DNA of 64,000 nt from Fibrobacteria bacterium (GTDB lineage: Bacteria > Fibrobacterota > Fibrobacteria > UBA11236), in assembly GCA_043745805.1 (NCBI GenBank), contig JAYTSD010000020.1, forward strand, positions 64,001 through 128,000, read 5' to 3'. Positions 1-64,000 of this stretch are shown here, in pieces (position 1 is the stretch's first letter; each line of letters starts with the position of its first letter). A program made the translations under genes and the position numbers. The notes below the pieces were generated by a model. The model saw nothing but the letters and a program-made list of their open reading frames with translations. It ran no database searches and had not been told where the DNA came from.

Positions 1-2
1 GC

Positions 3-659
3 AAAAAAAATGTAGTGCTTTTGGGCGGCCATGTAGAGCGCTTTAATCCTGCGGTGATTTTGCTAAAAGAAAAAATTAAAGATTTGGGTTCCATTTACCA
101 TATTGAAACCGAAAGAACGGGCCCTTTTCCAGAACGTATTTTTTCCTTAGGCGTAGCGATAGATTTATTGGTGCATGATATTGACTTAATTCTCATGTTA
201 ACTCAAATGTTACCTGAGTGGACCTTTGCGCATGAAGAAAGACGAGTGCATCCTTCTTGTGAAGATGGTATTACCGCGCTTCTGGGTTTTCCTAAAAATA
301 TTGTGGCAGTGATGAAGGCCAATTGGCTATCGCCCACTAAAGAACGTCGCTTGCGCATTTATGGTGCTAAAGGCATGTTCGAAGTCGATTTTTTAAACCG
401 GCAATTACGGTTTTTCGAAAATAGCTTTACCGCCCCTATCGAAGATAATTTTGGCTTGGTCGGTATGGAAGAAGGCAATCAAATTAAATTTAAAACAGTG
501 CCTACGGAGCCGCTGGCCGCTGAATTAGATTTTTTTATTCAATGCATTAATGAAAATAAATCATGCGAAGAAATGACCAAAAGCAATTTAGAAGCGGTGC
601 GGATTGTGAATACCATTTTAACCTCCGCGCATAAAAACGAAAAAATAAATTTCGCTTAA
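3..659 (+). CDS. Gfo/Idh/MocA-family oxidoreductase, 5'-truncated by window edge (probable nucleotide-sugar dehydrogenase)
   Basis: GHVERFNPAV and DLLVHDID motifs; frame open to window start; sugar-cluster context. Confidence 0.85.
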   Translation, partial: KKNVVLLGGHVERFNPAVILLKEKIKDLGSIYHIETERTGPFPERIFSLGVAIDLLVHDIDLILMLTQMLPEWTFAHEERRVHPSCEDGITALLGFPKNIVAVMKANWLSPTKERRLRIYGAKGMFEVDFLNRQLRFFENSFTAPIEDNFGLVGMEEGNQIKFKTVPTEPLAAELDFFIQCINENKSCEEMTKSNLEAVRIVNTILTSAHKNEKINFA

Positions 660-661
660 TT

Positions 662-1426
662 TTATTTGATTAAACGCTGTTCCCAATGCTGAATATGCGT
701 TTCCAAATCGAGAGCCGCTTCCTTTTTACAAATCAACAATAAAGTATCGGCAAAAAAAGGAAAGTATTTGGCTAGCCATGCTGAAGGCTTGCAATGCCTA
801 ATGGTAAGGCGTGTAGGGATTAAACGCTCCACCTTGAATCCCACAAAATTCAAAGTCTTTTCCAAAGTTAAATAGTCATAAGTTTGAAAATGCAAATCGC
901 CTAATTTTCCTAGGGCATAATAATTCATAAAGGGCTGTTTATGGCGCAAATAAGGCAGCCAACGCTCAAAGGTAAATACATTAGGTGTATGAATAATTAA
1001 GCGTCCATTATCCGCAAGTAAGGTGCGAATATGTTTTAAGCCTAGCACAGGATTGCGTAAATGTTCAATGATATCCATGAAATAAATAAAGTCATATTGC
1101 TCATTAGCAAAGATATTAATGCCTTCTTCTATATCGCATAATACAGTTTGCATGGAAACATGATTCGTTTCCGCAAGTTGCTTTACTTTGGTTAATTGCT
1201 GTGGAGAAATATCCGCGGCGCTGACTTGATGACCTTTCTTCGCTAATGCCAAAGCCAATTGCCCTTCAGCACAGCCTAAATCCAAAACGGAATAAGATTT
1301 TTTTTCGGGATAAGAGTCGAGAAGCGATGAAAATAATTTGAGTTCACGGCTATCGTTTTGTTGCGGAAGTGTGCTCGCCTTATCGTAAAATTCAGCATAG
1401 TTATCCAGTAAATTTTTTTGCGTCAT
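662..1426 (-). CDS. Class I SAM-dependent methyltransferase
   Basis: VLDLGCAEG motif I, DIIEHLRNP, GRLIIHTPN; 4-bp overlap with upstream GT. Confidence 0.85.
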   Translation of the reverse strand: MTQKNLLDNYAEFYDKASTLPQQNDSRELKLFSSLLDSYPEKKSYSVLDLGCAEGQLALALAKKGHQVSAADISPQQLTKVKQLAETNHVSMQTVLCDIEEGINIFANEQYDFIYFMDIIEHLRNPVLGLKHIRTLLADNGRLIIHTPNVFTFERWLPYLRHKQPFMNYYALGKLGDLHFQTYDYLTLEKTLNFVGFKVERLIPTRLTIRHCKPSAWLAKYFPFFADTLLLICKKEAALDLETHIQHWEQRLIK

Positions 1427-2541
1427 GCTTTTAAACCTATGCTTTGATAAAGCGTTTTCATGCGTTTGGCCACTGCGGCATGGCTATGGGTTTTTTGCAG
1501 CCACATTTTGGCCTCTTCCCCTTTTGCCTGTAAGCCTTCCGGACGACTTAAAATTTGCGCGAGTACCTGTTTTAAAGTTTGCGGAGTCGCCAAATAAAAA
1601 GGATGATCGGGCATATCCTTTACCAAATAATCGGCAAAGTCAGCCACGCAAGGAATACCCATGGCAAACATTTCCAAAGAACTAATTCCATAACCTGTAC
1701 CACCACGGTTACCTACATGATCGATACATAAATCGCAAGTAAACTTTATTTTGCGACATTCATTTTGGCTTAGCCCTTCAATTAATACAAATTCAAAATC
1801 GAATTGCTTTTTTAATTCCTCGATAATGGGTAAAATGAGATCGGTGCCTTTATTATATCTATCGGAAGGGGCATGCACAATTCTTAAAGGTTTTTTTTCA
1901 GCATTTGACTTATTGTGCCTCAGCAAATGAGTGGCTAATTCAAATGGCATATTCAGCAAATGAATATTTGGATGTAAAAATTGATGATCCGATTCTACAC
2001 TAATATTTAAATCACTGAGCTTATCAAGTGCGGAATTAACCCCTTGCACACGCAATTCGGTACCATAAAATGCGGAAATAATTTTTGCTCCGTCCTGCTT
2101 TAATGCCTTAGCTAAATCGGCATTCCAAGTTAAATCCTTGGCGCCATCGAATTGCACTACATCATAGCCTGCGAGTTTATAATCACGAATAATTTGAGGG
2201 ATTCTCCGGCGAATAAAAAAATCCTTAATCGGAAACCAAACTCTTTCTAAGGGTCCAGGGGGCAATTGCATTAAGGGTTTGAGAGGAATTTGTAAATCCT
2301 CAGGATTGGGTTGTGCCACGCGGCGACCGGATTCAATGACTCTTTGTTTTAATTTCCAATCGCGATATCTACGCACCGGATAATAATCTAAGAGTGGTAC
2401 TTTAATGATGGGATAGTCTAAAGCCTCGGCATGGCATTGAATATAGACCATATCCGAAGTATGCCCTTGTTTGCATTCTAGTTCAATGAAATTACGTGGG
2501 ACACCTTGCATGGGTCCATGGGCGATATGCAAAATTTTCAT
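1423..2541 (-). CDS. Glycosyltransferase, GT-B fold (GT4-like)
   Basis: MKILHI start, IVHAPSDRYNKGT, GYGISSLEMFAMGIPCV. Confidence 0.8.
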   Translation of the reverse strand: MKILHIAHGPMQGVPRNFIELECKQGHTSDMVYIQCHAEALDYPIIKVPLLDYYPVRRYRDWKLKQRVIESGRRVAQPNPEDLQIPLKPLMQLPPGPLERVWFPIKDFFIRRRIPQIIRDYKLAGYDVVQFDGAKDLTWNADLAKALKQDGAKIISAFYGTELRVQGVNSALDKLSDLNISVESDHQFLHPNIHLLNMPFELATHLLRHNKSNAEKKPLRIVHAPSDRYNKGTDLILPIIEELKKQFDFEFVLIEGLSQNECRKIKFTCDLCIDHVGNRGGTGYGISSLEMFAMGIPCVADFADYLVKDMPDHPFYLATPQTLKQVLAQILSRPEGLQAKGEEAKMWLQKTHSHAAVAKRMKTLYQSIGLKA

Positions 2542-2602
2542 AGCTTACAATTTAAAAGATTATTGGTGTGCATTGGGCTAAGGTCGCTTTATTTAGCATA
2601 AA

Positions 2603-3724
2603 TTAGCTTAAAAATTTTTGCAATCCCGCTTCGAAATTTTCCCAGCACCAAATTTTTTTAGCCTTTTCACATGAAGCTTGGTAAGTGGGTAGGTTTTCAA
2701 CGATTGTTTTTAGACTCTGTAAAATACTTTCCGATGAATAGGGATCGCATAATACTCCAATAGGATTTTCTTTTAAGAATTCTCGATGTGCCGTTGTATT
2801 ACCTAATAAAACCGGCAATCCTGCTTGTATATAATCAAAGATTTTATTAGGAAGTGTATAATCAATGCTAAGGGTTAAGGGTTGTACTAGATGTAAACCA
2901 ATATCCGCATTTTGCATAGCCGGTTGAAGCTTTTCAAAGGATAGCATGCCATAAAATTTTACTCGGGAGTTTAATCCCAATGACCTTACTTTTTGTTCGA
3001 GTAATACATGTTCCTCACCTGATCCATATATATCTAAAACAAATTCTGAATTATTTTTGAGTGCTTCAATCACTTCTAGCAACCCTGAACCAATACGCAA
3101 AATACCTTGAAAAATCAGCATCACAGGTTTATTAATGACCAATGATTTGGGAACGAGATAATTTATAGAAGTAGAAAAGGGAACATTAGGAAGTAAATAA
3201 ATTTTACTGCGAGGAAAATTTTGCTGAAAATATTTTTCAAAATATGGACTTACCGTAGTTAACTTAGGAGTTACTAGCAAACCGAATTTATGCCATAAAG
3301 TCCAGAATATTTTTCGTGACCAACGATTTTGCACAAAAGGCGTTTCGGGAAATATCTCGCGAGCATCATAAATAAATTTTCGACCTTGGCATTTGCCGAG
3401 CCAAGCTAATGGCAATAAAGGCGGTGCATCCATGGCTATCCATAAGCGACTTTTGCTGCGGAATAAAATGGGAATTATACGTAAAGTAAATTGTAGGAAA
3501 GTTTTAGAAAAAGCCTGTAAATGGGATGTGGAAGTGAGAATGCGAATATCAAATTCTTTCCATTGTTCGCCGGGAGGAGTAAATGGTTTGTCGCAATAAA
3601 GAATAGGTTTATAGCCCATTTTTTTTAGGCTAAGCATCCATTTATAACAACGATAATCAATTCCTATATCACCGATAAAAGCAATTAATACTTCTTGCGA
3701 GGACGATGAGGAATCAGTTTGCAT
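2603..3724 (-). CDS. Glycosyltransferase family 4
   Basis: FIYDARE, LPNKIFDYIQAGLPVL. Confidence 0.85.
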   Translation of the reverse strand: MQTDSSSSSQEVLIAFIGDIGIDYRCYKWMLSLKKMGYKPILYCDKPFTPPGEQWKEFDIRILTSTSHLQAFSKTFLQFTLRIIPILFRSKSRLWIAMDAPPLLPLAWLGKCQGRKFIYDAREIFPETPFVQNRWSRKIFWTLWHKFGLLVTPKLTTVSPYFEKYFQQNFPRSKIYLLPNVPFSTSINYLVPKSLVINKPVMLIFQGILRIGSGLLEVIEALKNNSEFVLDIYGSGEEHVLLEQKVRSLGLNSRVKFYGMLSFEKLQPAMQNADIGLHLVQPLTLSIDYTLPNKIFDYIQAGLPVLLGNTTAHREFLKENPIGVLCDPYSSESILQSLKTIVENLPTYQASCEKAKKIWCWENFEAGLQKFLS

Positions 3725-4121
3725 ATTATTTTAAAACCATTTCTAAAAGCATTAGATATACAAATTTTTCATGCTAGGTTTACCGGGAGCCAATCAAAAT
3801 TTGACCGTCCTGCGCAATTTATGACCAGCAATGAAGTTTATTTACGCGCGCATGGAGGGAAATCGAATAGTTTAAGCAAATATTTTTAGGCTTGGATATT
3901 GCTTAAAATCAAATTGCTGAACACCAAAGGTTTTGATCATGATTTTTTTAAAATATTTACTGTTAATCGCAAATTCCATACAAAAACAAAAACCTATGGT
4001 TAACCTCACAAAAAACAAATCTCCTGGAGTCATTGTATTCGGGTCTGAATCATACAAAGTGAATGGACGGCGGGATAATTTGCATTGAATATTTGCTTGC
4101 ATCAAATTCGCGGTATTCAAT

Positions 4122-5384
4122 ATGTGGAGATACAAAAATATTTTATCATCGCATCCTTGCACTTGTATATTTATTTTCGGCCTTATACTTCGTTTATTTT
4201 GGGCCAAATTTATAGTAACGGGAACACCTTCCTTAGACGATAAAGTCTATTTGGATTTAGCCCAACACCTAGCTTTACACAATGAGTTTTTAGATTCTGC
4301 GGATAATGGATTAAGAGCCTATCGACCTATCGGGTACCCGGCATTTTTGTCAGTATTCTTTCGTTTTTTTCATCATCCCGAACCATTAATTATCGCTTTT
4401 CAAGCCATAATTAGTAGTGTCATAGCAGTAATGATATATATAATGTCTTTTAAATTATTTAAAAACAAATCCGCGGCATTTATTACTGCCATAGCTTATG
4501 CAGGCTTGCCATCAGTCATAAGTTTATGCGTTAATTTTTGGTCCGAAACTCTAAATGCATTTTTATTATTGTGCGCCTTTTACTTTGCTATGGATACTCG
4601 ATCATTTTTCAAAACTATTTTAGCGGGATGTTTTTTAGGACTTGCCTGTTTTTTCCGAGCGAATATAATCTTGCTACTACCACTATTCTATCTGCCGATA
4701 ATTTTGGAGCGTAAATGGAACGCTTATATAAGTAAAACCTTGTTGCTTGGAATTACTGTCTTGGTTATTACTTTGCCTTGGAGTTATCGCAATTATAAAG
4801 TGCTTAATCAATTTTGTTGGATTTCTTCAAATATGGGTGTAAATCTTTATTTAGGACATAATCCTGAAGCGGATGGTACGGCGAAACAGCCTGCCAGTGT
4901 GGATAGTGTTTTTAATTTGCAGTTTAACGAGATGCAATTGTCGGAAAAATTTTCTGGTTTGGCAGGAAAATATGCTTTTACTCATCCTAAGCGAGAATTA
5001 GAATTGTTTTTTATTAAATTAACTCGTGTGATGAGTCGTGATCGTAGTCCAGTAATGTTTAGTTTTGTGCAATCCTTACAGCCGACTTTTAGTTTTCTGC
5101 AAAAACTTTTTGCCGCCTTTAATAATTTACTTTATCTTTTTTTATTGCTTCCATTTGTTTATCTATTTAAGTTTCGTTTATGGAAACACTTCCCTGAAGT
5201 TTCGGGAATATTTATTTCCATTTGGACGCAGTTTTTATTTTACGCGACCGTAGTAGCGGATGATAGATATAAACATATAACCTTGCCATTAATGTGTATT
5301 CTAGCCACTTTTACGGTAAAAAAAATTTTAGAAAGAAATTCTCAAGATATTTTTTCAGTTGAAATTCTTGTGAAGTCCTCATAG
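4122..5384 (+). CDS. GT-C (ArnT/PMT_2-like) integral membrane glycosyltransferase
   Basis: Many TM segments; DDKVY, AYRPIGYPAFL, WSETL, LPWSYRNY, NLYLGHNP. Confidence 0.75.
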   Translation: MWRYKNILSSHPCTCIFIFGLILRLFWAKFIVTGTPSLDDKVYLDLAQHLALHNEFLDSADNGLRAYRPIGYPAFLSVFFRFFHHPEPLIIAFQAIISSVIAVMIYIMSFKLFKNKSAAFITAIAYAGLPSVISLCVNFWSETLNAFLLLCAFYFAMDTRSFFKTILAGCFLGLACFFRANIILLLPLFYLPIILERKWNAYISKTLLLGITVLVITLPWSYRNYKVLNQFCWISSNMGVNLYLGHNPEADGTAKQPASVDSVFNLQFNEMQLSEKFSGLAGKYAFTHPKRELELFFIKLTRVMSRDRSPVMFSFVQSLQPTFSFLQKLFAAFNNLLYLFLLLPFVYLFKFRLWKHFPEVSGIFISIWTQFLFYATVVADDRYKHITLPLMCILATFTVKKILERNSQDIFSVEILVKSS

Positions 5385-5391
5385 TATCTCC

Positions 5392-6267
5392 ATGCCCCTC
5401 TTAAAACCCCTCATCCTTTCCTTACGTCCGCAACAATGGATTAAAAATTTATTCCTACTTGCCCCATTATTCTTCTCCAAAAATCTTTTGCATGGCGAGG
5501 CCATAGTCAAAGCCGTTTTGGGTTTGCTGGTTTATAATTTGCTTTCAGGGGCTATTTACATATTCAATGATATCGTAGATTTGGAGTCGGACAAAAGCCA
5601 TCCACAAAAATCTAAACGACCGCTGGCCGCAGGAAAAATTTCCATTACTCAAGCCAAAGGGTTTGCGGTAAGCGTTTTAGTCTTCGCTTTAGGAAGTGCA
5701 TATTATTTAGATAAAGCTTTTTTCTACGTATGCCTGATGGCAATTATATTGCAATTACTGTATTCATTACTACTAAAGAAAATGGTTATTCTCGATGTGA
5801 TGGCCATAGCCTTGGCTTTTGTATTGCGGGTCTTGGCAGGTGCGGTATTGATTCATGTGCAAGCCTCAGCGTGGATATTGATTTGCGCTTTGCTCTTGGC
5901 TTTATTTTTAGCCTTAGGGAAAAGACGACATGAATTATTATTTGCTGCGCATATTGAATTGCCGCGTAAGGTGCTAAGCGATTATACCTTGGAGTTATTA
6001 GATCAAATGCTGGCTATTAACGCAGCGGCCACCATTATTACTTATGCTTTATACACCATTTCGGATTCGACTCAAGAGCATTTTCACACCAAAAACTTAG
6101 TGTATACTTTGCCTTTTGTGCTGTATGGAATTTTCCGCTATCTCTATCTTATTCATAAACAAGAAAAGGGGGGAAATCCCGAAACGGTTTTGGTTACCGA
6201 CAAGCCGCTTTACCTCAATATTTTATTTTGGATTTTAACTTCGGGATTTATTATTTATTTCGCGTAA
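5392..6267 (+). CDS. UbiA-family polyprenyl-phosphate phosphoribosyltransferase (decaprenyl-phosphate phosphoribosyltransferase-like)
   Basis: LRPQQWIKN, YIFNDIVDLESDKSHPQKSKRPLAAG, LGKRRHEL, YGIFRY. Confidence 0.88.
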   Translation: MPLLKPLILSLRPQQWIKNLFLLAPLFFSKNLLHGEAIVKAVLGLLVYNLLSGAIYIFNDIVDLESDKSHPQKSKRPLAAGKISITQAKGFAVSVLVFALGSAYYLDKAFFYVCLMAIILQLLYSLLLKKMVILDVMAIALAFVLRVLAGAVLIHVQASAWILICALLLALFLALGKRRHELLFAAHIELPRKVLSDYTLELLDQMLAINAAATIITYALYTISDSTQEHFHTKNLVYTLPFVLYGIFRYLYLIHKQEKGGNPETVLVTDKPLYLNILFWILTSGFIIYFA

Positions 6268-6331
6268 AAAATAAAGTTGTGAAAACCAGAACCATCCATA
6301 CTATTGATCCCAATTTCCGCTTATTCACACT

Positions 6332-7420
6332 TCATAATTGGCTCATCAACTTTTCATAAACCTCGGCCGTTTTAATCGCTGTGGCTTGCCAGGTAAGTGC
6401 GGTAAAAAAATCTTTGGGTAATACCGGTGTTTTTTGAACCAAAGCGGCTGCTAATGCATTGCGAATGGAAGCAATAGCATAAGGATTACAATATTGTGCA
6501 TACTCTTTAAAATAAGCGCGTGTATAGCCACATTCCGTGATAACAATTTTGGCATTTGCGGCAAGTGCTTCTAAAGCGGATAATCCGGTAGTTTCAAAAA
6601 AACTAGGTAATACGCAAATCTCGGCTTCCGCATATAGTTTGAGCGCCTCTTCATGCGCGATACGGCCGCGATAAAAAATATTTTGGTTATCAATCAGTTT
6701 TTCAAATTGCTTAAAATATTTAGCATAGGCCGCATTGGCTTGACCAATGAATACCAAGCTATACTCAGGATAATCTTGTACTAGTTGCAAAAATGCTTGG
6801 CATAAAGCGATTTGATTTTTGGCGGGTCCAATATGACCGGCGCAAACGATCATTTTCTTTTTCGCCGCGATTTGAGCAGTAGAAATATTTACAGCATTAG
6901 GTATCGTGGTATATTTTAAGTTACCGGTAACTTCAATGTCTCTTTGAAGAGCGGCCAATTCCAAATCCGAATTGGGAAGTAAGCAATTCACACCAGCAAT
7001 AATTTCTTTTACGGTTTTGCGAAAAAACAAAATTGCCTTCCAACAAGGGAGGGTTTTATTTTTCCAAGCATAATAAAATTCACGTCCCCCTAAATAAGTC
7101 CAAATAGGGAAACTTTTGAATCCTAGTCGATGCCCATAAAATTTTTGGGTTTCGGGAATAGGTATCCAAATAGTAGATAAGACTATTTTTTTCTGTAAGC
7201 GTTTGGCATCGAGATAGAGGCGATACGTTTCGGACAATTGATTTAAATTAAAAAGATGAATAATATCATATTCGGCCAAATTAGGATTGCTTTCGGCAAT
7301 ATCTACGGTATATCCTAAAGCTATTAAAGCTTCGCGGGTGTTTAATAATTGCACCCAATCTCCATGCGCTTGCCTTTGCGAAACGGGGCGATTACACATG
7401 AGGATTTTTGGTTTATTCAT
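6332..7420 (-). CDS. Glycosyltransferase family 4
   Basis: LPSFFETTGLSALEALAA, KNQ motif. Confidence 0.88.
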   Translation of the reverse strand: MNKPKILMCNRPVSQRQAHGDWVQLLNTREALIALGYTVDIAESNPNLAEYDIIHLFNLNQLSETYRLYLDAKRLQKKIVLSTIWIPIPETQKFYGHRLGFKSFPIWTYLGGREFYYAWKNKTLPCWKAILFFRKTVKEIIAGVNCLLPNSDLELAALQRDIEVTGNLKYTTIPNAVNISTAQIAAKKKMIVCAGHIGPAKNQIALCQAFLQLVQDYPEYSLVFIGQANAAYAKYFKQFEKLIDNQNIFYRGRIAHEEALKLYAEAEICVLPSFFETTGLSALEALAANAKIVITECGYTRAYFKEYAQYCNPYAIASIRNALAAALVQKTPVLPKDFFTALTWQATAIKTAEVYEKLMSQL

Positions 7421-7578
7421 TGGATATTATGTCAAAACTTCAGTAGATATACAAATTCTTTGGGCATGGACATTATTATCGATGGCCTTGATTAAAAGTT
7501 TAGTGGTTTTCTTGACGTCTTGCAACTAGCAGGATAAATTGTTGCAAACATTATCTTCACAGTCTTCACAAGGGGATC

Positions 7579-8811
7579 ATGCACCATAAATTTTCATGGC
7601 AACAAATGGGCAAACCATTTTATGGTTTAATTTTTGTGGCTTGCTTAATTAGACTTTGTTTTCTGCTATTAATTCCCTTTGATGATCGCCATCATAATTT
7701 TGGCATTACTGGATTTAATGATGAAATGTCGCATATTCATTATGTGGAATATCTTATTCAGTTTCATAAACTCCCCATTGACATTCATAATTCCCAAGAA
7801 CCCGATGCTTTTGAAGTAAATGAATTTGAATACTATCAATCGCCGCTCTATTATTTATGGGCCATGCCTTTTGCAATGCTAGGAGAAAAACTTTCTCCGC
7901 AGCAACCCTTTTATTTTATGCGTTTGGCTTCGCTGATTTGTGGAGTATTAACCGTGGCCTTAGCCTTTTTTATAGGGTGTCATTTTCGTAGAAGTATAGG
8001 TTGGGTTTGTGCATGGATACTGGCTTTGTTTCCCGCCCACATTTACTATACCTCCATAGTGACGAATGACAGTTTAATGTGGTTAATAGGCGCGAGTTTA
8101 TTGTGGTGGATATTAAAAAGTACGTCGTTAGAGAAACCATCAAATATGAGTAACAGCATTGGGATGGCCTGCATTTTAGCCGCAGGCTTATGGTGCAAAA
8201 GTTCTATGCTTACTTTATTACCCTTAGTTTTTGTAAAACCTATTTTGGCTTTTTTGCAGCAGAAAAAATTAAATCACTTCTGGAAACCCATAGCGGCGGT
8301 ATGCATAGCCTTAGTATTAAGCGCTCCTATTTATTTAAGGAATTTGCAACTCTATGGTGATCTGCTTGCTTTAGAAAGCGGCACTGGGCCAGGCGGAAAA
8401 TACCTTTTTGCATTTACCTTACATAATTTTTATGAATTTATTTCTTATACCATTTCAACATTTTGGTTCCCTTTAAATTTGACTTATTCCTATCAAAACA
8501 TCTTTTTAAAAGGTGCCATGATTTGTGCCACAATCTTATTTTGTGCGACCATTATTTGGGGAGGGGTTAAAATTTTTCAAAGCAAAACATTTTTTTCTTT
8601 AGCTGAATTAAACTCCTCAGCCTTTGCGGATTATGCTGTGGTTTGGAGTAGCTTACTTTTATGTTTAGTGGGATATGTTCAATATAATGGAATTTTTCGT
8701 CAAAGCGATGCACGTCTTTTCTTTCATGCTTTAGTGGCCTTGTTTGTAATATTTTCTTTAGCCTTAGCGGAAATTTTTCCAGCACAGTTTAAGCGTTTAG
8801 ATAATGTATAA
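7579..8811 (+). CDS. GT-C membrane glycosyltransferase-like protein (DUF2142/GT39-like)
   Basis: NDEMSHIHYV, EYYQSPLYY, SIVTNDSL, multiple TM helices. Confidence 0.7.
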   Translation: MHHKFSWQQMGKPFYGLIFVACLIRLCFLLLIPFDDRHHNFGITGFNDEMSHIHYVEYLIQFHKLPIDIHNSQEPDAFEVNEFEYYQSPLYYLWAMPFAMLGEKLSPQQPFYFMRLASLICGVLTVALAFFIGCHFRRSIGWVCAWILALFPAHIYYTSIVTNDSLMWLIGASLLWWILKSTSLEKPSNMSNSIGMACILAAGLWCKSSMLTLLPLVFVKPILAFLQQKKLNHFWKPIAAVCIALVLSAPIYLRNLQLYGDLLALESGTGPGGKYLFAFTLHNFYEFISYTISTFWFPLNLTYSYQNIFLKGAMICATILFCATIIWGGVKIFQSKTFFSLAELNSSAFADYAVVWSSLLLCLVGYVQYNGIFRQSDARLFFHALVALFVIFSLALAEIFPAQFKRLDNV

Positions 8812-8823
8812 TAGATTGTAAAT

Positions 8824-9939
8824 ATGGAAAAACATAATATCCCCTTACTCGATTTAAAGCGTCAATACCAACCTTTACGCCTCGAAATTGAAAATGCTGT
8901 AAAGCAATGCTTATCCTCGCAGCAATTTATTTTAGGCCCCGAAGTGGAACGCTTCGAAAAGGAAATGGCGGAGTATATTGGCGCGCCTTATGCTTTAGGT
9001 ATATCCTCTGGCACCGATGCTTTGCTTTTGTCGCTGATGGCTTTGGACATTGGTCCGGGTGATGAAGTAATAACCAGTCCCTTTACTTTTTTCGCCACAG
9101 CGGGTTGTCTTGCGCGCGTGGGCGCAAAGCCGATATTTGTGGATATACATGCGCATACCTTTAATCTCGATGAACGCTTAGTGGAAGCGGCCATTACTTC
9201 TAAAACCAAAGCGATTTTGCCCGTGCATTTATTTGGTCAATGCTGTGAAATGTCCGCCATTATGGATTTGGCTAAAAAACATAAACTCTTGGTGATAGAA
9301 GATGCGGCGCAAAGTTTGGGAGCTAAAAACAGAGGTATCCAAGCCGGTAACTTTGGTGATACCGGTTGTTATTCCTTCTTCCCTTCTAAAAATTTAGGCG
9401 GCGCGGGCGATAGCGGATTGATAGTGACACATAATCGAGACTTGTATGAAAAAATGAAAATCTTGCGTGTGCATGGATCGCATCCCAAATATTATCACTC
9501 GCTGATTGGCGGTAATTTCCGATTAGATGCTTTGCAAGCAGTTATTTTATCGATTAAGTTGAAGCATTTAAATACTTGGGCCGAACAAAGAAATCATAAT
9601 GCAAGACTATATAATCAACTACTGCAAGATTTACCTTCACCTGTTTTACAAACGCCAACCATTACCGCAGATAACTATTCGGTATTTAATCAATATTGTA
9701 TTCTTACGGAAAAGCGCGATAAGCTCAAAGAGTATTTACAAGAGCGCGGAGTCGGCACGGAAATTTATTATCCACTAGCATTGCATGAGCAAGAATGTTT
9801 TCAATATCTTGGTTATAGGCAAGGTGATTTCCCCATCAGCGAAAAATCGACAAAAGAAATTTTGGCTTTACCAATTTTTCCAGAATTACAAGCAGATGAA
9901 ATTAATATTGTTGCCAATACCATCAAGCAATTTTTTTAA
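8824..9939 (+). CDS. DegT/DnrJ/EryC1/StrS PLP-dependent sugar aminotransferase
   Basis: SSGTDAL, PVHLFGQ, IEDAAQ, SFFPSKNLGGAGD. Confidence 0.95.
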   Translation: MEKHNIPLLDLKRQYQPLRLEIENAVKQCLSSQQFILGPEVERFEKEMAEYIGAPYALGISSGTDALLLSLMALDIGPGDEVITSPFTFFATAGCLARVGAKPIFVDIHAHTFNLDERLVEAAITSKTKAILPVHLFGQCCEMSAIMDLAKKHKLLVIEDAAQSLGAKNRGIQAGNFGDTGCYSFFPSKNLGGAGDSGLIVTHNRDLYEKMKILRVHGSHPKYYHSLIGGNFRLDALQAVILSIKLKHLNTWAEQRNHNARLYNQLLQDLPSPVLQTPTITADNYSVFNQYCILTEKRDKLKEYLQERGVGTEIYYPLALHEQECFQYLGYRQGDFPISEKSTKEILALPIFPELQADEINIVANTIKQFF

Positions 9940-9949
9940 ACTGGATATT

Positions 9950-11026
9950 CTACCAAGCCACTGAAGCGTTGTCAGTACAAAGTTGCACAGTATTGTTCAG
10001 TATATGAAAAGAATCGGGTAATACTGAAATCCCCAATAATGAAATAGCGTTTTGTAAGGGAATATAAATTCGATTTATCTTTGGAAAGAAGGCACTTTCT
10101 TCGGGAATTTCCAATTTTAAAGCCGGTAAATTTTGCGCTACTTTGCCAAAAGAAACGCATTCAAATCGATCATTATGTTTATGTAAATAAGCACATAAAT
10201 GTTCAAAATGTTCCATAGTTTTTAGCATTGGCTTTAAGGGCTTATCCATCCAAAATCTTTCATCACGATTAATGAATTCAAAATTATGCAAAAGTATATT
10301 GACGGTAGATAATCCCGAATTATAGGCGCTATTTAAAATCTTTTCGGCATATTCAAAACGTGTGCAGGCGGCTTGAAAGGGTTTGTTTTGATATGCCAAA
10401 AAAGAACGCAAATCACGAATTTGAAAATTTGTTAGGGGTATTTCCACAATTCCATGTTGAAGAAAAATATCATTTTGTTCACGCGGTAAAAGCACTCTGC
10501 AATCATTGGGCGAATAGCTCGAATTATAGTTGGAGGCTAGAGGAATATTTAGTTTTTGTAAAGCTAAATAGGTTTCATTATTCGCGCCAAAATTCCCAGC
10601 TCTAAAAGCCTTAACTTCTGCTCCATTTTTCGCTAGTAAATCGCATCCCAAACGTATAAGCTCGACTTGTTTTTCAAGCGTATAATTAAACATTTGGTCG
10701 GACCAGCGCCGGCCATCCCTAAAGGACAACCAAGCTGGATGCATATGTAATTGTATGTCTTGTTTAAATGATTGGATTTTATGAATGGTACTTTCTAGGG
10801 ATTCGGGACCGAAATAGTAAGAGCAAAATGGCTCAACAAAAAAAGTACTGGCCAAATCATTTTTTTCTAGGATTTTTAGAATATAGCTAAGCCCATAGGA
10901 CTTCCCTTCCACAGGACAATCCATGCTAATTGTGGGAATAGTGCTTTTTTCGCCTATGCGAAAATACTGCATCCCGCTATGTTCGACGTCAATGGTGATA
11001 AAAACCTTGACCTTATTTTTTCTCAT
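9950..11026 (-). CDS. Polysaccharide deacetylase-like protein
   Basis: FITIDVE, STFFVEP, QLHMHP, AFRAGNFG. Confidence 0.8.
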   Translation of the reverse strand: MRKNKVKVFITIDVEHSGMQYFRIGEKSTIPTISMDCPVEGKSYGLSYILKILEKNDLASTFFVEPFCSYYFGPESLESTIHKIQSFKQDIQLHMHPAWLSFRDGRRWSDQMFNYTLEKQVELIRLGCDLLAKNGAEVKAFRAGNFGANNETYLALQKLNIPLASNYNSSYSPNDCRVLLPREQNDIFLQHGIVEIPLTNFQIRDLRSFLAYQNKPFQAACTRFEYAEKILNSAYNSGLSTVNILLHNFEFINRDERFWMDKPLKPMLKTMEHFEHLCAYLHKHNDRFECVSFGKVAQNLPALKLEIPEESAFFPKINRIYIPLQNAISLLGISVLPDSFHILNNTVQLCTDNASVAW

Positions 11027-11188
11027 GGCTTTGATCCAAAAAAAAATAGATATTCCTCGATTATGGATAGTAACTTTGTTCTCGAGAAAAAAAAAGCACT
11101 CTTTGCAAGGGAATGCCTAAGATTTTTAAAAACCACAAAAAAATTGACTTAAGTTGACAAAATAACTGACATCTCTCTTGGGGAAATA

Positions 11189-12655
11189 TTGAAAGCCGAA
11201 TTAAAACAAATTCTTAAACATTCTCTTATTTACGGAGCGGGAACAGTATTAGGGAAGATCATCGGTTTTTTAATGATCCCGGTATATACCCGATTTCTCT
11301 CGCCTGCCGATTATGGCATAATCGAATTGCTCGACCTCACAGTTTATATTTTGGGAACTTTGATTGGCTATAGCATTACTAGTGCAATTGTGCGTTTTTA
11401 TTATGACCATAAAGAGGCGTCCGAAAGAAAAATTCTAGTCTCTACCGCCCTTTTATTTGTAGGTGGACTCTCTATTGCGGTGGCCCTACTACTTTTGCCT
11501 TTTAGTCCATTGCTTTCTCAATTAATATTAAAATCACCAATATATTCTGTTTATTTCAAGATCGTTTTAGGGACATTGTGTTTTCAAATGATAGGTGAAT
11601 TTTGTTTAACCTATACCCAAGTACAGCAAAAATCTATTCAATACACTACCTATACTTTAATCAAGCTTTTCATAGGCTTAGGCTGCAATATTCTATTTGT
11701 AGTGGTATTAAAAAAAGGCCCTTTGGGAATACTTTATAGCAGCTTTATCTCCGCATTTTCATTAGGATTGTTTTTAGGAATCAAAACACTTTTTGAGACG
11801 AAACTGCATTTTTCTTGGGAAAAATTAAAAGCCATGCTTGCCTATGGTTACCCTTTAATATTGGGAAGCCTGAGTACATTTGTACTAACTTTTTCCGATC
11901 GCTATTTCTTAAATCAATATTCCACATTAACAGCCGTGGGCATATACGCTTTGGCTTATAAGTTAAGCATGTTAATCCCCGTATTGGTTACCGGTCCCTT
12001 TTTAACCATTTGGTCGGCCAAGCGTTTTGAAATTGCCAAATTACCAGATGCGAATGAAATTCAAGTTAAAGTATTTAATTATTTTGCCTTTATTTTAATT
12101 TTTGCGGCGGCGGCATTGTCAATTTTTGTACGCGCCGGTTTACATTTGATCACCACGCCAGATTTTTTTGAAGCTGCTCGATTTGTTCCTATTATCGCCA
12201 TTGGTTATATCTGTAATGGACTTTATTATCATTTTAATTTTGGGATTTATTTTAAAAACAAAACCAAATATGCAGCTGGTATATTGATAAGTGGAGCAGT
12301 TTTAGATTTAGTTTTGAATTATTTTTTAATACGTCGCTATCATGCCATGGGAGCGGCTATCGCTACATCACTCGCTTTCTTTTATATCGCGTGTGCGACT
12401 TTTTTTGTTTCTCGTCGTTTCTATATCATTCCCTATGACATAGCGCGCCTCATGAAAATATTATTAGCTGGGACAACAGCTTATGCCTTAGCTTTAGTAT
12501 TTGATCCTCATTCACTTTATCTTTCTTTAGCCTGGAAGTTTTTTTCCTTAGGTACTTACCCATTTCTTTTATTAATTTTGGGATTTTATCGACTTTCTGA
12601 ACTTCGCGAATTATATCAAATGGGACTGCGCAAGCTTAAAGGCTTTAACGTATGA
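11189..12655 (+). CDS. wzx: Wzx-type oligosaccharide flippase
   Basis: KHSLIYG, PVYTRFLSPADYG, DRYFL, VGIYALAYKL; highly hydrophobic multi-TM protein. Confidence 0.88.
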   Translation: MKAELKQILKHSLIYGAGTVLGKIIGFLMIPVYTRFLSPADYGIIELLDLTVYILGTLIGYSITSAIVRFYYDHKEASERKILVSTALLFVGGLSIAVALLLLPFSPLLSQLILKSPIYSVYFKIVLGTLCFQMIGEFCLTYTQVQQKSIQYTTYTLIKLFIGLGCNILFVVVLKKGPLGILYSSFISAFSLGLFLGIKTLFETKLHFSWEKLKAMLAYGYPLILGSLSTFVLTFSDRYFLNQYSTLTAVGIYALAYKLSMLIPVLVTGPFLTIWSAKRFEIAKLPDANEIQVKVFNYFAFILIFAAAALSIFVRAGLHLITTPDFFEAARFVPIIAIGYICNGLYYHFNFGIYFKNKTKYAAGILISGAVLDLVLNYFLIRRYHAMGAAIATSLAFFYIACATFFVSRRFYIIPYDIARLMKILLAGTTAYALALVFDPHSLYLSLAWKFFSLGTYPFLLLILGFYRLSELRELYQMGLRKLKGFNV

Positions 12656-13992
12656 GTTCATCCGTGCTCAAACCTAGGCGCATAGGTCTGCTGAGTACTT
12701 ATGGCAATGGTAACTTGGGAGATGCGGCTACGCAAGAAGCTGTTATTTGGAATTTACAAAAACAAATTCCTAATGCGAAATTATATGGTATTTCTGCTAA
12801 TCCTGAGGATACATTAGAGCGCCACGGACTTCCTGGATATCCATTGTATCGGAATTTTAAATCGGGGCAAGGAAAGGTTTCGTTAGCAATCGCTACTCCA
12901 ACAATGGGTGGCACGGAAGTAACCTCTAAGTTAAATTCAGAAAAACTTTCGACCCTTTCCATTTTTCGACAAACTTTAAAAAAAATCCCATTACTTTATC
13001 CCCTACTTAATGGGCTGCACTCGGCAGTTTTAGCCCTTCCTGAAATTTTTAAGGAAATGCGATTTTTGCAGCAATCATATAAAACTTTACGGGATATTGA
13101 CGATTTGGTTTTTACGGGAAGCAATCAGCTCGATGATTATTGGAGTGGACCTTTTGGGCATGTATTAACAGTATTCAAGTGGACGCTTATGGCTCGCCTA
13201 GCGGGTACTCGGGTCGTTTTTTTGAGCGTAGGTGCCGGCCCATTGCGCTCCCCTTTCGGAATATTTTTTGCCAAACGTGCTTTAACTATGGCGCAATATC
13301 GCTCCTATCGTGATGAGCAAAGTAAAGAGGTCGTGGAAAGCGTGGGCTTTCGGCAAACGCATTTTGTATTTCCTGATTTAGCGCATAGCTTAAAAATTCC
13401 AGAACGCAAATCAAATCCCAAGCCTAAGCCAATTGTAGGGCTAAGTCCGCTTTCTTATCGCGATCCCCGATTTTGGCCGAAAGGCGAGTCAGCGATTTAT
13501 CAGCAGTATGTGAATAAACTCACAGATTTTTCGGCAGAGGTTTTGCAACAAGGTTATGGCCTAGCTTTTTTTCCTAGCCAACTCAAAATGGATCCTTATG
13601 TGATTGCCGATATAAAATCGCAACTGCTTTCTCGCGAGATCGATGTTTCGGAAATACAAGAGCCTAAAACCGATACCGTAACCGATTTGTTACTGGCAAT
13701 ACAAAATACGGATTATATGGTGGCCTGTCGTTTTCATGGCGTGCTCTTGTCATTGTTGTTATGTAAACCCGTTCTGGCCATTTCCTATGCTCCCAAAATT
13801 GATGTACTTATGCAGGATACGGGACAAGGGCTGTATACTTATCCAATCGAAACTTTTTCCATGCAGGATTTGAAACAGGGTTTTGCAAATTTGGAAAAAA
13901 ATTCACAAGCGGTAAGTGCGCAAATCGCCCTTAAGATGGACGCTTACCGCCAAGCGCTGAATCAGCAATATCAGAATGTCTTTGGTTCATAA
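12652..13992 (+). CDS. Polysaccharide pyruvyltransferase family protein
   Basis: YGNGNLGDAA, SVGAGP, SYRDEQS, PDLA, RFHGVLLS. Confidence 0.88.
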   Translation: MSSSVLKPRRIGLLSTYGNGNLGDAATQEAVIWNLQKQIPNAKLYGISANPEDTLERHGLPGYPLYRNFKSGQGKVSLAIATPTMGGTEVTSKLNSEKLSTLSIFRQTLKKIPLLYPLLNGLHSAVLALPEIFKEMRFLQQSYKTLRDIDDLVFTGSNQLDDYWSGPFGHVLTVFKWTLMARLAGTRVVFLSVGAGPLRSPFGIFFAKRALTMAQYRSYRDEQSKEVVESVGFRQTHFVFPDLAHSLKIPERKSNPKPKPIVGLSPLSYRDPRFWPKGESAIYQQYVNKLTDFSAEVLQQGYGLAFFPSQLKMDPYVIADIKSQLLSREIDVSEIQEPKTDTVTDLLLAIQNTDYMVACRFHGVLLSLLLCKPVLAISYAPKIDVLMQDTGQGLYTYPIETFSMQDLKQGFANLEKNSQAVSAQIALKMDAYRQALNQQYQNVFGS

Positions 13993-15244
13993 GCAGCCTT
14001 CGGCGAGCCGCTTCTCTAGGATAAACTTGCGCTAGAGCATGACATAATCCTATCCAGCCCCATAAATATTCGTGAAACGGTGCATTTAAAAATGTCATGG
14101 CCGCTAACAATCCCATCACACACATAATCAAAGCCATCGCCAAGCGCATGGTGTCTCGATCTTTTGCATAGATAGCCAGTTTAATAGTTTGCTTCATGCG
14201 CCAAAAAGTAAAGCCCATAATTGCCAAATAAAGGGCTAATCCGGTAAAACCGGCTTCGGCGCTAAGTTTTAAATAAATGGAATGAGGGTTGTGAATACCA
14301 TCCCCATAAATACTAACCACTTGTCCCCATCCATCGGGACCTAGTCCAAAAATAGGATGATCGACCGTGGCATTGAAGGCTCCTCGCATCAATCCTGAGC
14401 GTTGCTGGGCAGAGGCTTCGGTTTGTTCACCACCAACATTAATAGTGGACATGCGTTCCCACCAAGAATCTGGTAAGAGCATTAGCGTTATACCTAAAAC
14501 TAAAACCATTAGAAATCCATCGCGCCCTTTTTTCTTGGAAATAAGCAATATGTAGATAACCAACATCATAGCAAGCCCGACAGAAGCTCCGCGCGAATTA
14601 GAAAAAATGATGGCGCTAAGACTTAAAAAAATAATCCCCCAAAAACCCCAGCGTACCACACGTTTAAATTTCCAATTATAACTGAAAGCCAAATACACCA
14701 GCATAGGCAATGTTCCCACAATACCCGCCGTGAAATCATTGCGATCAGACAATTGACTTTCTTCTATCCCCATATCAATGGCCACACCATGAACTAAACA
14801 ATGCGCCCCAGCTTGTGCTGCCCAAACGCCCACCGACAAACAAAGTACCGTGCCTATTAAACGAATATCCTTAGTGGTTTGTATTGAGGAATAAATTAGC
14901 AGTAGGGGTAATAAATATTTTAAAAACTTTATCATTTCGGGCCAAGCTACGTTTGGATAATCTGATGTTAGGGTGGTAATTAAAAGCCAAAAAATCATAC
15001 CGGCCAAGCAATAAAAATAAGCACCTAAATTTGGCTTAACTCTTCCCTGACCTACATTTACCATAAAAGAAAGTACCAGAACTATTAATACATAATAGGC
15101 TACCGGATAGGCGCCGAACATATGCGCAAAACTTAAAGGTTGGAAAATATTATTCCACAAAAATAAAGAACAGGCGATGGCCATATTACTCATGCCGAGT
15201 ACAGTACCCGACAAATAAACTAACCCGATGATAATTAAGCGCAT
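13931..15244 (-). CDS. O-antigen ligase/Wzy_C-like membrane protein (resembles exosortase-associated O-glycosylation ligases)
   Basis: DRNDF, SNSRGA, DHPIFGLGP, PHSIYLKLSAEAGFTGL; multi-TM. Confidence 0.8.
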   Translation of the reverse strand: MRLIIIGLVYLSGTVLGMSNMAIACSLFLWNNIFQPLSFAHMFGAYPVAYYVLIVLVLSFMVNVGQGRVKPNLGAYFYCLAGMIFWLLITTLTSDYPNVAWPEMIKFLKYLLPLLLIYSSIQTTKDIRLIGTVLCLSVGVWAAQAGAHCLVHGVAIDMGIEESQLSDRNDFTAGIVGTLPMLVYLAFSYNWKFKRVVRWGFWGIIFLSLSAIIFSNSRGASVGLAMMLVIYILLISKKKGRDGFLMVLVLGITLMLLPDSWWERMSTINVGGEQTEASAQQRSGLMRGAFNATVDHPIFGLGPDGWGQVVSIYGDGIHNPHSIYLKLSAEAGFTGLALYLAIMGFTFWRMKQTIKLAIYAKDRDTMRLAMALIMCVMGLLAAMTFLNAPFHEYLWGWIGLCHALAQVYPREAARRRLLMNQRHSDIADSALGGKRPS

Positions 15245-15319
15245 GTCACCTTATATTTTAGGGTTAAAAACTAAACACAATATACCATTCCCTGCTCCAA
15301 AGCTTCTAGATTTATTCTC

Positions 15320-16495
15320 ATGGTAAATAAAATTAAAGTTTTACATATTGTGCAATGTATGGGTTATGGTGGCATGGAAGGGCGCATAGCCCGCCTAGCG
15401 CGTGGCTTGGATCAAAATCGTTTTGAAATCCATATTCTCACTTTGCGTCCTGCTCCAGTGGGACAGGTAGAATTGCCCAGTTATGTGCAGCATATTTATT
15501 TCCCCATCAGCTCAGGTTTGCATTTTGATCGTTTGTTTGCTTTAGGGAACTTTATTCATAAAGGACAATATCACTTTGTTCACACACATAATTGGTCCAG
15601 CATGTTCTATGGAATTTTAGCAGGTCGGATTGCAAGATTAAAAGCAAGCATACAGCCTAGATTTTTAGCCGGCCCAAACAAAATTTGCTCTATCGTTTTG
15701 CATGGTGAACATGGACTAAATGCCGAGGATTTAAAAAATATTTCACCCAAACGTTTATTAGCGCAAAAAATTTTAGCGCGCTTAGCGCAGGGCATTGTGG
15801 CGGTTAATGAAGTGATTGCCCAAGCGGTAAAACAAGGTTGGAAAGTTGCACCAGAAAAAATAAAAGTTATTCCCAATGGTGTGGATTTAAATCGCTTTAA
15901 AGCGCCCTCCCAAATTTCCGAACCCGTAACAAAAATGGAGCGCAAAGAAAAAGTTTTTATAATAGGTACAGTGGCGCGACTCGACGCGGTAAAAAATCTT
16001 TCTTGCTTATTGCAAGCCGCGCAGGGATTATTAAAAAATCATCCCGAAATCCGTTTAAAATTATTGTGGGTAGGTGATGGCCCATTGCGTATACGCTTAC
16101 AAGAGGAAGCCCAAACTTTAGGCTTGAGTGAGCACATTGAATTTGCCGGTGAACATAAAGATGTGGAAAATTGGTATCCTCGTTTTACCGTTTTTACCAA
16201 TACTTCGGTTTATGAAGGCATGAGTAATACTTTGTTGGAGGCGATGGCTTGCGGCTTGCCCTTGGTGGCTTCGGATGTGCCGGGCAATGCTTTATGGTTA
16301 CGTGAAAATGAAAACACTTTATTTTTTCCTTCGGGAAATGCCGAAATGCTCGCCGAAAAATTGCTAAAGCTTTGGATGAATCCTCGACTATGTTTGGAAT
16401 TAGGAAAAAATAATCGGGCCCGTGCGGAGCAGGATTATGATAATCGTCAGTTTATTGCCACCTATGCAGCCATGTATGAAAATTGGTTAAAGTAA
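15320..16495 (+). CDS. Glycosyltransferase family 4
   Basis: GYGGME, VHTHN, HGEHG, IPNGVD, EGMSNTLLEAMACGLPLVASDVPGN. Confidence 0.9.
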   Translation: MVNKIKVLHIVQCMGYGGMEGRIARLARGLDQNRFEIHILTLRPAPVGQVELPSYVQHIYFPISSGLHFDRLFALGNFIHKGQYHFVHTHNWSSMFYGILAGRIARLKASIQPRFLAGPNKICSIVLHGEHGLNAEDLKNISPKRLLAQKILARLAQGIVAVNEVIAQAVKQGWKVAPEKIKVIPNGVDLNRFKAPSQISEPVTKMERKEKVFIIGTVARLDAVKNLSCLLQAAQGLLKNHPEIRLKLLWVGDGPLRIRLQEEAQTLGLSEHIEFAGEHKDVENWYPRFTVFTNTSVYEGMSNTLLEAMACGLPLVASDVPGNALWLRENENTLFFPSGNAEMLAEKLLKLWMNPRLCLELGKNNRARAEQDYDNRQFIATYAAMYENWLK

Positions 16496-16549
16496 ATTTC
16501 CTGAATTAGTTTATTGGCTACGCTTAGCGAATAAGAGTACAATTTTGGC

Positions 16550-18856
16550 ATGAAGGCCATCCCGTTTAAAATCTTGTTATTGTGCGCTGTGTTGGGAGTA
16601 CTTCCCGTGTTACCTATTATGCTGAGCGGCAGCCCCATTTTGAATAATGATATGTTACTTGCTTATTACTCGTATTTCTGTGATTTTCATAAAAACTGGT
16701 CTTGGTCGCATCCCTTAGTTTTTTGGACTTCCAGTTTTCAATGTGGTATGCCTATGCATGCTTATTGGCAAAGTGCTTTTTTATATCCTTTGACTTGGAT
16801 TTTATTTGGGTCAATCTCTCCTTCGATAGGGATTTATTGGTTTTATGCTTTTCACTTCGCCTTAGGAATTTACGGTTTTATTTTATTAGGTCCGAAATTG
16901 CATTTGCATCGTGTCGCGTCACTATGGGGCGGCATTGTATTTTCACTTTCGGGAACCATGTTAGCGCGTTATGAGCATATCACCTTTTTGGCGGGCTGGG
17001 AATTTATTCCTTTGGTATTATGGGCCTATTTAAACTTAGTGGAAAGGCACAACCTTTCTTCAATTTTTATTTACGCCCTGTTAGTTTGCATGCAAACCTT
17101 GGGAGGCCACCCACAAGCTTCGGTAACCACGGCATTACTCATATTTATTTTTACTTTGGCAGACTTAAAACGAAATAAGTTTTCTAAAAAATATATTACT
17201 TGGATAAGCGGCGGCCATCTCTTAGCCATAATTTATTGTGCACCCTTGGTCATTCCTTTTACGCAATTTGTGGATCAAACTAATCGTTATGGAGGTGTGG
17301 CTTGGGAAAATCATGAGGAAGAACCTTCCGCAGCGGCAAAATTACAAACCGGCGTTTTCAGTTTCACGGAGTTTTCCACTGGAGGCATAAGGCCTTTGCA
17401 TGCGCTTTCTTTAATAGCACCACACGCCTTAGGAACACCGTCCCAGGCTACTTGGTGGGGCGGTGAAGTTTGGGGAGAAGTTTTTGTTTATATGGGCGGA
17501 CTCGGATTTTTCTTTTGTTTTTTTGCTTCCTATAAACGTGCCAATAAATATGTGCAACTTATTCTTGGGATGGGTTTAGTGGGTTTATGGTTAGCCAGTG
17601 GAAAACATTTGGGAGCAAGCCAAGTATTATATCATCTGCCAGTATGGAATAATTTCCGTCGTCCAGCGCGTTATTTAATTTTGGTAGTTTTTGCATTGGC
17701 CGTATTGAGCGCTCATGGTTTGCAGCGTTGGATGGGCAAAAAACAAAATTTAAAACCCTTATTGTATTTGCTCGCATTAGCTTTGTTGGGAGAAGTAGCT
17801 TTATTGTTACTGCGTAACCAATTTGAAAATTTGCTGCACTGGTTGGAGCAATTGCGTGGCCGAATGGCTTTGAATCCCCAAAAAGATTATACAGAAAAAA
17901 TGCAAAACCTTTTGCAAGGTTGGACTTGGGATGGGGTTTTTATTCTGATTTCAGTAGGGTCACTTTTTTACGTGACGACAAAAGCCAAAACTCGTTACGC
18001 GCTTTTATTTATAATATTATTAATTGATTTATTACGTATTCATTGGAGTCATTTTTATCGCTTTCCTGCAACTTATTACCGCGAGCCTCCAGCCAGTATG
18101 GCGGCGCTCGACACTTCCCACTCCTACTTTTGGCGCATCGCGGCCAATATTGAATATCAAGGACTTGAATTTTGGCAAATGCATAATAATCCCACGCAAC
18201 ATATTGATTTATTTGAGCGGGAAAAAACGGCGTTAACCTACGGAATACATGCTGTTTTTGGTATTCGCAGCACGCGTGCGCATTTGCCAACCTTATGGAA
18301 ATGGAATGGTCAAACGCATACTTATGAAAAAGCGGGACGGTATTTTTTAAGTAATGTGGAATTACAATCTGTATACGGAAAGCCTTTACAAAAATTGGCT
18401 CGTTTTGATTCCGTTTATGTTTATGAATTTAAAAATTGGTTACCGCGTTATAGTTTGAATTCCGTCACTTCGACAGGCTCAGTGACCGCAAAATCTGTAA
18501 TTCCGGTCACTGAGCCTGTCGAAGTGACTTGCCCCCAAGGTTATCAAGGCTTGCGAGGTTTATGTGTATATGAAAAACGAGATGATGATATTTATGTACA
18601 ATCTGCTGTTGCGGGAACGCTAGTTTTTCGAGAACGCTATTATTCCGAATGGCGCTATCGTGAAAATCATGGGCCCTGGCAAAAACCCAAAGAGACTTCC
18701 GAACACTTCATGGAAGCGACATTAATGAAAGCTGGCGAATTGGAATGGGAGTACATCCCTTTTATGTTTTATTATACGACGGGGTTCGCTTTGGCTGTTA
18801 CAGCATTATTTCTAGGCTTCCAATTTTCCGTTACACGCGGCCCAAAAAGAAAATAG
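16550..18856 (+). CDS. YfhO-like GT-C membrane protein
   Basis: CGMPMHA, LYPL, GGHPQ, FRRPARY, C-terminal LVFRERYYSEW and TM. Confidence 0.7.
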   Translation: MKAIPFKILLLCAVLGVLPVLPIMLSGSPILNNDMLLAYYSYFCDFHKNWSWSHPLVFWTSSFQCGMPMHAYWQSAFLYPLTWILFGSISPSIGIYWFYAFHFALGIYGFILLGPKLHLHRVASLWGGIVFSLSGTMLARYEHITFLAGWEFIPLVLWAYLNLVERHNLSSIFIYALLVCMQTLGGHPQASVTTALLIFIFTLADLKRNKFSKKYITWISGGHLLAIIYCAPLVIPFTQFVDQTNRYGGVAWENHEEEPSAAAKLQTGVFSFTEFSTGGIRPLHALSLIAPHALGTPSQATWWGGEVWGEVFVYMGGLGFFFCFFASYKRANKYVQLILGMGLVGLWLASGKHLGASQVLYHLPVWNNFRRPARYLILVVFALAVLSAHGLQRWMGKKQNLKPLLYLLALALLGEVALLLLRNQFENLLHWLEQLRGRMALNPQKDYTEKMQNLLQGWTWDGVFILISVGSLFYVTTKAKTRYALLFIILLIDLLRIHWSHFYRFPATYYREPPASMAALDTSHSYFWRIAANIEYQGLEFWQMHNNPTQHIDLFEREKTALTYGIHAVFGIRSTRAHLPTLWKWNGQTHTYEKAGRYFLSNVELQSVYGKPLQKLARFDSVYVYEFKNWLPRYSLNSVTSTGSVTAKSVIPVTEPVEVTCPQGYQGLRGLCVYEKRDDDIYVQSAVAGTLVFRERYYSEWRYRENHGPWQKPKETSEHFMEATLMKAGELEWEYIPFMFYYTTGFALAVTALFLGFQFSVTRGPKRK
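18464..18528. repeat. Perfect inverted repeat (25-bp arms, 15-nt spacer), REP/MITE-like, in frame inside the YfhO-like CDS
   Basis: GTCACTTCGACAGGCTCAGTGACCG (18464-18488) and its exact reverse complement (18504-18528). Confidence 0.9.
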
Positions 18857-19008
18857 TTTCCTCCTTGAGAAAGCTTTAGGTCAAAAAATCTATTTATCTT
18901 TTCCATTTTGAGATCTATTTTGGAGGTTGCAATTCTAAAATACGGCTATATGCCACTTAAATCAACTAAAAAGCGATTTTTCATTTTTTTTATTTAAAAT
19001 GGGGGCTA

Positions 19009-19024
19009 TGTGATCTCCATCACT
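19009..19024. promoter_or_regulatory. CRP/FNR-family-like binding site
   Basis: TGTGA-TCTCCA-TCACT, 9/10 match to TGTGA-N6-TCACA, intergenic. Confidence 0.4.
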
Positions 19025-19258
19025 GAATTCGCCGCGCAAGCCAATTAAATTCCTCTTCATGCTATTTGAATTATTTACCCGCGCAACGAAAACTCTTCAC
19101 TCAACTTTTCAGTTAGGAAATATCAAAAAAGGGCGGATAACCCCAAGAAAACCACAAAACACGGGGATTGTAAATCTTCCCGACAAACATAAAGTATTCT
19201 ACTTCTCAGTTAAATTATTTAACTTATTCATGCACTTTTCAGCCAAAAATGAGGCCCT

Positions 19259-19966
19259 ATGTTAAAAACGTCTTTAAGAACAATTTTCACTTTATCCTGC
19301 TTGCTTTTTACCAGCCATAATATTTTCTCTGCTACAACTACCGCTGCACCAAAAGCCAATTCACCCACTACTGCTCCTAAGGTAGCGGCAACACCCTCTA
19401 AAGCGGCTGCTCCTAGTACAGTTGCGCCAGTCCTTTCGGGCAATCGACTAGACCAGGTTACCGTTAAACGTTTATATGGCGATGGCGATTTTGATCAAGC
19501 CATTAGCATGCTGGAAAACTTTGAAAAAAGTCAAAAGCAATTTACGCGAGAAGAAAGTCTTACCGTGTATAAATTTTTAGGCGTTATGTACAGCGCCACG
19601 CCAGCGACACGCGAAAAAGGCAAAAGTTATTTTTACAAACTCTTAAAAGTCGATCCCGATGCAAAAATTTTGGACATGTATGTCAGTATCGTGGTGCAAG
19701 ACATATTCAAAAATACTTTGGATGAATTAATGGAGCAACAAGGGCATAAGCCCAATCATAACAATACCACAGCCTCGCAAGGTCAAGTCTTAGGACAAAA
19801 TAATAATGGTAAAACGGGTAAGCAACAAAAAATTGAAGAAGAAGATCATACAGTCATTTGGTGGATCGGTGGATTGGGCTTAGCTGCGGGTTTAGCCGGG
19901 GGATATTATCTGTACAGCCAATCGGGTAGCACGCCTGCTAAAGATTCAGAAATCAAAGTTCCTTAA
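19259..19966 (+). CDS. Exported hypothetical protein with TPR-like helical region and C-terminal Gly-rich TM anchor
   Basis: Signal peptide, A/P/T linker, LYGDGDFDQAI...YKFLGVMY, C-terminal WWIGGLGLAAGLAGGYYLY. Confidence 0.7.
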   Translation: MLKTSLRTIFTLSCLLFTSHNIFSATTTAAPKANSPTTAPKVAATPSKAAAPSTVAPVLSGNRLDQVTVKRLYGDGDFDQAISMLENFEKSQKQFTREESLTVYKFLGVMYSATPATREKGKSYFYKLLKVDPDAKILDMYVSIVVQDIFKNTLDELMEQQGHKPNHNNTTASQGQVLGQNNNGKTGKQQKIEEEDHTVIWWIGGLGLAAGLAGGYYLYSQSGSTPAKDSEIKVP

Positions 19967-20062
19967 ATCGAGGCTCTTTACCAGGAGTGCCCTTGGGCCA
20001 AGAACTTTTGGCCTCAATAGTATTTTGACCCCCATTCCAAAATGGGAATATAAAGGATTACA

Positions 20063-23000
20063 ATTAGTTCATTCATAAAAAAACTACTCGTTATTATATC
20101 AGCTTTGCTGATTTTTTGTTTTTGGGCTTGCACCACTACGGACTCGCAAGGCGATCAATATTTAAAATTTAATCTGAGCGCTTCCCTTAAAGATTATAAT
20201 CGTGTTCAAATTCGTTTAGTGAGCACCCTTGATTCGGATGTGGTTTATGATACGGTGTGGAACGATACTTTAAAAGATCCCGTAAACTTTCCACGTTATA
20301 AATTAAAAGCAGCAAAGAACAAAGATTTTGTCATTCAAATTCGTGGTTATAATAAAGACAAGCTCAGTTGGGCAAAAGACATTAAAGTAATCGGAAGTAC
20401 ACCACAAGTACCGGTCACTCTGCAAGCCGATGTGCGACTTTATAATTTGATTTTATCCTCGGGTTCGCTACAACCGGCATTCGATCCTGAAGTTTATGCT
20501 TACACAGTGCAAGTTCCCAATGAAATGATCAGCCTTGCGTTTACATTTTCAGCCGTTGATAGTTCGAACCTTTTATTGTTCGGCCAAATCCCTCTTAGCT
20601 GGAACAATTTATTAACCCAACCATTGCTAATGGGTAGCAATACCTTTCCATTCAATGTGCAAAGCAAAGATGGAAAAATAACTAAAACGTATACAGTAAT
20701 TGTAACCCGTGGGAACCTAGTTACACCAATAGATACTAGTATTAATGTTACTAGTTTAATTGTTAATCCCAAAACCTTGACCTTATACAAAGGCGATCCG
20801 GCAGCTTCTTTAAGCGCTACAGTTTTGCCTATGGGAATAGCCTTAAATTGGACAACTCTAAACGATGTCATCGCTACAGTTGAAGCCAGTGGAAAAGTTA
20901 TCGGTAAAGATTCGGGTTCCACATATATTTTGGTTAAGGCCGGCAAAAAAGTGGATTCTTGTGCGGTAACGATAAAAGTAGATGTGCCCCAAGTAACCGT
21001 GGGGAATAATGTGGCCGTGAAACAAAATACCGAGATTAGTTTCCCTATTTCGATTACTAAACAACATGGTAACTTAGCCGTTTTCAAATATGATTTTGAA
21101 GGAGATGGTTGGGATAATGGCGATTCTTTAATTAATACCAGTAACTATTCGGTTACCCTAAAGCATATCTATGCAACGCTCAAAACTTACACGGCTAAAT
21201 TTTATATTCGTGATGTCCAAGGTAATGTGGTAAATTCACAACGCACCATAACCATTAGCAATGCCGCTAATTTAATGGTGATAACTTGGCCCAGCAAAGA
21301 TACTCTTGTTAACAAAACGCCGATAACTCTTCTTTACACAGTTAACGGAACCACTTTAAGCAAACAATTTGATTTGAAGGAAGGTGCAAATACTCTTTTA
21401 GTTTCGGCAGGTACAGGTGCGGATTCCGCTGCAGCAACTCTTAAGGTAACTTTAGATACACAAGCTCCTGTGATTAAAATCACTTCGCCTAAAGACAGTA
21501 CTTATCTTAATTTAAACACGGCGGACATTACTTGGACAGCAGATGGAGTGGTTCAAACCGTTCAGCTCAAAGCCGACTTAGGGACTACCGATGGAATAAA
21601 AATTATCACGCGTGAACTTACCGATGCAGCGGGTAATGTGGGTAGTACCAGTATTCGTATTTACCGCAAAACTACTTTTCCAGTAGTTGCTATAACCGCA
21701 CCTGCCGATGGGTTTATTACTAATCAAAACAGCATTACGGTGGCTTGGAGTGTGGATGGCATAAATCAGAATACCCAAACTACCGATTCTTTAATAGAAG
21801 GGTTAAACACCGTCACACGTAAGTTTACCGATGCAGCGGGAAATGTGGGAACAAAATTCATTAAGATCACTCGCATAACTACGGGTCCATTAGTTAAGAT
21901 AAATTCACCTTCTGATGGCCTAGTTACCAATCAAGTTACTGTGCCGGTCAATTGGTCGGTGGATGGAGTTAAACAAACCTCCGATACCTCGGTAACCTTA
22001 GTGGATGGCTTAAATATTATTAAACGAAGTGCGACAGATAAGGCCGGAAATAAATCGGTTGATTCGGTAAAGATTATCCTCAATACTAAAGTACCGAATG
22101 TGCAAATCACCTCGCCTGCTCCAGGAGCGATTACTAATCAAACTAGTATTAATGTGACTTGGACTGTAAATGGAGTCGCCCAAACAGCTTCCCTAGAGCC
22201 ACTGCTTGTTGAAGGTGATAATATCATTATCCGTAAATTCAAAGATGCTGCCAGTAATGAAGGCATAGCCTCAATTAAGGTGATACGAGACACTAAGCCA
22301 CCGGCCGTGGTTATTTTAAGTCCGCTAAGTAATGCATTCACGAATGCCTCGAAAATCAAAGTGGTATGGACGGTGGATGGCGAGGTGCAAACCCAAAATG
22401 ATAGCGAAAACATCACTACCGAAGGGTCAATTACCATTAAGCGTCAATTTACGGATGCCGCAAACAATAAAGATTCCGCTTCGGTTACCATAATTCGCGA
22501 TGCCACAAAACCAAATGCGCCGGTGCTTTCCACAGCGAATGCTTTGACCAATGGCGATGCAGTTTGGACTTGGGCAGATGGCGGTGGTGATGCCGGATCC
22601 GGACTTAAACCGGCTACTTATCAATATCAAATAAATGCAGGGACAATAACTGCACTTAGCACAAATTCGCTTACCTTACTCAAGAATAATTTGAGTGATG
22701 GCCCTTATAGTCTTGTGGTACAACAACAAGATTTAGCAGGTAATTGGTCGGCGAATTCAAATGCAGTCATTATTACGGTAGATAAGACTCCTCCAACTCA
22801 ACCTGTAATAAACGCCTCTTCCCCTACAAATGTCCAACCCAAATGGAATTGGAGTTCAGGAGGAAATGGGGGATCAGGAGATTATCGCTATAAGCTTGGC
22901 GACGAAAATTTTTCCACGGGAGCTACTACCGGAAAGGATAGCACCATTACCTTGGTAACCGCTGCGGTAACTGGTACGACTTATATTCTTTATGTGCAAG

Positions 23001-25213
23001 AACGTGATGCGGCAGGTAATTGGTCGAAATCATCGAGCTTGCCCATAGTCTATGACCTTACCAAACCAACCATTGCCATTTTAAGTCCACAAGCTTCAGG
23101 GACTTATATTGATACCACTGATGGAGTAAAATTATCCGGAACAGCCTCCGCCATTTTACCCAATGCAATTGTAAAAGTTACCTATAAAATAGGAATCGGA
23201 GCCAGTACTGATGCCGTTTATACTGCCGGAACATGGAGTATTGCCAATATCCCCTTAATCAATGGCACAAACACCGTAGTTACGGTAACTGCTATTGATA
23301 ATGTCAATAATACAGCCGATGCTGTTTTATCACTATTAATGGATAAAACTATCCCTTCACCTCCAACCATAACCTCAGCCCCTTCGGCAAAAACTAAGGC
23401 CTTATTAGGTAGCTGGATATGGGCAGCAGGAAATGACGGTACCAATGGGAGTGGCTTAAATGGAAACTATCGTTACAATTTAAACGATGGAGCTTGGAAT
23501 CAAACTAATACTGCTTTAATCAATGGTTTAACGCTCATCGAGGGCAACAATGTATTTAGTTTACAAGAACAAGATAATGCCAAAAACTGGTCAAGCTCCA
23601 TAACTAGCCTAGTAAAATTAGATGTCACCGGTCCGGCAATTACTTTTACCAATCCAAGTAGCTCGGGTACAACTATAAGCACCTCTCATATTACCTTAAC
23701 AGGCACGGCTATTGATGTCGGTTGTTCAGTAAATTCCGCCACTGTATCCGGTCAATCACTAGGTAACACAAATCTAACATTTACAGGATCCTCTTGGACA
23801 AGTGCGGATTTAACTTTGGCACAAGGCCCCAATACTTTGACCGTAACGGCCATAGATTCCTTGGGAAATAGTAAAGCTTTGAGTACGGTAATTAATGTGG
23901 CTGTGGCCATTCCGATCGTAACAATCACAAGCCCTGCAAATAATTTCTTAACGAATCAAAGTAATATATCAGTAATTTATAAAGTGAATAATGGGGCTGA
24001 TCAAACTCAAACAGTAGCGCTTAATACTGAAGGTAACAATTCCATTACCATTACTTCTCCCGCTAATGAAGTAGGAGTTAAAGGAAGCACAACATTTAAT
24101 GTTATTAGAGATCAAACCCCTCCCAATCCACCTAGTGACAATGGTACGGTTGCTGTAACTAATGGAAATGCCATTTGGAACTGGGTCTCCACTTCGGATA
24201 ATGGAGGAGGCGGGGGTCTAAAATCGCCTGCAATTTATGAACTAAAAATCGATAATGGGGTACCATTTTCCTCACCCCCAAATACATTTACATTTTTGTT
24301 AAATGCTTCAAAAGAAGGTACTCATACGCTTGCCATTCGAGAACAAGATAAAGCTGGAAATTGGTCTAGTTCAAAATCCATTAATGTAGTAGTTGACATA
24401 ACACCTCCGAATCCAATCGTAATAAGAGGTACGACTCCCACCAATACAAATCCCCGATGGACTTGGAAATCCAATGGCGGCTCTGGAGCATTTCGGGTTA
24501 AAATAAATAGTTCAGATTTTACTTCTGGTACTACAGATGTAAATGCCTTGGAATACACACAAGCATCACCTTTTTCGGACATCCCAAATACGCTTTGGGT
24601 GCAAGAAAAAGATGCGGCAGGTAATTGGTCTACGCCTTCGAGTTACCCAATTACATATGCTATTAATACTCCAATGGTGACTATCCTTTCACCACAAAGT
24701 TCTGGAACCTATGTGGATACTTTGGCAAGCATTGTTTTATCCGGCTCAGCAAATGCGCCATCTGGCATTACACAAATTGGCTATAGTACAGGAGGCCAAC
24801 CTACGATTATATCCTCTGGCGGAAGTTGGACTACAAATCCCTTCTCGCTTAGCGAAGGCTCACCACTCACAGTTCAAGTGATAGCTTGGGCTGGAAATGG
24901 TAATTCAATTGCTAGCTCACTAACTTTATTGCGCGATAACAGTAAACCCAAAGCCCCAACTTTATCCGCGATAACAAGCCCCATCAATGGAATGAGCATG
25001 TGGAGTTGGAGTTCTAATGGCGATGTGGGAGCCGGATTAAAATCACCCGCGACCTATAGATATTTTCTGGATGGTTCCACAACGCCGGTAACTATTGAGG
25101 CCACAAACTTTACTCAATCCTCAGGTACACATACACTCGCGGTACAACAACAGGATTTAGCAGGGAATTGGTCTTTAAGCTCGGCTACGGTGCAGATTGT
25201 GGTTGTTCCTTAA
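20063..25213 (+). CDS. Giant surface lipoprotein with cadherin-like, Ig (Big_2-like), PKD-like and repeated Ig modules; probable ATT start at 20063 (ORF track uses TTG 20105)
   Basis: Lipobox-like FWAC; LQPAFDPEVYAYTV; repeated DAAGN and QxxDxAGNWS modules; paralogue of 25448-30019. Confidence 0.85.
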   Translation: MSSFIKKLLVIISALLIFCFWACTTTDSQGDQYLKFNLSASLKDYNRVQIRLVSTLDSDVVYDTVWNDTLKDPVNFPRYKLKAAKNKDFVIQIRGYNKDKLSWAKDIKVIGSTPQVPVTLQADVRLYNLILSSGSLQPAFDPEVYAYTVQVPNEMISLAFTFSAVDSSNLLLFGQIPLSWNNLLTQPLLMGSNTFPFNVQSKDGKITKTYTVIVTRGNLVTPIDTSINVTSLIVNPKTLTLYKGDPAASLSATVLPMGIALNWTTLNDVIATVEASGKVIGKDSGSTYILVKAGKKVDSCAVTIKVDVPQVTVGNNVAVKQNTEISFPISITKQHGNLAVFKYDFEGDGWDNGDSLINTSNYSVTLKHIYATLKTYTAKFYIRDVQGNVVNSQRTITISNAANLMVITWPSKDTLVNKTPITLLYTVNGTTLSKQFDLKEGANTLLVSAGTGADSAAATLKVTLDTQAPVIKITSPKDSTYLNLNTADITWTADGVVQTVQLKADLGTTDGIKIITRELTDAAGNVGSTSIRIYRKTTFPVVAITAPADGFITNQNSITVAWSVDGINQNTQTTDSLIEGLNTVTRKFTDAAGNVGTKFIKITRITTGPLVKINSPSDGLVTNQVTVPVNWSVDGVKQTSDTSVTLVDGLNIIKRSATDKAGNKSVDSVKIILNTKVPNVQITSPAPGAITNQTSINVTWTVNGVAQTASLEPLLVEGDNIIIRKFKDAASNEGIASIKVIRDTKPPAVVILSPLSNAFTNASKIKVVWTVDGEVQTQNDSENITTEGSITIKRQFTDAANNKDSASVTIIRDATKPNAPVLSTANALTNGDAVWTWADGGGDAGSGLKPATYQYQINAGTITALSTNSLTLLKNNLSDGPYSLVVQQQDLAGNWSANSNAVIITVDKTPPTQPVINASSPTNVQPKWNWSSGGNGGSGDYRYKLGDENFSTGATTGKDSTITLVTAAVTGTTYILYVQERDAAGNWSKSSSLPIVYDLTKPTIAILSPQASGTYIDTTDGVKLSGTASAILPNAIVKVTYKIGIGASTDAVYTAGTWSIANIPLINGTNTVVTVTAIDNVNNTADAVLSLLMDKTIPSPPTITSAPSAKTKALLGSWIWAAGNDGTNGSGLNGNYRYNLNDGAWNQTNTALINGLTLIEGNNVFSLQEQDNAKNWSSSITSLVKLDVTGPAITFTNPSSSGTTISTSHITLTGTAIDVGCSVNSATVSGQSLGNTNLTFTGSSWTSADLTLAQGPNTLTVTAIDSLGNSKALSTVINVAVAIPIVTITSPANNFLTNQSNISVIYKVNNGADQTQTVALNTEGNNSITITSPANEVGVKGSTTFNVIRDQTPPNPPSDNGTVAVTNGNAIWNWVSTSDNGGGGGLKSPAIYELKIDNGVPFSSPPNTFTFLLNASKEGTHTLAIREQDKAGNWSSSKSINVVVDITPPNPIVIRGTTPTNTNPRWTWKSNGGSGAFRVKINSSDFTSGTTDVNALEYTQASPFSDIPNTLWVQEKDAAGNWSTPSSYPITYAINTPMVTILSPQSSGTYVDTLASIVLSGSANAPSGITQIGYSTGGQPTIISSGGSWTTNPFSLSEGSPLTVQVIAWAGNGNSIASSLTLLRDNSKPKAPTLSAITSPINGMSMWSWSSNGDVGAGLKSPATYRYFLDGSTTPVTIEATNFTQSSGTHTLAVQQQDLAGNWSLSSATVQIVVVP

Positions 25214-25288
25214 TCCAAAATTATTGGTTCTGCCCTGCATTGGAAAAAGTAAAGGTGGAAGCTCTTTAGGTTTTTTAATTAAATCGAT

Positions 25289-25312
25289 TTTTTGTGATAA
25301 TCATCACAAAAA
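25289..25312. promoter_or_regulatory. Palindromic CRP-like binding site
   Basis: TTTTTGTGAT-AATC-ATCACAAAAA containing a perfect TGTGA-N6-TCACA. Confidence 0.5.
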
Positions 25313-25447
25313 TGGATGCGAATAGAAATTAATTTTATTAATATGTTTATCGAAATAGTTGCTCGCACAATAAAATTACTTATGGCCAAAGGATTTTTGA
25401 CCCAAATTGGATTTTGAAAACATTATTTTAAGAATAAAATACCGAGG

Positions 25448-28400
25448 ATGAAAATGAAATCATTGAAAAAAATATTGTTCTTTATACCGGCTTTGTTAAT
25501 GCTTTGCTTCTGGGCTTGCACCAGCACGGATTTGCAAGGTGATCAATATTTAAAATTTAATTTAAGTGAATCCCTAAAGAATTATAATAAGGTGCAAATT
25601 CGTTTAGTGAGTGCAAACGATTCCAATGTGGTATATGATACGGTGTGGAATGATACTTTAAAAGATCCCGTAAACTTTCCGCGTTATAAATTAAAAGCAG
25701 CGAAGAACAAAGATTTCTTAATTCAAATTCGTGGCTATAATAAAGATAAACTAAGCTGGGCTAAAGACATTAAAATAATTGGCAGCGCGCCACAAGCGCC
25801 GGTAACGGTTCAATCGGATGTGCGACTTTATCATTTGGATTTGTCAAAAGGCATATTAGAACCCGCTTTAGATCCCGAAGTTTATGCGTATACCGTTAAT
25901 TTGCCGAATGATATTAATAGTTTATCCTTTACGCTTTCGGCCTTAGACACAGCTAACATTTTATTATTTGGACAATTACAAGTGGGTTGGGATAAAGTAC
26001 TAACTCAACCTTTGGTTACGGGTAATAATATATTTGTATTTACGGTACAAAATAAAGATGGAAAAGTTTCTAAGTCCTATACTGTAACGGTTAATCGTGG
26101 AGGCACCGTACCGCTCACTGATACCACTAATGTCACTAGTTTAATTATTAATCCTAAAACTGTAACTCTTTACAAAGGCGATTCGGCTGCCTCTCTAGGC
26201 GCTACTGTTTTGCCGATTGGAACAACTTTACAATGGATAAGTTTAAATGATGCTATTGCTAAAGTCGATGTAGCGGGTAAGGTAACGGGTTTGGTGGCTG
26301 GTAAAACGCAAATTGTGGTAAAGACAGGTAAAAAGGCTGATACTTGTGAAGTAACGGTTATTGTGGATATGCCAACTGTTTCCGTAGGCAATAATATTGC
26401 CGTAAAGCAGAATACTGAAGTTTCATTCCCAATTTCCATTACCCAAAGCCATGGAACTATTGCGGCTTTCAAATATGATTTGGAAGGCGATGGTACTTGG
26501 GATAATAGTGATTCTTTGTCTGGCACTATTCCAGCTTCCTTAGCGCATACTTACTCCACTCTAAAAATCTATACTGCAAATTTTTATGTGCGCGATAGCG
26601 AAGGTAACTTTGTAAATACAACGCGCACCATTACCGTGAGTGACGCGTCATTTTTAATCGCAATAGTATCGCCGAGTAAAGATACCTTAGTGAATAAATC
26701 ACCCATTACTCTTTTGTACACGGTCAATGGAACCACTTTAAGCAAACAATTTGATTTGAAGGAAGGGGGAAATATTCTCCTTGTTTCGGCGGGTACAGGC
26801 GTGGATTCAGCCGCAGCAACTCTTAAAGTAACTTTAGATACACGGGCTCCAGTAGTAAAAATCACTTCGCCTAAGGACAGTACTTATCTCAATTTAAATA
26901 CCGCAGACATTACTTGGACAGTAGATGGAGTGGCTCAAACTGTTCAGCTGAAAGCTGATTTAGGAACTACCGATGGATTAAAGAATATTACACGCGAATT
27001 TACCGATGCCGCAGGTAATGTGGGTAGTAATACTATTCGCATTTATCGAAAAACTACTCTTCCGATGGTTGCCATAACCGCACCTGCTGATGGTTTTACC
27101 ACCAATCAAACAAGCATTAACGTGGCTTGGACTGTAGATGGAGTCATTCAAAGCGCTCAAACAACTGAACCTCTAGTGGAGGGCTTAAATACCATTATTC
27201 GGAAATTTGTAGATGCGGCAGGTAATGAAGGGGCTAAATCCATTAAAGTGACTCGTATTACAACTGGCCCTGTCGTAAAAATTAATTCACCTTCCGATGG
27301 TTTGGTGACTAATCAGACTAGTATTATTGTTGATTGGTCGGTGGATGGCATTAAGCAAAAGGGGGATACCTCGGCGACATTAACTGATGGCATAAATATC
27401 ATTAAACGAAGTGCTACTGACAAAGCCGGTAATAAATCAGTTGATTCTGTTGCGGTTACCCTTAATACTAAAGTACCCAATGTGCAAATCACCTCGCCTA
27501 TTCCTGGAGCGATTACTAATCAAACTAGTATTAATGTAAACTGGACAGTAAATGGTGTGGCTCAACCAGCTTCTTCCGAACCTCTCACCATAGAAGGCGG
27601 CAACACAATCATTCGTAAATTTAAAGATGTAGCAGGTAATGAAGGTATTGCCTCTATTCAAATCACACGAGATACTAAGGCACCAGTAGTGGCTATTTTA
27701 AGTCCGTTAACCAATTCATTAACCAACGCCTCAAAGATTAAAGTGGTATGGACGGTGGATGGTGAGGTACAAGCACAAAATGATAGCGAAAGCATAACTA
27801 CGGATGGACCTATTACTATTAAGCGTCAGTTTACGGATGCCGCAACCAATCAAGGAACGTATTCGGTTACCATCAATCGCGATGCGACAAAACCGAATGC
27901 ACCGATACTTTCAACGGCTATTGCTTTAACGAATGGCGATGCGGTGTGGACTTGGACCGATGGCGGTGGTGATGCCGGTTCTGGACTTAAACCAAATACT
28001 TTTCAATACCAATTAAATGCAGGAACAGTTACCTCTATCAACACAAACTCGCTTATTATACTTAAGAATAATTTGTCCGATAGCACTTATACCCTTGTGG
28101 TGCAGCAACAAGACTTAGCGGGCAATTGGTCAGCTAATTCAAATCCCGTGATTATTACCTCAGATAAAACCCCTCCCAGTCAAACCATAATTGCCGGCAC
28201 TAGGCCTACCAATACTTTTCCCAAATGGACTTGGAGCTCCAATGGTGGTATAAGTGAGTTTCAGTATAAATTGAATAGTTCGGATTTTAGTACCGGCGCT
28301 ACACCTTTAAAAAACATATTTGAGTATGTTCTCCCAGAATTACCGGCTTCAGGGGTAACGAATACACTTTGGGTGCAAGAAAAAGATGCAGCTGGAAATT

Positions 28401-30019
28401 GGTCAAATCCAAATAGCTACGCGATTAAATATGATGTGTCACAACCGACGGTAACCATCGCTTCGCCTAAAAGCGCCGGTACATATATTGATACTTTGCC
28501 AAGTATTATTTTATCGGGATCGGTTAGCGGGCAAAATGCCATTAGCAAAGTTGCCTATTCGATGGGCTCCACACCGATAACCGCAAACTTAGTGGGATCG
28601 AATTGGAGTACTGGTAGCATAGCACTTACAAATGGCGTGCCCGTTACAGTTACAGTAATTGCGACGGATGCGGCAAACAATACGGGTGCCAGTGTATTGA
28701 CTTTATTACGTGATACGTCTAAACCGAATGCCCCAACTTTAACGGCGTTAAAAACCCCCACCAATGGAACAGCTACCTGGAATTGGACTTCTAATGGAGA
28801 TGTTTCAGGTGGTGGTGGATTAAGATCTCCAGCAGTCTATAGATGTTTTCTGGATGGTTCAACAACTCCGCAAACCCCTACAGGTACAAGCTTCACACAA
28901 GCCTCAGGTACGCATACACTTTCTGTGCAAGAACAAGATTTCGCGGGTAATTGGTCGGCAAACTCTGCTTCGGTGCAGATTGTAGTGGATAATACGGCTC
29001 CCCAATTAGCTATCACTGGTCCAGCTGCCGAAGGGCGAGTTACCGCTATTAACCCAACAGTTACGGGTACAGTCTCTGACGCCAACGGAATAAAAAGCCT
29101 TTCATATACCATAGCAGAAGGAAATAAATCAGGAACAATTACTGTGGGTTCAACGTGGACGATTCCAAACACAACGAATTATGGTGAAGGGACAAATACC
29201 TTGACGATTACTGCTATTGACAATGCTAATAATTCAATTTCGCAGCAAATTGTTATTACGAAAAGAAAAGATGTGGTATTTGTTCGTGCAGGAAAAAGTG
29301 GCGATGGGACTTCATGGCAAAATGCTTATGGCAATATCGATATTGCAATGTCTAGTTCAAGGGCTACAGTTTCAGGTGCTCAGGTTTGGGTTTCTGCGGG
29401 AACTTATATTGCTGCACAAACAGTTGTTTTACCAATAAACGGGGCTTTGTTGGGTGGTTTTCCAGCAGGAAATAATGCGACGGATACTGCTGGAAGAGAT
29501 GTAAGTGCTAACAAGACCGTTTTAACTGGAGCAGGGTTACTCACTCCGACGACGGGAAATCTTTCATTTGTCGATGGATTCTTTGTACAAAGTAGTGCTT
29601 TTACCTACAAATACGATACACAAACTGGTAGCTCAAAACTATTGCGTTTTAGTCGCTGTATCTTTGATGCCTTTCGGATGCAGTATCAACCTGTTGGAAT
29701 TATTGGAGCAGATCTAGAATTTATTTCTTGTCAGTTTACAAACTGCTCTAATCCGCTCTACCTTCAAACAACGGGACATATATACATATTAAACTGTATT
29801 TTCACTTTAAATGATAAATCAAGCACTCTGATAACAATTAATTCGAGCACTGAAGTTTTGGTTAAGAATTCACAACTGTTGGACAATATGGGTCAAAACT
29901 TTCAAATGGAGATTTATAATACTCCGACAGCCACAATTGATGGAACTCAGATAGTAGGTGGAAAAAATGCATTAATTGTTGGTGCCGACATATTTATATA
30001 TACGAATTCAACTCCATAA
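25448..30019 (+). CDS. Giant Ig-repeat surface lipoprotein with C-terminal right-handed beta-helix-like domain
   Basis: Signal II MKMKSLKKILFFIPALLMLCFWAC; same modules as upstream paralogue; VFVRAGKSGDGTSWQNAY...VWVSAGTY. Confidence 0.88.
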   Translation: MKMKSLKKILFFIPALLMLCFWACTSTDLQGDQYLKFNLSESLKNYNKVQIRLVSANDSNVVYDTVWNDTLKDPVNFPRYKLKAAKNKDFLIQIRGYNKDKLSWAKDIKIIGSAPQAPVTVQSDVRLYHLDLSKGILEPALDPEVYAYTVNLPNDINSLSFTLSALDTANILLFGQLQVGWDKVLTQPLVTGNNIFVFTVQNKDGKVSKSYTVTVNRGGTVPLTDTTNVTSLIINPKTVTLYKGDSAASLGATVLPIGTTLQWISLNDAIAKVDVAGKVTGLVAGKTQIVVKTGKKADTCEVTVIVDMPTVSVGNNIAVKQNTEVSFPISITQSHGTIAAFKYDLEGDGTWDNSDSLSGTIPASLAHTYSTLKIYTANFYVRDSEGNFVNTTRTITVSDASFLIAIVSPSKDTLVNKSPITLLYTVNGTTLSKQFDLKEGGNILLVSAGTGVDSAAATLKVTLDTRAPVVKITSPKDSTYLNLNTADITWTVDGVAQTVQLKADLGTTDGLKNITREFTDAAGNVGSNTIRIYRKTTLPMVAITAPADGFTTNQTSINVAWTVDGVIQSAQTTEPLVEGLNTIIRKFVDAAGNEGAKSIKVTRITTGPVVKINSPSDGLVTNQTSIIVDWSVDGIKQKGDTSATLTDGINIIKRSATDKAGNKSVDSVAVTLNTKVPNVQITSPIPGAITNQTSINVNWTVNGVAQPASSEPLTIEGGNTIIRKFKDVAGNEGIASIQITRDTKAPVVAILSPLTNSLTNASKIKVVWTVDGEVQAQNDSESITTDGPITIKRQFTDAATNQGTYSVTINRDATKPNAPILSTAIALTNGDAVWTWTDGGGDAGSGLKPNTFQYQLNAGTVTSINTNSLIILKNNLSDSTYTLVVQQQDLAGNWSANSNPVIITSDKTPPSQTIIAGTRPTNTFPKWTWSSNGGISEFQYKLNSSDFSTGATPLKNIFEYVLPELPASGVTNTLWVQEKDAAGNWSNPNSYAIKYDVSQPTVTIASPKSAGTYIDTLPSIILSGSVSGQNAISKVAYSMGSTPITANLVGSNWSTGSIALTNGVPVTVTVIATDAANNTGASVLTLLRDTSKPNAPTLTALKTPTNGTATWNWTSNGDVSGGGGLRSPAVYRCFLDGSTTPQTPTGTSFTQASGTHTLSVQEQDFAGNWSANSASVQIVVDNTAPQLAITGPAAEGRVTAINPTVTGTVSDANGIKSLSYTIAEGNKSGTITVGSTWTIPNTTNYGEGTNTLTITAIDNANNSISQQIVITKRKDVVFVRAGKSGDGTSWQNAYGNIDIAMSSSRATVSGAQVWVSAGTYIAAQTVVLPINGALLGGFPAGNNATDTAGRDVSANKTVLTGAGLLTPTTGNLSFVDGFFVQSSAFTYKYDTQTGSSKLLRFSRCIFDAFRMQYQPVGIIGADLEFISCQFTNCSNPLYLQTTGHIYILNCIFTLNDKSSTLITINSSTEVLVKNSQLLDNMGQNFQMEIYNTPTATIDGTQIVGGKNALIVGADIFIYTNSTP

Positions 30020-30151
30020 ACCAGATTGTATGGAAAAATACCAAAAACTATTGGTTTGGATTACTTAATTTGAAACTACGGAATGGCTAAGGTTGATGAA
30101 ATTCAACTTTGTCCACGACTGCCCACAATAATCTAGAGGGTTCAAAAATTT

Positions 30152-30174
30152 AGCCAACGAAGTTTGGCTTTTTT
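30152..30174 (+). terminator. Possible intrinsic terminator
   Basis: AGCCAA-CGAAGT-TTGGCT followed by T run. Confidence 0.4.
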
Positions 30175-30225
30175 CTCTATATTTATCAAAAATTGCTTGG
30201 AAGTAATTTATTAAGAGGGAGTATT

Positions 30226-31971
30226 ATGCAAGCTACGAACAAAATACTTTTTGCCGCATTGGGATTGGCAATCAGTTCGACTTTTGGACAAACTTTTAAC
30301 TACGATAAATGCGCTGGTGGCACTGGTGCGGCTCTAGCAGCAACCGATTTCAGTAAAGAAACTCTTTTCAGCTATGTTGATGGTGGCGCAAATATGAATG
30401 AGCCCACAAAAATGGCAATAACCAATGATGGGAAAATATTTTTTACCGATCGTATTTCCTCTGATTTTGGACAAACTACCATATTAGCCGCTACAGCTAA
30501 AATACGTCTCTTAGACCCTAAAACGAAAACAGCTACTGTTGTCGGAACATTACCTGTCACCACTAAAATGTACGAAATGGGTATTTCTGGGATTGCCCTT
30601 GATCCTGCTTTTGATACGAACCATTTCTTATACGTTTTTTATACACCTGCATTAGCTGCAAATGTAGATGTAGCGAACAAAGTGTTTCGTGTTTCACGTT
30701 TTACTTTTACAAACAATGCATTGGATATGACCTCCGAAGTGAAGGTGCTTGAAATACCTTCTCAAACTGATGTTTGCTGCCACACCGGTGGATCTATGCA
30801 ATTTGATGGCGCGGGTAACTTGTGGATAACTGTGGGTAATAACACAGAAAACAATGGTTATTATGTTATTGAAAATAGCCCAAAAGCTACCGGTAGCAGA
30901 GACACCCTATCGGTTGGAGATGACCAAGGTCATGCAGCGAATACCAATGATTTACGCGGAAAAATTTTACGTATTCATCCTACACCCGATGGAAAATACA
31001 CCATTCCAACTGGAAATTTATTTCCAGTTGGAACTGCAAAAACCAGACCGGAAATTTATACCATGGGCCACAGAAATGCTTATTCATTATATGTAGACAA
31101 GTACCCTGCTTGGCCTATATTTGCATGGGGCGATGTAGGCCCGGATGAAGGATGGGCTACCGAAGAATTAAATTTAAAAACCGGCCCAGGTAATATGGGT
31201 TGGCCATATTTTGCAGGACAAGTAGGGAATCCAAACTATAATATGGTGTCTAGTAAGATTACAAAAAATCCCAAGGCAGGATTAGTTGCTGCCGACTATT
31301 TAAAAGATCCTGCACATCCTAAAAATAATTCCAAAAACAATACAGGTTTAGTTGACCTGCCTCCTGCTCAAGATGCCACCTTTGGGTACATTGAAAGTGC
31401 TGCAATCACAGGTCCAGTGTATCACTATAATGGCTCGCTTAATTCAACAGTAAAATTCCCTCCTCATTTTAATAAAATGTGGTTTCAAACAGATTGGAAT
31501 TTCGGTTGGCTAAAGGTTTCATCTGTAGATAGCACTGGAAAAGTTGGAGCACAAACATCACTTTGGACTGCCTTGACAACGTCTCATCCAATTGATATGG
31601 AATTCGGCCCTGACGGGGCACTATATGTGGTCGAATATGGCGGCCAGTACTTCAAATCACTTGCTGCAACTACAAAAATATCTCGAATTATTTATAAGGG
31701 AACTTGTACTGACCCAAATTTATCGCTTCCAAGTAGTGTTGTGGGCGTCCTCAATCATCAGTATAAGTTGCCTTCATTCGGCAAAAACAGCCTCCTCTCC
31801 AACCTAAGCGCAGGTGCAAGCATTGACTTGCCTTCCGAAGCCAAAGGCTTTTCCTTATACAATATGCAAGGCCAAAAAGTTTGGGAATATGCTCGTCAAG
31901 ATGCCGCACAAAAAAAAGTGTTAGTTCCCGAAACTGTACAAAAAGGTATTCTCCAAGTTATACCTTTCTAA
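30226..31971 (+). CDS. Secreted PQQ-dependent sugar dehydrogenase (GSDH beta-propeller) with T9SS-like C-terminal domain
   Basis: CCHTGG, NDLRGKILRIHP, PEIYTMGHRN, DMEFGPDGALYV; ATG 30226 follows a GAGGGAG SD. Confidence 0.88.
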   Translation: MQATNKILFAALGLAISSTFGQTFNYDKCAGGTGAALAATDFSKETLFSYVDGGANMNEPTKMAITNDGKIFFTDRISSDFGQTTILAATAKIRLLDPKTKTATVVGTLPVTTKMYEMGISGIALDPAFDTNHFLYVFYTPALAANVDVANKVFRVSRFTFTNNALDMTSEVKVLEIPSQTDVCCHTGGSMQFDGAGNLWITVGNNTENNGYYVIENSPKATGSRDTLSVGDDQGHAANTNDLRGKILRIHPTPDGKYTIPTGNLFPVGTAKTRPEIYTMGHRNAYSLYVDKYPAWPIFAWGDVGPDEGWATEELNLKTGPGNMGWPYFAGQVGNPNYNMVSSKITKNPKAGLVAADYLKDPAHPKNNSKNNTGLVDLPPAQDATFGYIESAAITGPVYHYNGSLNSTVKFPPHFNKMWFQTDWNFGWLKVSSVDSTGKVGAQTSLWTALTTSHPIDMEFGPDGALYVVEYGGQYFKSLAATTKISRIIYKGTCTDPNLSLPSSVVGVLNHQYKLPSFGKNSLLSNLSAGASIDLPSEAKGFSLYNMQGQKVWEYARQDAAQKKVLVPETVQKGILQVIPF

Positions 31972-31993
31972 AAATCCATTTCCCTCTAAACTC

Positions 31994-32022
31994 AAACCCC
32001 GTGCTAGTCGCGGGGTTTTTTG
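31994..32022 (+). terminator. Intrinsic terminator
   Basis: AAACCCCGTG-CTAGT-CGCGGGGTTT followed by T tract. Confidence 0.8.
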
Positions 32023-32061
32023 TTTTTAAAAAGTTATTTTACTAAGGAAAAAAGGAGAGTC

Positions 32062-33810
32062 ATGCCAAACAATACAAAAACTCTATTCACTGCCTTGAGC
32101 TTAACTTTAAGCTCATCCTTTGGCATAGCCTATGGCCAAACACTCACTTACCCCAATTGTGCTAATCCATTGGTGGCAGGTGATTTCAAAAAAACCATTT
32201 TAGTGGATAGAGTAAAGGATCCTACTTTAGAAGAGCCGATTAAAATGGCTATTGCTAATGATGGGCGCGTATTTTTTGTGGAAAGAATTTCGGATGGTAT
32301 TGCGGGTGCGCATGTCTCGCCTTTTGCACCAGCCTTTGTAAAACTCTATTCACCTTCAACCGGAGCGGTTACTAAAATCGCGGAATTATCGGTGTCAATT
32401 TCCATGAAGGAAATGGGTATCACTGGAATTGCGTTAGATCCTAATTTTGAGTCGAATGGATTTCTCTATCTTTATTTTAGTCCTGCCGATAATGGAAAGC
32501 CTACTGATAAAGTCTTTCGCATTTCCCGTTTTAATTTTGATGGGGAGAAAATACAGTTAAGTTCGGAAAAAATCCTCTTGTCCATTCCCATTCAAACCGA
32601 TGCTTGTTGTCATACGGGTGGATCAATGCAATTCGATGGAAAAGGTAACCTATGGGTTACGATAGGAAATAACACGGATAATTCCAGTGGCTATTATGTG
32701 GTAGAGAATAGCAAAAAAGCTACATCAAGCTTAGATACCTTGCCTATTGGCGATGATCAAGGTCATGCGGCCAACACCAATGATCTGCGCGGTAAAATTT
32801 TACGTATACATCCCGAAGCCGATGGTAGCTATTCTATTCCGGATAATAACCTTTTCCCCAAAGAGTTGGCAGGTACGCGCCCTGAAATTTATTCTATGGG
32901 ACATCGCAACCCCTATTCTTTATTTGTGGATAAATATCCCAGTTGGCCATTATATGCTTGGGGCGATGTAGGCCCAGATGAAGGGGGATACACGGAAGAG
33001 TTAAATTTGAAAACTAAACCGGGTTTTATGGGTTGGCCTTATTTTTCGGGTAATACGATTACCAATATCGGTTATAAATTTGCCTCCTTTGCCATCGCCT
33101 TAAAGAATGTTCCGGGCCTAGTTGCTGCGGACTATGCCAAAGATCCCTTAAACCCAATAAATAATTCCATCAATAATACTGGCCTTAAAAATTTACCGCC
33201 GACCCAAGATGCAACTTTTGGTTACCCCCGTAGCACAGCAATGACGGGTCCCGTTTATCATTATAATGGCAAATCGACATCGACGATTAAATTTCCACCG
33301 CAATTTAATAAAATGTGGTTTATGGCCGATCATAATAAAACTTGGCTAAAGGTTTCTTCTGTGGATAGTTTGGGTAATGTAAGCGCACAAATTGATATTT
33401 CGACTATCATAAGTTTTGCAGCGGTTGATCATCCCATTGATTTAGAGTTTGGCCCTGACGGCGCACTTTATGTGATTAATTATGCGGGCTATTTTAATTC
33501 CACCGCCAACACTAAAATTATTCGTATTGAATATAATGGGGCATGCGCTGATGTTGATTTATTGCCTCCAAGTTTAGTATCCGGAATTTTTAAAGGGTCA
33601 CATAAACTAATCACTTTAGGTAAAAACAGTCTATTCTCTAACTTACGTGCAGGCTCAAGCATTGACTTACCATCCGAAGCCAAAGGTTTTTCACTTTATA
33701 ATATGCAAGGACAAAAAGTTTGGGAATACCACCGTCAAGATATTATTCAAAAAAAGGTTATTGTACCTGAAGCGGTGCAAAAAGGGGTTTTGCAAGTTAT
33801 GCTTTTATAA
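32062..33810 (+). CDS. Secreted PQQ-dependent sugar dehydrogenase paralogue with T9SS-like C-terminal domain
   Basis: Same motifs as upstream copy; ATG 32062 follows an AAGGAG SD. Confidence 0.88.
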   Translation: MPNNTKTLFTALSLTLSSSFGIAYGQTLTYPNCANPLVAGDFKKTILVDRVKDPTLEEPIKMAIANDGRVFFVERISDGIAGAHVSPFAPAFVKLYSPSTGAVTKIAELSVSISMKEMGITGIALDPNFESNGFLYLYFSPADNGKPTDKVFRISRFNFDGEKIQLSSEKILLSIPIQTDACCHTGGSMQFDGKGNLWVTIGNNTDNSSGYYVVENSKKATSSLDTLPIGDDQGHAANTNDLRGKILRIHPEADGSYSIPDNNLFPKELAGTRPEIYSMGHRNPYSLFVDKYPSWPLYAWGDVGPDEGGYTEELNLKTKPGFMGWPYFSGNTITNIGYKFASFAIALKNVPGLVAADYAKDPLNPINNSINNTGLKNLPPTQDATFGYPRSTAMTGPVYHYNGKSTSTIKFPPQFNKMWFMADHNKTWLKVSSVDSLGNVSAQIDISTIISFAAVDHPIDLEFGPDGALYVINYAGYFNSTANTKIIRIEYNGACADVDLLPPSLVSGIFKGSHKLITLGKNSLFSNLRAGSSIDLPSEAKGFSLYNMQGQKVWEYHRQDIIQKKVIVPEAVQKGVLQVMLL

Positions 33811-33838
33811 TAAGTCATATAAATGCTAAAATAACCTC

Positions 33839-34528
33839 ATGCAAATTTCCATAGTTATCCCTGTTTATAATGAAGCGAAAACTGTTCTCGATGTTTACGC
33901 TTCTATTCGCATTACTGCTATCGCCAACGAAATCATTTTTGTGAATGATGGTAGCACCGACGAGAGCGCAAATCTGCTAAATAGCATTATAAATCAATTA
34001 GGTGTAAAAATTATTCATCAGCCGTTTAATAAAGGCAAAGGAGCCGCTTTGCGTGAAGGGATTGCTGCCGCGAGTGGTGAGGTGATTTTAATTCAGGATG
34101 CGGATTTGGAATATGATCCTGCGGATTATCCCACTTTGTTAAAACCTATTTTAGATGGCAAGGCGGACGTGGTTTATGGATCACGCTTTACGGGCGATGT
34201 GCGCCGCATTCAATTTTTTTGGCATGCTTTAGGTAATAAAATGTTGACTTTGTTTTCTAATGTGTTCACCAATCTTAATTTATCGGATATGGAAACTTGT
34301 TATAAAGTTTTTACTAAAGAAGCTTTTGCAGGAATTCAAATTGAAGAAGCGCGTTTTGGTTTTGAACCAGAAATTACCGCGAAGCTCGCACGAAAAAATT
34401 TACGCATTTATGAAGTGCCGATTTCATACCATGGACGCAGTTATGCCGAAGGCAAAAAGATCCGCTTGCGTGATGGCTTGCGAGCGATTTGGGTTATTCT
34501 TAAATATGGAATATGGAAACGAGAATGA
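33839..34528 (+). CDS. Glycosyltransferase family 2 (polyprenol-phosphate glycosyltransferase-like)
   Basis: [45 protein letters not shown]. Confidence 0.92.
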
Positions 34529-34764
34529 TCGATAAATCCATTTTAAAATGGCTACCGAAAAGACCAAAAATAGTAGGGGTTGAAAATCTTCAACCCCTAC
34601 TATTTCAAATTGTCCTTTTATTTGGAATGGCAATATTCCTTTTGTTCAAAGGAAAATGGAAATGGTCGCGATTATTTTTAGGCGGAATAATTTCTTTGTT
34701 ATATGATATGAAAAATCGCCGCCTTTATGAAAAGGTTTTGCAAGGAATCAAATCAAAAATGTAG
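34525..34764 (+). CDS. Small hypothetical membrane protein (carries a REP-like hairpin in frame)
   Basis: ATGA overlap with GT2 stop; two hydrophobic stretches. Confidence 0.4.
34568..34605. repeat. GTAG-type REP-like palindrome, copy 1
   Basis: AAATAGTAGGGGTTGAA-AATC-TTCAACCCCTACTATTT, perfect 17-bp stem. Confidence 0.8.
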
Positions 34765-34789
34765 GGGTTGACGATTTTCAACCCCTACA
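34760..34789. repeat. GTAG-type REP-like palindrome, copy 2 (inverted relative to copy 1; may also act as terminator between convergent genes)
   Basis: TGTAGGGGTTGA-CGATTT-TCAACCCCTACA. Confidence 0.8.
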
Positions 34790-34792
34790 AAC

Positions 34793-37495
34793 CTACGCTG
34801 AATTTCGACTCGCATTGATATTCGCCGCCATCGCCTTCACCACCATTTTAGTATAAATCTCTAAAGCTTCTTGAGAAGATTCTTCTGGTTTTACGCGCAA
34901 TTGCTTTACGCGATTCATGGCATATTGTTGAATCACCAATAAAGGCAAAATTAATTTTTCACGGATGTAAATACTTTCCCTCACGGGTAATGCTGTCTCT
35001 AATAATTTATGTTGGCCGGTAATTTCTTTTAATAAATCTTTAGCTTGCGTTGCCTCGGAATAAATGAGCTTCCAAAATTTTCCAAAACGCTTGTCTTTAG
35101 CCAAGTATTGAGTGAGCGCGAAATTCGATTTACTTAAACTCATCATGGCATTTTCCACCAAGGTGTGAAAAAATAAAGAGTTCTTATATAAGTCTTTTAA
35201 TTCCGTTTTGCGGCCTTGGGCTATAAGCTTTGCGAGGGCAATACCAAAGCCATAAAAGCCTGGAATATTCTGTTTCATTTGGCTCCATGCCCCTACAAAA
35301 GGTATAGCGCGTAAATCTTCAAAGCGTAAAGCTTCACTTTGTTTACGGCGCGTGGGGCGACTCGCAATATTCAATAAATTATAATAGCCGAGTGGTGTGA
35401 TTTCTTCGAGATACGGAATAAATAATTCATGCTGTTTAAACTTGGTATAAGCATCGGCACTAATAGCAGATAATTGATCGAGGAGCTGTACATTTTCAGG
35501 AGTTAACTCTTCGGCTTCCTCGGGAAATAAAGTGCATTCTAATCCAGAAGTAAATAATTGTTCCACATTATAACGTGCGGCTTGAGGCGTGCCATAACTG
35601 GACGTAATGGTTTGTCCCTGTACGGTAAGTTGAATTTCATTATGTTCAATACTTTTACCGAGTGAACGATAAAATTTATGCGTGTTACCTCCCCCGCGTG
35701 AAGGCGGTCCGCCGCGACCATCAAAGAAAATAACTTGCACACCATGTGCCCGCGATATTTGTGTGAGGCGTTGTTTGGCTTTGTAAATAGCCCAGTTGGC
35801 GGTGATATAGCCGCCATCTTTAGTACCATCGGAAAAGCCTAACATAATGGTTTGCTTAGATCCGCGACGACTTAAATGTTTTAGATAAAATTTATGCCGA
35901 TATAAGGTTTCCATAATGAGTTCAGCATTTTTTAAATCTTCAATAGTTTCAAAGAGCGGCACAATATCCAAATCGAGTCGATTAACTTTCATACTGGCAA
36001 AAGAGGCAAGCGCCATTACTTCCAAAATGTTTGCTGCGGAATGGCTTTGACTAATGACATAGCGATTAAGCCCTCTTTCGCCATTGGATTTTTGAATAGC
36101 TTTTACAGCGGTAAAGGACGCTAACGTATCTTCCAACAAAGCATCCAAGTGTTTATGTTGTACCGCAAATTGAGGATTGGGTAGAGCCAACCATTTTTCC
36201 AACGCTAATAGTCGATTTTCCTCACTTAAGTTACCGTAACGTCTAAGTTCTATGGCTAATTCTTCGGGAATACCTTTTTTGAAATCGAGATATTGGAAAA
36301 TTTGGGCTAAGGTTTGCGCGTGGATGCGGCTGTCTTGGCGTAAATCAATGGAGGCAAAATGGAAACCGAACACTTGCACTTTGCTAATGAATAAATCCAG
36401 CCATTCGGTAAATAAGCCTTGATGATTTTTTGATAAATCTTCGCGTAAACCCTGCAGGTCTTTTAGAAGTTGCTCCGCAGTTATATAAGGCATGGCTTTG
36501 CCTAGCCGAGTAGTTTTTTCGGAGCCGGCATTTCTTAAGTTGCGAATGGCTTTTTCTTCAATTTGCGGTGCTTGCGTTTCTTTTAAACGTGCAGCAATGA
36601 CCACTAATTTTTCACTAATACCGTCAAAAGTGAGCCTTCTTTGTAAGGCCTCAATATCTTTGAGATATAAAGCGAATAAACTTTGACGTAACAGTTGACC
36701 CACTTGCAGGGTGATTTCTGTAGTAACAAAGGGATTACCGTCTCTATCGCCACCCGGCCAAAACCCTAATTCAATACAAGGATCGAGCGAAGCGGTGGGT
36801 TGTTGATTATCGGCTTTTATAGCCACGGCCGCCGCTAAGCGGGCTTGCAAATTAGGTAAAGTGGGATAGAATACATTTTCCAAATACCAAAGCAAACTCT
36901 TGGCTTCATCTAATGGCGTAGGTTTGGCTCGGTTTTGAAAGCGAGTTTTACCGGTTTGCAAAAGTAAATTACGAATATCGTTTAAGTGATTGCCTTGAAT
37001 GGCTTCACTCAAATCAGTAAGTATGCTAAGAATAGATCCGGGATAAAATTGCGTAGGATGAGCAGTTAATACAATTCGGGTACGGTAATGCGCAAGTTCC
37101 TTAGCTAAATTTTCTCGGCCTTGATTATCCTGTGTGCGTCCCAATAAATGGGTTAAAGTGCCAGGACCATCCATGGCATTGAGTTCTTCAAAGGCGGCAT
37201 CTTCCAAGGCATCGAAGAGTACCACTTGCCTTTCCACCAATTGCAAAAACTTGAATAATCTTTTGAGTTGATTTTCAAAATTCATTTTACGTGGCAGCTC
37301 TTTAAAATATTCTTGTACAATATCATAAGGAGATTTACCCGCCGCTAATTTTTCCGCGCAGGCTTTGGCAAATAAAGGCAATTGCACGCCCGTATCTTCA
37401 ATATCTTCAAAAGGCAAACCTAAAAACAGCCCATTATAAAGCTGATATTTCATTGCCACTAATTCGCGAAAAGCCTGCAAAGGTCCGGTAGTCAT
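34793..37495 (-). CDS. ppc: Phosphoenolpyruvate carboxylase
   Basis: VLTAHPTQ, GGDRDGNPFVT, PLFETIEDL, MLGFSDGTKDGG, GRGGPPSRGGG, LRAIPF. Confidence 0.96.
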   Translation of the reverse strand: MTTGPLQAFRELVAMKYQLYNGLFLGLPFEDIEDTGVQLPLFAKACAEKLAAGKSPYDIVQEYFKELPRKMNFENQLKRLFKFLQLVERQVVLFDALEDAAFEELNAMDGPGTLTHLLGRTQDNQGRENLAKELAHYRTRIVLTAHPTQFYPGSILSILTDLSEAIQGNHLNDIRNLLLQTGKTRFQNRAKPTPLDEAKSLLWYLENVFYPTLPNLQARLAAAVAIKADNQQPTASLDPCIELGFWPGGDRDGNPFVTTEITLQVGQLLRQSLFALYLKDIEALQRRLTFDGISEKLVVIAARLKETQAPQIEEKAIRNLRNAGSEKTTRLGKAMPYITAEQLLKDLQGLREDLSKNHQGLFTEWLDLFISKVQVFGFHFASIDLRQDSRIHAQTLAQIFQYLDFKKGIPEELAIELRRYGNLSEENRLLALEKWLALPNPQFAVQHKHLDALLEDTLASFTAVKAIQKSNGERGLNRYVISQSHSAANILEVMALASFASMKVNRLDLDIVPLFETIEDLKNAELIMETLYRHKFYLKHLSRRGSKQTIMLGFSDGTKDGGYITANWAIYKAKQRLTQISRAHGVQVIFFDGRGGPPSRGGGNTHKFYRSLGKSIEHNEIQLTVQGQTITSSYGTPQAARYNVEQLFTSGLECTLFPEEAEELTPENVQLLDQLSAISADAYTKFKQHELFIPYLEEITPLGYYNLLNIASRPTRRKQSEALRFEDLRAIPFVGAWSQMKQNIPGFYGFGIALAKLIAQGRKTELKDLYKNSLFFHTLVENAMMSLSKSNFALTQYLAKDKRFGKFWKLIYSEATQAKDLLKEITGQHKLLETALPVRESIYIREKLILPLLVIQQYAMNRVKQLRVKPEESSQEALEIYTKMVVKAMAANINASRNSA

Positions 37496-38277
37496 GACAT
37501 ACTCTTTTCTGAAGTAGGTTTATAAGGTTTTGGTTTGACGCCTAGCAATACGCCTTCACGTCGCATTTGCTTAAAACGTTCGCGATAAATCTTTTCTAAT
37601 TCTGGATTTCCCGTTAAAGGCAAAATCAACTCATGACTTTCCGCTTCGTTAAATTGCGAATGAATAATTTCATAACCTTGTCCAAATATCCAATTGAAGA
37701 GTAACGCGGCTTCAGGATTAGGATTTTGGGAATCTGTTTTGCTTTGGTTACTTTGCTTGCTTTGTAAAGACAGGGTAACCTGTAGGTTAAAGTCTCCGGG
37801 TTGCACATCGTATTGATCATCTACCCAATAACCTTTTCCATTAATTGTAAGCTCGGGATAATCTTCGGACTTAATATTATCGGGAAAAAATTCCGCATAG
37901 GCTAAAGTGTAACCTTGATTCGCCATGGTAATGGCTTGGGAAAAACGTGCGAATTTACAGCGTTCATGTCGCTTATTTCTTTCGGATTCCGGTAAGGTTA
38001 GCATATAGTTTTCAAAGCCGGCTTCAAATTCGGGTTCGGGTAAATTTTGGCCTTTGCCGGATAATACACTCCAGCTGGTTAAATCCATCCATACCATAGG
38101 ATGCTGCGCAAAAGCGGGATCGGCGCTAAAAAATTCAAAGACGGCAAAAGCCCCAGCTTGTTTACTGTCAATGTCATAATGTTCTACGACACCGAATTCA
38201 CGACCTAAATAATCTCTTAATAAAAACTGCGGCTTACGGGTTTCCCCAACGATTTGAAAGTATGGCTGAAATCTCAT
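37492..38277 (-). CDS. Hypothetical protein
   Basis: 261-aa ORF with 4-bp overlap onto ppc start. Confidence 0.7.
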   Translation of the reverse strand: MRFQPYFQIVGETRKPQFLLRDYLGREFGVVEHYDIDSKQAGAFAVFEFFSADPAFAQHPMVWMDLTSWSVLSGKGQNLPEPEFEAGFENYMLTLPESERNKRHERCKFARFSQAITMANQGYTLAYAEFFPDNIKSEDYPELTINGKGYWVDDQYDVQPGDFNLQVTLSLQSKQSNQSKTDSQNPNPEAALLFNWIFGQGYEIIHSQFNEAESHELILPLTGNPELEKIYRERFKQMRREGVLLGVKPKPYKPTSEKSMS

Positions 38278-38417
38278 AGTGCAAAGATATTAAAACACGC
38301 GCAAGCCTTGGCCTACCTAGAACGCTCATTCTTCGTAAACTTTTAAAAGCTTGAGAAAATTTTAATTTGTGCCTTTGTATTACCCACTAAAACCGCCTTA
38401 TCTCACGCGAAAAACAC

Positions 38418-38918
38418 TTGCCTTATTATCTTTCGTTTATGTTCTCTTCTTTAGAAAATTATATTTCGGATTATTGTGCCTCTGAGCATTTTATGTTTTT
38501 GGATGCGCCATTAAAAGAACAAGCGGAATCCTTACTAAATCATTTTTTACAAAAGGCCGAAGCAGAAGGCAAAGCGCATGGCGGCGCGGATAGTTTAAAA
38601 GCGGCTCAGGTGGAAAAAATTCTCATGGAAGAATTTCCCAAGCTGCAATTAGACCTAGCGGTAAAAAAAGGTTTGCCAGATTTATTCATTGCTTTTTTTG
38701 GTTATCTGCGTGATACGGGACGCTTTCCACCTGCTTCGGCTTGGCAATTTTGTGCGGAAACCATTAAGCCCAAATTCTTAAATCGTTTGCGTGAGGATGG
38801 TTCGGTACGTGGTAACACTTTCAAAAAACAATATACCGATGTGGGCCGCAATGATCCTTGCCCTTGTGGTAGCGGACAAAAGTTTAAAAAGTGCTGCATG
38901 CCTTTAATCAGTGGCTAG
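38418..38918 (+). CDS. SEC-C motif protein
   Basis: C-terminal VGRNDPCPCGSGQKFKKCC; true start may be a downstream ATG. Confidence 0.85.
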   Translation: MPYYLSFMFSSLENYISDYCASEHFMFLDAPLKEQAESLLNHFLQKAEAEGKAHGGADSLKAAQVEKILMEEFPKLQLDLAVKKGLPDLFIAFFGYLRDTGRFPPASAWQFCAETIKPKFLNRLREDGSVRGNTFKKQYTDVGRNDPCPCGSGQKFKKCCMPLISG

Positions 38919-39009
38919 TATAAGGTTGACGGCAGGCTTAACAGCTGTATACGCGCTACTGTTGGCCTTTTCCTCCCAAAAGATTACCTTTATCCACCTA
39001 TTGAAATAC

Positions 39010-39093
39010 GCCTAGGTGGTGAAATTGGTAGACACGCAAGATTCAGGTTCTTGTGACCGCAAGGTTATAGGAGTTCAAGTCTCCTCCTGGGCA
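39010..39093 (+). tRNA. tRNA-Leu (anticodon CAG)
   Basis: Acceptor GCCTAGG/CCTGGGC+A; D-arm GGTGAAATTGGTAGACAC; anticodon arm CAAGA-TTCAGGT-TCTTG; long variable arm; GGAG-TTCAAGT-CTCC T-arm; CCA not encoded. Confidence 0.95.
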
Positions 39094-39106
39094 TTTCAAT
39101 AAAAAG

Positions 39107-40267
39107 TTAATCCTTAACTATTCGGGCAAGTTCAGTTATGGGCAAAGCAAAAGTGTGTTTTTGCACGGGATAATATTCTTTTCCGGGATAAACCACATAG
39201 CCGCGACGACAAGCTAAATCAGTCATTCCTTCCCAAAACCCGCGTGATAATTTCGGCTCGAGGGAATATTTAATTTCGATGGCGATGGGGGCTTTATTCG
39301 GTGGAAATAAAACCAAATCAATTTCGGCTCCACCGCTGGTGCGATAGTAAAAGGCTTGCCAGCCTGTGGGTAAAGCAGCGATGATTTGCTCTACTACAAA
39401 TCCTTCGAATACGCTCCCTAAAGCGGGATGCCCTAATAATTCATCACGTGAATGAATTTGTAATAAGGTTAAGAGTAGTCCGCTATCGCGTACATAAATT
39501 TTAGGCGATTTGATCACACGTTTTTTCACATTGGCAAAATAAGAGGAAAGTGTACGCGTCAAAAAAGTGTCTTGTAAAATATCAATATAATGACTCACCG
39601 TAGGAGCGGAAACACCCAAGCTACCTGCAATTTTGCTGGCATTCCAAATTTGTCCATGGGCATGAGCGAGCATTTGCCAAAAGCGCCTTAGTTGCTGGGC
39701 TGGAACTCGAATTCCTAATTGCGGGACATCCTTTTCCAGATAGGTGGTAATAAATGCTTCTCGCCAAGCAAAACTTTGCAAGTCATTTTTGGCTAAAAAA
39801 CTATCGGGATAACCGCCCCGTAACATAAGGCGATTTAAATCCTTATCTTGAGTGCCTATTTCACTCAGTAAAAACGGGGTTAATTCATGATAAACGATGC
39901 GTCCAGCAAGGCTTTCGGAAGCTTGGCGTTTTAATTCGGGGGCCGCAGAACCTAAAAGTAAAAACCGGCCTTTGCGCCTATCCTTGTCGATAAGGGCGCG
40001 TAATAAAGGAAACAATTCTGGTTTGCGTTGCATCTCGTCGATAATGATGACATGCTGGCGATAATGATCGAGATAAAGTTCCGGTTCTTTGAGTTTGGCT
40101 AAATCGGAAGGTAACTCCAAATCTAAATAGAGTGCCGACTTGGAAAGGCCGCGCACTAAGGATTTTGCAAGAGTGGTTTTTCCGGTTTGCCTTGATCCCA
40201 ATAGACCTACCGCAGGGAAATTTTTGAGCGAAGTGCTAATTTGGGATTTGAGTTGACGTTCTAACAT
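39107..40267 (-). CDS. AAA_14 / DUF4143 ATP-binding protein
   Basis: GSRQTGKTT, IIIDEMQ, LLLGSA, ESLAGR, RGGYP, KSPKIYVRDSG, EIDLV...IEIK. Confidence 0.92.
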   Translation of the reverse strand: MLERQLKSQISTSLKNFPAVGLLGSRQTGKTTLAKSLVRGLSKSALYLDLELPSDLAKLKEPELYLDHYRQHVIIIDEMQRKPELFPLLRALIDKDRRKGRFLLLGSAAPELKRQASESLAGRIVYHELTPFLLSEIGTQDKDLNRLMLRGGYPDSFLAKNDLQSFAWREAFITTYLEKDVPQLGIRVPAQQLRRFWQMLAHAHGQIWNASKIAGSLGVSAPTVSHYIDILQDTFLTRTLSSYFANVKKRVIKSPKIYVRDSGLLLTLLQIHSRDELLGHPALGSVFEGFVVEQIIAALPTGWQAFYYRTSGGAEIDLVLFPPNKAPIAIEIKYSLEPKLSRGFWEGMTDLACRRGYVVYPGKEYYPVQKHTFALPITELARIVKD

Positions 40268-40306
40268 CCTTGTAAATTAAATGATAAGCTTTTAATTTAC
40301 AAGGAT
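40266..40306. promoter_or_regulatory. Operator-like palindrome 1, overlapping the ATPase start codon
   Basis: ATCCTTGTAAATTAAA-N9-TTTAATTTACAAGGAT, perfect 16-bp arms. Confidence 0.65.
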
Positions 40307-40362
40307 CAAGAGCAAATATTTTTATTACTCCAGAGAGACGCAAAGCTAAAGGCTTATAAAAG

Positions 40363-40407
40363 TTATGTATGTAAATTAAAAGATAATCTTTCGATTTACA
40401 TACATAA
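40363..40407. promoter_or_regulatory. Operator-like palindrome 2 with the same 31-bp core
   Basis: TTATGTATGTAAAT-N17-ATTTACATACATAA. Confidence 0.6.
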
Positions 40408-40535
40408 ATGACACCCCTTCTTTGGGGACATTTAAGGAAGTAAGGCAGGAATCAAGCGGGGAAAATATTGAAAAGTATTCCGAAAGGTCACTTCATGCCT
40501 TGTAACCCTCGGTAAACTCTTTTACAATTTCCTTC

Positions 40536-41975
40536 ATGAATAAAAAGCCTAAGTCCAGCCAATCTCAGTCAGCTTCAGCGAGTAAGCTTAACCCGAAAAC
40601 CCCAAAGCCGGTTAAAATGTGGGCCGGTCGTTTTGACACGGGCATGGCGAATTCTATGGAAAAGCTTTCTATAAGCTTGTCATTTGATCGCAAATTATTT
40701 CGCGAGGATATTGCCGGAAGTATTGCGCATGCTTATGGATTGCAAGCCGCGGGAGTGCTTACGGCTGCGGAATTAAAAGCGATGGAAAAAGGTTTGCGCG
40801 AAGTGGAAAGCGATTTGGCTGCCGGTAAAGATTTATTTCAACCTAATGACGAAGATATTCATATGGCCATTGAGCGCATACTGAGCGAGCGTATTGGCGA
40901 TTTAGGAAAAAAATTACATACGGGCCGTAGCCGCAATGATCAAGTGATAACCGATGTGAAATTATATATTCGCGGACAGGCAAAGAATACCATTGAAAAA
41001 ATCAAAGTATTACAAAGCGCATTGTATTTTAAAGCGCAGGAATATACTAAGGCGATTATGCCCGGCTATACGCATGTGCAACAGGCTCAGCCCATTTATA
41101 TTTCTCATTATTTACTGTCTTTTTTTTGGGCTTTAGAAAGAGATAAAGCGCGCTTAATCCATGTGCAAAAAAGTGCAGGGCAAATGCCTTTAGGTTCGGG
41201 AGCTCTAGCAGGATCGGCTTTTCCTTATGAGCGTGCTTTTGTGGCGAAAAAATTAGGCTTTCCCGATTTATCTCCCAATAGTTTAGATGCGACGGCGCAT
41301 CGTGATTTTTCTTTAGAGTTCTTAAATGCGCTAGGAACTATTGGCGTATTGCTTAGCCGTTATGCCGAAGATTTTGTGTTATGGAGCACGCAAGAATATA
41401 ATTACATTGAGCTGGGAGAAGCCTATACCACCGGCTCCAGCATGATGCCTCAGAAAAAAAATCCCGACTCGATGGAATTAATTCGTGGCAAAGCAGGGCG
41501 CTTATTAGGAAATTACACGCGCTTGTTTACTACGCTCAAAGGCTTGCCTATGGCTTATGATAGAGATTTGCAAGAAGATAAAGAACCTTTATTTGATTCG
41601 GTGGAAACGATAGATATTTGTTTAGAGGTGATGGCCGAAGCCATAGCCTCGGTAAAATTTAAAACCGAAATCATTGCAAGTAAAATGCATCCGGGTATGT
41701 TAACGACAGATTTGGCGGATTATTTAGTGGAAAAAAATATTCCTTTTCGTGATGCTCATCACATCGTGGGGGCTTTGGTGAAACAGGCCGAATTAAAAGG
41801 GTGCTCTTTCTTGGAATTATCCGCAGCGGATTGGAAACACATTCCAGAGGGCGAAAAATTTCGTAAGCAATTGACTTTTGCTTATTCTGCGGAGAGACGT
41901 AACATTGAAGGTGGAACAGGTAGTGCTTCTGTGAAGCGGCAATTTGCTCAAGCCAAAAAAATCCTCGCTTTATAA
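40536..41975 (+). CDS. argH: Argininosuccinate lyase
   Basis: MWAGRF, EDIHMAIE, LHTGRSRNDQV, TGSSMMPQKKNPD, DLQEDKE. Confidence 0.97.
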   Translation: MNKKPKSSQSQSASASKLNPKTPKPVKMWAGRFDTGMANSMEKLSISLSFDRKLFREDIAGSIAHAYGLQAAGVLTAAELKAMEKGLREVESDLAAGKDLFQPNDEDIHMAIERILSERIGDLGKKLHTGRSRNDQVITDVKLYIRGQAKNTIEKIKVLQSALYFKAQEYTKAIMPGYTHVQQAQPIYISHYLLSFFWALERDKARLIHVQKSAGQMPLGSGALAGSAFPYERAFVAKKLGFPDLSPNSLDATAHRDFSLEFLNALGTIGVLLSRYAEDFVLWSTQEYNYIELGEAYTTGSSMMPQKKNPDSMELIRGKAGRLLGNYTRLFTTLKGLPMAYDRDLQEDKEPLFDSVETIDICLEVMAEAIASVKFKTEIIASKMHPGMLTTDLADYLVEKNIPFRDAHHIVGALVKQAELKGCSFLELSAADWKHIPEGEKFRKQLTFAYSAERRNIEGGTGSASVKRQFAQAKKILAL

Positions 41976-42034
41976 ACGTGAAAAATTTAAGGCGTTTTAC
42001 AAACGCATAAACCTTTAATGGATTCGATATTGCA

Positions 42035-43336
42035 TTGAGCTTGACCACAGAGAATGAAATACCGGAGTTACCTTCGGAAGAAAAAAAACTGGGAGGGATT
42101 TATGTCGGCCCACCAAAAATTCGTGAAGCTTTAATCTTTAGTTTTTGGGATGGTTTTTTATTCTCGGCTATCATTGCGCTGAATGAAACCTTTGGTATAG
42201 CGGCAGCCCTTTCACTAAAAGCCACTGCTATGGCTATCGCCTTAATGAATTGTTTGCCCATATTACTCGGCACTTTAGGTCAATTCTTTTTACCCATTTT
42301 ATCGAAATGGAAAAAACATCCCAAATATTATGTGTTACATGGAGCGCGGGCGCAAAGTTGCTTTTTGTTTTTAGCAGGGTTTACTGGTTGGTTACCTGAA
42401 CGTTATGCGGTTTGGCTATTTATTCTCACCTTTGTAATAGCGGGCATAGCCGGTAATTTAACCAATGGCCCGTGGATGGTGTGGATGGCGGGCTTAGTCG
42501 ATGATGGTGTACGCGGCCGACATTTTGCATGGCGCAATCGTTTTTTTGCTTGGATACAATTTTGTTTTTCCTTAGGCAGCGGGATTATAGCTCGACATTA
42601 TAATTCGGGTAATGCACCTTGGTTACTCTTTGCGGGAATATTTGTGCTGGGAGGAATGATCCGTTTTGTTTCTTTTCAACTTTTAAAAAAACAATATGCT
42701 CCCGCGCATACTCCTCAGCCCTTTGATTTGCGGCGCTTTAAACCGCATCCCGATTTTATGCGCTATGCCATCGCGGCTGCTTTATTTCAGGGCTTAGCGG
42801 CTATGACGGGACCTTTTTTCAATGTCTGGTTTTTGCGTGATTTGCAATTTAATTATTTGTATTTCTCCATGGCACAAGCCGGTGTCGTTTTAGGAACGCT
42901 GATTTCTTTGTCAATGTGGGGAAAAATTTCCGATACTTATGGAAGTCGACGGGTAATTCAAATTTCCGCTTTTATGGCTTGTCTTATCCCTTTAAACTTT
43001 TTGTTTTTCCATCAAGCCATTGCCATTTGGATAATTAGTCTCTATAGCGGCGCAGCTTGGGGCGGTTATAACGTGGCTTCATTGCATTATATTATGAGTG
43101 CTAGCGATCATGCCGAACGTAACGCCTATATTACCTTCTCGGCGGCCCTCACCGGAATTGGGGTTTTTGTCTTTAGCTTAATTGGGGGATATTTGGCGAC
43201 ACATATTCCTGAAATTTTCACTTGGCGTTTACAAAGCTTATTTTTGTTTTCTGGAATATTACGACTTTTAGTTTTCGCTTGCTTTTTTTTAAAACTCAAA
43301 GACTTCGGTAAGCGCCATATAGCCCTAGTCCATTGA
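42035..43336 (+). CDS. MFS transporter
   Basis: Multi-TM protein; RGRHFAWRNR, WGKISDTYGSRRV. Confidence 0.85.
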   Translation: MSLTTENEIPELPSEEKKLGGIYVGPPKIREALIFSFWDGFLFSAIIALNETFGIAAALSLKATAMAIALMNCLPILLGTLGQFFLPILSKWKKHPKYYVLHGARAQSCFLFLAGFTGWLPERYAVWLFILTFVIAGIAGNLTNGPWMVWMAGLVDDGVRGRHFAWRNRFFAWIQFCFSLGSGIIARHYNSGNAPWLLFAGIFVLGGMIRFVSFQLLKKQYAPAHTPQPFDLRRFKPHPDFMRYAIAAALFQGLAAMTGPFFNVWFLRDLQFNYLYFSMAQAGVVLGTLISLSMWGKISDTYGSRRVIQISAFMACLIPLNFLFFHQAIAIWIISLYSGAAWGGYNVASLHYIMSASDHAERNAYITFSAALTGIGVFVFSLIGGYLATHIPEIFTWRLQSLFLFSGILRLLVFACFFLKLKDFGKRHIALVH

Positions 43337-43458
43337 GCCTCTTCCTGACTTGAGGTTGAATTTGGCAAAATCTGAATCGTCAAAAACCATGGCGATAAAC
43401 AGGGAATAGATTACATTTTGCGGAAACCTTTCAGAGGAATTTAAAAAGGAATTAAGCA

Positions 43459-44757
43459 ATGTCACTCGATCCACAAGCTCAACAATTAAATAATGCGATT
43501 CAACAAAACCGCCCTGCCGTACTTGATATGTTATCACTTAAAGGTAAAGCGATTTTTTTTCCAAAACTCGGCATCTTATCACAAAGTGCTGATGCTAATG
43601 GAAAATCCATTAATGCTACCATAGGCATTGCTTTGGAAGAGGATGGCGCTCCTATGGCTTTAGGTAGCTTGAGTAAACAAATCGCCCTACCTGCCGCACA
43701 AGTTTTTCCTTATGCACCGAGCCCAGGCAAGCCCGATATTCGCAAATTGTGGAAAGAAATGATCGGACAAAAAAATCCGAGCTTAAATGGAAAAAGTTTT
43801 AGTTCCCCAGTAGTGTGTTCGGCGCTCACGCATGGCTTGAGCATGGCGGGCTATTTATTTTGCGATGAAGGGGATAAAGTGATTTTGCCCGATTTGTATT
43901 GGGAAAATTATGATTTACTTTTCACTCATGCATATGCAGCCGAGCTGGATGGCTTTGCCACTTATACACCCGATGGAAAATTTAATGTCGACGGTTTGGA
44001 ACAGAAATTAGCAACGGGATCCATCGGTAAAAAAATTGTTTGTTTAAATTTCCCCAATAATCCTAGCGGTTACACCCCTTCGATTGCTGAAGTGGAAGCG
44101 ATAGTTGCCGTGCTCAAAGCCGCAGCGGAAAAGGGCAATAAAGTAGTGGTACTTATTGATGATGCTTATTTTGGATTGGTATTTGAAGACGGTGTTTTTA
44201 AAGAAAGTATTTTCACTAAGCTTTGTGAGTTACATCCCAATTTATTGGCAGTAAAAATTGATGGTCCTACGAAGGAAGATTATGCTTGGGGCTTTCGCGT
44301 AGGTTTTATCACTTATGGTATTCAAGGCGCCACACCTGCTTTGTACGAGGCTTTAGAAGCTAAAACTGGCGGTGCCATTCGCGGTAATATTTCCAACTCT
44401 TCGCATATGGGTCAAAGTCTTTTAGTAAAGTCATGGTCTTCGGCGGAATATGCAGGCGAAAAACAACGCGCTTTTGATTTGTTGAAAAAACGTTATGATA
44501 AGGTAAAAGCTATTTTAGCGGCGCATCCAGAATATGCTGCGGAGTTTTTGCCATTGCCTTTTAACTCGGGTTATTTCATGTGTATTCGCCCTTTAAAAGT
44601 TGATGTGGAACAATTGCGCCAGAAATTATTGGCTGACTATTCCACAGGTGTCATTGCTTTTAATGGTATTGTGCGTGTGGCCTTTTCGGCCACGCCTACG
44701 GAAAAGCTCGAACCTTTATTTGCCAATATTTATGAAGCGATAAAAGCCTTAGGATAA
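43459..44757 (+). CDS. Class I/II PLP-dependent aminotransferase (aspartate aminotransferase-like)
   Basis: NATIG, NFPNNPSGY, DDAYFGL, KIDGPTKEDYAWGFRVG. Confidence 0.9.
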   Translation: MSLDPQAQQLNNAIQQNRPAVLDMLSLKGKAIFFPKLGILSQSADANGKSINATIGIALEEDGAPMALGSLSKQIALPAAQVFPYAPSPGKPDIRKLWKEMIGQKNPSLNGKSFSSPVVCSALTHGLSMAGYLFCDEGDKVILPDLYWENYDLLFTHAYAAELDGFATYTPDGKFNVDGLEQKLATGSIGKKIVCLNFPNNPSGYTPSIAEVEAIVAVLKAAAEKGNKVVVLIDDAYFGLVFEDGVFKESIFTKLCELHPNLLAVKIDGPTKEDYAWGFRVGFITYGIQGATPALYEALEAKTGGAIRGNISNSSHMGQSLLVKSWSSAEYAGEKQRAFDLLKKRYDKVKAILAAHPEYAAEFLPLPFNSGYFMCIRPLKVDVEQLRQKLLADYSTGVIAFNGIVRVAFSATPTEKLEPLFANIYEAIKALG

Positions 44758-44758
44758 A

Positions 44759-46042
44759 TTACTGTAACCTGTCTGTTAACTCCCCTTGAAGAAAATTTAA
44801 GACTTCAGGGGGCGTTGCAGAAACAAAATCTGGTTGTAATCTCAGCTCCGCTAATAGATTTTCCGAAACTTGTACACATTCTAATTCTAAAGTATTGCGT
44901 ATGCGCATAATGCGTGCGCTATTTATTTTTTCGGGTTGCTCACTAAAAGCATAATTTAAGGCGGCTTGCAAAGCGGTTTCATCATTTTCACAAACGAGTG
45001 GGATGAATCCTCGGCGAATAAAACCACTGGTCAAAACATTTTTGCGAGTAATTTCCCAATCGATTTTTTGCACTACTCGTTTTACCGTGAAGTCGGCTAA
45101 ACCAATACCTAAAGCATTTCCATGCGTTTCGGTACTTAAGTTTAAAACTAATATGGCTTTAATTTGCGGCGTTAAGGGCTCGGATTGACCGTCAATACGC
45201 AAACGACCAATGACATTAGTGTCCATGCCTGTTCCGCTAAAATTTTTCCCCATGACATCGACAATGAGCACATCGACATTTTTCAGTGGAAGGTCTGGCG
45301 TTAACCTTTTTGCCACTTGCAATAATTGTTTTTCACCTTCGTCCAATTCTTCTTTGCTGAGGGCTTTTAATTCGGCTAGATGATGATTTCCATCTTCCAC
45401 CATGGCAAAACCGGCCACCCAATTAATTTTTTGTAGTAACACCCGCGCTACCTCGGGCATATAGTCGCGTAAACCTTGAGGGCCATGACTATGTAATAAT
45501 ACAGCACCTGCTTCTTTGCCTAATCCTATGGCGAGCATTTTGTGTAAGCCGCTTTCCAAAGGACCTTGAAAACTAGTATGCCCTTTAATGCGATTAATCA
45601 AAATAAGACCATCGGCCTCGGTGACAAAACGATCTAAATGCGCAGGAATATTTCCAAAGTGTGCTGAGGATTGCCCCAAAATGACGGTATCCATAGTGGC
45701 TCGAATGGGGCAGCGCATAGACTCTTCATCAATACCCAAGGATTTTAAAACCTCAATTTGACCTTGTGCAGTAGCGCCTCCATGGCTGCCCATGGCAGGG
45801 ACAATAAAAGGTTCTCCACCAGCTAGTTTAATTTGATCGACTACAGCGCGTGCCACTTTATCAATAGCATGAATGCCTCGGCTTCCTAAACCAATAGCGA
45901 TGCGCTTACCTTGCACCGCCAAAGCGAGGTTTAAACGCAGCCATTCATCGGCAACCGTTTTTTCAATATTTACCGCAGGCCGAGAGAGTAACTTTCGAGT
46001 TACCCAAGAAAAACGTGGCAGAGAAAAGTTTGCAACAGAAAT
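44759..46042 (-). CDS. LarA/DUF362-like (lactate racemase N-terminal domain family) protein; probable ATT start at 46042 (ORF track uses TTG 45922)
   Basis: GSRGI, VPAMGSHGGATAQGQ, NRIKGHTSF, GKNFSGTGMDTNVIGR, HGNALGIG. Confidence 0.8.
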   Translation of the reverse strand: MSVANFSLPRFSWVTRKLLSRPAVNIEKTVADEWLRLNLALAVQGKRIAIGLGSRGIHAIDKVARAVVDQIKLAGGEPFIVPAMGSHGGATAQGQIEVLKSLGIDEESMRCPIRATMDTVILGQSSAHFGNIPAHLDRFVTEADGLILINRIKGHTSFQGPLESGLHKMLAIGLGKEAGAVLLHSHGPQGLRDYMPEVARVLLQKINWVAGFAMVEDGNHHLAELKALSKEELDEGEKQLLQVAKRLTPDLPLKNVDVLIVDVMGKNFSGTGMDTNVIGRLRIDGQSEPLTPQIKAILVLNLSTETHGNALGIGLADFTVKRVVQKIDWEITRKNVLTSGFIRRGFIPLVCENDETALQAALNYAFSEQPEKINSARIMRIRNTLELECVQVSENLLAELRLQPDFVSATPPEVLNFLQGELTDRLQ

Positions 46043-46046
46043 AAAA

Positions 46047-46598
46047 TTATTCCTTAAATTCCAACATTAATTTTGCAAGTACATCTTCAGCTGATTTTTT
46101 ATTCACTAAGGAGGTAGATACTTCAAAGGCCAAGCAATTTCCACTTTGGCAAGCGCCTTTTTTAAAAACTGCTGGTACACCTACAGAGTCGCCAGAGAAG
46201 GCCCAAAGTCGAGATTCTCCATCTAAGAAATCATTTTCATAATTGAGAATTACGGCTCGCCCACCGTGGGGATAGTACAACATCCACTTGCCATTTTTTT
46301 TTCCGGCTGTGTAATATTTTTCCCATTTTAAGGTACCACTTTCGTACCAAGCTTGCGATACACCTTCTTTTTGTCCATCTTTCCATTGAATCATTTCTTG
46401 ATGGGTCCAGTTTTTATAATTCAAAATTTGCGTACCATGTTTAACTTCGCCGGTAGGTGTAATTTTTTCGGACCATTCTTCTCGGATAGCGCGACCATCC
46501 GAATAGTAGGAAATATGTTTTTTGAGTTCTTCTTTTTTGGAACAGGCTAAGAGTAAAATCCCCATCACCATTCCCGAGAGTAATAATTTTTTTTGCAT
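46047..46598 (-). CDS. MORN-variant repeat (YwqK-like) lipoprotein
   Basis: Lipobox LLAC; WKDGQKEG...WYESG, GKKNGKWMLYYPHG repeats. Confidence 0.75.
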   Translation of the reverse strand: MQKKLLLSGMVMGILLLACSKKEELKKHISYYSDGRAIREEWSEKITPTGEVKHGTQILNYKNWTHQEMIQWKDGQKEGVSQAWYESGTLKWEKYYTAGKKNGKWMLYYPHGGRAVILNYENDFLDGESRLWAFSGDSVGVPAVFKKGACQSGNCLAFEVSTSLVNKKSAEDVLAKLMLEFKE

Positions 46599-46665
46599 AA
46601 TATTTTTACCCCAAACTATTTTGATACTTGTTCAAATGTTTTCTTAAAAGATATACAATAAACCT

Positions 46666-47661
46666 TTATGGGTTTTGCAACACTGCATTTTCCATTTCCA
46701 GAAAGGTTTTTATTTGTAGGCTACTATCGGCAGCTGTGAGCCTAACCTTGCGCGCAGCCAAGCGAGTGAAAACATGCAAATGGGAGTTTACGATTTCAAC
46801 AGCTACCATTCCTGTCCCTTTTTTCCTTAAGCCCTTTTTTAAATATAAGGCGCTGATAGGGTCAGTAACTCCATCATACTTGGACTTATATACCTTAGTT
46901 TTGCTTCCCTCCGGAAGGGTTAAGCCACTTTCTAAACGATTCTTTACTTTATTAATGAGATCATATAATTCCTGTAAATCCTCTTGCGGGCGGTTTACAT
47001 ACCAATGTGCATTATACGTGGAATCCCCTTTGTCGGGAACATTTCCTAAAATCGGTCCTACTACTTTTACCAAACTCAGTACTTTACTGGACGACACTAC
47101 AATGGGGTCGATAAGGAAAATATTTTTCGGCAAAACTTTTTTGGGATTGGAAGCACTATCAAATGCACCTTCCGCAATTTGCTCCAACAATAAAGCCCCA
47201 CCAGTGGAAGAAGCGGCAAAACTTATATTGCGATAGCCTTTATTTACCAATGCATAATATTCATCTAAAATAGGTTTACCCCAATCTCGCCATGTGCTGG
47301 TGCGAAATGTTTCAACATCTCGGCCATGACCTCCAAGTAATACCAAAGAGGTTTGTATGGCATTGGCATTTATTACTTCCTCACGATTCTTAAACTCTTG
47401 CCATTCAAAAGTGGAAGCGGTAAAGCCATGCACACAAATAATCACGGGCTTTTGTAAAAAAGTAGTGTCCGTCAAAATCCGTTTGGAAACCAAATAAGAC
47501 GTATCCATCAAGGATGTATCTTGTATGCTAGGCCCGTCTAGCCACAATTCTTTACATGGTTGATCACATTCCACATCCACCAATTGGCAAGCCAAGAACA
47601 TGAATCCGGCGATTAAAAATAAGCTTCCAAAAGTTTTTTTAATATTTGTGATATTCATCAT
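46666..47661 (-). CDS. Alpha/beta hydrolase (esterase/lipase-like) lipoprotein
   Basis: Lipobox FLAC; VHGFTAS oxyanion motif; GGHG; nucleophile elbow ASSTGG. Confidence 0.8.
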   Translation of the reverse strand: MMNITNIKKTFGSLFLIAGFMFLACQLVDVECDQPCKELWLDGPSIQDTSLMDTSYLVSKRILTDTTFLQKPVIICVHGFTASTFEWQEFKNREEVINANAIQTSLVLLGGHGRDVETFRTSTWRDWGKPILDEYYALVNKGYRNISFAASSTGGALLLEQIAEGAFDSASNPKKVLPKNIFLIDPIVVSSSKVLSLVKVVGPILGNVPDKGDSTYNAHWYVNRPQEDLQELYDLINKVKNRLESGLTLPEGSKTKVYKSKYDGVTDPISALYLKKGLRKKGTGMVAVEIVNSHLHVFTRLAARKVRLTAADSSLQIKTFLEMENAVLQNP

Positions 47662-48182
47662 AAATTCACCCAGAATCCGAAATTAAAAATGCCAGGATAA
47701 AGTGTAGAGGTGCGCATAAAAAGCGGTGTATAGGAAAGGCCCACATCATAATAAAAGCCATATTGTCCTTGCTGCAAATTAATATTTAAACCGGCTACGG
47801 TAGAAAATATATAGGCGCTATTTTTAATATCCAAACCCTCCGTATCAAAGCGGTTATAGCCTAAATCCAGTTGCACATAAGGATCGAAAATATTTTTGCG
47901 GCGAAAATGCCAAGCTGTTCCAAGTAAAAAATAATCTTGGCGAGGAATATGTCTGCCAACAACTTCTTCTAAACGACTAGTTAAATAAGCCGCCTTAAAC
48001 TGTAATTTGTGTTTGGCCAAATAAAAATTAGAATATCCCAATTCTATTCCAGGATACAAATCTTGCCCAGGAGCAAAATCCCATATTCCTTGAGTGCGAA
48101 TACCCCAATTCCAAATCCCCTCTTGTGCTTGTCCTTGCAAAGCTCCAAAACATAGAGCAAAGCCAATCCATAAACCTTTAAT
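47658..48182 (-). CDS. Small outer-membrane beta-barrel protein; probable ATT start at 48182 (ORF track uses TTG 48140)
   Basis: Alternating aromatic strands (DPYVQLDLGY, FYYDVGLSY, FNFGFWVNL); signal peptide appears only in the upstream in-frame extension. Confidence 0.65.
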   Translation of the reverse strand: MKGLWIGFALCFGALQGQAQEGIWNWGIRTQGIWDFAPGQDLYPGIELGYSNFYLAKHKLQFKAAYLTSRLEEVVGRHIPRQDYFLLGTAWHFRRKNIFDPYVQLDLGYNRFDTEGLDIKNSAYIFSTVAGLNINLQQGQYGFYYDVGLSYTPLFMRTSTLYPGIFNFGFWVNL

Positions 48183-48321
48183 AAAACCTCCCTTACCTAT
48201 TCGTCAAAATACGGAGTAATGCTTGTGACCTCAAGGCGAAAAAGTTAACTTCCCAAGCAAGGGTAAAGCGAATATGTGGCTGCCTATTTATTGACGGACA
48301 TTTGACGAACATGGTGATGAA

Positions 48322-48690
48322 ATGGTAATTAAAAATTCCGAACCCTCAAACGAAGCTTTGCAATTAGCCATTAAGTATGAAGAACGTTTATGGACGGCAG
48401 CGCGTTTTGAAGCCTCGGAATCAGGATTTGAATTCACCTTTCCTTGCGGTACCGTGGTTCGTGATTTAATTCGTGCGGGAGTTAAACAAATGCTCAAAAG
48501 CTATCGTATGAGCGCCATGGATTTTGAAGAAGCGGAAGAAAACTGGAGTAAATTTATGGCGACCATGCTCAAGGAAGCCCTCAAAAATCCATCCAAAGCA
48601 GATAGAAACCCATTGTTAAAAAAACAGCCCTTGCGCGAAAGTGCGTTTGTAATGGCTAAGCATGAATGTCCAGCTTGGCCTTTTTGTTGA
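48322..48690 (+). CDS. Hypothetical protein
   Basis: 122-aa ORF filling the gap between neighbours; ends HECPAWPFC. Confidence 0.6.
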   Translation: MVIKNSEPSNEALQLAIKYEERLWTAARFEASESGFEFTFPCGTVVRDLIRAGVKQMLKSYRMSAMDFEEAEENWSKFMATMLKEALKNPSKADRNPLLKKQPLRESAFVMAKHECPAWPFC

Positions 48691-48872
48691 TAAATGTCGG
48701 CTAGGAAAAGGACTCGGGCATTATAACCTGTGGGGTAACGTAGAAGTCAAGCAGGATAAGGACTTAGTCTTTTATCCCCATTTTTTGGCAGAAATTGTTT
48801 ATTTTAACCTCCAATAAGCCTCCGCAAAAGACTATTTTCTCTCCTTCCTATCACTTTAAAAAGGGGATTTTC

Positions 48873-50456
48873 ATGATCAGCCTTCCCAATCACTCCAAAT
48901 ACCTGCTATTGGTACTTTCAACACTTTCCTTTGCTTTGAGCACGGAAATAGACGAAGTCTATGAACCCACTTCCAACTGGAATGGAACGCGTGGTCTTAC
49001 TCAAGTTATCTCTGCGGAATCTATGGGAGCAGGGCGTTTAACATTGCATGGGCACGGCACGCTTTATCAACAAGATCGAAATTTCGCAGGCACGACGGCT
49101 AGTAAAGGCACTAATGTAAGCACTGGAATGGGAGCGGTTTCTTTTGGATTAAGTCCCTATATCGATGGTTTTATTACCGGCGGTATTTTTAATATGAATG
49201 GCGGGAATTATAATGTAAGCGCTGGAACAACTAGCTTTTCGGGTGGTTTGCAAGGTTCCATACCTTTTCCCGAAACCGTGCCGGCACGGTTAGGTATTCA
49301 AGTGGCAGCCATTACGGGCACTGCCGAGGAACAAATTAACACCAACGGAGCCGATGGTTACAATTACTTTGAAATGCGTACGGCTACTGATTTTGTAGCG
49401 CGTTTAACACAAAGTCTTTTATTTAATGGGGATGGCGTCTATTTAAAATTGCACTTGAATGAAGGCATGGTCAGCTCCTTAGAAAAAGGAAAATCCATGG
49501 TACTTTTACAGGCAGCAGCTATTGAATTTTCTCCGCATCCCACTGTTGTTACAGGGGTAGAAATTAGCTCCCGAACGTTTTTCAAAAATTCACAAAATAC
49601 GGATCCGTTTTGGATTACTCCTAGTTTAACAGTACGTACGCCTTTTCATTTAAACGCACAAATTGGTGCCGACATTTCCCTTTCAGCCGATCGCCCACTT
49701 CCCACTTTAGATAGAGCCTTGGAACCTTGGCGAGCCTTTGGAAGTTTAACGCTTTCCTTTGATTTGCTTGCCGGCAAAAGACGTGAAGCACGCGATAGGG
49801 CTGCTCGTGATTCCATTGAGCGCGCAAAACTAGAAGAGCAAGCGCGGTTAGCACAAAAAATGTTGGAAGACATGGCCCGTAAAGCCAAACAAGATTCCAT
49901 CAATGCAGAAGAAGCCAATCGTTTAGGGAGATTACGTGCAGATTCCTTAGCCGCAAAATCTCATCAGGATTCCTTAGTCTTGGCTTCCAAAGCGCATCAA
50001 GATTCTTTAGCTTTAGCAGAAGCTAATCGAAGACTAGAAGAAGAACGCAATAAGCGTCCAGATTGGGAGAGAGAATTTTTACGCACAGGCGTATTGAATT
50101 TAGAAGCTCTTTATTTCGAAACGGCCAAAGCACAGATTTCCATTAACTCCAAGCCCTATTTGAATTTGGTAGGCCGTATGCTTTCAAAATATCCCAAGCT
50201 CGATATGGAAATTGCAGGTCACACGGATAATACGGGTAAACCAGCAAAGAACTTGACCCTTAGTGAAGATCGAGCGAATGAAGTGCGCGTATATTTAACT
50301 TCGGCCTATCCTACTTTGAATGGGCATTTAACGGCACATGGTTATGGTGCCACTGTTCCTAAAGAAAGCAATACCACGTCGCAAGGACGACAAATAAATC
50401 GTCGTGTAGAAATTAAAGTTTTGAATAAAGATGTGTTGAAAGAGTATGCGCCTTAA
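48873..50456 (+). CDS. OmpA-family outer membrane protein (barrel, coiled-coil linker, peptidoglycan-binding domain)
   Basis: LYFETAKA, IAGHTDNTG, NLTLSEDRANEV, GRQINRRVEI; ATG 48873 follows AAGGGG. Confidence 0.9.
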   Translation: MISLPNHSKYLLLVLSTLSFALSTEIDEVYEPTSNWNGTRGLTQVISAESMGAGRLTLHGHGTLYQQDRNFAGTTASKGTNVSTGMGAVSFGLSPYIDGFITGGIFNMNGGNYNVSAGTTSFSGGLQGSIPFPETVPARLGIQVAAITGTAEEQINTNGADGYNYFEMRTATDFVARLTQSLLFNGDGVYLKLHLNEGMVSSLEKGKSMVLLQAAAIEFSPHPTVVTGVEISSRTFFKNSQNTDPFWITPSLTVRTPFHLNAQIGADISLSADRPLPTLDRALEPWRAFGSLTLSFDLLAGKRREARDRAARDSIERAKLEEQARLAQKMLEDMARKAKQDSINAEEANRLGRLRADSLAAKSHQDSLVLASKAHQDSLALAEANRRLEEERNKRPDWEREFLRTGVLNLEALYFETAKAQISINSKPYLNLVGRMLSKYPKLDMEIAGHTDNTGKPAKNLTLSEDRANEVRVYLTSAYPTLNGHLTAHGYGATVPKESNTTSQGRQINRRVEIKVLNKDVLKEYAP

Positions 50457-50516
50457 CTTTTCTTTATACTCCTTTTTTGATCTTTAAAGTTATGGGTAAC
50501 ATTTAAAGGAAAACTT

Positions 50517-50547
50517 AAACCCTTCGATGCAAATCGAGGGGTTTTTT
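50517..50547 (+). terminator. Intrinsic terminator (possibly bidirectional)
   Basis: AAACCCTTCGAT-GCAA-ATCGAGGGGTTTTTT between convergent genes. Confidence 0.8.
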
Positions 50548-50590
50548 ATGCCCTGTATTTTGTTTCAGGTTTAATTTTTTTGAAGTTTAA

Positions 50591-51550
50591 TTAAAGCGCA
50601 GGAAAGAAGCAGGCGGCTTGAGTATTATGGCTTGGGCGTAATTGGGGAATATTTACCAAGCATTCCGGTTGCACCTTTGGACAACGACTAGAAAAAGCAC
50701 AGCCTTTAGGTAAATTCACAGGTGAAGGTATTTCGCCCGATAATAATTTGGGTTTGATTTTTCTATCGAGTGTGGGAATAGAGTCCAGCAAGGCTTGGGT
50801 ATAAGGATGTTGCGGCGCAGTGAATAAATCTTCGCATTTGGCCTTCTCTACAATTTTACCCAAATACATTACTTCCACTCTATCGCTAACGGCATGTACC
50901 AAGGATAAATCATGGGAAATAAAAAGCAAGGATAAACCCATTTCTTGTTTTAAGTCGAGAAGCAATTGCATGATTTGCGCTTGCACCGATACATCGAGAG
51001 CCGCCACCACTTCATCACAAACTATGAGTTTAGGTTTAAGGCCAATAGCGCGGGCAATGCCTAAACGTTGTCTTTGTCCTCCGGAAAAAGCATGCGGAAA
51101 ACGGTGCATATAATCGGGAGAGAGTCCAACACGTTGTAACAATGAGGCTACGGTATCTTTTAAATGACTGGGTTCACAAAGCTTGTGGATACGTAAGGGC
51201 TCAGCAATAATTTCAAAAACCGTATGGCGAGGATTCAGCGAAGTATAAGGATCTTGAAAAATAATTTGAAAATCCTTGCGATAAATATCCCAAGCATGCG
51301 GATTAGCAATGTCGATAGAATTTCCATTCAGCCATAAACTACCGGAAGTGATCGGCGTTAGGCCAAGTAAGGAATAACCTAAAGTACTTTTACCACAACC
51401 GCTTTCGCCTACAATGGCCACAATCTCGCCGGTATCCACCGTTAAGCTAACATTATTCACGGCTTTTACTTCGCCGACAACTTTCTTAAAAAGGCCGCCA
51501 TGCACCGGAAAATAGGTATGCAGTTTTTCGGCTTTTAATAAAGTGCTCAT
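50591..51550 (-). CDS. Peptide ABC transporter ATP-binding subunit (OppF/DppF-like)
   Basis: GESGCGKST, FSGGQRQR, HPYTQALL, GCAFSSRCP. Confidence 0.93.
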   Translation of the reverse strand: MSTLLKAEKLHTYFPVHGGLFKKVVGEVKAVNNVSLTVDTGEIVAIVGESGCGKSTLGYSLLGLTPITSGSLWLNGNSIDIANPHAWDIYRKDFQIIFQDPYTSLNPRHTVFEIIAEPLRIHKLCEPSHLKDTVASLLQRVGLSPDYMHRFPHAFSGGQRQRLGIARAIGLKPKLIVCDEVVAALDVSVQAQIMQLLLDLKQEMGLSLLFISHDLSLVHAVSDRVEVMYLGKIVEKAKCEDLFTAPQHPYTQALLDSIPTLDRKIKPKLLSGEIPSPVNLPKGCAFSSRCPKVQPECLVNIPQLRPSHNTQAACFFPAL

Positions 51551-52545
51551 ATCGATTGCTCATTTAAAAAGCAAGCCACATGATGCGCCTTCGCCAAAGG
51601 CAAGGCCACGTTTTGAAAAGTGGGTTGCGAGGAACAGGGTGCAAAAGCTTTAGCGCAGCGATCTTGAAAGCGACAGCCTTGCACATAATCTTTGGGGCGA
51701 GGCACTTGTCCGAGAATAGGATGTAAACCTGTTGGTTTCCCCTTTAATTTAGGCAAAGCCTCTAAAAGTCCTTGAGAGTAAGGATGCAAAGGATGCTGTA
51801 AAACATCTTCTACCGTCCCTTCTTCAATCATGCGACCCGCATACATTACGGCAACTCTATCCGCATATTGGGCGATCAAATTTAAATTATGCGTAATCAT
51901 TAAAATCGCGGTATTAAATTCACTACTTAAGCCAGTTAATAAATCCATAATTTGCGCTTGCACGGTAACATCTAAAGCCGTAGTCGGCTCATCGGCAATA
52001 ATAAAGCTGGGATTTAATAATAAGGCCATGGCTATCATCACTCTTTGTAACATGCCACCGGATAATTCATGCGGATAGGCTTTGAGTATGCGCTTGGGAT
52101 CGGCAATGCCCACTCGGTCGAGCAATTCCAAAATTCTTTTTTCGGAATCACCCGCAAAAGTGTGATACTGAAAAGGTTCGCGCATTTGTTGTTGCACCGT
52201 GTACAGAGGATTAAGTGCTGCACCAGGTTCTTGAAATATCATGGCGATTTCGGATCCCCGTAACTTACGAGTTTCTTCAGCAGATAGCGATAAAATATCC
52301 CGACCTTTATATAAAACCCGACCCGCTAAAACTTTTCCTCCGGGTGAGGGTAACAATTTAAGGAGTGACAAGGCGGTTACGGTTTTGCCACACCCACTTT
52401 CACCTACTAGTCCATAAATTTCGCCCGGATAAATTTCAAAATTCACCCCTTCGGTAATAGCAATTACGCCGCTTTTAGTGTCAGCATTAGCAAAGCCTAA
52501 GGATAAGTTCTCCACTTTTAATAAGGGCACTTTTATTTCGTTCAT
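51547..52545 (-). CDS. Peptide ABC transporter ATP-binding subunit (OppD/DppD-like)
   Basis: [36 protein letters not shown]. Confidence 0.93.
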
Positions 52546-53588
52546 CCTGCTATCCTTTGTCCGGATTTAGGATCGAATGCTTCGCGCACGCCTTCGCCAA
52601 TAAAGGTAGCCAACATGAGAGTGATGAATAAAGCCATTACCGTGGAAAAAGCTATCCAAGGAGCGTGTAGGTTTTGTAAACCTTGGCTTAGCATTTCTCC
52701 CCAAGAAGGTGTGGGAGGCGGTAAACCGAAACCCAAAAAGTCGAGTGCGGTTAATGACGAAATACCACCGATTAATGAGAAGGGCATTATGGTAATAACC
52801 GGCGTTAAAGCATTGGGTAAAATTTGTTTGAAAAATATTCGCATGCGGCTAAAACCTAAAGCCTTTGCGGCGCGCACATAAGTGAGACTTTTTAGTTTAT
52901 AGAATTCGCCACGCATATAATACGATAAGCCTACCCATTCAAACAGCGACATAATGCCAATTAATAAAGCGAGGCTGCGGCCATAAATAGATCCCAATAA
53001 TATTACCACATATAAAAAGGGCAAGGATGTCCAAATCTCAATAAGCCGCTGCATCAACAAATCCACTTTGCCACCCAGATAACCTTGCACTCCTCCGATA
53101 ATAATTCCGAGTATTCCTCCCGAAAGCATAAGCAATAAAGCGAATACCATGCACATTCGAAAGCCATAAAGCAAGCGTGCAAAAACATCACGTGCTGAAT
53201 TGTCGGTGCCTAACCAATGCGCAGCCGAGGGCGCATGCGGAGGATTGCCCGCTAAATCAAGATTGGTGCGTAAAGGTCCATAATGAATAATGGGAAAAAT
53301 CATCCAGCCTTTTTGCGCTTGAAAATGTTTGTCTTGTTGTAAAAGAATATAATCCGCTTCGGTTTTATAAGCGCCGCCAAAAATTTCTTCCGGATAAAAT
53401 TTTATAATGGGGAAATAATAATGGTCGGTATATTTTAAAATTAAAGGTTTATCATTGGCGATAAATTCACTAAAGAGCGAAAGCAAAAAGGCAATGGCGA
53501 GTATCCATAATGAAAAATAGGCGCGACGAATTTTTTTGAAATTATGAAAGCGTTCTTGGGTAAGTTCAGAAATCTGCAATAATCCCAC
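52542..53588 (-). CDS. Peptide ABC transporter permease (YejE-like)
   Basis: IANDKPL, HWLGTDNSARDVFARLLYGFR, LDFLGFGLPPPTPSWG, GEGVREAFDP. Confidence 0.92.
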   Translation of the reverse strand: MGLLQISELTQERFHNFKKIRRAYFSLWILAIAFLLSLFSEFIANDKPLILKYTDHYYFPIIKFYPEEIFGGAYKTEADYILLQQDKHFQAQKGWMIFPIIHYGPLRTNLDLAGNPPHAPSAAHWLGTDNSARDVFARLLYGFRMCMVFALLLMLSGGILGIIIGGVQGYLGGKVDLLMQRLIEIWTSLPFLYVVILLGSIYGRSLALLIGIMSLFEWVGLSYYMRGEFYKLKSLTYVRAAKALGFSRMRIFFKQILPNALTPVITIMPFSLIGGISSLTALDFLGFGLPPPTPSWGEMLSQGLQNLHAPWIAFSTVMALFITLMLATFIGEGVREAFDPKSGQRIAG

Positions 53589-53631
53589 GCTTAATCCCTA
53601 ACCTGCAAAACCATTATTAATCGAACTTGCA

Positions 53632-54645
53632 TTAGCTAAGACGAATACGGGGATCGGCCCAAACATAAAGTATATCCGAAAGTAGGCGTCCCATAAGGGC
53701 CAAAATACTGGTTAACAGAATGATTCCCATCACCACATTATAATCACGGTTGACCGTAGAATTATAAATCAATAAACCCATACCATCGATATCAAATACT
53801 TTTTCAATGAGCACCGAGCTACCAATAACCATTAAGAAAATATCTCCAGCACGTGTCGCTAAAGGAATTAAGGCATTACGAAAAGCATGTTTCCAAACGG
53901 CTCTTTTAAAAGAAGCGCCTTTAACCAAAGCCGTGCGCATATAATCTTTATGCATTTCTTCGAGTAAAGAGTTTTTAATCATCATGGTTAAAAAAGCAAA
54001 TTCACCCAACATAAAACAAAACATGGGTAAAAACATATGATGAAGAAAATCGATCAATTTACCCCAAGCGGAAAACTCTTCAAAATTATCACTCACAATT
54101 CCACTAATAGGAAACCAATTCCAGTAACTGCCGCCGCCAAATAAAATAATCAGCAGAATACCTACCACATAACCCGGAATCACATAGCCAGTAAAAATAA
54201 ATAGAGAGCTAATAGTGTCAAATTTTTTACCATGATATAGCGCTTTAAAATACCCCAAAGGAATGCATACTAAATTGGAAATAAGCAAAGAGGTGAGGCC
54301 TATAAAAAAAGAAATAGGAAGTTTACTTAAAATCACATTCCAAACAGGTTCGCGATAGGTGTACGATACACCTAAATCGAGTACACAAATTTTTTTCAGC
54401 CAACGATAATATCGAACCGGAGCCGGTTGATCAAAGCCAAAATAAGTTTTGATATTTTCCACTTCTTCCGCGGTAATATTATGCTGCGCATTCATGCCTT
54501 TTTCTCCGCCTACCGAACGAATACGCGCAATCATATCTTCTACTGGCCCACCGGGCACAAATTGAATGAGGGTAAAGCAAATTAAAGAAATGCCAAATAA
54601 AGTCGGCACAATCAATAATAAGCGTCGAAGAATATAATCTTTCAA
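53632..54645 (-). CDS. Peptide ABC transporter permease (YejB-like)
   Basis: YILRRLLLIVPTLFGI, QFVPGGPVE, KHAFRNALIP, DPRI. Confidence 0.92.
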   Translation of the reverse strand: MKDYILRRLLLIVPTLFGISLICFTLIQFVPGGPVEDMIARIRSVGGEKGMNAQHNITAEEVENIKTYFGFDQPAPVRYYRWLKKICVLDLGVSYTYREPVWNVILSKLPISFFIGLTSLLISNLVCIPLGYFKALYHGKKFDTISSLFIFTGYVIPGYVVGILLIILFGGGSYWNWFPISGIVSDNFEEFSAWGKLIDFLHHMFLPMFCFMLGEFAFLTMMIKNSLLEEMHKDYMRTALVKGASFKRAVWKHAFRNALIPLATRAGDIFLMVIGSSVLIEKVFDIDGMGLLIYNSTVNRDYNVVMGIILLTSILALMGRLLSDILYVWADPRIRLS

Positions 54646-54709
54646 AAAATCCTTAATTTAATTGAGTTAATCTTAATGTTTTGCATTAATAGAAGCTTTA
54701 AAAATAAGT

Positions 54710-56506
54710 TTAATGAAAATGCACATCCATAGGTTCTAAGGGTAAACTTTTGTCGCTTTGCATCGCTTCGGCTAAAGTTTTTTCCTTGACGGTATCTTTA
54801 TACCAATAGGTAATGATTTTTTCTTCGCCACCGAATTTGTCTAATCCATTTTTAGGTATGCCAAATTTATTCCAATACAGAATCCGTTTATGATCGATTT
54901 GCCAAAGTAATACATAAGGAATAACCTTATCGAGGCGATTGTCAATTTGTTTTAAAATTTCATTGCGCTTACCTAAATCCATTTCGCTTTTTTGTAATTC
55001 AATTAAACTATCAATAGCCTTATCTTTTACGCCAGGATAATTATTGGTGGCCACTTCATCCGCCGTTTTAGAATGCCAATTGGTTTCGGGATCGCGCAAA
55101 CGTCCACTTCCCCATGCCGCCCAGTACATGTCGAAATCATGATTGTCGATACGCTTCACTAAAGTGGAATTGGAAAGCTGTTCGATTTTAGCATCGATAC
55201 CTACTTTTTTTAAATCCTCTAAATAAACATTCAAATGGCGTAAGTCCACGCTTTGTGTGGGAATAGTGAGCGAAAATTTTTTCCCACCTTTTGCCAAAAT
55301 ACCATCGCCTCCCACTTTCCAACCGGCTTCTGCTAAAAGCGCGCGAGCCTTTTCAGGATTATAATGGCGTAAAGGACTATCGGGATTGCTGTTATTAGGA
55401 AATAAATCGGGAGAATAAGAATTGAGTAAGAAGTATTCATTATGCATGAGTTTTTCATTCATGAGTTCACGATTAATTAAAAAGCATAAAGCCTCACGCA
55501 CATTGCGATCTTGAAAGAGTGGGCGACGTAAATTTAAAGCAAAGCCTTGAAAGCCAATAGGCTCATGGTTGAAAATCCTTTGCTTAATCACCCAACCTTT
55601 TTTTATTTGATCGAAATCCGTTTGATCCGCCCAAATTTTTGCCGTGTAAACCGGAAAAATATCGAAGTCCCCTTTTTTAAAGGCCTCTAATACTTTCACT
55701 TGATCTTCCATAAATTTAAAATGAATGGATGCAAAATTATATTTGAAACGATTGTACTTTTTGGCAAAACCCCACCAATCACTGCGGCGCTTAATGGTAA
55801 TGGAGCGTTCTTTTTTCACTTCACCCAAAATATAAGGGCCGTTCACCACGGGGAAATCAAAATTGATTTGATTGAAATCCATTTTCTCCCAAATATGTTT
55901 GGGGAAAGCAATTAAACCTCCCGCTTCCCAAAAGTTTTTCCAATGCACTTGATTCGCCTTAATGCGAATAGTTTGCGCATCCACCACTTCTGGCCTATCA
56001 AAGCGGCTAAGGCCCACACGATATACGGAGGTTAAATTTTTTGGATTCATCATTACATCATAATAGAATTGCACATCTTCGGCGGTTACCGGTTTGCCAT
56101 CGCTCCATTTGGCACGCGTATCGATATGAAAAGTAAAAGTTTTTTTGTCTTCGCTAATTTTCCAGGTATCGGCTAAGTTACCCATAACACTGTCATTTAC
56201 AGAATTCAATTCCACCAAGGATTGAAACATTAAGCTCATAATTTGGTCGGCAAAACTATTGCTTTCGAGCCACACATTAATCGACTTAGGAAAACTAAAG
56301 CCCCAAGCATTATAAACACCACCTGGAACAGCATTCACATTCGCAATAGGATCCAAAGCACCGGCTGAATCGACAGCCACAATAATAGCGGAAGAGTTAT
56401 CGCTATTTTGGGAGGATTCTTTTTTTTGACAAGCCGTTTGACCCAACATTAAAATCAAGGCACCTAATAGGCCAATGGATTTCCAGGAAGTACTTTGCAT
56501 TTTCAC
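54710..56506 (-). CDS. Peptide ABC transporter substrate-binding lipoprotein (SBP family 5, YejA-like)
   Basis: Lipobox QTAC; WSDGKPVTAEDV, NGPY, NLRRPLFQDRNVREAL. Confidence 0.92.
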   Translation of the reverse strand: MKMQSTSWKSIGLLGALILMLGQTACQKKESSQNSDNSSAIIVAVDSAGALDPIANVNAVPGGVYNAWGFSFPKSINVWLESNSFADQIMSLMFQSLVELNSVNDSVMGNLADTWKISEDKKTFTFHIDTRAKWSDGKPVTAEDVQFYYDVMMNPKNLTSVYRVGLSRFDRPEVVDAQTIRIKANQVHWKNFWEAGGLIAFPKHIWEKMDFNQINFDFPVVNGPYILGEVKKERSITIKRRSDWWGFAKKYNRFKYNFASIHFKFMEDQVKVLEAFKKGDFDIFPVYTAKIWADQTDFDQIKKGWVIKQRIFNHEPIGFQGFALNLRRPLFQDRNVREALCFLINRELMNEKLMHNEYFLLNSYSPDLFPNNSNPDSPLRHYNPEKARALLAEAGWKVGGDGILAKGGKKFSLTIPTQSVDLRHLNVYLEDLKKVGIDAKIEQLSNSTLVKRIDNHDFDMYWAAWGSGRLRDPETNWHSKTADEVATNNYPGVKDKAIDSLIELQKSEMDLGKRNEILKQIDNRLDKVIPYVLLWQIDHKRILYWNKFGIPKNGLDKFGGEEKIITYWYKDTVKEKTLAEAMQSDKSLPLEPMDVHFH

Positions 56507-56661
56507 CCTCTTTATTTCCCATTTTTAGGAAGAATTCAATGTAGAACCTTTCCGGTTTTAGGAAAAGTGCGAAGCGATGAAACCTCGGAGGAATTTTGTT
56601 TTTAGGTCAAATAAAGTAGTATCCCTACTTAGAAAAGGAATGGAGGCTTTGGCAGGTAAAG

Positions 56662-56689
56662 TTTAGGTGTTCAAATTTAAACACCTAAA
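56662..56689 (-). terminator. Hairpin just downstream of the pentapeptide-repeat gene (probable terminator)
   Basis: TTTAGGTGTT-N8-AACACCTAAA, 7 nt after the stop codon. Confidence 0.55.
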
Positions 56690-56696
56690 GAAAAAA

Positions 56697-56999
56697 CTAA
56701 ATTTCTTCGGGCAATACAATACCAACTAAATGAACGCCGACATCGCCTTGTCCAATTCCTTGAACATTAAAACCATTTGGGTGCATTCCTTGTACGCTAA
56801 AGCCATTACTAGCTAAACCTTGAGGACTAAAACCATTACTAGCTAAACCTTGTGGATTAAAACCTTGAACATTCATTCCTTGCACACTCATACCATTAAG
56901 ACTAATGCCTTGTGGGCTCATCCCATTGGTAGCTATTCGTGCATTGCATAATGAAGCTCCGGCTAATAATAAAGAAAGAGAAATAGAAAACAAATTCAT
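56697..56999 (-). CDS. Small secreted protein with 12 tandem xx[NQ]G-hydrophobic pentapeptides
   Basis: CAGGAG SD; signal peptide ending SLCNA; ATNGM-SPQGI-SLNGM-SVQGM-NVQGF-NPQGL-ASNGF-SPQGL-ASNGF-SVQGM-HPNGF-NVQGI. Confidence 0.85.
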   Translation of the reverse strand: MNLFSISLSLLLAGASLCNARIATNGMSPQGISLNGMSVQGMNVQGFNPQGLASNGFSPQGLASNGFSVQGMHPNGFNVQGIGQGDVGVHLVGIVLPEEI

Positions 57000-57151
57000 A
57001 AATACTCCTGGTGATAAAGTTTTTTTTGGAAAGGATAATTTCCTTTCCGTATTAATAATGTTTATTTGCGCCTATTATCACAAGTACTTACGAAAAATAG
57101 GGATAAAAATTAAGGCCAACTCGGCTTCAATTAAAAGCGTTATACAGATTT

Positions 57152-58006
57152 TTATTTGGAGCGATTGAAAAGAATACCAAGACCTTTACCTATAGTATCG
57201 GAAGGAATTTTCATTTTGGAATAGCGTTCGGGACACTCTTTTTCGATATCGGCCAAAGTGGCCACATCTTGCAAACGGGTTTTTTTCAAATAGGCCGCAC
57301 CATCGGGTGCCCAAGCGGCTTCGAATAAAAAGCCTGCTGGTTGCGGAAAATCCTCAGTTTGTATTTTATAAATATCCCAAAATTCAATTAGGGTTCCGTT
57401 TTTGGTATGCGGGACTCCGTCTCCACAATAGTCCGCTCTTACCATATGGGAGCAAGCTGAAAATAAAGGTTGTAAAGATTGGCCACCTTTAGCATGGCCC
57501 CAAGGAGGGTAACCAAAGAGTATGCATTTTCCTCCTGCTCCACTAGTGCAGTTAATGGACAAGTTAGTAGAATCGTTAACATGATTTCCTTTGGCATCAT
57601 AATAGCCAGGCATTACAAAGGCGCGTTTTCGCCCACGCTTATCTTCTTCGCAACTATTAACCCAGTGGCCAATAGAGTCAGGAGACGAAAAAACATAAAT
57701 CCATCCGTTAAAAACTGAATCTTGATATGGAATAATACTGTCAATGCGAAATTGCCGCAAGCCGCCTAAATCGTCGTAGCCTACTATAACTGCACCAATT
57801 AATTTTTTATCCTCCACGTAACGTCCTTGTTTCCCCATCACGCGTATGCGCCCTTGTTCCAAAATAATTGGACGTATTTTGGAGGCTGGTTTTGGGTTTT
57901 GTATTGTGGTTGCAGGTGAAACTGTAGTGGTGCTGTCGGCATTACTATACGACATATTTGAAATAAGCAGGATAAGCATTAAGCTAAGGGCTTGGAAGAT
58001 TTTCAT
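57152..58006 (-). CDS. Secreted ADYC-domain protein
   Basis: Signal peptide; CTSGAGGKC..GYPPW, ACSHMVRADYCGDG, TKNGTLI, FEAAWAPDGA. Confidence 0.8.
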   Translation of the reverse strand: MKIFQALSLMLILLISNMSYSNADSTTTVSPATTIQNPKPASKIRPIILEQGRIRVMGKQGRYVEDKKLIGAVIVGYDDLGGLRQFRIDSIIPYQDSVFNGWIYVFSSPDSIGHWVNSCEEDKRGRKRAFVMPGYYDAKGNHVNDSTNLSINCTSGAGGKCILFGYPPWGHAKGGQSLQPLFSACSHMVRADYCGDGVPHTKNGTLIEFWDIYKIQTEDFPQPAGFLFEAAWAPDGAAYLKKTRLQDVATLADIEKECPERYSKMKIPSDTIGKGLGILFNRSK

Positions 58007-58025
58007 AGGAGGATAAAATAGATTT

Positions 58026-59069
58026 TTAATAAGTAAGACTACAAGACAAACCTGCTAACCAAAAAGTACTGGATGTTTTTGCCGCTAAATCAAATCCGTA
58101 TTCTCCATGAGAATCCAAATCAAGCCAAGAATTTACTGAATAGGTATAAGCAAAAGAATTAGTTAATGTGCGTTGTACCGTAACGGAGGATTTCTTTATT
58201 TTGCCTAGGACGCCGGACTTTGTGGACGGCGTTATATAGGCGTCTAAGCCGGAAGAAATAGTGAATACATGCTTCCCCAAAGTCCATTCGAGTTCGGCAC
58301 TACCGCCCATTCCATGTGTTAATTCAGTAGTAGATACCACTAAACAAGAACCATCTTTTCCAAATCGTGAACAAGTTCCTGAAAGCGAGTCCATTTTTTG
58401 TTGACTTCCATAAACTCGGCTGCTAAACACAAAATCATCCCAATCTTTTTCTATAGATAAAGATAAAGTTACCGTGTGATAAGCTCCGATAAAACCATCA
58501 TAAGCTAAAGCAGGAGTTAAACTCAAGGTGCTATCGTCATCCAAATAAAATTCTTTTCCAACTTTACCTCCTAACGTCGTACTCCATGTGGCTGCGGATT
58601 GTATGGTTTCTTGGCGGCTTAATGAGTTATAAATAAAATTCGCATAGTTCCTTCCAGTATAAACACTCAAAGAAAATCCCGACCAAATATATTTGAGCGA
58701 AGCGCTTGCATTTCCTTCGACAATTTGCCACGATTTTATTTTTGTATCCGTAGAAAAATTCATACTTTCCGAGAAGCGATGTTTCCCCAAAACTTGTCGA
58801 AAACTGACTGCCGCAGCATTTTGTAAACGCGGTCCCTTATAAGATGCCTGCCCATTGCCATTTTCAATTCCATTAGTTGTGGAGAGTGTATAAGGACGTC
58901 TAGGAGAGAATATTTCCGTTTCCGACGCGGTTTCGGAATTCGAAGCGGAAGAATCGAGGGAATCTTGAGCTTGACAAAATGTGGAATTTACTAATCCCAA
59001 CCAGAGGAAAATAAAAATCGAATAAGCAAAGGATATTTGCAAAAGACCTCTTAATGTAAAATGTTTCAA
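58026..59069 (-). CDS. Putative outer-membrane beta-barrel protein
   Basis: Signal peptide; S/T/aromatic-rich amphipathic strands; C-terminal LAGLSCSLTY. Confidence 0.6.
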   Translation of the reverse strand: MKHFTLRGLLQISFAYSIFIFLWLGLVNSTFCQAQDSLDSSASNSETASETEIFSPRRPYTLSTTNGIENGNGQASYKGPRLQNAAAVSFRQVLGKHRFSESMNFSTDTKIKSWQIVEGNASASLKYIWSGFSLSVYTGRNYANFIYNSLSRQETIQSAATWSTTLGGKVGKEFYLDDDSTLSLTPALAYDGFIGAYHTVTLSLSIEKDWDDFVFSSRVYGSQQKMDSLSGTCSRFGKDGSCLVVSTTELTHGMGGSAELEWTLGKHVFTISSGLDAYITPSTKSGVLGKIKKSSVTVQRTLTNSFAYTYSVNSWLDLDSHGEYGFDLAAKTSSTFWLAGLSCSLTY

Positions 59070-59623
59070 TGTTGTTTTTTCTCAAAACGAAGTTGTTTTT
59101 GTTCGGCTCTTTGTTCTTTGCGCTCAAGCTTTCGTTCTTGCTTTTCTTGACGCATTTCTTCTCTTCTTTCGCGACGCAATTCGCGATGTTTAGCTTGAAT
59201 TTCTGTTGCCTTTTGATGTTGGGCGGGAGTAAGGTTAGAAAGAAATTGACTCCAAGATTCTATTTTTAATTTGGTGATTTTTTTATCGGTTTCTCCAATT
59301 TTTTCCCCAATTTTTGTGGCCTCACTCTTATTCACTGGATTGACGGCAAAAACATTTTTTAAATCCAATTCGAGTTGTGCCTTTTCACTTTGTAATTGAA
59401 TTTTTTTCTTCTGATTTTGCAAAAAGGATTCACGCAAATTTTGTTTTTGATCAGGAGTAAGGGCTAATTCGTCTATCAATTTTGGATTAATATTGTCGTT
59501 TCCTTGAGCGGTACTTGCTTCATCATTGCTTGAGGTAATTTCAGCAGATGAGGAATTTTTTTTCTCTGCATACACACTTATGGCTAGCATGAGCATTAGT
59601 ACAATGAGTAATTGCTTTTTCAT
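59066..59623 (-). CDS. Spy/CpxP-like periplasmic protein
   Basis: Signal peptide; two LTxxQ motifs (LALTPDQ, NLTPAQ); charged helical tail. Confidence 0.8.
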   Translation of the reverse strand: MKKQLLIVLMLMLAISVYAEKKNSSSAEITSSNDEASTAQGNDNINPKLIDELALTPDQKQNLRESFLQNQKKKIQLQSEKAQLELDLKNVFAVNPVNKSEATKIGEKIGETDKKITKLKIESWSQFLSNLTPAQHQKATEIQAKHRELRRERREEMRQEKQERKLERKEQRAEQKQLRFEKKQH

Positions 59624-59634
59624 AAAAATTCTCC

Positions 59635-60021
59635 TTAGTTCAGTATTTCGGATTTTGTATCCGATTCATTTAAGTCATCAAAAATTTTATCCGCTAATTC
59701 TTTTTCTTCGTCGGACTGTAATTCCACATCGCCTAAATCGGCATTCCAAGCAATGAGCTCCGAATCGACAAAAGAATTAAGCGTAGCCTCTTGAGGTAAC
59801 ACCGAAGTATTTGCTACCTGCTTTAACATAAAACCAAGAGCGAGTATTCCTGCAAAAAGAGTAATGGAAGCCGCTAATCGATAAGTTGGTTTTTCCCACC
59901 ACGAATGCAAGGGCTTTACGGATGTAGAGGGACTTCCAAGCTTTGCCTCGATTTCATTCCAAAGGCCAGCACGAGGAGTGAGTCTTTCGGAGGTTTCGAA
60001 TAATTTTTTAAGCTTGGACAT
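59635..60021 (-). CDS. Putative anti-sigma factor (single TM)
   Basis: LWNEIEAKL, then TM RLAASITLFAGILALGFML; overlaps the sigma gene stop. Confidence 0.7.
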   Translation of the reverse strand: MSKLKKLFETSERLTPRAGLWNEIEAKLGSPSTSVKPLHSWWEKPTYRLAASITLFAGILALGFMLKQVANTSVLPQEATLNSFVDSELIAWNADLGDVELQSDEEKELADKIFDDLNESDTKSEILN

Positions 60022-60559
60022 ATTCCGATTCCTTTTCCAACAATTCCTTTAATCGAGTCCTTGCTCTGGAAAGTTTTGCTTTAATTGTTCCCTCAGGAAA
60101 ATTGAATGTTTTTGCTAATTCGTGCAAGGGAACACCTTCCCCATCCTTGAGCCAAAGCAGAGATCTCGTTTCCGGATCTAAAACCGCCAAAGCCTTGTTT
60201 AGTAAATCTTGAACTTCATAAGATGCATTTTGATCTTGAGGAATAATGTCCTCAACATTTTCCGTTTCTAATTTAAAACGGTTATTCGCCTGTTGTAGTC
60301 GAGTCAAACACATATTATGCGCCATTCTGTATAACCAAGTTCCGAGACCGCTTTCGGCTCGATAAGAGCTTATAACTTCAGGAAGTTTCAAAAACAGATC
60401 CTGTAAAATATCTTCGGCTTGTTCGCGAGAAAGTAGGATTCGATAACATTGATTGAGGATGCGTTTTGAAAAATTTTCGTAAATCCATTGCAAACCCTCC
60501 AAGTTCCCATCTTTTAGCAAATTAATACTTTTTTTTTCGGGACTAAACCAAAGCGTCAT
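60008..60559 (-). CDS. ECF RNA polymerase sigma factor
   Basis: AEDILQDLF, LGTWLYRMAHN, PEGTIKAKLSRAR. Confidence 0.92.
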   Translation of the reverse strand: MTLWFSPEKKSINLLKDGNLEGLQWIYENFSKRILNQCYRILLSREQAEDILQDLFLKLPEVISSYRAESGLGTWLYRMAHNMCLTRLQQANNRFKLETENVEDIIPQDQNASYEVQDLLNKALAVLDPETRSLLWLKDGEGVPLHELAKTFNFPEGTIKAKLSRARTRLKELLEKESEYVQA

Positions 60560-60575
60560 TTTTTTTGCATCCTAA

Positions 60576-60602
60576 ATAATCCTAGAGTGTATCTAGGATT
60601 AT
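60576..60602. other. Intergenic hairpin between the heptad-repeat gene and the sigma gene
   Basis: ATAATCCTAGA-GTGTA-TCTAGGATTAT, perfect 11-bp stem. Confidence 0.55.
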
Positions 60603-60627
60603 CCATTTTTAAAAGGATAAGTTCCTC

Positions 60628-61008
60628 TTATTCCGCTTTCTTTTCTTTCATATCTTGATGCATTTCTTTTTTGTCGTGACGATGTTCTCTACGATCTTTA
60701 CGTAAATCTTTGCGATCCTCATGACGATCTTTTTTGTCTTTCTTTATCTCGGCTTTATCGGCTGCAACAGCTTCGGTATTGCCTGCGGCTTTGTCAGCTT
60801 TCAATTGTTTACGATCGGCTTTTAATTCCGCATTGTCGGCTTTAACTTCTTGACGATCGGCTTTACGTGCAGCATTGTCAGCTTTTAATTCAGCTTTATC
60901 AGCTTGAATTTCGGCCTTTTGAGGATTTGGAGGGGTTACATCTTCCGCTTGGCAAAGGGCCATGGTAAAGGTCACTGCGGCAATCGAAGTAAGTATCTTA
61001 AAGTTCAT
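60628..61008 (-). CDS. Small secreted highly charged heptad-repeat (coiled-coil) protein
   Basis: Signal peptide ending LCQA; KAELKAD/NAARKAD/RQEVKAD/RKDLRKD 7-mers; AAGGA SD. Confidence 0.85.
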   Translation of the reverse strand: MNFKILTSIAAVTFTMALCQAEDVTPPNPQKAEIQADKAELKADNAARKADRQEVKADNAELKADRKQLKADKAAGNTEAVAADKAEIKKDKKDRHEDRKDLRKDRREHRHDKKEMHQDMKEKKAE

Positions 61009-61050
61009 GCTATTTTCCTTTTTTGATTGGGTTAATTCCCAATATAAAGG

Positions 61051-61080
61051 TTTGACAGTTGAGAGTGGGGCTCGGTTGCA
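61051..61080 (-). promoter_or_regulatory. ECF-sigma-type promoter
   Basis: Minus strand TGCAACC-N17-GTCAAA; AAC-to-GTC distance 18 nt as in GGAACTT-N16-GTCAAA; about 40 nt upstream of ATG 61008. Confidence 0.6.
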
Positions 61081-61115
61081 ATAAATTGATAAAAAAGAAA
61101 TTTTTTTTTGAGAAA

Positions 61116-61358
61116 ATGGGTTTTTACTATATAGCGCAACATTATGCCCAGGCGCCGGAAGATTTATGTGGAGGCGGATTGGATCTAGCTCCTAATTGGT
61201 GTTCGTCCGCGATACTGCCGAATGCGACATTTGCTCGGTTACCCATTTTTAGAATGCGCTTACGCCAAGGTGAAAGTCAAGCGGTGGGAATTGCCTTTAT
61301 AAATCCGCTGAAACCTAATGAATATTGCGATTTGAAGGGACAAAAAATTCCGATTTAA
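61116..61358 (+). CDS. Possible short hypothetical protein or gene remnant
   Basis: 80-codon ORF in a stretch richer in GC than flanking intergenic DNA; no recognisable motif or SD. Confidence 0.25.
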   Translation: MGFYYIAQHYAQAPEDLCGGGLDLAPNWCSSAILPNATFARLPIFRMRLRQGESQAVGIAFINPLKPNEYCDLKGQKIPI

Positions 61359-61385
61359 TTCAACCTTAAAGAGAATATTTATAGT

Positions 61386-63158
61386 TTGTTGTCCATGAAA
61401 TCTCTATTGCGAATTTTTATTCTGTATTGTTTTTTTTCGGTTTATGCTTTTGCCAAGGATAGAGTTTTTGAGCCCTCCGAAGGTTTTACTTTAGCGGAGA
61501 AATTGCCTGATAGCGTTAAAATTCATGTGCGTTCTATTCAACTGAATATAAAAGATGCCTTTGAAGGTGCCAAAGTAAATTCGGAAGTGGAAGCGTATGT
61601 TTTTGATATCGGCAATAAATTACATATCGAATCTAAACCTTATACTATTCGCCGACGCCTATTGTTCAAAGAAGGCGATACCATTAATAAAGACAAATTG
61701 TTGGAAACCGAAAGGGCTTTGCGTAATGAAGAATTTTTAGCAGATGCCAAAATAGAAGTAAAAATTTGGGAAGATAGTACGGCACATATTATTGTTACGA
61801 CTTTTGATCAATGGACTACTACTTTAGCCGCTAGTTTAAATCGCGATGGCGGCGAATGGCAATATTGGTTTGGGCCAGTGGAAAGTAATGTTTTGGGTTC
61901 GGGACAAAAACTCGGTTTTTTTATGGGGCATACGGATAAGCATGATTTAAAATGGTTGGATTATAAAAACAATGCTTTTTTGCCTTGGAAATTGCAATTG
62001 GGCGCAAATGGGGTATTGTATAGTGATGGTTATGGTTATGCTTTTTCTTTAGCGCATCCGCTTTTGTCACGCAGTGATAAATACGCTTTTTCCATTTCTA
62101 TGGAAGGCAGTGAATTATCGGAAACGGTTTATTTTGATGCCAATGATTATGAGGAAATGGCTAAAGATCATTCACTTTCGGATAGCGCCATTCAGGCTTA
62201 TGCTAAAAAAAACCACACTTTACTTTATTATAATCGTATAGCAACGCATAACACAAATGTTACGGTTACGCGCTCATATGGTGATAAACTCAAACTTAAT
62301 CCCAGCTTAACTTATGATAGAAGCGATCGCTATCAGCATGGCAGTCTCTTACCGCGTACAGATGCTTTGGCGCTGGCGAATCAATTCAATGCCAGCGATT
62401 ATAAACTAGATGAACGTACCACGGATTTGGCCGGCTTAAGTTTAAGCCTCTATCAATATGAATATAAAACCGTGCGCAATTTCCGCAATTTAAAATGGAG
62501 TGAAAATTTAGATGTAGGTTGGCGGTTAAGTTCAAAGCTGGCAAAGAACTTAAATCTCGAAAAAAATATCGCCGGCAATCAGTATGACTGGTATTTAAGT
62601 CATACCGCGGTGTTTAACAATGCGTGGATGGATGCGCATTTTGTGAATAGTAATGTCACTACTAATTATTTTATTACGGAAAACGGACGCTTAAACAATG
62701 GTTATGCCCATGCGGGATTGGAGTATTATTGGCGGCAAGTCGAAACTACAGGATCTTTCCTTTCTGTGCAATGGAGTAATTTGTTTGCGGTAACCAAAAC
62801 CCAACAATTATTACTGGGCGAAGAAACGGATTTACACGGCTATCCCAATTATTATTATGCCGGTCAAGCACGTTTTATTATGAGCGCGGAACAAAGGCTT
62901 TTTACGCCCTGGGAAATGGGCACTTTTATTCCGGCTTTTGCGGCCTTTGTTAATGCTGGTAATACCTACAAAAGTTATAACGTTTTCGATCCGCAAGATT
63001 TGCATTATTCCGTAGGTTTAGGCATGCGTTTAGGAGCCAGTAAATCCGTACAAAAAGTGGTGAATCATTTGAACTTCGCTTGGCCTTTAGATAGACGCTT
63101 ATTAAAAGGTCCGTACTATTGGCCTACCTTTTCCTTGCAAGCCAAGAAAAGTTTGTAA
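61386..63158 (+). CDS. Omp85/BamA-TamA-like outer membrane protein (POTRA plus barrel)
   Basis: IRRRLLFKEGD, LLETERALR, LHGYP, FVNAG, SVGLGMR; true start may be ATG 61395. Confidence 0.8.
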   Translation: MLSMKSLLRIFILYCFFSVYAFAKDRVFEPSEGFTLAEKLPDSVKIHVRSIQLNIKDAFEGAKVNSEVEAYVFDIGNKLHIESKPYTIRRRLLFKEGDTINKDKLLETERALRNEEFLADAKIEVKIWEDSTAHIIVTTFDQWTTTLAASLNRDGGEWQYWFGPVESNVLGSGQKLGFFMGHTDKHDLKWLDYKNNAFLPWKLQLGANGVLYSDGYGYAFSLAHPLLSRSDKYAFSISMEGSELSETVYFDANDYEEMAKDHSLSDSAIQAYAKKNHTLLYYNRIATHNTNVTVTRSYGDKLKLNPSLTYDRSDRYQHGSLLPRTDALALANQFNASDYKLDERTTDLAGLSLSLYQYEYKTVRNFRNLKWSENLDVGWRLSSKLAKNLNLEKNIAGNQYDWYLSHTAVFNNAWMDAHFVNSNVTTNYFITENGRLNNGYAHAGLEYYWRQVETTGSFLSVQWSNLFAVTKTQQLLLGEETDLHGYPNYYYAGQARFIMSAEQRLFTPWEMGTFIPAFAAFVNAGNTYKSYNVFDPQDLHYSVGLGMRLGASKSVQKVVNHLNFAWPLDRRLLKGPYYWPTFSLQAKKSL

Positions 63159-63173
63159 AAATTTTTAAAAAAA

Positions 63174-63863
63174 TTATTTGCGTAAATCGGCTTCAGGACA
63201 TTGCGCAAAACATTGCAAAACTTTTTGAGCGCGCAAGGCCACATTCTTGGCATAGCAGGCGTGGCCTTCTTTGCTACAACCCGCAATGACATTAATCGGT
63301 AAGGGGATAAGTACCAAAGAATCTTTGGTGGGATAAACCGCGAAATATTGAAAGAGGCTGGGAATAGTGAGCCCAAAAAAATCCGTGCGTGATAACCCTA
63401 ATTTTCCAGCTTGATCAGTGATTACGCTATCTAAAGTATGCGCATAACTACTTTCGCCAATGCGAGCAGCTACATAAGTTTGAATGCCTTTAGAAAACGT
63501 AGAGGTTACAGCAATTGCGGTGCGTAATTGTTTCTTAACCATGATCGGAAAAAGCAATTCTTCTTTAGTATTGCGTAAAAAGTTACCCTCTTCTTCCGGT
63601 TTACCGGAATAGCTTTTGATTTGTTCTAAGGATAATTTCATCACTCGCAAGGGTTCGCCCAAAGTTGCTTCTTTGACTTCGTCTTGGGAATTAAAGCCGA
63701 GCAAATTAAAGTGTTGGCTATCGGCCAATTTTTTTAATAGCGGCAAAGCTTTTCGGGCAGCGGATTCGGGAGTATTGGCGGCCTTAGGATTAAGTTTTTG
63801 GGTATAAAAAACACCCAATAAAACTAATAGGGCCACAAAGGGTAATAGCCATAATTTTCGCAT
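63174..63863 (-). CDS. Hypothetical membrane-anchored/exported protein
   Basis: N-terminal TM; LGFNSQDEVKEATLGEPL; Cys-containing C-terminus; TAATG coupling to upstream gene. Confidence 0.7.
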   Translation of the reverse strand: MRKLWLLPFVALLVLLGVFYTQKLNPKAANTPESAARKALPLLKKLADSQHFNLLGFNSQDEVKEATLGEPLRVMKLSLEQIKSYSGKPEEEGNFLRNTKEELLFPIMVKKQLRTAIAVTSTFSKGIQTYVAARIGESSYAHTLDSVITDQAGKLGLSRTDFFGLTIPSLFQYFAVYPTKDSLVLIPLPINVIAGCSKEGHACYAKNVALRAQKVLQCFAQCPEADLRK

Positions 63864-64000
63864 TAGGGCGTTTTTTTCTCTTGTATGACTAAGTCTACGC
63901 GGCGATTTTTTTGACGACCTTCTTTGGTCGTGTTTTCGGCAACTGGTTTGGTAAAACCAAATCCTGCTGAAGATAATCGCTTGACATCAATTCCCTGCGT
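63863..64000 (-). CDS. C-terminal end of an OmpA-domain protein (5'-truncated by window edge)
   Basis: Manual translation TQGIDVKRLSSAGFGFTKPVAENTTKEGRQKNRRVDLVIQEKKTP*. Confidence 0.85.
   Translation of the reverse strand, partial: TQGIDVKRLSSAGFGFTKPVAENTTKEGRQKNRRVDLVIQEKKTP

What the first reader, a model, noticed from the sequence alone, without database searches (positions are those of the whole stretch)
56662..61080. Candidate undescribed ECF-controlled export/assembly system for a Q/N-G repeat fibre or amyloid-like protein
Seen: seven co-oriented genes from an ECF-type promoter (61051-61080) to a terminal hairpin (56662-56689). In order they encode a secreted heptad-repeat protein, ECF sigma, TM anti-sigma, Spy/CpxP-like protein, OM barrel, secreted Cys-rich ADYC protein and a 100-aa secreted pentapeptide-repeat protein. 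The middle five overlap or are under 20 bp apart, and an Omp85-like gene lies divergently. Known: curli and Fap systems combine a small Q/N/G-rich repeat subunit, an accessory/nucleator, a periplasmic chaperone and an OM channel; Spy is an anti-aggregation chaperone. Inferred: an analogous but non-homologous system with the repeat protein as subunit, ADYC as nucleator or processing factor, and the barrel as exit. I know of no described function for ADYC proteins.
Basis: partly seen in the sequence, partly recalled or inferred. Interest (0 to 1): 0.8.

Follow-up and report, generated by a model that had tools for sequence, protein, structure and literature searches.

The report
Repeat protein docks on ADYC partner
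The seven genes are real, but they look like three separate conserved gene modules that happen to lie side by side, and the interesting one is a widespread, unstudied pair: a small exported Asn/Gln-Gly repeat protein and the cysteine-rich ADYC protein it probably binds.

Summary
All seven minus-strand genes, their spacing and both hairpins are in the sequence. One seven-gene export machine is not supported. In related genomes the block splits into modules at separate places:
- sigma/anti-sigma/Spy-like, with the heptad gene upstream in one of six places;
- heptad protein plus barrel;
- ADYC plus repeat protein.

None of the window's ECF, Spy-like, barrel, heptad or Omp85 proteins matched anything in 160 other ADYC loci.

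The ADYC–repeat link is strongly supported. In 59 of 81 ADYC genes from genomes, and 43 of 65 testable metagenome loci, an [N/Q]-period-5 repeat ORF is fused or adjacent on the same strand. No such ORF occurs in 441 kb of flanking DNA. About a quarter of the ADYC proteins I held carry the repeats as their own N-terminus.

A complex model puts the partner's last 12 residues against the ADYC N-terminal β-domain: score 0.80, best control 0.00. The repeats themselves are modelled poorly.

ADYC has no clear structural match and I found no paper on it. Elsewhere the pair often sits between an ECF sigma and a transmembrane Ser/Thr kinase.

This scan met the same pair twice before on other DNA. Its function is unknown; I found no evidence for an amyloid.

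The parts
61051..61080 (-). Candidate ECF-type promoter ahead of the heptad gene (TGCAACC-N17-TGTCAAA)
   Evidence: Both hexamers are conserved and the spacer has diverged in the closest relative. The motif is not enriched genome-wide. No transcript data were available.
60628..61008 (-). Exported, highly charged KAD heptad-repeat protein (126 aa); first gene of the ECF module
   Evidence: ORF; 42-bp tandem repeat. A homologue lies upstream of sigma in relative G023 and directly upstream of barrel homologues in 4 of 6 relatives.
60576..60602 (-). Core (11-bp arms) of a 14-bp-stem hairpin between the heptad gene and sigma (possible attenuator or processing site)
   Evidence: -19 kcal/mol, z -4.9.
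60008..60559 (-). ECF sigma factor
   Evidence: TIGR02937 93.8 bits (cut-off 42.9); PF04542 and PF08281 also match.
59635..60021 (-). Single-pass anti-sigma-like membrane protein
   Evidence: Overlaps sigma by 14 bp; transmembrane helix at residues 49-67. Always next to sigma and Spy-like in relatives. No family hit.
59066..59623 (-). Exported Spy/CpxP-like (LTXXQ) protein with a charged tail
   Evidence: Sub-threshold LTXXQ and Spy matches; two LTPxQ motifs in the translation; conserved beside the anti-sigma gene.
58026..59069 (-). Probable outer-membrane β-barrel (347 aa)
   Evidence: Signal-like N-terminus and C-terminal Tyr; porin-like language-model neighbours. Homologues in 7 of 41 genomes, never beside ADYC.
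57152..58006 (-). Exported ADYC-domain protein: small N-terminal β-domain plus cysteine-rich C-terminal domain
   Evidence: PF20032 E 1e-41. AlphaFold2 model pLDDT 88. Six invariant Cys.
56697..56999 (-). Exported [N/Q]-G pentapeptide-repeat partner (100 aa) with C-terminal docking strand VGVHLVGIVLPE (residues 87-98)
   Evidence: Complex model 0.80 against 0.00. Orthologues sit beside ADYC in two relatives.
56662..56689 (-). Hairpin after the last gene
   Evidence: -13.3 kcal/mol, z -4.1, weak U tract. The terminator scan did not list it.

Best explanation
The block is a juxtaposition of three conserved modules, not one machine.

(1) Heptad protein, ECF sigma, anti-sigma and Spy-like protein form an ordinary-looking envelope-stress operon.

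(2) A porin-like barrel has been placed behind that operon.

(3) The ADYC protein and the small repeat protein are the split, two-chain form of a very widespread exported protein. Its single-chain relatives have, in order, a signal peptide or lipoprotein signal, [N/Q]-G repeats, a small β-domain and the cysteine-rich ADYC domain.

Both proteins go through Sec to the periplasm. There the partner's C-terminal strand (residues 87-98) adds to the edge of the ADYC N-terminal β-domain, against the conserved LIGAVIVG strand. That leaves the Asn/Gln-Gly repeats as an extended arm on a disulfide-bonded head.

In this genome ADYC starts 19 bp after the barrel gene, so it is probably transcribed from the ECF-type promoter, that is, when the envelope is stressed.

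What is shown by my calls: the genes, the modularity, the adjacency and fusion statistics, and the predicted interface. What is inferred: secretion, disulfides, actual binding, co-transcription, and any role in the envelope.
For: Modularity:
- ADYC was found in 3 of 41 related genomes including this one. Both relatives have a repeat-protein gene 80-116 bp downstream of ADYC with the same C-terminal motif, and none of the other five genes nearby.
- Sigma/anti-sigma/Spy-like genes are adjacent in 6 of 6 places examined. The heptad gene is upstream in 1 of them, and in the closest relative the operon ends after Spy-like at a convergent gene.
- Barrel homologues lie elsewhere, 4 of 6 directly behind a heptad-type gene.
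- No Omp85 homologue was found upstream of the ECF module in 4 of 4 relatives.

The ADYC-repeat pair:
- 59 of 81 ADYC genes in 80 genome loci have a fused or same-strand adjacent ORF with 4 or more [N/Q]xxxx units. None occurs in 441,489 bp lying more than 2.5 kb away.
- By eye, 18 of the 22 misses have a variant repeat ORF.
- Replicate in metagenome contigs: 43 of 65 testable loci.
- 54 of the 203 ADYC proteins I held have 3 or more such units fused at the N-terminus.
- P0012 carries the partner's GIVLP motif fused just ahead of the ADYC β-domain.

Docking: complex score 0.80, 0.79 and 0.81 in three runs, against 0.00 for the best of 3 controls. That mark was reached by 116 of 157 solved complexes and 2 of 215 mismatched pairs. 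The runs agree in at least 21% of their contacts, and the partner's pLDDT is 34-36. The interface is partner residues 87-98 with ADYC residues 42-47 and 68-79. G71 in that strand is nearly invariant.

Family size: 4,061 clusters at 50% identity with E <= 0.001.

Promoter hexamers are conserved in the closest relative.
Against: - The partner's repeats are modelled with low confidence both in the complex (pLDDT 34-36) and in a natural fused protein (residues 32-85 under 50). The shape of the 'arm' is therefore unknown.
- The complex score is the model's own confidence, and I used my own alignments.
- No transcript data exist for this organism in the runs on offer. A strong hairpin follows gene 1, and 152 bp separate ADYC from the partner gene, so more than one transcript is possible.
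- The barrel-ADYC adjacency occurs only here among the genomes searched. That can mean chance, but it can also mean a lineage-specific functional link that comparison cannot see.
- ECF sigma factors of another type do flank the pair in 12 of 80 and 10 of 80 loci. A link between the pair and envelope signalling may therefore be deeper than shared transcription.
Confidence: 0.55

Rival explanations
1. Envelope sentinel. ADYC plus its repeat arm is an accessory sensor. It would be built like the lipoproteins RcsF or NlpE (anchor or partner, then a flexible tether, then a disulfide-rich head) and would report envelope state to the neighbouring signalling system: the anti-sigma factor here, transmembrane Ser/Thr kinases or histidine kinases elsewhere.
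For: - The pair lies between an ECF sigma (PF07638) and a kinase in 12 of 80 genome loci and 10 of 80 metagenome loci.
- Those kinases have one transmembrane helix near residue 400-430, with TPR repeats on the far side. That would put the TPR region in the same compartment as ADYC.
- In the Mesorhizobium locus scanned, a hybrid histidine kinase and an OmpR-type regulator lie just upstream; the kinase's sequence cluster covers 23 loci, and other loci have a hybrid kinase downstream.
- Many fused forms have a lipoprotein-like Cys before the repeats (judged by eye).
Against: - Most of the 160 loci show no signalling gene detected with my profiles. I did not measure the base rate of kinases near any gene.
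- Being flanked by regulators fits a regulated target equally well.
- No binding to a kinase or anti-sigma factor was tested. The RcsF/NlpE comparison comes from memory, not from any call.
Confidence: 0.15
2. Enzyme and substrate. ADYC is a periplasmic enzyme that cleaves, deamidates or cross-links the Asn-Gly units of the partner. The C-terminal strand would serve as the recognition handle. Fused forms would process themselves, as in peptide natural-product systems where precursor and enzyme may be fused or split.
For: - Invariant polar residues lie beside the Cys (K160, D192, Y193, D211, E229, R244; H200 in 90% or more of sequences).
- Docking uses only the partner's tail, which would leave the repeats free.
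- Both fused and split forms exist.
- Repeat number and sequence change quickly while N/Q-G is kept.
Against: - The six invariant Cys fit structural disulfides.
- No export or immunity genes are conserved beside the pair.
Confidence: 0.12
3. This is a dedicated ECF-controlled export and assembly system in which the repeat protein is a fibre or amyloid subunit, ADYC is a nucleator, Spy-like is a chaperone and the barrel is the exit channel.
For: - Tight packing of five genes.
- All products carry export signals or are envelope proteins.
- The repeats are Q/N/G-rich.
- ADYC does appear to bind the repeat protein.
Against: - The modules are not co-conserved: 0 of 160 ADYC loci, and 0 of 2 relatives' ADYC neighbourhoods, hold the barrel, Spy-like, sigma, anti-sigma, heptad or Omp85 genes. 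The ECF module occurs without them.
- No curli or Fap family matches.
- In many relatives the repeats are covalently joined to ADYC behind a lipoprotein-like signal. That does not suit a secreted polymerising subunit.
Confidence: 0.05
4. Neighbours only. The ADYC pair has its own promoter and is regulated independently, so its place behind the ECF operon has no meaning.
For: - In the two relatives the pair stands without any sigma gene.
- This arrangement is unique among the genomes searched.
Against: - Only 19 bp separate the barrel and ADYC genes, and the scan found no terminator-like site in that gap.
- The pair is next to other ECF sigma genes in 22 of 160 loci.
Confidence: 0.13

Closest known systems
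Pentapeptide-repeat proteins (Pfam PF00805, PF13599, PF13576). Qnr, MfpA and the cyanobacterial Rfr proteins are examples recalled from memory.
   Same: Five-residue period with a hydrophobic centre and Gly at a fixed position. Of 17 partner homologues, 5 match PF13599, 4 match PF00805 and 2 match PF13576. The ADYC profile's repeat columns weakly hit chains named beta1, 6beta1 and 3beta1 (E 0.06-1.6); I recall these as designed pentapeptide β-solenoids.
   Different: The window's copy matches none of these models at E <= 0.1. Asn/Gln-Gly is the fixed pair. One relative uses a six-residue unit. The protein is exported, has a C-terminal docking strand and is tied to ADYC. No confident β-helix was modelled.
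Curli (Csg) and Fap functional-amyloid systems
   Same: A small exported Q/N/G-rich repeat protein lies near a periplasmic chaperone-like gene and a barrel gene.
   Different: No Csg or Fap family matched any of the seven proteins. The genes are not co-conserved. The repeat unit is 5 residues, against about 20 in curlin (recalled).
ECF sigma/anti-sigma envelope-stress operons with a Spy/CpxP-type periplasmic protein
   Same: Sigma, an overlapping single-pass anti-sigma gene and an LTXXQ-type exported protein, conserved as a unit in 6 of 6 places in relatives. The promoter hexamers have the AAC...GTC form.
   Different: The Spy-like protein scores below family cut-offs. Extra genes (barrel, ADYC, partner) follow it only in this genome.
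ECF sigma factors switched on by a transmembrane Ser/Thr kinase. EcfP/PknT of Vibrio and EcfK/PknS of Xanthomonas are recalled, not checked.
   Same: In 22 of 160 other ADYC loci the pair lies next to a PF07638-type sigma. A kinase-TPR protein lies within the locus in 13 + 8 of them, directly downstream of ADYC in those I scanned with Pfam.
   Different: The window has a classical sigma/anti-sigma pair and no kinase. Whether those kinases act on those sigmas was not tested.
RcsF and NlpE sentinel lipoproteins (recalled)
   Same: The topology of the fused ADYC forms: lipoprotein-like signal, low-complexity tether, disulfide-rich globular head. Neighbourhoods are rich in signalling genes.
   Different: No sequence or fold similarity was found or tested. 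This is an analogy only.

Membership tests
ADYC domain (PF20032) | Match to the family model above its gathering score | tested here: met
   E 1e-41, 143.5 bits against a cut-off of 27, model positions 2-175 of 176. The ADYC motif and six invariant Cys are present.
ADYC-partner repeat proteins (undescribed; defined here) | Signal peptide, [N/Q]-G short-period repeats and a C-terminal h-x-h-h-x-V-x-L-P strand, encoded beside ADYC on the same strand | tested here: met
   All features are present in the 100-aa ORF. Adjacent ORFs are present in 59 of 81 and 43 of 65 other loci.
Pentapeptide-repeat family (PF00805 clan) | Match to a Pfam pentapeptide model | tested here: not met
   No pentapeptide model matched the window's protein at E <= 0.1. 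5 of 17 homologues match PF13599.
Pentapeptide-repeat family (PF00805 clan) | Right-handed four-sided β-helix fold | tested here: inconclusive
   The repeats were modelled at pLDDT 34-36 in the complex and under 50 in the fused relative.
Curli system | Curlin-repeat subunit and a CsgG-type channel with CsgE/F (features recalled) | tested here: not met
   Pfam and NCBIfam scans of all seven proteins at E <= 0.1 list no Csg family.
Fap amyloid system | FapC-type repeats and a FapF channel (features recalled) | tested here: not met
   No Fap family is listed for any of the seven proteins. I did not check whether both libraries hold Fap models.
Functional amyloid or fibre in general | Self-assembly into cross-β fibres | not testable with these tools
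   Needs thioflavin-T or Congo-red assays and electron microscopy.
ECF (group 4) sigma-70 factors | Regions 2 and 4 only, with a match to the ECF model | tested here: met
   TIGR02937 93.8 bits against 42.9. PF04542 E 1.6e-11 and PF08281 E 6e-9. Length 183 aa.
Spy/CpxP (LTXXQ, PF07813) | Match above the gathering score; LTXXQ motifs | tested here: inconclusive
   17 bits against 24.3. Spy NF007769 17.6 bits against 174. Two LTPxQ motifs are seen in the translation.
Omp85/BamA family (divergent gene 61386-63158) | POTRA domain plus a C-terminal Omp85 barrel | tested here: inconclusive
   POTRA 21.8 bits against 21.3. BamA TIGR03303 47.3 bits against 297. Omp85_fam 18.7 bits against 200.
Outer-membrane β-barrel porins (gene 58026-59069) | β-barrel fold or a porin family match | tested here: inconclusive
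   No Pfam or NCBIfam hit. Language-model neighbours are porin clusters at 0.95-0.96, but recognition is 1976, under 2300. I did not fold this protein.

The most novel reading that the evidence does not exclude
ADYC proteins with their Asn/Gln-Gly repeat arm are a new, very widespread class of envelope sentinels. A disulfide-rich periplasmic head sits on a repeat tether that is either fused behind a lipid anchor or docked as a separate chain by strand addition. The head's state is read by whichever signalling system lies next to it: the anti-sigma factor here, transmembrane Ser/Thr kinases with periplasmic TPR domains in Lysobacterales and a Thermoanaerobaculia genome, and hybrid histidine kinases in Mesorhizobium and others. 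In this window the adjacent porin-like barrel could be the outer-membrane host of the tether.
Probability: 0.15. Interest if true: 0.8.

Novelty: new variant of a known kind. Interest (0 to 1): 0.5.

Why it matters
ADYC is a large protein family: 4,061 clusters at 50% identity, found in Pseudomonadota, cyanobacteria, Myxococcota, Acidobacteriota, Verrucomicrobiota, Bdellovibrionota and Fibrobacterota. It has no known function, no clear structural match and no paper that I could find.

ADYC almost always comes with an exported Asn/Gln-Gly repeat arm, either fused or as a separate chain that is predicted to dock by one strand. This gives the family a first testable piece of anatomy. It also gives a concrete experiment: delete the partner's last 14 residues.

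The pair's recurrent position between an ECF sigma and a transmembrane kinase suggests a link to envelope signalling that could be tested in tractable, harmless bacteria.

For this window the result also corrects an attractive but unsupported reading, the amyloid export machine.

Tried and rejected
- RNA evidence for co-transcription: no RNA holder was listed.
- Metagenome scan with the single ADYC protein: 144 pattern matches, none a relative. The repeat with alignment A4 gave 80 loci, none more than 40% identical, so I gained no closer relatives.
- Atlas search of ADYC residues 110-284 among named clusters: no usable hit.
- phmmer with the window's sigma alone found no sigma genes in the 80 genome loci. 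A profile built from this genome's nine sigma-like ORFs then found 11, and 12 after rebuilding. The first blank was a sensitivity failure, not an absence.
- A longest-ORF-first list of 414 neighbour ORFs meant for Pfam was dropped. In GC-rich loci, wrong-strand ORFs displaced real genes. I used all-against-all clustering and a hand-picked list of 32 ORFs instead.
- Genome-wide count of the promoter motif: uninformative.
- The first promoter alignment used an over-long ORF start in the relative. I redid it.
- Literature search was swamped by 'bradycardia' through my term 'radyc'. I redid it cleanly.
- Fold one search failed on a length limit and was resent 2 bases shorter.
- Considered and rejected: that the repeat ORF is a chance ORF. 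It is conserved with the same C-terminal motif in two relatives.
- Considered and rejected: that the ADYC pair is a halved pseudogene. Both genes have their own signal peptides and intact frames, and the split form is the commoner one.

Full report
OBSERVATION

- Sigma (60008-60559) overlaps the next gene (59635-60021) by 14 bp.
- That gene is 11 bp from the Spy-like gene (59066-59623).
- The Spy-like gene overlaps the 347-aa gene (58026-59069) by 4 bp.
- The 347-aa gene is 19 bp from ADYC (57152-58006).
- The first gene (60628-61008) is 68 bp from sigma.
- The last gene (56697-56999) is 152 bp from ADYC.

Family scans:
- ADYC is confirmed: PF20032, E 1e-41.
- The ECF sigma is confirmed: TIGR02937, 93.8 bits against a cut-off of 42.9.
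- The Spy-like protein reaches only sub-threshold scores (LTXXQ 17 bits against 24.3; Spy E 0.0036), but two LTPxQ motifs are visible.
- The 347-aa protein has no family. A language-model search puts it among porin clusters at 0.95-0.96 with low recognition.
- The anti-sigma candidate has one hydrophobic helix at residues 49-67.
- The divergent 590-aa gene has a POTRA domain just over threshold and a partial BamA match.

The last protein has 12 consecutive [N/Q]-G units at exactly period 5 (residues 25-81). Part of this comes from a 30-bp DNA repeat.

The terminal hairpin folds at -13.3 kcal/mol (z -4.1). A stronger hairpin (-19 kcal/mol, z -4.9) lies between the first gene and sigma.

The proposed promoter reads TGCAACC-N17-TGTC. 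The closest relative has TGCAACC-N17-CGTC with a diverged spacer, which is what a real ECF-type promoter would look like. The motif is not enriched genome-wide, and no RNA runs were listed.

IS IT ONE SYSTEM?

I searched 40 related genomes plus this one.

ADYC was found in 3 of 41. In both relatives a small exported repeat protein is encoded 80-116 bp downstream. These proteins are 102 aa with NGVKL-type units and 195 aa with six-residue NGLNxx units. Their C-terminal motifs (IKLVGIILPEDEK, IHLVGIVLANGK) match the window's VHLVGIVLPEEI. Neither 17-20 kb neighbourhood holds a match to the window's sigma, anti-sigma, Spy-like, barrel, heptad or Omp85 proteins, nor to a sigma profile.

The anti-sigma gene was found in 11 of 41 genomes and the Spy-like gene in 15 of 41. 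Both tallies include one unpublished genome, G021, on which nothing else here rests.

In all 6 distinct places I examined, sigma, anti-sigma and Spy-like are adjacent. In the closest relative (sigma 80% identical) the heptad gene precedes them and a convergent gene follows Spy-like. None has a barrel, ADYC or repeat gene beside it.

Barrel homologues occur in 7 of 41 genomes. They lie at other places, and 4 of 6 sit directly behind a heptad-type charged protein gene. No Omp85 homologue lies upstream of the ECF module in 4 of 4 relatives.

The block is three modules side by side.

THE ADYC-REPEAT PAIR

ADYC is a large family. The profile search gave 4,061 representative clusters at E <= 0.001 and 1,256 at E <= 1e-30. 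At least 591 loci were found in one-genome-per-species contigs, from Mesorhizobium, Tahibacter and other Lysobacterales, Nostoc and other cyanobacteria, Myxococcota, Acidobacteriota, Verrucomicrobiota and Bdellovibrionota.

In the best 80 of those loci there are 81 ADYC genes. Of these:
- 57 have an ORF with 4 or more [N/Q]xxxx units immediately upstream on the same strand;
- 1 has it downstream;
- 1 has the repeats fused only;
- 22 were missed by the rule.

No such ORF occurs in 441,489 bp lying more than 2.5 kb from ADYC in the same loci. By eye, 18 of the 22 misses have a small exported ORF with variant units (QGPVL, a doubled RGGWDGNGPD, a ten- or six-residue period) and the same kind of C-terminus.

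An independent set of 80 metagenome loci gave 43 of 65 testable loci with a partner (38 upstream, 5 downstream). The other 15 had too little upstream DNA to test.

Of the 203 ADYC proteins I held, 54 carry 3 or more such units as their own N-terminus; a few of those calls look spurious. Many of the 54 have a lipoprotein-like Cys ahead of the repeats. One relative, P0012, has the partner's GIVLP motif fused about ten residues ahead of the ADYC β-domain, with no repeats.

Across 17 partners the only conserved parts are the signal peptide, the N/Q-G register and a C-terminal h-x-h-h-x-V-x-L-P strand. Five of the 17 match Pfam Pentapeptide_4 and four match Pentapeptide. The window's copy matches neither.

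STRUCTURE

The AlphaFold2 model of the window's ADYC protein is confident (mean pLDDT 88, pTM 0.81). It shows a small β-domain (about residues 46-135) followed by a mixed cysteine-rich domain.

A natural fused relative, P0050, models confidently from the last repeat unit onward. Residues 32-85, which hold the other repeats, stay below pLDDT 50.

The complex model of mature ADYC with the mature partner scored 0.80, 0.79 and 0.81, against 0.00 for each of three controls. That mark was reached by 116 of 157 solved complexes and 2 of 215 mismatched pairs, and those counts hold only roughly because I used my own alignments. The runs agree in at least 21% of contacts, and the partner's pLDDT is 34-36. 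The confident contacts are partner residues 87-98 (VGVHLVGIVLPE) with ADYC residues 42-47 and 68-79 (KLIGAVIVGYDD). The latter strand holds the nearly invariant G71. The model supports binding; it does not show it.

Comparing the two models, the window's IILEQG strand corresponds to the last repeat unit of the fused protein. The partner's strand would then take the place of the repeat unit before it. This mapping is my inference.

CONTEXT ELSEWHERE

Clustering all neighbour ORFs of the 80 genome loci showed only ADYC and the partner as near-universal.

A sigma profile found an ECF sigma immediately beside the partner gene in 12 of 80 genome loci (Lysobacterales plus one Thermoanaerobaculia) and in 10 of 80 metagenome loci. 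All seven that I scanned are PF07638-type.

A large protein with a kinase domain, one transmembrane helix near residue 400-430 and TPR repeats follows ADYC directly in those I scanned. By phmmer a kinase-like ORF lies within the locus in 13 of 80 and 8 of 80 loci.

In Mesorhizobium a hybrid histidine kinase and an OmpR-type regulator lie upstream. Other loci have hybrid kinases downstream.

None of these loci has the window's kind of sigma/anti-sigma/Spy-like module. I did not measure how often signalling genes lie near random genes, so only the recurring sigma-partner-ADYC-kinase order carries weight.

READING

The best-supported account has three parts.
- The partner is the detachable repeat arm of an ADYC protein and docks by adding its C-terminal strand to the ADYC β-domain.
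- In this genome the pair and a porin-like barrel sit behind an envelope-stress ECF operon and are probably read through from it.
- The seven genes are not one export machine.

What the pair does is unknown. I rank the possibilities in this order:
1. an envelope-located binding or effector module made under stress;
2. an accessory sensor for the neighbouring signalling system;
3. an enzyme acting on its own Asn-Gly arm;
4. last, a fibre system.

PRIOR KNOWLEDGE

Full-text searches for 'ADYC domain' (0 papers), 'PF20032' or 'ADYC' (12 papers, judged unrelated from their titles and abstract openings), and 'ADYCG', 'ADYC motif', 'ADYC-domain' or 'ADYC family' (0 papers) found nothing on this family. 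'Pentapeptide repeat' with 'Asn-Gly' and 'secreted' also gave 0 papers. I opened no paper.

This scan's own notes record the same pair twice before on other DNA: a Trp-bearing partner beside a kinase-linked ECF sigma, and a six-residue-period partner. I had already measured the adjacency before reading them.

Noticed in passing
window 60628-61008; L015 5446-5928, L016 6769-7368, L018 6237-6779, L019 2277-2774: An exported, extremely charged KAD/KED heptad-repeat protein is encoded directly upstream of the porin-like barrel in 4 of 6 relatives, and upstream of sigma here and in the closest relative. It looks like a conserved partner of that barrel. Its His/Arg/Lys-rich tail resembles the tail of the Spy-like protein.
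   Followed up: partly
window 60576-60602: A perfect palindrome with 11-bp arms (14 paired bases in RNA, -19 kcal/mol) lies between the heptad gene and sigma. It could lower read-through into sigma, or it could be a protein-binding site.
   Followed up: partly
L022, L024, L027, L028, L031, L033, L046, L049, L063, L074, L085, L099 (about 4.6-9.6 kb in each): A recurring gene order in Lysobacterales and one Thermoanaerobaculia genome: ECF sigma (PF07638), repeat partner, ADYC, then a transmembrane Ser/Thr kinase with TPR repeats beyond the membrane helix. The sigma is on either strand.
   Followed up: partly
L064 4557-4874, 5005-5286, 5403-5786; L099 5183-5509, 5598-5882: Some loci carry two or three different partner genes in a row ahead of a single ADYC gene. 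All end in the same V-R-V-R-L-P type motif, so several arms may compete for one head.
   Followed up: no
L021, L036, L038, L041, L088, L090 (ORF just upstream of ADYC): A variant partner class has no long repeat array. It has two copies of RGGWDxNGP and a C-terminus ending in LEGLSVDSIELP or similar.
   Followed up: no
L004 7501-8088 compared with window 56697-56999 and L005 10740-11048: Among three related genomes the partner differs in unit length (6 against 5 residues), unit sequence and copy number (about 10 to about 25). The last dozen residues stay alike. The arm evolves fast while the docking strand does not.
   Followed up: partly
L015 4485-5309, L016 7394-8281, L018 6835-7701: Another conserved exported protein of about 275-295 aa, ending FTLDEGLYNAL or similar, lies just upstream of the heptad-barrel pair in three relatives. 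I did not identify it.
   Followed up: no
window 57002-57151: The 152-bp spacer between ADYC and the partner gene holds a short GGAAAGGA/TCCTTTCC hairpin followed by eight A. As a whole it does not fold better than shuffled sequence (z -1.1). Relatives also keep 80-116 bp at this position.
   Followed up: partly
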